Source: Eledone cirrhosa
Taxonomy: Eukaryota
Direction: 5' to 3'
DNA length: 64,000 nucleotides
Assembly: GCA_964016885.1 (NCBI GenBank)
Contig: OZ024742.1
Span: 107,570,001-107,634,000, forward strand
Position numbers and translations under genes: made by a program. The notes below the pieces were generated by a model, which had not been told where the DNA came from, did not search any database, and saw nothing but the letters and a program-made list of their open reading frames with translations. This document shows positions 1 through 64,000 of the stretch, piece by piece; the first letter of the stretch is position 1, and every line of letters starts with the position of its first letter.

Positions 1-157
1 AATTAACCGGAGATTATCAATTATATAATTATATAGCTTATTATATATTTTATGCTTACTTTTAATCATTTATTTTTCATTTTATACTGTAAATATTATA
101 TGTATTATATTTTAATTTTATTTTCATTTGTATTTTTCATTTGTATTTTTATTTTTA

Positions 158-163
<6 letters not shown>

Positions 164-231
<68 letters not shown>
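164..231. repeat. (ATT)n microsatellite
   Basis: Direct reading of ATT tandem. Confidence 0.95.
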
Positions 232-234
<3 letters not shown>

Positions 235-641
235 TATATTTAAACTCTTAATAAGGGTTAGTTTGTGCTTCTATTGATGGAAATGGGTATTGATATATAT
301 GTATATAGGTGTACATATGTATATATATATACATGTATATTGGGCCTTTTAACATTATTATTATTATCATTATTAATTATATTATATTATATTATATTAT
401 ATTAGATTATATATAGTACAATAATTCCCGCTCTATATCACCACCTCTGTTTTAGCTCTAGTTTTTGCATTGGACTATATTTGTAATATGGTTCAAAATG
501 TTACTTACTTCCTTAGCAATTTTCACTTGATAATTTTTTACTTGATAATTTTTACCCGATTATTTTCCTATGATTTAATCTATGTACATTCCATATTCTT
601 CTGAGTTTTCGGCTTGTATTGGCCGATAGTGCTTCATATAG

Positions 642-695
642 CTTTAATTGCCCTGATGAGTCCTTAATAGGACGAAATATTGTTGGCTAATAAAG
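642..695 (+). ncRNA. Type I hammerhead ribozyme motif (minimal stem III)
   Basis: CTGATGA(653)-GTCC ttaata GGAC-GAAA-TATTG-TT; imperfect stem I CTTTAATTGCC/GGCTAATAAAG. Confidence 0.7.
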
Positions 696-748
696 ACTTT
701 TGATGTATTGAAGGCTTCTTTGGTTTATTTTCATAATATATATATATA

Positions 749-2231
749 TCTAGTGGGTCCGGGTATGATTTTACATTCATTTAAATTATTGACGTATTGT
801 TTTATTGATATTTTTTATCTGTTTGGCCCGAATCTTCCTTTATCGATTTTAAATCGTATGGTTGATTGTAGACTTGTTCTATATGTGACGGTATTTTAAC
901 GATAGTTATAGCTCTGATTCATCTGAATTATTGAGCCCTCTGCCGCTCATATCGAATTTCGTTTTTCGTGAACTCGTGCGCCGATTTTTCGATACTCGAT
1001 CTTTCTAATATATTTAGCTCTGGACTTAGCTATCCACCAGTTAATTTTATTGCTCATTTTTTGTCGATTCTATTGAGTGATGAATAGCTTTTGTTTTATT
1101 TTAACATGTCTATTGAGCACTCTAATTCGATATGTGTATTTCCACATTCACTCGAATTGTTTTCGCGGATATAGGGGTCATCTCCCTTGTCTAATGCCAT
1201 GTGCGTTTTTCACCGCTAGTTGACTCCTCTGCCGCCAGGAAAAAACTCGTTGACAACGTAAACTCCGTTCCACTTATTCTAGTAGGCTTTTATATTTATA
1301 TGTGAGCTGATAGAGTACAGTCTAAGGATTTACAGAAACCCATGAAGCTAGATTTAACACCTTTCTAGTGGGTCCGGGTATGATTTTACATTCATTTAAA
1401 TTATTGACGTATTGTTTTATTGATATTTTTTATCTGTTTGGCCCGAATCTTCCTTTATCGATTTTAAATCGTATGGTTGATTGTAGACTTGTTCTATATG
1501 TGACGGTATTTTAACGATAGTTATAGCTCTGATTCATCTGAATTATTGAGCCCTCTGCCGCTCATATCGAATTTCGTTTTTCGTGAACTCGTGCGCCGAT
1601 TTTTCGATACTCGATCTTTCTAATATATTTAGCTCTGGACTTAGCTATCCACCAGTTAATTTTATTGCTCATTTTTTGTCGATTCTATTGAGTGATGAAT
1701 AGCTTTTGTTTTATTTTAACATGTCTATTGAGCACTCTAATTCGATATGTGTATTTCCACATTCACTCGAATTGTTTTCGCGGATATAGGGGTCATCTCC
1801 CTTGTCTAATGCCATGTGCGTTTTTCACCGCTAGTTGACTCCTCTGCCGCCAGGAAAAAACTCGTTGACAACGTAAACTCCGTTCCACTTATTCTAGTAG
1901 GCTTTTATATTTATATGTGAGCTGATAGAGTACAGTCTAAGGATTTACAGAAACCCATGAAGCTAGATTTAACACCTTTCTAGTGGGTCCGGGTATGATT
2001 TTACATTCATTTAAATTATTGACGTATTGTTTTATTGATATTTTTTATCTGTTTGGCCCGAATCTTCCTTTATCGATTTTAAATCGTATGGTTGATTGTA
2101 GACTTGTTCTATATGTGACGGTATTTTAACGATAGTTATAGCTCTGATTCATCTGAATTATTGAGCCCTCTGCCGCTCATATCGAATTTCGTTTTTCGTG
2201 AACTCGTGCGCCGATTTTTCGATACTCGATC

Positions 2232-2240
<9 letters not shown>
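749..2240. repeat. 615-bp tandem repeat, about 2.4 near-identical copies, bounded by (TA)n
   Basis: TAGTGGGTCCGGGTATG starts at 751, 1366 and 1981. Confidence 0.95.
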
Positions 2241-2288
<48 letters not shown>

Positions 2289-2365
2289 CAGATATATTAT
2301 TATATATATATATAACCGTTAAGGCATGATTCCTGGATATGTCACTATTTATAAAACAAACTTTG

Positions 2366-2426
2366 TATTTTATCTGATGAGAGCGTACTAAAGTTTTGAT
2401 ACCCTTGAAATATATATAATAGAATA
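2366..2426 (+). ncRNA. Type I hammerhead ribozyme motif (family A)
   Basis: TATTTTAT-CTGATGA-GAGCGTA..TACCCTT-GAAA-TATATA-TA-ATAGAATA; homologues at 15805 and 34134. Confidence 0.7.
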
Positions 2427-2554
2427 AATATGGTTTTATAAATATAGTTTCCATTTATAATATCATTGATATTATACCCCAGAAAACTTGTCGAGTGCTT
2501 CGAATCTGTTACAAATATATTTGTTGAATTACCAACAAATTAAATATCCCTTTG

Positions 2555-2604
<50 letters not shown>

Positions 2605-2625
2605 GAGAGAGAGAGAGAGAGAGAT

Positions 2626-2980
<355 letters not shown>

Positions 2981-3497
2981 GTATATATATGTACACACGT
3001 ATACATGACTAAATATGACCTTTAGTTACTTAACTCTTAGTTGAATAATAATAATACTGCCGATCTTTCTCATATAATATTATCGTCACGATAATTTCCT
3101 ATATAAATTAATAAATATGTGTTTACAGTGATGATAGAAAAGATTATATGTCAATAGACATTGTAGGAGGACCACATAAACATAATGTAGTTAAATATTT
3201 AACACACATATCCGTAGTTACGGTGCAATCGTGCCTGTAATGATCGTTATGTCACGATTCAAATTATATTGGCCGAAAAATAAATGTTATAATACAATGG
3301 GAAATATTTGAGATTATTTCCTAATGTTTGTCAATTGTTTTATAATAATAATAATACACTATAGTAGGAATATATTGTGTGTGGGGGGTAGAGAGGGAGA
3401 GAAGGAGAGAAAGAGAGGGGGCAGATACAGAGGGAGGGGGGATGTAGAGAGGGGGGGGGGAAGGAGAGAGATAGCGGGAGTGTTAAAAATAAAGAAA

Positions 3498-3538
<41 letters not shown>

Positions 3539-3575
3539 CATACATATATATATATATACACACACATATATATAT

Positions 3576-3608
<33 letters not shown>

Positions 3609-4249
3609 CATACATATATCTATATATATATATAAACAGGTTATATATATATGTATCTCTATATATATATATTCAGGTCTGTACTACAACGACACCATAC
3701 GAGGTACGTGCGTTTCGATGATCGTTGATGATCAACTTGTTCAAACTGTACCGATGAAAAAGAACCGGAAAGTGTTTACTCATAAGGGCGAAAAAAAAAA
3801 CATAGCTGTAAAAATCAGGCAGAACAAAAAACAAGAAAACATAGACATAGAAGGAATATAATATATTAGCTGCCGGGACACTGCATCCTTTAAAACCTCC
3901 ATGCTTTCTGAAATTCGCCAACACTATACCTGATATCCCCCCTCCAAACACACGCATACATGTATATCAGGACTTATAGACTGTTCCTTTTCCTGACATT
4001 TGTACATTATTCTATGTACTATACATGCACCTTTGTTGAGTTGTAGTGCACCTGAGCACTGTACACAATAATTTCATAATTTTTTTTTTAAATTAAGGGA
4101 GTGGAAAATTCGTCATTTATTATATGTATGGTCCTGTAACTCGTAAGGGAATTTGAAAACCTGGCGGAGCCGATTTCCTCACCAGGTCTGAATACAGAGA
4201 AAGATAGAGAGAGTGACAGAAAGGAAGTGAGAAAGAAATATAGAGGAAG

Positions 4250-4400
4250 AATCGACCCTAGTACTTGACTGGTACTTATTTTATCGATCTCGAATGGAAG
4301 AAAGGCAAAGTTGACCTCGGCGGGATTTGAACTCAGAGAGCAGAAAGCCGAAACGAATACCGCAAAGCATTCTATCTGACGTTCTAACGACTCTGCCAAT
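4250..4400 (-). mobile_element. tRNA-derived SINE copy
   Basis: Shared core TACTGGTACTT(T)ATTTTATCGAC..AAAGGCAAAGTTGACCTCGGCGGGATTTGAACTC, found more than 12 times in the window; B-box-like GAGTTCAAATCC on the sense strand. Confidence 0.8.
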
Positions 4401-5299
4401 GACCAGTGAACGGAATAAGTAGTGCGTGTGTCCCAGACCATGTTTACCTCTGCCCCTGTAATAGTGTTTATGTTCCGTAAATTAATTGTTCGTTAGGAAA
4501 CAAACAAACAAGCAAACAAACAAAACAAAACAAAAAAAAACGATCGATAAAATAAGTACTAGGGCCGATACGATCTGTTAAATCAAAGCGGTACCCCAGC
4601 ATGGTCACTGTCTAATAACTAAAACTAGTCAAATAATGAATGACTAAATACACCAATAAATAATATGAACATCGAAACTGAAGCTAATTTAGAGATAATG
4701 TAAGCCAAGTAATTAAAATAAAACTTTTCCTTAAACGCCATTTACTGTTGAACAATAGTAATTATTCAAATAATAATTAGTCAAAGAATAATTAATGTCT
4801 TATATGTTCTAAGTAGATATAATCGTTCTTTTTCTTCTTTCTTAATTTATTGTGGCGGACAAATGATGATTACATAATCAATGTGCAATTAACGATATTC
4901 ATCAATCATTTACTAATTACGACAAAGACACAGGAAATTACTTTTTATTTTTTCTCTTTAAACAATTACTGTATATACGCATATTAATGTTGAAGTTTTT
5001 CACTATATTTTTTAGGTTAAATGTATGAAGTTGGCTATTACATGGATATTATTTTCCAAAGGCTGAAATTCCCACTACAATTCAAAATACCGTATAAATA
5101 AACTGAAGCCCAAAGGACTCGAAATGAATAAAATAATGATACCGTTTTTACATATCAAAACACATTTCCTTCCACCAAAGCTTAGGAATAAAACCGCGTA
5201 GCTCTTATAAACTTGCGTACATCATGACATACTTTGCCTTTCATCTTTTCGAGGTCGATAAAAAAGTATCAGCCCTCTATATCTCTTTCTCACCCCCTC

Positions 5300-5367
<68 letters not shown>

Positions 5368-5530
5368 CCCCAACTCTCTCTCTCGTTCCCCTGTGGAAGA
5401 AATCGGCTGTTTTCAGACATGACGAGGAGATGGGTTTCGCTAGGTTTTAAAAAATGCCGAAGATGTAGAACACTACGGCGCCTTCACGACTTCACCAGGA
5501 AGAACGGGTACATACATACATACATACATA

Positions 5531-5872
5531 ATGTATGTAAGAAAAATACAAGAGAGGGAGGATATCTACGGACCATTGATGAGGAGTTTACAAATCCAGT
5601 ATCTAAGATACACCTTCAGCTTCATACCCATCATTATTGGAGCTACAGGTTATATACCAGCCCGCTTGGACCAAAGTATAACTGAACTTGGATTTGTGGA
5701 CAAAGAGCGCAGCTCCCTAATTCATAGAATACAAATGGTTGCGATAGCTGGCACCTTAAAAATTTGCAAAACATTCTTGCGATTCAAAGGATAACAATTT
5801 CTTTTCTTTTACAACCTTGCCACCAGGAAGGTGACCGGTCAAAAATGTACTCGAAATTAAGAGAAAGAGAAA
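5531..5872 (+). mobile_element. 3' fragment of an R4/Dong-type non-LTR retrotransposon
   Basis: YGPLMRSLQIQY..FIPIIIGATG..GTLKICKTFL is homologous to the C-terminus of the element at 9580-9800; (TACA)n on both sides. Confidence 0.8.
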
Positions 5873-5930
5873 CATACATATATAAATGCATACATACATA
5901 CATAAATACATACATACATACATGCATACA

Positions 5931-8900
5931 TCAGTCAACGCGATCAGTCGCATATTTTGGCGTGGGAGACTATTTATTAAACTTAAGATGAATACTATCT
6001 CCGACAGTAATGCCACAACTACAGTCATGTTGAATAACTGGTTATTCTTCTAACTATATCTTCTGAAGACACCTTTTATTCTAATTCGTAGAGATATCCG
6101 ACTAAATACATAATTCATTTTACAAGGATTTGCTACAAACAGCATGGCTGAACACAACATCAACAACAAAATTAAGGAAGTATCCAAGACAAACAACGAG
6201 AAAGGTAAACAAACTTTATTCAGTTGTAGCTACAGAAGAAACCGAAATTATAAATCGCATTGCTCTTGGAGTTGCGAACATAATGATGATTTATTTAATT
6301 GCTATAAAATGGCAAAAAAACAATCCCTCCATTGGCTATGAACAGAATGAAGCTACACTGGGATGAAATACTCACAGGACTAAATTATTCCACAGCGAAA
6401 CAATTACGCCAACAAGCGACGTTTGTTGAACGTAAAAATAAGATAAATATTATTAATTGTAAGTCCCCCACAACAAACATGGAATCAACACCACGTGCTA
6501 CAGATCACCATGCTACTAGACTTCCTAGCAGCCAGGTCGAACAGTGCCTTGAAACAACTATGCCTGTAAGAAACTTGACACCACCTGTACCATCTAAGTC
6601 TACCTCGAATGCTGGGGAAAACACTATCGATAATAATAATAATCGAAGAAATAATAATAATAATCGAAGAAATGTGACACCACGTGTACCATCCGAGTCT
6701 ACCTCGACTGTTGTGGAAAATACTATCGATAATGATAATAATCAAAAGTATAAACAATTGAAAATTTCCCCCAACGAAATCTTCCAGAGAGAAATTAATT
6801 TATGTATAAATATTTCTCTTGCTGAACGTATTAAAACGACAATATTTAATAAAAAAAATAAATAAGGAAATATTACGTGTTATTGACGAAATAGGGGATG
6901 AATATTTACGACGGATAAAAACCCAACATTTAGCAAATCAACGCCTGTTTATATGCTTTAGCAACGACAGTGAAACATTATCTTGGTGATAGCAGAGATA
7001 TTAACAAGAACAAAACACCACAAAAAAATACCATCATATATAACTAAAATAGAAAAAAAGATTGCTGACCTACGATATGTGACAATGCTCCTTACATACA
7101 AACAAACACAAAAAAACCTCACTGCTCACCAACAAAGAGTGAAAAATAAAATAGAGACGATATTTGGTAACAGTAGAACCAGAACTCTTCAATATAAACT
7201 GATCACCCTCACACAAGAATTGAGAGCTGTTAGCGAAAAACGCCGATACCTGAAGAAGGTAGATGAGAGAAAAGTCCTTAATAAAAGATTCAGACGAAAC
7301 CAAACATCAGTGTATAGAGATATGAAGAACAAAATAATAAGTGTCACTGAGGCCTCATCCCAGAAAGACAGATTCCTTTTGGAGAAATATATGGGGTGAA
7401 AAGAAGAATTTCAACCAAGATGCAGTGTGGCTAAAAGAAATCCGAAAGAACCATTGTTCCTACACTACAACAAAAACATACGAAATAAGTGAGGGTACCC
7501 TTGAGACTGTGATAGGAAAACACCAAGATAAGAAAACACCAGGAAGAGACATGATTGTCGGCTACTGGTACAAAAAACTGATATTCTATCGGAGGTATCT
7601 TACTGACCTCTACCAACAAGTTCTTAAGGGAGATACACTTATACCAGAATGGTTGACATTAGCACAAACATTACTGGTCCCCAAGAACAAAGACACCCAC
7701 TTGGCAAAAATCTACCGACCCATTGCATACCAGAACCTGATGTATAAGATGTATACAGCTTGTCTGAACCTATTCCTCCAAGATCACTCTGAAAATAATA
7801 ACATCATCACAGATAAACAAGCAGCTGGAAAGAAAGGGGTTTGGGGATATGCTGAATAACCCCTAATCAACTGCTCGTCGGAGGTGCGACAACTTAGGAG
7901 GAATATGGCTACAGTCTGGCTGGACTACAGGAAAACTTTCGATTCTGTTCCCCACTCTTGGATGATAGAGGCCCTTCAACTCGCCAAAGTCCCAGACATT
8001 ATTATCAGAGCCATAGAGAAGCTGTCTTCTTCTTGGGCTACTATCCTAAGGTTAAAGACAGAGAGGGAGGACTATTTTCACTGATAAAATAAAATATTGC
8101 AGGGGTATATTTCAGGGAGACAGTCTCTCTGTGATATTATTCATTCTGTCATTAAACCCCTTGTCCTTTCTGCTCAAGAAATGTGAAGGATACATCATTG
8201 GCTCACAGGAGGACAGAAATACGAACCTAACCCATAATTTCTTTGTGGATGATCTGAAACTCTATGCCAAGAACATGGATGGGATAAAGAAAAATCTTGA
8301 CCTGGTTACAACGTTCTCAAAGGATATAGGAATGGAGTTTGGCCAAGATAAATGCTCATACATGACTGTAAAGCGGGGGAAAACAACCCAATCTATCAAC
8401 ATTGTCATCAATGGCCTAACTGTTTCATCGATATCTGATGAGGACTACTACAGATACCTGGGGATAGATGAGAACATATCCTATAATGGTATCTGTAATA
8501 AGGAACGCGTAACCAGGGAATACTACACCCGTTTAAGAAAGATTTGGTCATCGGAACTCTCTGTGCAAAACAAAACAGTGGCTCACAATGTGTTTGCTGT
8601 GCCTGTCCTAACACCAACTTTTGGAATACTCAATTGGACGATAGACGAAATCCGAGCAGTTGATGTTGGAACTCGAAAAATACTAAACAACACCGGAAAC
8701 TTCTACATCAACAGCGACATAGACCGCCTTTACTTGAAACGTAAGTAGGGAGGCAGAGGCCTAACACCAGTCCAGGCAGCATTTGAATGTCGCATCATAT
8801 CCCTCCGACAACATCTACGAACCTCGAAGCATAGGAGCCCGTCTCTCGAACAAGTCTATCTTCATGAAACAGATAAGATCATGAGAGTTGGGAAGGAACT

Positions 8901-9810
8901 CCTCGAGAGATATTCCCTGAGTGATAATCAAAAACTCACACCCAGGGATGTCGCTCAGCGTATCGCAGTGAATCAATGGATGAAAAACTGCATGCTTATC
9001 AGCAAAAAAATCAAGCATGGATATGTTGCCAGAAAACTCCAGAGTGAGAGTAATATAGATAAGGAAAGTAGTCTATCTTGGACCAACAACCGCTATATTG
9101 GCTCCCACTTTGAAGGATACGCTTTTGCAATCCAAGAACAGGAAATTAACACGAAATACCTGATTCACAAAAGAGATAGGGATGCAGGCAAAACACCTAG
9201 ATGTGATAGCAAGTGCAGACTCTGCCAAACTAACATCGAAGATATCACCCATGTCATCAGCAGCTGTCTAAAGATGTCATGGCGGTACTATCTACCTATG
9301 AGGCATGATGTAGTGGCCAAAACACTGTACAATGCAATCCATAGAAAAGATAGCCCCGATAATAAACACATTAAAAGCTACAGCAATGTGGATGACATCC
9401 ATGTACATAATATGAAAGACTACTGGTGGAATTGTTCCAGTAAAAACCCTAATAAAATGCAGGCATAACAGACCAGATATTATGATATGGGTCAGGGAGA
9501 AGAAAGCATGCACAGTAGTGGAAATTAGCTGCCCAGCAGATGCCAATATAATATCAAAGATTAGCGAAAAGGAGAATATTTATGCAGAACTGATGAGATA
9601 TCTGCAGATACTCCACCCTGATTTACACCTTCAGATTTATGCCTGTGATTATTGGGGAACTGGGGTATGTTAGTAACTGCCTCAATACAAATCTTGAGAA
9701 GCTAGGCTTCACAGGAACAGAAAGAACACAACTAATTAGGAAGTACAATCCATTAATGGAACAGTAAAAATATGTAATACATTCCAAAATTTTGCATCCA
9801 ATAACTGCAT
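5931..9810 (+). mobile_element. Near full-length R4/Dong-type (RLE) non-LTR retrotransposon inserted in (TACA)n, decayed
   Basis: Single-ORF architecture with RT, CCHC knuckle and restriction-like endonuclease; starts directly after a TACA tract. Confidence 0.9.
6144..9803 (+). pseudogene. RT-RLE polyprotein pseudogene with several frameshifts and stops
   Basis: YRPIA, VWLDYRKTFDSVPHSW, GIFQGDSLS, FFVDDLKLYA, YRYLG, GGRGL after the TAG at 8746, CRLC..HVISSC, RHDVVA, RPDI..VEISCP. Confidence 0.9.
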
Positions 9811-10051
9811 ATACACATGTACAGATACAAAGCATATACACATGCACACATACAACTCAAAACATACACGTCCACACATACAATAACATCCATATCTACA
9901 CTTGCATGCATGCAGACATGCATACATATCTACCTAGTTGATGTGTAAATTCCAATTAGAGAGTCTTATGTCTATGTTAAACACCGATTCTCTCTCTATT
10001 GGTAAAAATTTGGGAAATTATAAAACCAGAAGAACATACATACATACATGC

Positions 10052-10652
10052 ATGGTGGCTGCCAACTCGTTTTCGAGTACGGCCACTACTTTATATCCAT
10101 GTAGGAGAACCCCTACCGATGCGCTGAACGAGTGTGACCTTTTAGTCCAGCCAGCGACTTGAAAACTCTGGTACAAACACTACACTTGTGACAACTATTG
10201 ACACATAGTGCTGGGCCCATGGTACCATGTGACGACAAGTGCAGAGAGATCGCCAGATATAAAGCAATGCCTGTGCCGTGAAGCTTTTATAGTGAGCAAA
10301 GGCACTGCACAAAGCCAGTCCCACTCTCTTAACCAAGATGATATTTACCAAAAAGAAGAACAAGTCAACATCATTGGATACCATCAGGGTTTCAGGTGTT
10401 ATATCAGAGTTTTCCTTCTCCTAGAATTCTACCTTGACAAAGGCTAAGGGGTCATCTCTCCCGGTGATTTTTGGATGGCCATTGTCTCTTAAGAGCTCCT
10501 TTGCCCTTTGACAGGTTTTGTTTTTAGTCCTGCAGGATGTCCAAAGTCACCCCCCCCTCACCAAGAAACCTTGGTGGGGTTGCCAGTTTAGTCGCCAACG
10601 ACCCGACCATGAGACAGGTTGTACTGGGATACATGTTACCAGTAGCACCTGA
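10052..10652 (-). mobile_element. Probable 5'-UTR fragment of a non-LTR retrotransposon between TACA tracts
   Basis: GC-richer structured segment (GCTACTGGTAAC..CCAGTAC..GGCGACTAAACTGG on minus) resembling RTE/L2-type 5' ends; recognition only. Confidence 0.4.
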
Positions 10653-10899
10653 CATACATGCCTACATACATACATACATACATACATACATACATACATG
10701 CATACATACATACATACATACATACATACATACATACATCATAACATAACATAACAGTGTAATAAAATTAATTTCTTCATCGCGAAATTTATGTTCAGGA
10801 AAATATCTTGATTTAACAAAGTTGGTTTGTTTTGTGTGAAGAGCTAGAGTCGACTTTTACATGAGAGATTTGAAAAAATGTTATATTTTTTGGAGTATA

Positions 10900-11075
10900 C
10901 GCGACTCGGCTGAAAAGTTCATAGGCTGACCAAATGACGTTTATTTTTCAACATAGTCTCTCGAAAGAAACAATGCAGTTATTAATAAGAAGAGTTGAAA
11001 TTAATGCATTCAAGATTTCAAAGCTCTAGCATCACTCCTTCCTAGTCTGTCTATGAACTTTTCAGCCAACCATCG
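10900..11075. mobile_element. Tc1/mariner-type MITE
   Basis: Imperfect TIRs CGCGACTCGGCTGAAAAGTTCATAG / CTATGAACTTTTCAGCCAACCATCG flanked by TA. Confidence 0.75.
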
Positions 11076-11165
11076 TATACGGTATTTATTTCTAACTACA
11101 AATGTTCTTAAAAGTGGTATATAATAATTCTTTTTTAGTACACAATAACTCTTATACATTATTCC

Positions 11166-11295
11166 AGACATTGTTGTAGCTTTCTAAGGTATTTGGTAGA
11201 GACATTAGAATGTCGGATATTTATTCCGAGTCTGAGACAGGAATTCAATTCCTGAAGGTGCGAGTTCGATTTCTGCCGGCAAGTCTCCACTTTTT
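11166..11295 (+). ncRNA. Candidate Pol III-type structured small RNA (tRNA- or vault-like), unassigned
   Basis: A-box-like TAGCTTTCTAAGG, B-box GAGTTCGATT (11262), pairing 5'/3' ends, internal hairpins, T5 terminator. Confidence 0.35.
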
Positions 11296-11682
11296 CTATA
11301 TATAAGTGTTTATATGCCTAAATTGGTCGATTATTTCATAATTAAACTTGCCTTGTAGCAGCTTACAATAAGCTAAACATTTTCTATCTTTTTTTTAGTT
11401 ATTTTTTAGTTATTTGTTTATTTGTTTATTCAATTATATTTTTCATCAACCCTTTATCATAGCAATTCAACATCACTGACTTTTACAGTAATTTAAGATA
11501 ATAGAAATATCATTTAAGAAACAATTCGGTTAGCAATCACGAAGCTGTCACTTTAATGTTCTGATGGCGATTTCGATAACTAACATGTAACATCAGATTT
11601 ATATCTGGCTAGACATTTCTATTGATTATTTCTGATACCACCTGAACATAGGTCGAGAGTTGAGATCAGAACATACCTTAAT

Positions 11683-12372
11683 AATGGTTTCTACTTTTGG
11701 CACAAGGCCAGCAATTACCCAGTTCATTACTGGTACTTTATTTTATCGACCCCGTAAGGATGAAAGGCAAAGTTAACCTCGGCGGGATTTAAACTCAGAC
11801 CGTAAAGGGACGTAACTATGCTGGAAAGCATGGCGTCCGACTCTCTACCGATACTGCCAATCCACCGCCCTTACATACCTTAATAATGGTTTCGTTTCTT
11901 ATATAGGCACAAGGCCAGCAATTTTGGCGGAGGGGATGTCGATTAAATCGACCCCAGTACGTGACTGGTACTTTATTTTATCGACCCCGTAAGGATGAAA
12001 GGCAAAGTTAACCTCGGCGGGATTTGAATTCAGACCGTAAAGGTGCGTAACTCTGCCGCGAAGCATGTTGCCCGACGCTCTACAGATACTGCCAATCCGC
12101 TTCCCTTAGAACATACCTTAATAATAATAACAATAACAACAACAACAATAATAATGATTGCTAATATAGGCACAAGGCCAGCAATACGGGGAGGGGAAAA
12201 GTTGATTAAATCGACGCCAGTGTATTATTGGTACTTTTTATTTTATCGACCCCTTAAGGATGAAAGGCAAAGCTAACCTAGGCGGGATTTGAACTCAGAA
12301 TGTAAAGGACCGTAACTCTATGCCATAAAGCATGTTGTTCGGCGCTCTACCGATACTACCAACCCACCGCCT
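11683..12372 (-). mobile_element. Three head-to-tail tRNA-derived SINE copies
   Basis: Core GGCACAAGGCCAGCAAT..TATCGACCCC.TAAGGATGAAAGGCAAAG repeated at about 11700, 11905 and 12170. Confidence 0.9.
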
Positions 12373-12559
12373 GTGTTATGTGTATTCTTGCTGTCTTTTT
12401 TTCTTGATATTACTGTTGTTTTTTTTCAGTTAATCATTTTCCTCCCTTTTAATCACATTCATGTAATTCGATGAATTCAGATATAAACGCGATAGTATTA
12501 TGTCTTTTCAATACACAAGTATACATCAACGTCTGTATTATTTATTTCAGTGAGGACGT

Positions 12560-12770
12560 TGGATTGGCAGAATAGTTTGAGAGTCGGACAATTGCATAGA
12601 CGTATTTGATCCAGTTCTTCATATTCTGAAGTGAGGTTAACTTCATATTCTCGGTGAGGTTAACTTCGCCTTTCATCCTTTTGGGGTAGATAAAATAAAG
12701 TGTCAGTCAATTTCTGGGATCGATTAAATCGACCCCACACTAAATTACTGGTCTTGAGCCTAAATTAGAA
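12560..12770 (+). mobile_element. Degenerate tRNA-derived SINE
   Basis: TTGGCAGAATAGTT..GAGGTTAACTTCGCCTTTCATCCTT core. Confidence 0.7.
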
Positions 12771-13011
12771 GCCCTTTCGTTCAGCCACATCGTGTAAACT
12801 AGACTAAAGTTGAATCAAGTCCGGCAAACTATGTTTATTCCTGTTGGTCGATATTAACTTCACTTAAATATCTAGTAGCTGTGGAAAATACATGAACATC
12901 ACAACATATTTTCACTTTTTACGATATCTTACCATGTCAAGGGATTCTAACTTCAAACACAGAGCATTTTTCAATTTCATTTCACTTTGTGGTCGATGTA
13001 TAACTAATGTG

Positions 13012-13310
13012 ATTGCCTGTGGCGCAGTGGTTAAGGTATTTAGCCCACAATCATATCATATAGCCATGAGTTAGATTCCAGCGGTGGGTTGTGTTTTTAA
13101 GAAAGACCACTTATTTTACGTTGTTCCAATCCACGCAGCTAGTAAAAATGAATTGTATCAGTAATTCAAAAGGCCAGCTTTGTCACACAAGTTACGTTAA
13201 CGGCACATATATCTGTAGCATGCTGAACTACTTGCAGATGAATCTCATGACAAGACTGTTCCGATGGTCATGCAACTGGGACACTTGTCGTCGGAACCGA
13301 CGAAGGTCCA
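13012..13310 (+). mobile_element. Second tRNA-headed SINE family, degenerate; related pieces at about 39890-40155(-), 43325-43600(+), 47730-48030 and 55200-55400
   Basis: GTGGCGCAGTGGTTAAGG head plus a shared internal segment. Confidence 0.6.
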
Positions 13311-14179
13311 ATATTTCAAAGGTACTGCGTTGTCATAATATATATAAATCATTATAAGTGTGTGTGCAAGAGTTTGTGTGTATGTGTAAGCATATATATT
13401 GTGTTACATAATATGATGCCAACATGTCACGAGCCACATTGGCTGTTGATTTTACAGTAATTTATTTTAAAGTTCAATTTAATTCCTTTTCGAAGAGAAT
13501 GTATACCAATATATTTCCAATTTACATAGTAAAAGTTTTGCATAAAGTAAAATAAATCTAACTTTATGTTCACAATGTCGGCCAATTTAAGATGGTTTCG
13601 TGAAGCAGTAGATTCTGTGAAAATGTCAGCTCATTCTCTTATTATAAAAGAAAACTATTTAACTTGCATTTTCTATTAAGAAATAAAACGGTATGTTACA
13701 AAGCGTTTTACATTTTTAAGTTTTTTGGATATGTATTTTTTTTTATCAATCCCATTCTTAAATAAAGGAGAAAAATATATTAATTTAAAATTAGAATACA
13801 TTAAAATCATCCTGAAAAGTCGCTTTTAATATAAATGAAAAAAATGTTTTAATGAAAGAAAACCATACTTTGTTTGAAAGTATACAATGAAAGAAATTAT
13901 ACAATGGATGTCATAAAATGAATGGAAATACAAAATACAGAATGAATGAAAAGATGGTAGGAAAGAAAAATAAAATGAATGAATATATACAAAAAAAAAT
14001 GAAAGAAAATATAGAATGAATGAAAATATAGAATAAAAGGAAATATAAGATAAAAAGAAATATCACTATTACTGTCACTGATCCCTCAACTCACGATGGC
14101 GCCGATGGGGTGCCGTCGTGGCATACGGTGTATTTTGGGCGGAGTTAATTCATTTCTGTTTCAATACAGCCAATTTGTT

Positions 14180-14248
<69 letters not shown>

Positions 14249-14639
14249 TTTGTAAATTTAGATGAAGAAGTTTGAACGAGCCAGAAGGAATACCACAAAA
14301 CATTCTCTTCGAGGCTCTAACAGCTCTGCCACTTTACCGCATGAAAGAAAATACACAATGAAAGAAAGGATGCAATATGGGTAAAGATAAATTAAAATGG
14401 CAGAATTTGAATATAAAAGAAAGACAGAAAGTGATGAATAATTCAGCAGTCATTATATTGTAAGCATTAAGAAGAGTTTAAAACAAAACTCACTGGGAAT
14501 ATTAAATGAAAATAATAATAAATTTGAAGACTAAAATCCAAAGAGGGCTCGATAAGGATAATTATATATCAAATATATAAGAACCGTAGAGCAAATATTT
14601 ATTAAAATAACATGCAGCGATTATTTGTTTAATCTGTTA

Positions 14640-14678
<39 letters not shown>

Positions 14679-15804
14679 GCATTTCCAAAATATATTCCTT
14701 TGGTATTTTAAATTTGTATTGTTATGGTTATATTTACAAATTATAATCCTTTGGTAATTTATTGATATTGGATTATCTCTATACAAATGCATATGTGTGT
14801 ATTAACATGCATAGAAAGTGTTATAGATTTTTTGTGTTTGTATATGTGTCTGTATATATACATGAGTGATGCATGAGGACGCACGCAAATATTTATTTAT
14901 ACATATGTATGTGTATATATGTATGTGTATATATCTATGTGGTTGAGAGGTATGTTGCAGATGTGCATAATATTAAACACATGAATGGTAATCGTATATA
15001 TGAGGACATGATTGTTAATCGTATATATTTGTATATATATACTGTGAAATTTTTATAACACAATGAGTGTTTAGCAGTGATTAAGAGAAATCATTTACGT
15101 TTTGTATGGCTATATTGTTGGCTTGAGTAAACATAATTTCTATTTTCAGGACGTGCGTATCTATATGTATGTATATATACATATATATTTGTATGTCTTT
15201 GCATAAAATACTAATCTCTATAGCAAGGGTACATTTTGAACTCAGATTTTGGTATATTGATCTCAAGTTTCTAAACTAAACATATGGTCATTATTGAACA
15301 ATGTTTAATTTCACATATTATATATCTATGTCCCATTCATGAATATTGATACTTATATTTATATTTTTATTATTCATTTCATATAAATTGTGAACTCAAC
15401 TTAATATGACATGACGTAAAGTTGTCACTGTCCCCCTCTCTCTATATAGTATTTCTCTCTCTTGAGTTTCTCTTTCTGTATGATGACTTGATATCTCTCT
15501 GTTGCTTTCCTTTGTTTTTCTTATTCCTTCCTTTTCTTTCTTTTTTATTTCCTCCTATCTTTATCTATCTCTTTCTTTTCTCCATACATTTCTCTCTCTC
15601 TCCGATATTTCTCCAGGTTTTCTTTCTCTTTTCTTTCTCTCTCTCTGTCTTTGTACTTTTCTCTTTCTTTCTATCCGTCTTTTTCTAATTGTGCTTAACA
15701 CTATGACTTATTATATAAACAAATCACTATCCAGACAGCCTCCAAAAGTAATGGTTGTATTTTAAAGGGTACGTCAAACCTATTTGTAAAACTGTTATAT
15801 ATTG

Positions 15805-15869
15805 TATTTTGTCTGATGAAGGCATACCATAATTTAATGTGGTATCCCTGAAATATGTATAATGAAATA
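15805..15869 (+). ncRNA. Type I hammerhead ribozyme motif (family A)
   Basis: TATTTTGT-CTGATGA-AGGCATACCA..TGGTATCCCT-GAAA-TATGTA-TA-ATGAAATA. Confidence 0.75.
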
Positions 15870-15997
15870 AATATGGTTTTATAAATATAGTTTCCATTTA
15901 TTAATATCGTATATCTACTCCAAAAATTTGTCGAGTGCTTTATATCAGTTATAAAAATATTTACTTGTTGTATCCCAACAACTTTAAATAGAACTTT

Positions 15998-16051
<54 letters not shown>

Positions 16052-16065
16052 AAAGTTCTATTTAA

Positions 16066-18378
16066 CACCATATGGACTAACATCTGTGTCCAACGAAAAC
16101 TGCCAAAGAAGGTAAAAAACAACATAATGACTCGAAACAGCAAATTACCCACCTTCTACCACCTGGTTAAAACACATAAACAAGGACCCGATTTGAAAAT
16201 CAGGCCCATTGTCTCTAGCGTGGAGGGCCCACTCTACAAAATATCGTGGCTGCTCTCCACACTACTGAAACCCATTCTACACACACTACCAGCCCACGTC
16301 TGCAGCTCAAAGGAGGTCTTGGAGCGACTACACCATCTGGCGCCCAACACCAGAAAGGACAACGGTTATGCCTTCAGTCTTGATGTGGTCGCCCTTTATA
16401 CCTCCGTACCAGCATCCCCAGCTGTCGACCTGTTGACCGAACGAGTCCGAGCATCTAACTTACACTGCTTCGGACTCACACACACGGACATCCACCAACT
16501 CCTCTCCTTCGTTGTGGATAATGCACTCTTCAATTTCCTCGCAACACGTACAAACAAATCTCTGGGCTACCTATGGGCTCTAGTCTGTCCGGCATACTTG
16601 CGATCTCGTACATGGACCACCTGGAACGCAAGGCACTCAATACCTGCCAACCCAACGCCGTCGCCTTCTACTCCAGATACGTTGATGACATCCTGATACT
16701 TACTTCTTCCCGGGAGATGGCGAATGAAATTCACCAAATCTTCAACGATACTGACCATCACGTCGATTTCACCATCGAACACCCAGGAGAAGACGGGTCA
16801 CTCGCCCTCCTCGACTTCCGTATCAACATCTCGGAAGAAGGAGACATAAACACCACCTTCTACCGCAAAGCAGCGTGCAAGGACTTATTTGTGCATTATA
16901 ACTCAGCCCTCCCCAACAACGCTAAGAGAGGCTATGTCCTAAATGAACTGACACGGATCACTAACAGATGCAGCGACCCGATGGGTGGTCTCACCCATAC
17001 CACGCAATTCCGTAATCTACTCAGATCTAATGGTTATCCCAAGCGACTGATTAACGGAATTAGAGACCCCAGACCCAATAGACAGACACCCACTAGAAAC
17101 CTATATAAAAGCAGGTGCTTCTTTAAAATCCCCCACCTGAGTGAATATACCACGAACGCCATCCGCAGGGCCATACAGACGGACGGACTTGACATACATT
17201 TGGCCCACACAGGACCTTCGCTGCGAAGATGCCTCTCCAACAAACCCGACGAGTCAGATGGGACGTGTTCCCTCAGCAACTGCCCGATACGGGGGGCAGA
17301 TTGCCTACGCACCTATGTCGTATATAAGATTCAATGCGATAAATGTAACAAGTTTTACATAGGTAGCACCATCCGACCCCTACATGTTCGTATCAAGGAA
17401 CATATCAACACCAACGCATCTTCCTTCCGTAAACACATCCTTAAATGCGGAAACCCACAGGGTAGACCCTTGGTCACAGTCCTAGCGACTGAACGCAGCA
17501 TCGGATCCTTAAGGATAAAAGAAGCACTTGTTATTAAGAACCTCAGACCCCCACTTAACAACCGGGCTGAGAGAAATGAGCTGACGTGGCTAACTTAACC
17601 ATAGTGACCATTCACAGCCTACGGCCTGCTATCTTCACACACACGCACGTATATGCATACCCATACGCATACACACACACATCTATATTTATACACGCAC
17701 ACATGTTTTTACAACCTACCACCTTTCACACCCTTTGATTTCCAGCTTCTACAGCCCACTATCTTTCACACACAAACGCACTCACACATATACACACACA
17801 GTTACACACACATGTATACCCATACGCTTACACACACACATCTATATTTATACACGCACACATGTTTTACAACCTACCACCTTTCACACCCTTTGATTTC
17901 CAGCTTCTACAGCCCACTATCTTTCACACACACACACACTCACACATATACACACTTACACTTATACACACACAGTTACACACACATATATATTTACACA
18001 CACATATCTTACGGCTTTCACTCGCTAGCGCACCCTCTTGATTTTGGTCAGTAGCTTTTGCCACAGCCTATCACGCGCACGCGCATTCTTTCCCTCGTTT
18101 AAATTTAAATAATTTTCTCCCCATAACGGCATTCCTGTCTTAACGACATCACAACTTTCTCCGCTTGGCCTGTTCCCCCCCTTTTGGAACTTTCCCCCGT
18201 TGATGGGCGTGAGCCCGAAATATTGGGATTAAATCTCCACTACGGTAACCCTTCTACCTTTGTTTTGTTTTCATCTTTGTCTCTCTCAATTTTCACTTTC
18301 ACCTGTTTTTCCTATCTATCTTTCACTTCCTACCTCGAGAAGATTTCCCTCTGCATTGTTGTGGCTTTCTTAACTACG

Positions 18379-18383
<5 letters not shown>
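16066..18383 (+). mobile_element. 5'-truncated Penelope-like element between (TA)n tracts
   Basis: RT plus C-terminal GIY-YIG ORF; 3' UTR with an internal ~157-bp duplication and an HHR-like motif at about 18190-18230. Confidence 0.9.
16127..17598 (+). pseudogene. PLE reverse transcriptase-GIY-YIG ORF with one frameshift near 16541
   Basis: KTHK..IRPIVS, SLDVVALYTSVP, GLPMGSSLS, RYVDDI, LLDF, Cys linker CSLSNCP..C, VVYKIQCDKC..YIGST..RIKEH..E..P.LN. Confidence 0.9.
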
Positions 18384-18473
<90 letters not shown>

Positions 18474-18679
18474 TATATATATTGTATATATAAATAGATT
18501 AAAACTAAAAACAAAAATCAAATTAGAATTTTATTTCTCGCTCTAGCATAGCAGATACATAAATGTAAGTATGCATACGTATATATTGTCAACATGAATG
18601 GACCTGTTATTTTTATCTAAAGAAATTTTTTCCAATTCCATCCCGCCCGTCCCCTCAATTTATTTTATTTTTCATTCTT

Positions 18680-18715
18680 TCTTCTGATGAAGGACTAGCG
18701 TCCGAAACGTTAAGA
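18680..18715 (+). ncRNA. Minimal type I hammerhead motif
   Basis: TCTT-CTGATGA-A-GGAC tagc GTCC-GAAA-CG-TT-AAGA; palindromic AACGTT stem III. Confidence 0.7.
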
Positions 18716-18816
18716 CCCTCTTCCTGCTATATCAAGCGTTAACCTAATATATACCTTCCATATAATTTCCCGATTGTGTTAGTATTTCTGTTTACCTTTT
18801 ACATATATATATATGT

Positions 18817-18896
<80 letters not shown>

Positions 18897-18956
18897 GTGG
18901 AGAAGTAAAGCACAGGAGAACAGACCGTTAAAACATGTCTATTTAAAACAGCACCT

Positions 18957-18990
18957 GCGTACGTTTCGCCTGAATGGGCTTCTCAAGGGC
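18957..18990 (-). ncRNA. Hammerhead variant with U3-A8 core
   Basis: Minus strand TTGAGAA-GCC cattca GGC-GAAA-CG-TA; stem I weak. Confidence 0.45.
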
Positions 18991-19059
18991 ATAATAACTA
19001 AAAAGTGTTCCTTACATGACCCGAATGGGTTTTTAGAGATAAGTTCACGTCATTATATG

Positions 19060-19750
19060 TGGCAGTATCGGTAGAGGGTCGGACATGCTTTCCAGCATAG
19101 TTACGTCCCTTTACGATCTGAGTTCAATTCCCGCCGAGGTTAACTTTGCCTTTCATCCTTACGGGGTCGATAAAATAAAGTATCAGTAATGTACTGGGAT
19201 AATTGTTGGCCTTGTGCCAAAAGTAGAAAGAATTATATGTATATATATATATATATAAATTTTGAGTATATGTTGGTTGTTTACCGACACCTCAGTATGC
19301 AGATTGGCGCACTCGACGAAGTACGCAGGCTGGTTTGTTTACTCCGGAGTAATGTAAAATAAAATAATTGTTTCTACTTTTGGCACAGGGCCAGCAATTA
19401 TGCCAGGGTATTACTGGTACTTTATTTTATCGACCCCATAAGGATGAAAGGCAAAGTTAACCTTTGCGGGATTTGAACTCAGATCATAAAGGGCCGTAAC
19501 TCTTTGCTGCAAATCCACCGCACTCTAAAATAAAATAATTGTTTCTACTTTAGGCACAAGGCCAGCAAATACCCAGTACATTACTGGTACTTTATTTTAT
19601 CGACCCCGTAAGGATGAAAGGCAAAGTTAACCTCGGCGGGAATTGAACTCAGACTGTAAAGGGACGTAACTTTGCTAGAGAGCATGGCGTCCAACCCTCT
19701 ACCGATACTGCCAATTCACCATAAAATAATTGTTTCTACTTTTGGCACAA
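19060..19750. mobile_element. Cluster of tRNA-derived SINEs: 19060-19232(+), 19363-19520(-), 19535-19720(-)
   Basis: Same core as 11683-12372. Confidence 0.85.
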
Positions 19751-19811
19751 GTGTAACAATATATATATATATGTGTGTGTGTGTATACATATATATATAC
19801 ACATATATATA

Positions 19812-20750
<939 letters not shown>

Positions 20751-20904
20751 GTAAACGGAATAGAAAATGCTGACAAATTGTTCACAGTTGAAAAATGGTT
20801 TAATTAGGAATAAAAGAGTATTAGTAATTGTATGGGTTAGTATTCAGTTGTGGTTTTAAGTTTTTAAGTTTCTACCGGTTGCGCATTTCTAAATGCTTTT
20901 CAAA

Positions 20905-20987
20905 AATAATTTTGAGATAGAGTGTCCGTGTTGTTTGCTCTGATCAGATCAGAGCAAACAACACGGACACTCTATCTCAAAATTATT
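20905..20987. repeat. Perfect palindrome, 41-bp arms, 1-nt spacer
   Basis: ..GCTCTGATC a GATCAGAGC.. centred on 20946. Confidence 0.95.
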
Positions 20988-21040
20988 CCAGAATTAGCCG
21001 TCGAAACGGCTTGAGCTCAGCTGTCGGGGTCTTACTGGTT

Positions 21041-21079
<39 letters not shown>

Positions 21080-21083
21080 ATAT

Positions 21084-21711
21084 GCCTCCGTTGGAGTGGT
21101 CACCTTACCAGGATGAAGGATTCTAGAATACCAAACAACTCTTTTATGGAGAGTTGGTTAAAGGAAAACGACCGCCACATAAACCAAAAAAGAGGTATAA
21201 GGATTCCTTGAAAGCCTCTCTGAAAGACGCTAACATCTCTGCTGATACATGGGAGAATATTGCTGCTGATCGTAATAAATGGAGAAAGACTGTATATGAG
21301 GGAAAAGTTGCTTTTGAGGCATCTCGAATCGCATACGAGAAAGTAAAGCAGGATGTGAGGAAGGGCATTGCTGTTGCACTTCCAGACGGCGAGGGTCCTC
21401 CTATGGTGCTGACATGCAGCGTATGTGCGAGACTCTGCCTAAGCAAAGCTGGACTCGAAAGTCATCTTCGCAGTCATAAAGTAAGACCAGTGGTTGACTA
21501 CCAGGCTGCTGTTGGAGATGCTATTCATCATGCTTGCCAAACATGTGGTAGAGAATGTAAATCAGCAGGAGGGCTCAAGCGACATGCAAAAGTACACGAA
21601 CTCCAACCACAGCCGACTATTCCCAGTGAATGTTTTGGATGCCGACTCTGTGCAAGACATTTTAGATCATTGGCTGGGCTAAAAAGCCACATTCGATCGC
21701 AGCGCTGTTAG
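21084..21711 (+). pseudogene. 3' end of an RTE-clade LINE ORF with three C2H2-type zinc fingers
   Basis: LRWSGHLTRM..RIP..GKRPPHKPKKRYKDSLK..WR; CSVC..HLRSH, CQTC..HAKVH, CRLC..HIRSQ. Confidence 0.85.
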
Positions 21712-21717
21712 TTGCTA

Positions 21718-21759
<42 letters not shown>

Positions 21760-21846
21760 GTGTGTAGTTAGTTGCTATCGTGTGCGTGTGTATGTGTATG
21801 TATATGTATATGTATATTATTATTGTTGTTGTCGTTATTATTATTG

Positions 21847-21881
<35 letters not shown>

Positions 21882-21921
21882 GTTATTAATGTATGTGTGT
21901 GTGTGTATGTGTGTGTGAGTA

Positions 21922-21962
<41 letters not shown>

Positions 21963-22316
21963 GTATATATATATATATATTTTTTTTTTTAAATTTTTTT
22001 TTTTTTTTATTTTAATTTTCTTTTTATTTATTTATTATTATTATTATTTTATTTTATTTATTTATTTATTTATTTATTTTTTCTCCTCGTGCAATGGCCA
22101 TACTCGATAACGAGGGGGCAGCCATCATACATATGTATATGTGTGTGTGTATCTACATATATATATATATATATATATACACAGTGATACCTTGAGATAC
22201 GAGTGAACCGACATACGAGTTTTTTTTAGATACAAGCCATCACTCGGCTAATTTTTTGCCTTGTGATACGAACTGAGTTTTGAGATACGAGCTACGAGCT
22301 AGCGGGTGCCTGAGAG

Positions 22317-22595
22317 GGGGTGCAGAATTAATTTCGCCACTGAATAAATTTCGCCCGGTGAACCCCAACCAAAGTTACTCCCGTCGTTTATATCCGTAAA
22401 GTGACTAAAGATTAAAACAAATGTAATATATTTACGGTTAGGGTTAGGGTTAGGGTTGAATTAACCCTAACCCTAACCCTAACCGTAAATATATTACATT
22501 TGTTTTAGTCACTTTACGGATATAAACGACGGGAGTAACTTTCGTTGGGGTTCACCGGGCGAAATTAATTCAGTAGCGAAATTAATTCAGTAACC
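22317..22595. mobile_element. Fold-back MITE with central head-to-head (TTAGGG)3/(CCCTAA)3 and 9-bp TSD (Mutator-like)
   Basis: Near-perfect palindrome centred at about 22460; GCCTGAGAG at 22308-22316 and 22596-22604. Confidence 0.85.
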
Positions 22596-22708
22596 GCCTG
22601 AGAGCGGTCAGTCCACGTGGTGACCTCGGCGCGCGAGCATCTCTGTTGTGTTACTGTTGTGATTTTAGTTGCTTTTGGTTTATTTCGATAAAAATCTTAG
22701 TTTCAACC

Positions 22709-24449
22709 ATGAGTCCCAAGAAAGTGGGTGCCAAGAACACTGGCGAGAAAAAGAAAAGGATGACGTCTATGGATATTAAGCACGAAATCGTAGAAAAACA
22801 TGAGCGTGGTGTGCGTGTTATTGACTTGGCAAAGGAGTACGATCGTAGTACTTCTACAATATGTACTATTTTGAAACAAAAGGATTCAATAAAGGCTATG
22901 ACACCAGCCAAGGGTGTTAAGATAATATCTAAGCTCCGGACCTCTGTCCATGAAGAGATGGAAAAGTTGCTGTTGGGGTGGTTGACCGAGAAGGAGCTCG
23001 CTGGAGATACCGTAACCGAGACCATCATCTGTGAGAAGGCACGAGTTATTTATGGAGATTTGGTGCGGCAGACGGCGGGATCATCCTCGGACGAGGCATC
23101 GAAAGAGTCATTCAAAGCCAGTTGGGGGTGGTTTGATAATTTTAAAAAGAGGACTGGCATTCGCTCCGTCGTCAGGCATGGTGAGGCTGCAAGCTCAGAT
23201 TTTAAGGCAGCTGAAGAATTTACTTCATATTTTGGTGAACTGGTAGAAGCCGAAGGATACATTCCCCAGCAAGTCTTTAACTGTGACGAGACAGGGCTAT
23301 TTTTGAAAAAGATGCCAAGGAGAACGTACATAACATCAGAGGAGAAGAGCTTGCCAGGCCACAAACCTATGAAGGATAGGTTTACCCTTGCACTGTGTGC
23401 AAATGCGAGTGGCGATTTAAAGATTAAACCGCTGCTCGTGTATCACTCGGAAAACCCCAGGGCCTTTAAGAGTCATAAGATTCTTAAAGAAAAACAACAG
23501 GTTATGTGGAGGGAAAACCCAAAGGCATGGGTCAGCAGGGAGTTTTTTGTGCAGTGGGTAAACCTAGTTTTTGGTCCTGCAGTCAAGAAGTATCTTTTAG
23601 ATAATAACCTACCCTGAAAGCCTACTCGTCCTTGACAATACACCCACCAAAACTCGAGGATGACATCTTAGAAGAATTCAAGTTTATTAAGGTCTTGTAC
23701 CTTCCAACCAACACCACCCTATCCTTCAGCCCATGGACCAGCAGGTGATTTCGAATTTTAAAAAGCTCTTCACCAAGCATCTCTTCCGGCGCTGCTTTGA
23801 GATTACGAAAAACACAAACCTCACCCTTCGAGAGTTCTGGAAAGAACATTACACTATCGTAGCCTGCCTCAACATTATAGACATGGCCTGGCAGGGTGTT
23901 ACAAGGAGGACCTTACACTCTGCATGGAAGAAGCTGTGGCTCGAGGTTGTGTCCGAAAAGGACTTCGAAGGATTCGAACCCGAACCCGAAGAGTTAGTGG
24001 AGGAGGAGATCGTGTCCATCGGAAAATCCATGGGCCTGGAAGTGGACGAAGGAGACGTTAACGACCTCGTCGAAGAGCACAATGAGGAATTGACAACGGA
24101 GGAATTAAAGGAGCTACAGGACCAGCAGCATACAGAGATTTGGCAGGAAATTAATGAGGGGCCAGAGTCAGAGGAGGGAGTAATCCCTTCAAGTGAAATT
24201 AAGGAAATGTTGAGAATTTGGGAGAAACTTAATGATTTTATTGACAAAAATCATCCAGAAAAAGTTGGAACAAGTCGCGCGTCGGCACTGTTTAACGTCA
24301 CTTGCCCCACTCATTTCAGAAACATTTTAAAAGGGAGGAAGAAACAAACCTCCTTGGACAGGTTTTTATTGAAACGCCCTCAAAGCGAAAGCGAGGAAAG
24401 TGTGGCCAAAAAGCCAAAAGTCAGTGAAGATGATGATGACAGTAACTGA
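22709..24449 (+). pseudogene. Tigger (TIGD/CENP-B-like) DDE transposase, frameshifted near 23615-23660
   Basis: N-terminal HTH, FKASWGWFDNFKKR, VFNCDETGL, KDRFTL..ANASGD, LPTNT..QPMDQQVISNFK. Confidence 0.92.
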
Positions 24450-24962
24450 AGTACTTACCGTACGGTACGAAAAGAAAAAAAAAGTAAAAAATAAAAATAG
24501 CAATTAAGTTTAGCGATTAAGTGTAGCATAGTGTGTAAGTTAAATTTAGCAATAAAAAATAGCATTAACTGCGTAGTGAGTAAGTCAAGTTAAGAGATAG
24601 AGCGAAAAACGAAAAGCATTTACAGCCTCCCCCGTCATTCTCCTCCACCTCTGCCAATCTCCTCCACCACCGCCAGCTTTTTCGTCTCATCTTAAAGGTA
24701 AATACACTTAATAAATCCAGTTTATTTTTTTACATTCTCTTTTATTATGTTCTTATTATTTCATTATACATTATTTGTTATTTATAAAGTATATTTTGCC
24801 TATTAAAAATACGTAACATAAATAAATTGGTGTGGTTTTGGGGGGTCAGAACGGATTAATAGCATTTCAGTTAATTTCAATGGGCAAAATTGATTTGAGA
24901 TACGAGTAAATTGAGTACGAGCTCGGTCACAGAACGAATTAAACTCGTATCTCAAGGTATCA

Positions 24963-25029
<67 letters not shown>

Positions 25030-25033
<4 letters not shown>

Positions 25034-25214
25034 AACAAGTATGACCCCGACGGCAGAGATCAAGCCGTTTCGACGGCCCATCTGGTTTCTTACCACAACT
25101 CTTTCGTTATATATATATATATATATATATATATAACGAAGAAGTTGTGGTAAGGAACCAGATGGACCGTCGAAACGGCTTGAGCTCTGCCGTCGGGGTC
25201 ATACTTTTTCCTAT
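25030..25214. repeat. Inverted repeat with (TA)n spacer (family D)
   Basis: 25030-25110 versus 25132-25214. Confidence 0.9.
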
Positions 25215-25424
25215 ATATATATAAATCTTTTTTAACCTGTTAGTTTTTTCGTTGCTCTGGTATTGTGTGTTAGGTTTTGCCTACCACAATGTTCAATTTG
25301 TCAAGCTATTTAAACGTATGTTGTTACTCTAAGGACCTACCCTTATTGAGTGCTTTGCTAACTCATTCATATTGTAGGTCGACTTTGCTTGCCCACAGCC
25401 AAAGCTTCGATTTTACTAAGCCTC

Positions 25425-25499
<75 letters not shown>

Positions 25500-25617
25500 G
25501 TATACAGGCATATATACATACATATATATATATATATATTATATATAAGAATTATAAACTCAAATAGTCTTTTACAATTAATTAGTTCAAAGAAAGGAAT
25601 ATTTCCGAGCCGCGTAA

Positions 25618-26519
25618 TACAAATGAATATATGATAGGGATAAACACTGATACAAGTATACATGTGTTCATATTGCAAATGACCAAGTTAGCTAGATTGA
25701 AAAATACTAATTAAAATAATACGGTTTGCCTGTCTCGATTTAAAATAATAAATCAATAAAAACAAACCTATATTGGCAATAGCCGTGATACCTGGACAAA
25801 TTTAAATTCCAAATTTCAAATTTGTTTCGCAACAATTAAGTGAAACTTCCTATTTCTGTGCTCTTCTGCAGGTATCCAGAAATTGGTAAGTTTCACTTCT
25901 AAATACTTAGGGAGACTGAGAGAAATGTGTTTTTTAACGCACACGTGTCACAGTATCTAGCACGTCCTATACTCGTGCCGCTAAAAATAGCAGCCGGTTT
26001 TATGGGACTAAAAATTAGCTCAACGCTTGGAACCGAGAATATATATAGAGTTATAAACTCAAATAAAAGACGATTTGAGTTTATAACTCTATATATAATA
26101 TTCTCGGCTCCAAGCGTTGAGCTAATTTTTAGTCCCATAAAACCGGCTGCTATTTTTAGCGGCACGAGTATAGGACGTGCTAGATACTGTGACACATGTG
26201 CTTTCAACAACACATTTCTCTCAGTCTCCCTAAGTATTTTGAAGTGAAACTTACCAATTTCTGGATACTTACAGAAGAGCACAGGAATAGGAACTTTCAC
26301 TTAATTGTTGCGAAACAAATTTGAAATTTGGAATTTAAATTTGTCCAGGTATCACGGCTATTGCCAATATAGGTTTGTTTTTATTGATTTATTATTTTAA
26401 ATTGAGACAGGCAAACCGTATTATTTTAATTAGTATTTTTCAATCTAGCTAACCTTGGTCATTTGCAATACGAACACATGTATACTTGTATCAATGTTTA
26501 TCCCTATCATATATTCATT

Positions 26520-40355: not shown

Positions 40356-41339
40356 TTCTATATCTCTTTCTCATTTCCTCTCTCTCACTTTTTATCTTTC
40401 TCTGGAAGAAATCTGCTGGGCTCCGCCAGGCTTTAAATGCCTTCGACTCTCCCAGAAGTTAGGGGACCACACCATACAGGTACATCTGAACTCTCTACTT
40501 TTATATGACAACCCACAATAGGCATCATTCGTTAAATATATAGCATCAGTAGTAGCCTTGTAACAACTTGGCTCTATTGTAAATTTCATCTTCATCTTCA
40601 CATGAGCATCTTGGAGTACCTTATACAATGCATAATGTGTTTTAACCTTTCTCATTTACAGATATTTGACTGATAGAGAATATATAGAAGTTCTCTCCTT
40701 GTAAGCGTATATATAATTATATATATATATATATTACTCCGCTGCCACCAGTCTGTTTCGTTCTTTGTGTCTTTACCCTTTCTAGCAGTCTCTCTCTCTC
40801 TGTTAGCCTCTTCCTCACCTTTCACTCACTCACTCTCTGTCACTACCTCTCCTCCTCCCCTTTCTTCCCGTTTGACCTGTCCGTAATCCTTTTCTCGCGA
40901 GCACTTGGCCAAGCCGGTATGAATTTTTTTTCTCTCTCTCGTCTGCGACTTCACAGAACTTATGTTTACCGAATTCGCAGACCAGACCCCTTCTTCCTCC
41001 CGTTAGACCTGTGCGAAATTCCTTCCTTGCTCACATTTCAACCAGGTTTGATGGTCTTTATTCTCTCGTTCACGATTCCACCGAATTTATATTCATAGAA
41101 ATCTGGGACTTGTTTCTTCTACATCACTTTCTGCTGCTTAAACCATTTTGTTTGTTTACCCTAGCGTCCCCTTTATTTACGTGTCCCAACGACTTTTTTT
41201 AGCCGTTGCTCGCACCAACCTGAGGTATATGGCCTTTAATGCGACGAAATGCCTACGACGGTTGGAAGGCCACTGATGAGGACAAACCTTTTCATATGTA
41301 ACCCATTTGCAGCGCCGCAGCTCCATTATTATCATATTT

Positions 41340-41398
<59 letters not shown>

Positions 41399-41405
<7 letters not shown>

Positions 41406-41934
41406 ATACTTTGGGAGGGTCATGTTGCCAATAAGAAACACACGCACCAGTTGCTTTCACTTCAATTTATTATAATAAATTTATAAATTTCCGGTTGGTT
41501 GGTTGGTTTCACAACCAGATGGTTGTTTATATATTGTCAAAGTTCTTTCGTCACACATTCTGTGACCTCTTCAGTGACTGGGGGTTCTTTTCTTTGTTTT
41601 TTGTGCCTCTCCTTTGTTCTGTCCTACGCCATCTTGTTTTTTCTTTTGATGGCGTAGGACAGAACAAAAGAGAGGCACAAAAAACAAAGAAAAGAACCCC
41701 AGTCACTGAAGAGGTCACAGAATGTGTGACGAAAGAACTTTGAAAATATATAAACAACCATCTGGTTGTGGAACCAACCAACCAACCGGAAATTTATAAA
41801 TTTATCATAATAAATTGAAGTGAAAGCAACTGGTGCGTGTGTTTCTTATTGGCAACATGACCCTCCCAAAGTATAACAATATCGGTTTCAACACACGTTT
41901 TCAGATAAAGAATCTTGCTAAACAAATTCAGAAA

Positions 41935-41940
<6 letters not shown>
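41399..41940. mobile_element. Fold-back HHR element (family G), ~235-bp arms, 14-nt loop; other copies at 63455-64000 and a fragment at about 55855-55885
   Basis: 41399-41633 versus 41648-41882; (TA)n flanks. Confidence 0.92.
41536..41578 (-). ncRNA. Type I hammerhead ribozyme (family G); mirror at 41702-41744(+), homologue at 63674-63716(-)
   Basis: GTCA-CTGAAGA-G-GTCACA gaatg TGTGAC-GAAA-GAAC-TT-TGAC. Confidence 0.75.
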
Positions 41941-42016
<76 letters not shown>

Positions 42017-43789
42017 AGAGACTAAATCCCAAGCTAGGTTCTAGTATTAGTTGACTGTATTATTTCAATATTTTTCTCATCTGTCTGTTATCTGTCAAAC
42101 TCTATTAACAGCGTTATTTTGTGTTCTTGTTTGTGAAACCAGTAATGTGTCAATATAATCAGCTTATGTATGATTTTCTCCATGTATTTTAGATAAACAA
42201 TCGTTATTTTCTATGTTACAGACACTGAAACAATATTGTTCTCTTTTCTTTCCTCCTCACTACTTCTATCTAAGGCGGTGAAATGGCAGAGTAGTTAGAG
42301 GACTCAGATTAAACATGCCTCAGTATTTTTTGAGGCTGAAATTCAGCTGAGGTCAACGTTGCGTTTCATCCTTTCGAGGTCGATAAGTAAAATAACAGTC
42401 TCGTACTGGGGCCGAATTTCTCTCTTTCTGTCTCTCCCCTTCTCTCTCTGATTCTCCCTTCCCCTCTCTCTCTTTCTTTCTCTGGAAGAAATAGGCTGTG
42501 TTCAAACCTGTTAAAGGACAGGATCTACCAGTTTAAAAATGCCTAAGATTCCACCAGGAGTTATGGGCCATTTACCTTTACCGTTTCATTAACTCCCCTT
42601 CATTACTTCTCAATATTTTTCTTTTAATTTGCTTACCCCAAGCCATGAAATAAAACCACTAAAATACAAGGGATTATTGAGAAGGGAAAAGGACAAGACA
42701 GAGAGAACATAATTCAAGGGGAGTAAAGATGACGAAATGATGTTGCTGTTGAAGCTTTACAAATTGTAGTGTCTGGGAAAGCAAAAAGCCGGAAGAGACT
42801 TCCACACGTCGGATGTGCTAGGGAAGAAACTATCAGAATAGAATTTATTATTACATTTAGGAATTTCAACTGTAAACGGATAAGACCTAGCCGCAAATAT
42901 AGAACTACGTTTAAACTCATGAAGATGAGGCAACAGAAAGGAAAGCTCATCAGAAAAATACGTCCTTTTTCTGCCATTCTATATAAATATGACAGCGTTT
43001 GCTTTGGCTCATCAGCTAGTTATCGTTCGGTCCCACCTTTATACACTCACCACTTCTTTCTTTGTTTTCCCAGCGGCCATGTTTATTATCACCACACATG
43101 GCAGTCAGTCCAATCAGCTGAAACAAAAAATTGAGCTGACCTGTAATTGAAAGGTATAAACCTGTCGTATAGTGTGTCACTCTGAATCGAATACTCAGCC
43201 ACTTGCATGTTCACTTCACAAACAGTCTTCTCTGTTGATCGAATAAACTGAAGTATCAGTCGTCAGAGCCAATGGAGGTTCAACACGCAATGTTACCTCA
43301 GAAACCTATACAGAGCTACGAATGAAGGAGTGTGGCTCAGTGGTTAGGGTGTTCGACTCGCAATCATAAAAACGCGTGTTGCGTCCTTGAGCAAGACACT
43401 TACGTTCTTCCAGTCTTCAGAGATAGGTAAATGAAAAAAAAAAAAAAATAGAAATGAGTTGTACCTGTGTCACGCTGAATCTCCCTAAGGACTGCGTTCA
43501 GGTTATAAGTGTTTGTGAAATGTTCAACCACTTGCACGTTAATTACGGAAGCAGGTTGTCCTGTTGATAAAACAAACGAAACACTTGTCGGAACAGACGG
43601 AAACCCTACATCGCCACACGCACTCGCACATTCATACAGCTACTCGAATTTGAGAGACAGTGAAATTTAAAACAAAACTCTTTAGAATTTTTAAAATTTT
43701 ATTAGACACTCCAATGATCTAAATTCTAAAATTATTATTGTGGCATCACTTGTATTACCGAGTACACCTTTGTGTACCTTGGGTATCTG

Positions 43790-44375
43790 CTGTGTTGTTT
43801 GGTATTGTTTCTATTGTATTAAAATACTCTTCATAATATGTATGCAGTGCCTTGTAGTACTATTTTATGTGTGCTTCATATATTTGTAAGCCCTTGACCT
43901 TTGGTTATATATTTATTTCCAAAGGACCTATTATTATAGGTATTGCTTCTCTTCTCATCCATCATCCACATTCAGATTATTTCGATCTCTAGATCTATCT
44001 CTGAATAATTTTTCTACTTTCTTTGTAGATATCTTTGCATATATTTTGCAGTCTTTCAGTATTTATGGGGGACACTGTCAAACGCCGTCTGGTAGTCAGT
44101 CCATGTCATGCTGATGCTTTTTAAAAATCTTTTCCTACAGTTTTGGGTTATGGCTTTATTAATTAGCATCAGATCTTTACAGCCATGCGAGCCTTTGCAT
44201 CATCCTTTCTGTTCTTCTGGAATCAGGTTGTTATTCTCCAGCTGTTTGAGCAGTTTCTGCGATACGATTGCAGTTAAAGTGTTGTATAAAGGAGGAAGTA
44301 GGAAGTCATGTTATGGGCCTATAATATTTTTGGTTTGTTTTGTCCTTATTCTTGGAGATCAGGGTGGTTTTGCCT
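43790..44375 (-). pseudogene. Decayed R4-type RT fragment
   Basis: YRPIT..NNNLIPEEQKG..GCKDLMLINKAI..WTDYQTAFDSVPH. Confidence 0.75.
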
Positions 44376-44390
44376 TAGTGAGCCAGTCAG

Positions 44391-44486
44391 TTCTTCTTCT
44401 TCTTCTTCTTCTTCTTCTTCTTCTTCTTCTTCTTCTTCTTCTTCTTCTTCTTCTTCTTCTTCTTCTTCTTCTTCTTCTTCTTCTTC
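44391..44486. repeat. (TTC)n microsatellite
   Basis: Direct reading. Confidence 0.97.
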
Positions 44487-45343
44487 TATCTCCTGTTGTT
44501 TTTGCTGTTGTTGTTGCTGTTGTGGCTGCTGTTGTTTTGTTGTTGCTAAATAAATTACCATTAAAATACTGGGGTCGATTTAATCAACTTTTGTGCCTCT
44601 CCCAAAATTGCTGGCCTTGTGCTTCAATTATAATTCATTATATCATTCGATATTATGAGGTCAGTAGATTGGCAGAATCGTTGGAGTGTTGGACAAAATA
44701 CTTTGTAGTATTTATTTACCGCCTTTTACGTTGTGAGTTCAAATCCCGCAGAGGTAAACTTTGCCTTTCATCCTTCTGGGTCGATGAAGTTTATTACCAG
44801 TGAAACAATTGTTTCTACTTTTGGCACAAGGCCAGCAATTATCCCAGTGTATTACTGGTACTTTATTTTATCGACCCCGTAAGGATGACAGGCAAAGTTA
44901 ACCTCGGCGGGATTTGAACTCAGAACATAAAGGGACGTAACTTTATGCTGCGAAGCAGGCTGACCGACGCTCTACCGATTCTGCCAGTCCACCAGTGAAA
45001 TAATGGTGTCAATTTAATCGTCTTTCCCTTCTCCTACAATTGCAGGCCTTGTTACTGAATTAGAAATCATCCTATTTCATATTTACTGTAAATATTTATT
45101 AAATTAAATTATTCTAATTTAATACAATGATGATTCTTTACATCTACTTTAAAATAATAAACAACATGACTTAATTATTCATTAATATTTCTCGTATTGT
45201 TGATTTCACTATATTACATAAAATAATATACAATACAATATATTTGATAAGTGTTTTGTAAATTAATATACAGTTCTGTAAAGAATAATAAATTTTGAGA
45301 AAAACAATTTTGTTTAATAATTTTTAGAAGCTTTTTACTGTTT

Positions 45344-45403
<60 letters not shown>

Positions 45404-45490
45404 CGAGGGAAAAGTGGTAAGGAACCAGGTGGACCATAACGCACCAAAGTACTCAATACTTAGGGTAGTAGAGTGGGTAATAGGAGTAAG

Positions 45491-45535
<45 letters not shown>

Positions 45536-45624
45536 TATGATATATATATATATTTATGATGATGTTTATGATGATATATATATATATTTATGATGATGAT
45601 GATGATATGAATATATATATATAT

Positions 45625-46830
45625 ATCATCATCCTTTAACCTCCTTTTTCCACCGTAGCATGGGTTAGATGAGTTCTCCCGTTGTAAGACAAGCCAGATC
45701 AGGTGACCGTGTCTTGCTTATACATAACTGTTTCTGACTTGATTTCTACGGCTGGATGCCCTCCCTAACGCCAACCACATTCACAGTCTGCTTTTTATCG
45801 TGACACATACACGACCACTTTACACTGTGGACTGGGCGATTTTTGTTGTGACACCTACACGACTACTTTACAATGTGGACTGGGCGCTTGTTGCCCTGGA
45901 GAAAGCTTTTTGTTGTGACACCTAAATGTTCCATTATCTGGTAGGCTCTTAGAAAGCTAGGAGTAGATGAGTGGCCTGTGATGGCAGTATAAGCTATGCA
46001 TAGAGGAGCAGTCAGCAAGGTATGAATTAATAATGACTATAGTGAAGAATTTAGTGTGAAGGTATGGCTCCGTTCTTAGCCCTCTCCTGTTTATTATTGT
46101 CCTGCAGTCTATAACAGAAGAGTTTAAGACTAGTTGCCCATGGGAGCTCTTGTATGCTGATGATCTAGCCCTTATAGCTGAATCAAAAGGTCTTAAAGTC
46201 AACTTGGCAAAGACCAAGGTCCTAGCATGTAGAAAGGAAAGCAGAGCCAGACTCCCTCAGGGTTTACCTTCAGCTAGGTACTTCTTCTGCAATTGCCTTA
46301 CAAGGAAGATGGCATGAGTGGTACTTTTACTTGACACAAATCCAAACTGCATCTCATCTAGGTTAACTCAGTCGCTGACCAGCTGTGCTATAACTCTTTC
46401 TGTGACCTTCATAACCTGGTCAATTGACTTAATGCCTCTACAGTTTTTCTCTGTCAAGGCCATCTCCTTTGCACTTGAAGCAGTTGACGATGATGCTGTT
46501 ACGTCAGTCATTGGGTATGGCACCATTTTGTATTACTTGGTTTAAAATAGGGTGCTTAAGGTGTGACCCACCATCCCAGTTGCTTTCAGCATCTCGACGA
46601 CAATCCCCGAAAGTCCAGCTGCCCTGCCTGTCTTCATATCTTAGATTACTTTCGTCACTCTATTGAGTTTACTTGGAGAAAACTATCTTCTTCCCATGCA
46701 TTTTCCTCATTCAGCAGTCTTTCATAATGGCACTTCCATGCTACGTTCTTTTCAGTATCAGTGAAGGCAAATACACCATTACACTTCTCTCCGCCTACAT
46801 CACAATTTTCCCTGACACACTGTAAATTGA
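45625..46830. mobile_element. Rearranged RTE-like LINE remnant with RT pieces in opposite orientations
   Basis: Plus 45960-46260: SVLSPLLFIIVL..PWELLYADDL; minus 46260-46800: WKCHYERLLNEEN..DEMQFGFV..STTHAIFLVRQLQ. Confidence 0.8.
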
Positions 46831-48187
46831 AAAAAAAAGTGATAAATATGTAGTTCAGCGTTTTCCCAACCCATCGAGACTTCATCAAAAATATATATGA
46901 CTTTAATTCATTCAGTCTAGTTATTTACTCGACCTGCTAGAAATAGTAACCACATCTACTTCAGACTACATTCTATCCTCTTAAGCAAGGAACTATGGGA
47001 TAATGTAAACTGGAGTAGACCAGTGATTAGTGTCTGACTATTAATCTTTCTAAATCTTTTGTTATCATATATCCAGAAGAACAAAATATAGTATAGAAGC
47101 TAAGATATAGGAAGAAGATGGAGGAAAAGATCGCAAGATCGGACCAAGGAAGCCAGCTTTCCATTGCTGATACTATCTGCTGTTTGCAATTCTTGACAGA
47201 AGCAACGAGAACAAAAGCAATTCAATGACGAACACTATAAGGCCACCCGTGAATCGCACCCATGATCTTGAGTCCAAAACCCTAGCCACCAGACCTTATA
47301 TCTTCATATTTAAAGACAAGTGTTGAAATTACAGGTATACTCAGCCAAAGCTGATGATATTAATCTTATTTAGTATTTAAATCACACGTTCACATTAACT
47401 GCCGTCTTTCTGTAATGAAAAACTATGGCACTACAGACTATATAAATGTATATATAAAATAATTGTTTCTACTTTAGGCACAAGGCCAGCAATTACCCCA
47501 GTGCATTACTGGTACTTTATTTTATCGACCCCGTAAGGATGAAAGGCAAAGTCAACCTCGGCGGGATTTGAACTTAGATCGTAAAGGGACGTAACTATGC
47601 TGGAAAGCATGGCGTCCGACCCTCTACCAATACTGCCAATCCACCGCCCTTATATATAAAATAATAATGTATATATAAAATAATAAAGAAATGTTAAGAC
47701 ATGTGGTGTACTGGAAAGGATCTCAGTCGATTTTGATGATGCGTGTTCCAGTTGTTCGATCAACGGAACAAATGGCTCATTAAATTAACATTAAATTAAC
47801 TGTGGAATGAGTATTCCACAGACACGTGCGGGTATATCATCGACATAATTCTCTGGGAAGTTCAGTATGACAATTAGTGTGACAAGGTTGGCTCTTTGAA
47901 TTACAGGTACAGTCCATCTGACGGGCTTCCAAACTGGATAGACCCAAGGCTATTGGCACAATCCCAAGATGCCAGGCAGTGGCATCGAACCCGGGAATCA
48001 GTGGGAAGTGAACTGTTTAACCATTCGATGACACCCCGTCCATCGCAGGTACACATAGCCAAAGGTGATTGTGGGTTTAAATTACATCTTAACATTAACT
48101 GAAGTCTTTCTGTATTTATCAATGTTTTCTCTAGAATATGTACATTAAATATAAAAATGTGTATTAAATATATATATGTATATTAAA

Positions 48188-48979
48188 TCTTTATATATAA
48201 ATGGCAATTTTTGTCTATTTGTTTGTGAACCTAAAACTCAAAAACTACCAAACTGATCTTGATGAAACTTGACACATGTGTGGGGTTCATTCCCATTTGA
48301 TTTCTTACGTATATTTCATTTTAATCAAAGGGTTCCCTGGGGGTTGAAACCCCCGCTGAGAACCCCCGCTTAATTTTTTCCCTTCGATTTATATGAAATT
48401 TAAACCATAGATATATGACAAGATTCACAAAATTTCAGCAAATTTCAATAATATTAAGACCTCCTATAATGAACATTTTGGCCAATAAATGGAACAAGAT
48501 TTCACGAACTCCTCCTATGGTTTTGGAGATAGACCCCCATAACCATATATATTCTGAAACTACATTGCCCAGGGTACTTGGATAAGTATATTTCATTTTA
48601 ATCAAAGGGTTCCCTGGGGGCACAAAATCCCGCTGAAAACCCCCGCTGAAAATTTTTTCTCTTCGATTTATATGAAATTTAAACCATAGGTAAATGACAA
48701 GATATGATGCCTATTCACAAAATTTTAGCAATGAAATCCCCTAATGGGGGTTCTATTTTTTTCATTATAGAAAGACTCAACTTCTCTGACAAACATTTTT
48801 TCGCCTGACCAATGCAATCAACAATATTTGTTTGTATTATTATTTCGTAAATGAATTTGTCTTCGCTTTTGATTATCTGTCCTATATTTTGATTTCATTT
48901 TTGGTCTGAGAGGCATTGAGCATTTTAATGGGAACTGAGAATACATCCGCTCCCGTGTATTACCGGGTACCTCAGCTAG
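48188..48979 (+). mobile_element. Non-autonomous Helitron
   Basis: A|TC 5' end; 3' hairpin CCCG tgtattac CGGG then CTAG|T; internal duplication about 48310-48440 / 48587-48730. Confidence 0.8.
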
Positions 48980-49200
48980 TATATATATATATATTAAGTA
49001 TATATTTTATATTCATGTAATATTTACGTCATCTGCGTAGACATAATAAATATACTCTGTTGTTGTATAATCATACTATATATCCACACACACACCCAGG
49101 TACACACACACACAGGCGCACAGGCACACACACACACACATACTCATTCCTCTGAGCATATGTGGTAGCGTATTTGTTTGCATGGCTGTATGAATAAATA

Positions 49201-49248
<48 letters not shown>

Positions 49249-49254
49249 TATATA

Positions 49255-49402
49255 TTATATTGTTTATGTTCATACACGGAACAAAAGTGCTACCTAAGGT
49301 GTCATGGTCCAATTATGACCATCTCCCCTGATTGTAAGAACGAACAAACATTCGTTACCTTAGGTAGCACTTTTGTTCAGTGTATGAACATAAATAATAT
49401 AT
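49255..49402. repeat. Inverted repeat, ~45-bp arms
   Basis: TTTATGTTCATACAC..GTGCTACCTAAG versus CTTAGGTAGCAC..GTGTATGAACATAAA. Confidence 0.85.
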
Positions 49403-49477
49403 ATCACCTCTCTTCCCAGATTGAACACTGTTTTCCTTTTTCACATCCACCAATCTTTTAGCGCGCGCGCGCACACG

Positions 49478-49594
<117 letters not shown>

Positions 49595-49924
49595 CCACAC
49601 CCACGCACACCCACACACACCCACCCACCCACCCACCCACCCACCCACACCCACACCCACACACACCCACACACCCACCCACATACATACACACCCACAC
49701 ACACCCACCCACACACACATGCACACACACACACACACACGCGCACACATACACACATACGTGCACACACACATACACACACATATATATAATACGTTTT
49801 GAAATCACTCTGTGTATGTGCCTGCCTGCGTGTGTGTGTATGTGTCTGACCATGTGTGTGTGGTGTGTGTGTATGTGTGTGTGTGTGTGTGATCTACTCC
49901 TTAATTTGTAAGATCAAACTGAAA

Positions 49925-50000
49925 GGGCAAGCGGTTCAGTTGATTAGAACGTTGAGGTAATAAAGTAAATCTCGTGCGTTCGAGTCTGGCTCATGGCGAA
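49925..50000 (+). pseudogene. Degenerate tRNA-like sequence (Ile-AAT-like pseudogene or SINE head)
   Basis: GGTTCAGTTGATTAGAACG..TAATAA..GTTCGAGTC; stems broken. Confidence 0.35.
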
Positions 50001-50391
50001 ATTTATTTACTCTTTTCGTATTATTTCTTTGTTATCTACTCTATACTAGATGGCACCAGTGGCGTAACTAGCTGTTAAAGCCAGGGGGTGCAAATTCGAT
50101 CTAAAGGGGGCCCACCAATTCCATACGCTCATTTCCATCGGCTGCAAGGATATATGTTCATACACGCATATAGAATAGATAATAATTTATAATAGAGTAG
50201 ACAGCATCATAGATTACAGAGTTAGCATGTTCTGTGAACACTTTATTAACTGCGAAGACGGTGGTCTATGTTCAGAAAAAAAACATCAAATAAAACTAGT
50301 TTTGCAATCGATTATTCACCAACAAAAATTCGTATGTACATCAAATCGTCCATCTAAAACTTTACTTTCACATTCGAGCACATCACTTGTT

Positions 50392-52620
50392 CTACAGTTC
50401 TAATTTGCGATGTTTTACTTTAGAAAATTTTTCAATCACGATGCTGAAGTCAATTTTTTCAGCCAGTTCTCGCTCTATGTACATCATTGCCAGAGCATTC
50501 AACCGCTCTTTACTCATGGTACTACGCAAATAATTCTTTATCAGTTTGAGCCTGCTGAAGGTTCGCTCAGCCTGCGCCGAGCTAACCGGAATAGTTATGA
50601 ACATTTTGTATAAGGCAAACACGTTCGGATAGGCTCTATCTAAGTCATTAGAAATCATAACCGGAACGATCTCAGAACTCGATATGGATTTATCTAAACA
50701 CACTTGCTTGTAAAAATCTTTGAATGATAAATACTCGTCGAAGATAGTGTCATTTTCGATGTCACCCTCGTAGAATTTCACAAGATTATCGATTCTCTCT
50801 CTATTGCATGTGTCGTCGTCGTCGTCGAAGTGCGCCGGTATCAAGCACGAAAAATCCTTCACTAGATCGTGCAAGTCGGCAAAACGTTCGTTAAAGCTAC
50901 TAATGATTCTATCTAAGATAGTGAAATAAACGTCCCGTTTAAAATGCTGACTCATCGTCTCATGAGGTTCGTCACTGGCATTTTCGTCATGAAAACGCTT
51001 CTTTTTTCTTTTCCGTTTTTCTGTTGTAAACTCTGGTTCAACTTGACATTGCTCGGCGAGATTTTTAGCGTCTGATAATGTTCGGTCAAAATATTCATTT
51101 GAGCGGATGTCTTCAATTTCTTTTACTACATTTGTTAATCATGACGTCCGCGGAATATAAATCGATAGCCTCCTTCTGCAAATATTGGGAAACAGAATGC
51201 AGCTTTTTAAGTAAATTCTGAAAAAACTTCAACATGAAAATGAATTCAAACTTGCTCACATTTAGTAGCAAACCTATGGCCTCGGTTAATACTTTCGGAG
51301 CAGTGTTGTGAACATCCCCACTTATTATCGTCTCTAGTGCACTTATTACTGTCGGTAAGTTGTTAATGGTAGCCTCTACAGCCTGAATGTGACTAAACCA
51401 GCGCGTATCTGAGAGTCTTTTTAATGTTAATACCGTTGAAGTCAATAGTTTTTCTTGTTTTTTTTTGAGGATTTTCAGCCTTGGCAAGCTTGATGTTAAG
51501 AAAACATACAGGCTCTCCAATATACCAAAATATAATTTACCATCCACTGACGATTGGCTAGCATCGATTAACACCAGGTTCAGGTTATGAGCGCAACAAT
51601 GGACGTAAACAGCTTTCGAAGAGCATTCCTCTTTAACTCTAGCCTGAAGCCCAGAAATATGGCCGGACATATTCGACGCTCCGTCGTAAGCTTGTCCCCT
51701 AATATATTGAGCATCCAAGGATAGATCCTGGAAAAGAACTTTCACAAGCGTATCGTAAAATGATTCAGTGGCTGCTGATTCTAGTTCACAAAACGACAGG
51801 AAATGCTCCTGTGCGTGGCCACTTTTCGATACATATCGCAGTGACACAGAGCATTGATCCTGATGCGAAATGTCTATTGTGGAATCGACGATGACTGAAT
51901 AGTATTTTGCCGCTTTCACTTCCGTGATTATTTGTTGAGTACATTCGTATGCCAGGCATTCTATGAATTCGTTTTGTAATTTTGGATTTAAGTATATAGG
52001 CTGTCTTTTAGTGCGCCCAGGCGAGAATAAATGGCTTTCCAAGATCGTATCATATTTGGCCATCAATTTCAACAATTCAATAAAGTTTCCTTCATTTTCT
52101 GATTTGGCGCCAAGTCCAGCATATTCCCTGTGACCTCTGAAGGCCAGGCCTTGTTTTGCGAGAAATAACGTACAATCAAGCAATCGCCTCAATATCTGGC
52201 GATTTCGTTCAATTCGCTTCATATCTTCATGGATGAGGTTATCGATTACTGTTTTATCTGCGTCCAAACGATATTTTGTCATGAAGTATTGCTTTTGTGC
52301 ATTGATGTGAATGGCACTTTTCTCATGCTTGGCAATTTTTTCGATTCCTTTTTGAAGTTTGCCATCCCACACTCTGGATTACCCCAAGTCTTCGAGTAAG
52401 ATTCGGCATTTTTATCAGCAAACAGCCAACAACAAAAGCAATATAGTCTGTTGGATTCAGGAGAGTATACTAACTAGTGTCGGTCAACTTTATGGATTCC
52501 AGCACACTTTCTCTTGTACCAACTGATGTTGAATTTTCTGTGGTTCGAGTCGAGAGGAAAATCAGCAAAATTATCTTTCAATCCTGGCTGACAAGGACCA
52601 ACGGCCATGAGGGCGCGAAT
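50392..52620 (-). pseudogene. hAT transposase, disrupted
   Basis: LYCFCC, LAFRGH, GNF, IVDSTIDISH.DQ, AYDGASNMSG, VHCCAHNLNL, TRW, IPVSSAQAERTFSRLKLIKNYLRSTM; breaks near 52474, 52375 and 51120. Confidence 0.92.
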
Positions 52621-52974
52621 TACAAAACATAGAGCAAAAGTCCAGGAAATGTCGAAAAACAAAACATAGAGCAAAAGTCCAGGAAATGTTGCAAATACCA
52701 AATTGTTCTAAAATGTGACTAATGATAAAAAGTAACGACAAATAAAAATATTATATATATTTTTTCTATATATACACACAATATATAGATATATATATTT
52801 GTGTGTATATACTCATGCATAATTATACTTTTAATTAAATATTAGGTTAAAAACCTGAGTATCGAGAATATCATAAGCATGTATTACAACATTTCAAACA
52901 AATAGAATAATATAGAATTTAGATATCAAATCATTTATTTATATTTACAAATCAAAGATTATAATAATCGGTTT

Positions 52975-53220
52975 TTAATGAGATCCCTGTGATTGATGCA
53001 AGGCTACTAATTTGTTAACGTTTGGTGTGAAAGCCGTTAGAGAGAGTCGTAAATCACCTCTTCTTTCTATATCAAGAGGATTTTGACTTTTTGAAAGCAG
53101 ATGCATCACCTGACAGAAACCTGATTCAACTAAATAAGATGTGGGGAAAGCAAGTAAAAAAAATTTAACGTTTTTATTCGACGGAATATTATCTACACTT
53201 TTTTTAGATGCAGTTGCCAT
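52975..53220 (-). pseudogene. C-terminal fragment of a Charlie/Buster-type hAT transposase inside the Tip100-like element
   Basis: FPTSYLVESGF..LLSK..LDI..RGDLRL.LT..PN..KL..HQ.QGSH*. Confidence 0.75.
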
Positions 53221-54718
53221 TTTATCCGAAATATTATATTTTTTAAATAAACAAGAGATTGGTCTTAACTTCTAGTCTTATTAGAGATTAAGCGTTTTCT
53301 TTACGTTGTTGTAGTTAAGGATTCGTAATTACATGTGTAATGAGTTATGTGTTTAGAATTATAGCCTAGGGGGCCCACCTAGACCGACAGGAAAGCCAGC
53401 CCCCCCCCGTTAGTTGCGCCACTGGATGGCACCTGCCATAGGTGCGATGCAGTGGAAGTGAATCTGAAACCACGTGGTTACAAAGCAAACTCCTTAACCA
53501 TACAGATATACTTGCGTCTATATTGAACTTGGATCCTTGGATTTAAAGTCCAGTGTAGCTAACCAGTGCACTGTATGGCTATATGTTTGTACTTCATATT
53601 ATGAACTAGTGTCGTCAATAATGACGGTAACAGCGGTGAATATATGTAAATTTGTAGACCACAATTGGTATCTCAAATATACCAGGATTAATAGATGTAT
53701 GATCTGTCACAAACTATGAAATTTGCCTTTTGATAAATTAATGGTTTGCATAAGAGAAATCTTATAGTGTATGTTAATTACTAAAGTTGGAAGTGATAAA
53801 ATATGGTTTCTGCTTTAGGCACAAGGCCAGTAATTTTTGGAAAAGAGAAAGTCAATTAAATCGACCATAGTATATTACTGTTACTTTTATCGACTCTGTA
53901 AGGATGGAAGGCATAACTTCGGCGGAATTTGAACTGTCACAAACAGTGACGTAGAGTTACAGCACGTAAAAGGATGTAATACTACGCCGCTAAGTATGTT
54001 GTCCGACGCTCTACAGCCAGTCCACCACCCTCTGGAAGTGATAAAATATGAGAATATTTCACTAATATATTTCTTGGATATAATTACATAAACGTTTAGC
54101 ATATATGCACAAATGACAGAGGATTAAATGTATGAGTAACTTTGCAGAAATAATTGCAGGGACAAATGAAGGGTTAGAACAAAGAATCATACGAATGGAA
54201 AGCAAACTTCTTATTGTAGCAGGACGACTGAGATAGAAAATGTATTGTATGTATGTGAGAATGTGCGTGTATGTTTGTGTGTATTTATTTTAAAGAGATA
54301 AAGACAAATATATATATATAAATGAATATACAAACGTAGATGGCGTATTATTATGGTTGATATTTGCCATGACTTATATTGACAGACAATTAATACACTC
54401 CTGAATTAAATGTCAATTTGCTTTCAATTTAATCCAATCCTAAGCTCTAATCTGATTAATCACCTATTTCTCGAATATATATAATATATATAATTTCAAA
54501 TATATATATATATATATATATATGCACCCTCACACACTAATTTACCAGTAGAACATTCTATCAATAATGTATATAATCCCCCGAAAAGGACAACCAGGTC
54601 GTGTCAGGGCAGAAATTGCTGGGTGTTGTATTTTTCTTCTGATTACAAAATTGCCTTCTGAAAATGTCTTTAATGTCTAGATTCGTTTGTTTAACTCTCA
54701 ACGTACTGTCCCACATAA

Positions 54719-55140
54719 AACCACATTAGCAAGACATACATGAAAACAACACTATGGTTGCATTACATTAAAATTTAAATTCTTTACTCTAATACTGAAA
54801 CTTTTTAGACGCTTTTTCTAGAAAAAATATTATAAACATTTGAATTAACAAATAACATGAAACCACATTAGCAAGACATACGTGAATACAACACCATGAC
54901 TACATTACATTAAACATTGAATCATTTACTCTAATACTGAACATGTTTAGACGATTTGTGCACAAGTAAAGATATAAACATTTGAATAAACACATAACAT
55001 GAAACCAACAAGACAATGTTGAAAAGTACATAACAGCAATATAACTGTATCACATTAAAAACTAGTCTTTACTTTACTACACACTTTCACAAAGACCTGT
55101 ACATTTGTAAATATACTATAAACATTTGAATTAACGAACT
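54719..55140. repeat. Degenerate ~142-bp minisatellite, about 3 copies
   Basis: AACCACATTAGCAAGACATAC at 54719 and 54861; a looser third copy near 55000. Confidence 0.75.
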
Positions 55141-55637
55141 AGTTTTTTAGACACTTCCTGCTAGATCATTTCAGGATGTTAAAATTATCTGTTGTTGAAC
55201 CTCCGTCGATCCCGACGACAAGTGATCCAGTTGATTCAATCAACGGAACTGCCTGCTCATGAAATTGACATGTAAGTGGCTGAGCATTCCACAGGCACCT
55301 GTATCCATAACGTAATTCTCGGGGAGGTTCAGCGTGATAGAGTATGTGACATGGTTGGACATTTGAATTGAAGGGACACCCCCATTCGATGGGCTTCCAA
55401 ACAGTTTTCGTCTAGTCCTGCAGATCTCATCAGGTGACGTAATCAGATAGAACCACATGGTCAGCTTCAGGGAGGTGAAATATGAAACAGAATCATATAA
55501 AACGGAAGAATTTACTGAATAACAGCCACGTTTCATATGTAACACATACATGCGCACAAGCACCTCCCCCATCTTTTAGATGCAATGCATCTATATATCC
55601 CTATCTATATCAATATCTATAATTATATTTATGTATG

Positions 55638-55673
<36 letters not shown>

Positions 55674-55877
55674 TATATATATATATACATATATGTGTTT
55701 ATATCTATATTATATCTGTATTTTTGACCGTTGGTCAGTCAATGGTAAACATTGAGGACTGAATGGATTAACTGTGGAGATATAAAAGATACAGAAGCGA
55801 AAACCAACCAAAGAGAGAGTGTGTTCTGTTATTATTTCTGGCAATATTATTACAACAATATGACCCTCCCCAAGTAT

Positions 55878-55947
<70 letters not shown>

Positions 55948-56060
55948 ATGTATATGTACATATGCATATTTATATATGTATATATGTATATATAAATATG
56001 TATATATCTATTTTATATGTATATTTATGTATGTGTATATATATGTATGTGTGTGTATAT

Positions 56061-56104
<44 letters not shown>

Positions 56105-56179
56105 ATGTATATATATGTATATATGAATATGGATATATATGTGTGTAAACAGTGTCTATGTGTATATATATCTATATCT

Positions 56180-56239
<60 letters not shown>

Positions 56240-56366
56240 GGTATGAGGGCGGTGGAATCACTTGTTTACGCATTTGTACAATATGGATCAATAGTAGAAC
56301 GAGTGGCAAGATTAACCAAAGATAATATTGGAGAGTTCAGCAGCAGTAGCAGCAGCAGCAACAGCA

Positions 56367-56446
56367 GAAGAAGAAGAAGAAGAAGAAGAAGAAGAAGAAG
56401 AAGAAGAAGAAGAAGAAGAAGAAGAAGAAGAAGAAGAAGAAGAAGA
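56367..56446. repeat. (AAG)n microsatellite
   Basis: Direct reading. Confidence 0.97.
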
Positions 56447-56542
56447 ATCAACTTAGACAGTTTTCAGTTTAATGACCAGGCAATCATCTAATGGTGGAAT
56501 AATATTGAATACTGAATATACATACATACACACAGATACGTG

Positions 56543-56586
<44 letters not shown>

Positions 56587-56650
56587 ATAATATGTATATA
56601 TATATATGTATATATATATATGTATATATATATATGTATATATATATATG

Positions 56651-56719
<69 letters not shown>

Positions 56720-56813
56720 TGTTAATAAATGAGACAAACAAAACACAGGAGGCAATATTACACAGTTATATTAGGTACACATATATACACACAAATACAT
56801 GCATATATATATA

Positions 56814-56873
<60 letters not shown>

Positions 56874-56987
56874 TGTGTGTGTATATACATATATATATAT
56901 ATAAATATATATATATATATGATCGTTTTAACACTTTATATATATATATATATATATATAAATATATAAATATATATAAATAATACA

Positions 56988-57049
<62 letters not shown>

Positions 57050-57051
57050 TA

Positions 57052-57110
<59 letters not shown>

Positions 57111-59389
57111 ACACTCACACAGACAATACAACTAGATACTTATGTGTTTGTGTGTGTGTGTGTGTGTGTATAACTGAAGACAATTCTAACTAATGACGTA
57201 AAGAAAGAAATAAGAGATATATTTATGCTTGATTCTTTAGTCTGAGAAATAATAATATTTACTACCTAGTGATTTGTAGAAATGTCGATAAATTGGATTC
57301 CGCTGCCATATTTGATATCTGCAGAGTTGCGTGGCAACATGAAAGACAAAAAAATAATTAAAAAAATACAAACGCATCGCTATATATGTCGTTTTACACA
57401 GAAATGTATTTATCGATATATGTATCCGACCTTAAGTTGGGAAAAAATTACATATTTGGTGGGGTTCAATTGCTAATTACCTTTGAAGTAGGCCCCTTGT
57501 GCCTCCACATATTTATCCTAGCGATCCTTTCTCTATTTGTATCACGTCTAGAATACTTCTTCCGTCGCAGTTAGTTTGATGTGGCATATTTCACGTTTTT
57601 ACAGAAGTCATAGAAGTCAGAAGGAGCTATGCCTGGAGAGGAGGGAGCTTGGTGAATGAACGAAGTGTCTGGATCAGCTGCCACGAATGAGCCGGAGTGA
57701 TGTCATATGGGCCTACCCTTTTTGTGAAATACACATATCTGGTCTCTCGAGCTGATCTACATCACGAAGACGTTGGAGGATTTCTTAGTACTACTCTGTT
57801 GTAACTGTTTGTCCTTATTACGTGCTCTTTTGAGACTTAATGACGTTAGATACTTCTACTAAGATGACTGAGTTTTGGTTCCCGGGTTGTTGGCATACAC
57901 CCAGTTTTTATCTCCAGTTTATCACGACATTCAAGAACTCAGGGAGCTTGTTGGCAGTATCAGGCGAAATGAAAAGTAAGTAGCACAGTACTTCAGACGC
58001 TAATTTCCTGACAACGATTGACGTATCCAGCAAGCTCACCCACCAAAAACCATGCATGCACATGAATATATTCGGCTCCATTCTGAAAACTTTTGTCTCC
58101 TTAATATATATACCTTCTTTACATAATGCATTGAGTACATTATTTAACTGTAGTCTCTTTCCGTTTCTCTACAGAACTTAATAACACAACCATGCCTACG
58201 TCTTTTGAATATTCTATTTCTTTTGTTTACTATTGGAAGAAATATTTTGGATATTTCTACTAAAGAGTTGATTCGTACTTGTTGTTTTAGTATCGTTTTT
58301 GTTTTGTTGTTGTTGTTATTGCATCGCCATGTTGTTAAACATACATACATATAAGCTAAAGCTAAAATCGAACAAAGCATGCTGTAATGAACTGTCTAAT
58401 TGCCCTAAAGAACCACACCAGCATACACACATACAACAAAGAAAAAGATAACATCATGCAGCAGCTGTACACATATAAGGCAGAAATTTTCCACATTTTA
58501 AAACCACTTAATAGAGATATCAAACTAAAAGAGGCAAACATATACACGTCTTGATAACACGATAAAAACAACGACAATAACAAATAGACAACATCGACAG
58601 CAACAACAACAATGGCAGCCACAGAAGCAACAACAACAACATCGACAGCAGTAACAACAACAATAAAATCAAAACAACAACTGAAGCAGCAGAAGCAACA
58701 TAAACAACAGCAGTAACAACAACAGTAATAGTAGCAGCAAGCAGTAACAGTAGAAATAATAAAAGCAACAGCAGGAACAGCAGGAACAACAGAAACAACA
58801 GAAACAACAGCAGCAGAAATACAAAAATGCAGCAGCAGAAGAAGAACAACACAACAACAATAGTAGTAACAGTAAAAACAACAGCAACAACACCAAAAAC
58901 GACAACAACGACAACAACTACGACGTTAACGACGGTATTGGTGACGTTAATGATAACGATGTTGATGTTTATGACAATGGTTTCTAATTTAGGCATAAGG
59001 CCGCCAGGTTTGAAGAAGAATGTTGAGTAAATCGACTCATTACATGATTGATACTTTATTTTATCAACCACGGTGGTATTTGATCTCTAAATAATTGTTT
59101 CTACTTTTGGCTGAAGGCCAGCAATTACCCAGTACATTACTGGTACTTTATTTTATCGACCCCCGTAAGGGTGAAAGGCAAAGTTAACCTCGACGGGATT
59201 TGAACTTAGACCGTAAAGGGTCGTAACTATGGTGGAAAGCATGGCGTCCGATCCTCTACCGATACTGTCAATCCACCGCCTTGATCTCTAAATAATAACC
59301 ATTTTAATATACGTCTGGGATCCAGAAATAGCTCTGTTCTATACATAGAGCACTCTTTTTTCCTTTGCTTTTTTTTTCGGAATTACCTA

Positions 59390-59440
<51 letters not shown>

Positions 59441-59481
59441 CGAAACATAAGTCAATTGCATGAACTCATAATCCTTTATTT

Positions 59482-59539
59482 ACTGCTATATATATATTTC
59501 GACGATAGCCATTGAATGGCTATGACCTCATCAGGCAGT
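59482..59539 (-). ncRNA. Type I hammerhead ribozyme at a probable PLE 3' end
   Basis: ACTGC-CTGATGA-GGTC ATAGCCAT tca ATGGCTAT CGTC-GAAA-TATATATA-TA-GCAGT. Confidence 0.82.
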
Positions 59540-59847
59540 TAGTCAGTTCTTAGATATGCCAACTCTGTGTTTATGGTGTTCATGGTATCAGAGCCTTGGG
59601 ACATATGAGCTTGTTAGGAATAATTTAATGTTGTCAGCAGGAATAGTCTTAATTCTCATTGGTCAGTTTGTAGATGCTAGTAGGGTTGGTATTTGACCTC
59701 AAAGAGGCAGGTGGTGTTGTAAAGTTCAAACCGTCAGGCAAGATGACAATAGTTCCATATGACTGATTTTCAACAAAGCATTCCTGGTCAGATATATATT
59801 CAATTGAGGTTTATAGTATAAAATTCGATACTACAGGTCATTCTTAA

Positions 59848-60150
59848 ATTGAGGAATTTATGTGGAGTGGTACTACTGAAAATTATGGTTAGAGTAGAAT
59901 ACTAAAAAATTTACTTATAAAAAGACTTATGCTGGTTGACTTGCACATACACTCACCCCCACCCCCACAGACACACACACACATCCACACATACAAATTG
60001 AGGAATTAATGTGGGGTGGTAATACTGAAAATTATGGTTAGAGTCAGATACTTAGAAAGTTTAGAAATTTTAGAAATAAAAAGACTTATGTTGGTTGACT
60101 TGTACATACACTCACACCTACCCCCTCAGAAACACACACACATCTACACA
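59848..60150. repeat. ~150-bp degenerate tandem duplication
   Basis: ATTGAGGAATT.ATGTGG.GTGG at 59848 and 59997. Confidence 0.75.
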
Positions 60151-60824
60151 CACAAATCCATACAGGTGTGTATATATATATATGTACGCACAAGTGCATA
60201 TATATATACAGCAGAGGCCCCCAAATCCAAGTATAAGGCAGACATAAAACTGGGTGGGTGTTATTTTTAAAGAAAAGTAAAGTAGGTGTTTGGAAAAGTT
60301 ATTGTTTAGATTAGACAAAGTAGAGTGTGATATATATCTTCACAGCAATAGCTTGGGGGATTTGGAGCTTAGGCGAATCCCTCAGTACAGACATATATAC
60401 CCACCCACACTTTTATACCTCTGGATGCGCGTGTATGTATATATACACATGTGCACTCATACAAGAGAGCATATACAAATATATTCTTAAGCATACACTT
60501 GAACATTTTTCAAATGCAACCTGGGGTATTAGTATTTCGTTGCGTTCACATAAGTGTGTACACTCACGTAATCCCAGTATACACACACCATGTACGGTTG
60601 CGGGCACTCATTCATGCGTATAGGGTTAGTACCTTGGGATAATTGTTCTTCCTGTGTGGGCCACTCCCGGGGGGGGGGGGGTCCTCAGGTTCAATAAACG
60701 AGCTTTTGTTGACTCCTAACCAGTAGAGGATCCGGTGGACAATCCACCGTAGGGACCACAAACTATGGGTGGTTGTTGTTGTCAATTGGTCATTGGTACG
60801 GTGTGTAGGGGACCTACATATAGA

Positions 60825-60930
<106 letters not shown>

Positions 60931-61380
60931 TATACATATATATATACATATATATATATACATACATAACAGCCGTACTAAGAGTGGGAAATGAAATTTC
61001 GTTTCATTTTTTCCGTTTATCGTTTTCGGTGCACCCGGCCGATTAACCCACTCGATATGCAAATTGGGCTACTCAGCCGTTAATATGCATAAGGTAAGTA
61101 TATACGTTCAACAATCTGGCAGGAAGGTATACGTTGCTGACGATAGCTAATAAGCTTGAAACCAGTACAGCGTTCCTTTGTCAGTGTTGAACAAACGAGC
61201 AACGATGGTTGCTGGACACTACGGCTTAATACGGGATGTTTGTTTACAAACACACCGAGAATTATAATAAATGTTCGGTGAATCCATACGTACATATATA
61301 TATGTGTGCTTGTATGTATATATATATATATACTACTGTACGTCTGTATACATATATGTATGTACGTGTACATACTTATA

Positions 61381-61456
<76 letters not shown>

Positions 61457-61557
61457 TGTATATATATATATATATATATATGTGTATCTGATGGTAGCTA
61501 AGATGCTTCCATAGGCGGTATGCCGGTTCAGCACTCTGCTTTACAGAGCAGAGTATG

Positions 61558-61645
61558 ATATAATATAAAACGAAAAATCAGTGATGCATCTGAACTCAAT
61601 TTATTGAGTTCAGATGCATCACTGATTTTTCGTTTTATATTATAT
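61558..61645. repeat. Perfect palindrome, 43-bp arms, 2-nt spacer
   Basis: GAACTCAAT tt ATTGAGTTC. Confidence 0.95.
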
Positions 61646-61761
61646 ATATATATATACAGAGGTAGAACACTGGAAGGTAATATCCGTAGTGGTAGAGCAC
61701 TCAGTCCATGGGACGAGTTAGTTAGAAGTGGTGACACAACAGTTAGTTCCGCCATAATGAC

Positions 61762-62458
61762 TAAGCATTTTGAAGACCTTACGCTATTCTTTTAAAGTAG
61801 TGACTATGTCACTTACTTCTTTTTTCATCAAACAAAGGGAGATAAGCTGACAGATCTCTGTTTCGTACTGTTGGTACTCCTCAGAGCTTAGCACTCCCTT
61901 TGTTTGTTGAAAATTATGAATGCTGGATTCTTATAGAATTCCAATAATAATCAGGAATTGATTATACAGAGCGGTTGCCTTCTTTTTTCAGCTGAAAAAA
62001 GAAGTAAGTGACATAGTCACTACTTTAAAACAATAGCGTAAGGTCTTCAAAATGCTTTTAATTAAGCATACAGTGTATTGTCAAATACACTGTATATACA
62101 TTCATATATATATCGCTATTTCATAGCACAAATTCTAATTTTCAATTTTTGCTGGACCGGCAACCGCTCTGTATAATCAGTTCCTGATTATTGGAATTCT
62201 ATAAGAATCCAGCATTCATAATTTTCAGCAAGCAAATGGAGTGCTAAACTCTGAGGAGTACCAACAGTACGAAACAGAGATCTGTCAGCTTATCTCCCTT
62301 TGTTTGCTGAAAAAAGAAGTAAGTGACATAGTCACTACTTTAAAACAATAGCGTAAGGTCTTCAAAATGCTTTTAATTAAGCGCACAGTGTATTGCAAAA
62401 TACACTATATATACTTTCATATATATATCGGTATTTCAGAGTACCAATTCTAATTTTA
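61762..62458. mobile_element. Retrozyme-like element: inverted partial copy plus about 1.5 tandem copies of a 315-bp HHR unit (family E2)
   Basis: GCTGAAAAAAGAAG at 61991 and 62306; 61762-61979 inverted. Confidence 0.85.
62245..62292 (+). ncRNA. Type I hammerhead ribozyme with GUC site; mirror at 61843-61890(-)
   Basis: TAA(A/G)CT-CTGAGGA-GTAC caaca GTAC-GAAA-CAGA ga TCTG-TC-AGCTTA. Confidence 0.87.
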
Positions 62459-62537
62459 GATATATTATAGTTAAAACAGAAAACAAAAACAATAGCGAAG
62501 AGTGCAGTACAAAATGTTAGTATTAGGTTCACGCTTG

Positions 62538-62605
<68 letters not shown>

Positions 62606-64000
62606 CACACACACACAAACCAACATGGCCTATTACTATTATGGGTCATACATTCATATATTTTTTTTCCCATTTGTCGTATATGCTCTCCAAATTTCAC
62701 TCCAGCTTTAACTATCAATTTGAAAAATGTATTGGATGATATTTCCAGATAAAATTCTTCTGACTAGTATTACATCAATTTTAAGATTAAAGATATTTTA
62801 CATTGGATGAAATATCGCATTACAGATGATCTTGATAATTTAATACATTTTTCCTGTCTTCATTTCAACTTCAGTGTCCTTAGGCATTGAAATATCGATA
62901 TGTTATACTCCAAATTGCCATTTTTTTCAATCACAGTTTTACGATAGGATCTACTGAATCTGGTATTTAACGTTGTCTACACTACGTTGTTAATTATATG
63001 AATAGTAACATTGAACGGATGTGTTGGAGTTTTTTTATTTCATTTTTTTTTGCCAATTTTATTTCTAACGGATTCCGATAAAATAGCGTATTCTTTTATT
63101 CATTTTATTCATTCTGGTATTCATTTACTGGTTTCAGTCGTGGGTCGTTGGATGACCCACTAGACTAGGGAACTAGAGGTCACATGATCGATTCCTGTCA
63201 ACCCAACTTCAGGCTTCCTTTTTGAAGTAGATGTTTGGCTCTTCCAGCGCATCTCGCTTACCATTCTCCGGGGAAACGCCTTCTCCATTCTGTCCACCGG
63301 GGCCGTGGAGCAGCCAGCACCTGGGACCTCATTTTCTCATAATACAGAGAGATGGGGAGGGTGAGAGTGATGGAGGCGATAACAGTGGGAGTTCGGCTCT
63401 TCTGTGATCGGACCTGGTGTGCAGCATCAGTTGCCCGTAAAGAGGTAGTGATTCATATATATATCGTTTCTGAATTTGTTTAACAAGATTCTTTATCTGA
63501 AAACGTGTGTTGAAACCGATATTGTTATACTTTGGGAGGGTCATGTTGCCAATAAGAAACACACGCACCAGTTGCTTTCAATCCAATTTATTATAAATTA
63601 AATTATAAATTTAAAAATTTATAAATTTCCGGTTGGTTGGTTGGTTCCACAACCGGTCGATTATTCATATATTGTCAAAGTTCTTTCGTGACACATTCTG
63701 TGACCTCTTCAGTGACTGGGGATTCTTTTCTTTGTTTTGTGCCTCTCCTTTGTTCTGTCCTACCCCATCTTGTTTTTGTGTGTGTTGTGTGCTTAGTTTG
63801 CGCATGTATTACATCCGGGTGTCTGTGTGTGTTTTTATTTGTTTATTTATTTGTTTATTTACATTTAATTTTGGTTGGAGTTCCTTTATGTTTATTGCCT
63901 CTGTGATTTGTCTAAACATTGCGTCTTTTAAATTTATAATAAATTGGTGGTGCGTGTGTTTCTTATTGGCAACATGACCCTCCCAAAGTATAACAATATA

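Follow-up and report, generated by a model that had tools for sequence, protein, structure and literature searches.

The 315-bp repeat near the end of a 64,000-nt stretch of the Eledone cirrhosa genome (contig OZ024742.1, forward-strand positions 107,570,001 to 107,634,000; hereafter "the window", whose own numbering we use) is very probably a non-LTR retrozyme that was inserted by a Penelope-like reverse transcriptase (RT)-endonuclease, with a monomeric circular RNA as the probable template. One insertion of the unit fills positions 61763-62457 in the form of two head-to-head arms without LTR structure, a minus arm of 217 bp and a plus arm of 467 bp, each of which carries a type I hammerhead motif. 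BLAST inside the window resolved this layout: 61763-61979 matches 62159-62372 in inverted orientation (95% over 217 bp), and 61991-62142 recurs at 62306-62457 (93%), which gives a period of 315 bp and confirms the inverted-plus-tandem arrangement reported in the preliminary description of this locus. When unit positions are counted from the predicted ribozyme cleavage site, the inverted arm (61763..61979, minus strand) covers positions 188-315 and then 1-86, and the plus arm (61991..62457, plus strand) covers 1.5 units, namely 20-315 and then 1-171. The arms meet in a perfect 26-bp palindrome, a fold-back join (61979..62004). The plus arm stops at the longer ("tail") of two 3' sites, adjoining a short AT-rich stretch, and the minus arm is cut short at its 3' end and fused to a 3'-terminal fragment of another family, Z (61661..61757, minus strand). 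This fragment, which makes up the outermost left part of the insertion, begins ~5 nt past Z's own hammerhead cleavage site and ends at an (AT)n tract (61640-61658).

The hammerhead motif of the minus arm (61843..61890, predicted cut between 61849 and 61848) is intact, with a stem I of UAAGCU/AGCUUA, a CUGAGGA core, a stem II of GUAC/GUAC, GAAA, a 4-bp stem III of ACAG/CUGU, and a GUC cleavage triplet. In the plus arm, a 20-bp enclosing helix (62222-62241 paired with 62294-62313; fold z -4.5) surrounds the motif (62222..62313, core at 62251, predicted cut after 62286), where stem I contains an A·C mismatch that is absent from 36 other copies. Because both arms carry one variant missing in 36 other copies plus three minority variants, and differ from each other by ~5%, we take them to derive from one template and to have decayed since. 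The locus is accordingly an ordinary decayed copy, a fossil insertion. The unit contains no ORF of 100 aa, and one chance minus-strand frame overlaps its last 80 bases. Assembled contigs from three sequencing runs of one sample yielded many short fragments of the family and no piece spanning the locus.

The 315-bp unit is indeed a sister of a 310-bp unit, as first described: BLAST aligned the region to that unit with 69% identity over 433 bp (E 1e-33), and a global alignment of the two monomers had 202 of 325 columns identical (62%). All sequence blocks quoted in the preliminary description were found in the sequence. Its notion of a structure conserved without sequence held in part for the fold, which is kept incompletely, but not for the whole unit, since sequence identity is still 78% in a conserved arc that contains both 3' end sites (62041..62186, plus strand; sites at +142 and +168-171), compared to 40-51% in the arc bearing the ribozyme. 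A young array of the sister is present in the window at 29765..31356, where an inverted arm (29765-30087) is followed by 4.1 identical tandem units (30087-31356) and the 3' ends of both arms lie in (AT)n. The hammerhead of this unit has a CUGAUGA core, a minimal palindromic helix III, and a GUA triplet. Outside the array and its (AT)n tracts, 29663-29730 and 32336-32403 are inverted copies of each other (96%), which suggests that the array may have inserted into the centre of an earlier palindrome.

Units of the family are 310-320 bp long with a GC content of 0.32-0.35. In the 3.0-Gb genome, the 315-bp unit returned 2510 candidates, 40 of which were scored, all at 91-100%. Exact genome matches numbered 21,043 for a 22-mer common to both sisters, 19,077 for a 16-mer of the 310 ribozyme, and 1,549 for a 20-mer of the 315/320 ribozyme, with 0 for the backward control in each case. 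From the fetched loci, which were chosen nonrandomly by similarity or pattern, we collected 131 distinct near-full copies, some of which may have entered twice through overlapping loci, and these fall into at least five subfamilies. The subfamily of the 315-bp unit is old (91-95% among copies) and the 310 family is young (98-100%); the core pattern is intact in 44 of 44 310-type copies and in 62 of 87 older near-full copies. Among the matches listed, a 320-bp subfamily with a U3:A8 core forms multi-unit arrays with a spacing of ~320 at C1:82390494-82394977 and C1:114379869-114380528. One pattern scan of metagenome contigs gave no match to the family.

Further repeats surround these copies. Near-perfect palindromes occur at 20905-20987, 25032-25211, 25620-26521, 27620-27774, 28131-28401, and 41402-41878, as well as at 61563-61640, next to the insertion, where a 78-bp palindrome with a weak Rfam miRNA-hairpin score is the source of sub-threshold miRNA matches. 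These palindromes, several of them bounded by (AT)n, probably arose as short insertions of other Penelope-type ends in a head-to-head arrangement. A perfect tandem duplication with a period of 615 bp joins 750-1622 and 1365-2237 (100% over 873 bp). By their motifs, we take 6308-9468, 22586-24449, and 50392-52378 to be remnants of a non-LTR RT, a Tigger/pogo-like transposase, and a hAT-like transposase, respectively.

Insertion ends and array uniformity

Penelope-like elements are marked by partial tandems, an inverted 5' copy, an optional tail at one end that is 30-40 bp long in the literature, and a bias for microsatellites (PMC8557442, available text). The Penelope protein of Anolis cuts both strands of AT-rich DNA and is a predicted dimer, the tail representing the distance that separates its two internal start sites for RT (PMC11167929, available text). 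The Eledone copies show the same insertion features: their 3' ends are fixed and their 5' ends vary, there is an inverted 5' copy and an optional tail, and the targets are AT-rich or (TA)n. In the older subfamilies (70 loci, after removal of 4 overlapping duplicates from the 74 listed), 93 of 112 outward 3' ends fell at +133-143 or +163-179, and the outer 5' ends were scattered (n = 28); contact with (AT)n was made by 66 of the 93 classed 3' ends versus 3 of the 28 outer 5' ends. Two outward 3' ends were present in 42 older loci, with both ends classed in 26 and an unclassed end in 16. Of these 26, 19 used one of each site and 7 used the same site twice, where roughly half would be mixed if the ends were independent. 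In the 310 family, 15 of 15 distinct two-armed loci (duplicate loci removed by hand) paired an arm ending at +139 with one ending at +163-170, two additional loci being one-armed, and 41 of 47 of the family's ends touched (AT)n in a table that includes duplicates. The two end sites are ~26 nt apart, and the resulting 26-nt tail usually occurs once per insertion. Since the blocks common to both sisters form one arc that holds both of these sites, this conserved arc is likely the enzyme-binding domain, in line with the earlier suggestion that the shared blocks are RT-recognition signals.

The young arrays are uniform within a locus and differ from locus to locus. Across 14 loci of the 310 family, with arrays of up to 16 full units, 101 of 105 units matched the type of their locus (4 were singletons), and the mean number of differences was 0.07 within and 2.9 between loci, values that assembly polishing could have smoothed toward uniformity. 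There were 9 types over these 14 loci; both arms carried the locus type, and none of the arrays was a mosaic. A locus variant that is fixed in every unit and in both arms implies a bottleneck of one unit, which a circle could supply.

The likely route of insertion, as we infer it, is the following. A retrozyme array would be transcribed, and the ribozyme, possibly acting as a dimer, would cleave the transcript into 310-320-nt monomers, which would be ligated into circles. The Penelope protein would then bind the conserved arc and cut both strands of an AT-rich target, upon which two cDNAs would begin at sites ~26 nt apart, each traveling round the circle over a variable distance, until their far ends would be joined head to head. 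In this scheme, the ribozyme arc drifts in sequence with its helices kept, and the likely enzyme-binding arc keeps its sequence. A bolder reading, about as likely as not, sees in the arrays a record of rolling-circle target-primed reverse transcription, in which a dimeric Penelope enzyme would start two cDNAs 26 nt apart on one small circle and turn it into two head-to-head concatemers in a single event; the RNA would be a modular replicon whose enzyme-binding arc stays constant and whose ribozyme arc is interchangeable and open to capture from the helper. If true, the rolling-circle reading would name a helper class, a binding domain, and a template for animal retrozymes, and would provide an in vitro system.

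The main alternative, though an unlikely one, is that the Penelope enzyme copies an uncleaved linear multimer, the transcript of a pre-existing array, or that arrays lengthen by unequal crossover once inserted, so that there would be no circle and the ribozyme would matter little. Insertion by the Anolis protein in vitro was independent of ribozyme cleavage (PMC11167929, available text), local amplification by unequal crossover has been proposed (bioRxiv 10.64898/2026.07.22.740005, available text), and the runs of the older subfamilies reach at most 2.4 units (70 loci), all of which would fit such a scenario. The fixation of each young array for its own variant in both arms argues against it: Any later growth must have expanded both arms ahead of any mutation.

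Autonomous Penelope-like families in the same genome

The genome also contains autonomous families that could be compared to the retrozyme. Families Y and Z encode RT and C-terminal endonuclease-like domains, where the assignment to Penelope-like elements relies on motifs read in the proteins and, for Z, also on atlas look-alikes; Pfam gave no match for the Y or Z proteins, and BLASTP gave no significant match between family Y and the window's other Penelope-type ORF. Family Y (37031-39199; L134-L145) has 808-aa open frames and, by eye and unscored by the descriptor, a possible hammerhead with a CCGAAGA core and a very long stem II at ~60 nt from one 3' end. Family Z (32968-33738; L226-L233), presumably Neptune-like by its motifs, has copies that are ~94% identical, a hammerhead in the 3' UTR, and two 3' ends 64 nt apart. 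Family W (35057-36835 and 2629-2815; L280) has a 758-aa frame in L280 and 852-bp head-to-head arms in the window, and is very young (98-100% among the best 40 matches). A second type of Penelope-like ORF, divided between two frames and with an RVT_1 match and a weak GIY-YIG match, lies at 15992-17972 and is followed by a 158-bp tandem.

Families Y and Z obey the same one-end-per-arm rule as the retrozyme copies. Y ended at +61/+237 (gap 176) in 13 of 13 two-armed loci (42 loci in total), and Z ended at +38/+102 (gap 64) in 6 of 7 (30 loci in total). Because the corresponding gap of the retrozyme is 26 nt, neither Y nor Z is identified as its helper. We considered family Z for this role on account of two chimeras with the retrozyme, the insertion at 61763-62457 and one other, and rejected it, as a later Z insertion explains both equally well; two narrow genome-wide patterns for further chimeras returned just the same two.

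The preliminary description had the ribozyme swapped between the sisters, and a specific version of this is that the 310 family took its ribozyme core from the young autonomous family W, such that the sisters differ by a module swap. This we find doubtful, despite a match of 25 of 28 bases between W and the 310 core plus stem II, the best score of 10 comparisons. The non-core part of the 310 ribozyme scored 18.4 against W, compared to 12.4-15.0 against its own sister subfamilies and 5.6-15.0 against six other ribozyme families; W is young like the 310 family, and the two chimeras with family Z exist. Yet 11 of the 28 bases are invariant core, and the U·U at the base of stem II and the AAYA-type loop also occur in the family at 61137, so that convergence is possible. 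Moreover, stem I and helix III differ from those of W, the enclosing helix is homologous between the sisters by its 3' strand (shuffle p 0.0075; 5' strand p 0.17), and the distance between the sisters is partly spanned by other subfamilies. The proposed ribozyme swap has partial support.

We also weighed whether the unit is the detached terminal repeat (pLTR or 3' UTR) of an unsampled autonomous Penelope-like element, whose copies would be 5'-truncated. The end pattern is identical to that of truncated Penelope copies, and Xenopus retrozymes match pLTRs in 24 of 57 families (bioRxiv 10.64898/2026.07.22.740005, available text). Against this, Penelope ORFs directly upstream in sense were found in 0 of 103 loci tested (at L086, an ORF was the insertion target). 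In family Z, by comparison, 21 of 30 loci had their own ORF inside 1.5 kb, and what lies upstream of a retrozyme unit is another unit or an inverted arm. None of Y, Z, and W turned out to be a parent that carries this unit as a terminal repeat, and they have no extended sequence in common with it, the 28-base ribozyme match being with W only, in a comparison that covered three of probably many autonomous families. We regard this origin as improbable and retain insertion of a separate, noncoding retrozyme by a Penelope-like enzyme.

Ribozyme motif and RNA fold

A type I hammerhead descriptor matched the locus at 62251 (plus strand) and 61884 (minus strand) and had 14 matches in the window, versus 0-1 in each of 10 shuffles. 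Further type I motifs, at 2374, 15813, 59534 (minus strand), and 61137, belong to at least three other families. Rfam scans returned no hammerhead, whether at the gathering score or with E values of up to 10 allowed, so the assignment as a ribozyme is based on the descriptor together with covariation.

Of the 68 base pairs named in a 32-row alignment, 25 had both members altered, among them 13 of the 20 pairs of the enclosing helix, 5 of the 6 of stem I, and 3 of the 4 of stem II; 21 of 500 shuffles attained the observed number of double-change pairs, and the compensatory counts reflect five subfamilies and are thus nonindependent events. Pairing was retained in 90% of the cells versus 36-46% in slid registers, a contrast that is inflated by taking the structure from one alignment row. 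The enclosing helix and stems I-II covary across the five subfamilies, and RNAalifold recovered the enclosing helix unaided. On the plus strand, G·U pairs outnumbered A·C by 70 to 18. At core positions 3:8, the 131 copies split into 97 with C3:G8, 22 with U3:A8, and 12 others, where the swap to U3:A8 is one known from Penelope ribozymes (PMC4209133, available text). These observations support selection on the fold of the 315/310 RNA, as had been suggested for a ~310-nt RNA at the outset. Of the two hairpins that were thought to keep their places in both sisters, GTGAC/GTCAC is kept in position with a shifted register in the 310 family, and ATAATCAG/CTGATTAT is broken there at 5 of 8 pairs in 8 of 8 310-type rows.

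Folded as circles, the two monomers had minimum free energies with z scores of -6.8 and -4.8 relative to 60 shuffles, and good folds were obtained for either strand. For the 315 ribozyme, the active fold is predicted at -17.3 kcal/mol, 2.3 kcal/mol higher than its minimum-energy fold (-19.6 kcal/mol). Helix III is self-complementary in all four subfamilies examined, so cleavage as a dimer fits. Within the conserved arc, folding predicts mutual pairing for the blocks ATAGCG/CGCTAT and CAGAGC/GCTCT, with a pairing probability >0.5 for ATAGCG/CGCTAT in 13 of 17 circular folds.

A purely DNA-level origin of the stems and inverted arms (template-switch palindromes or assembly fold-backs), with no selected RNA structure, would accommodate the common fold-back joins, such as the 26-bp palindrome above, and the good folding of both strands, but it is very improbable, because the G·U excess on a single strand and the tertiary C3:G8 to U3:A8 swap within an otherwise kept, unpaired catalytic core make DNA palindromes alone a harder explanation, and because the arms, ~5% different and with distinct end sites, are unlike read fold-backs.

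Comparison with known systems

By its sequence-level features, the 315/310 family appears to belong to a known kind, the animal non-LTR retrozymes. Like those (PMC7229834, main text), it consists of tandem noncoding repeats in the range of 150-450 bp with a GC content below 45%, has one type I hammerhead per unit and a highly self-paired predicted circle, and coexists with Penelope-like elements (also PMC7761336, available text). As in the axolotl (PMC7229834), there are two sister families in one genome, one of which has a minimal palindromic helix III. What sets the Eledone copies apart from the animal retrozymes of PMC7229834 are the head-to-head arms, the (AT)n targets, and the two fixed ends; the terms "inverted," "microsatellite," "head-to," and "octopus" are absent from the main text of that paper. 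RNA and circles were demonstrated for the retrozymes described there, whereas those of the Eledone family are predicted from genomic sequence. The review PMC7761336, in its available text, presents a circle-to-multimer model and no conserved motif that would indicate a helper, and leaves the integration route and the circular template as open questions; unlike the retrozymes it covers, the Eledone units have a conserved arc that carries both end sites. Our literature search, which left most subscription journals outside its scope, found no description of the family or of a one-end-per-arm pattern for retrozymes. For octopus, a repeat annotation includes active Penelope families (PMC13282606); "ribozyme" and "retrozyme" are absent from its main text, and its supplement may hold the repeat as an unclassified family.

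The family, seemingly a new one of a known type, may thereby offer useful mechanistic evidence on animal retrozymes. It makes the questions of integration and template testable, as it comes with precisely predicted start sites, a candidate for the binding domain, and candidate helpers in the same genome that are young, autonomous, and equipped with long open frames, next to young units that number ~19,000, differ little from one another, and would total ~6 Mb if all were full length. A recent preprint (bioRxiv 10.64898/2026.07.22.740005, available text) concludes on the same helper class and derives retrozymes from Penelope repeats. Its case is built on vertebrates, from co-occurrence and homology to pLTRs, and it proposes that tandems amplify locally, in contrast to the insertion-end evidence used here, to arrays that we suggest were born whole, and to the lack of a detected pLTR parent. 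Of the retrozymes predicted in Xenopus, 1 of 9 cleaved in that study.

The closest likeness in terms of insertion is with the endonuclease-bearing Penelope-like elements of the Neptune, Poseidon, and Naiad clades (PMC8557442, PMC11167929, and PMC4209133, available text). These share with the Eledone units the 5' truncation, the partial tandems, and the inverted 5' copy, as well as the tail at one end, the AT-rich or (TA)n targets, and a type I hammerhead near the 3' end that includes a U3:A8 variant. The Eledone units differ from Penelope-like elements in having no ORF and in forming long, perfect arrays of repeats only, and from Penelope-like terminal repeats in that no sequence homology was found with the three autonomous families compared.
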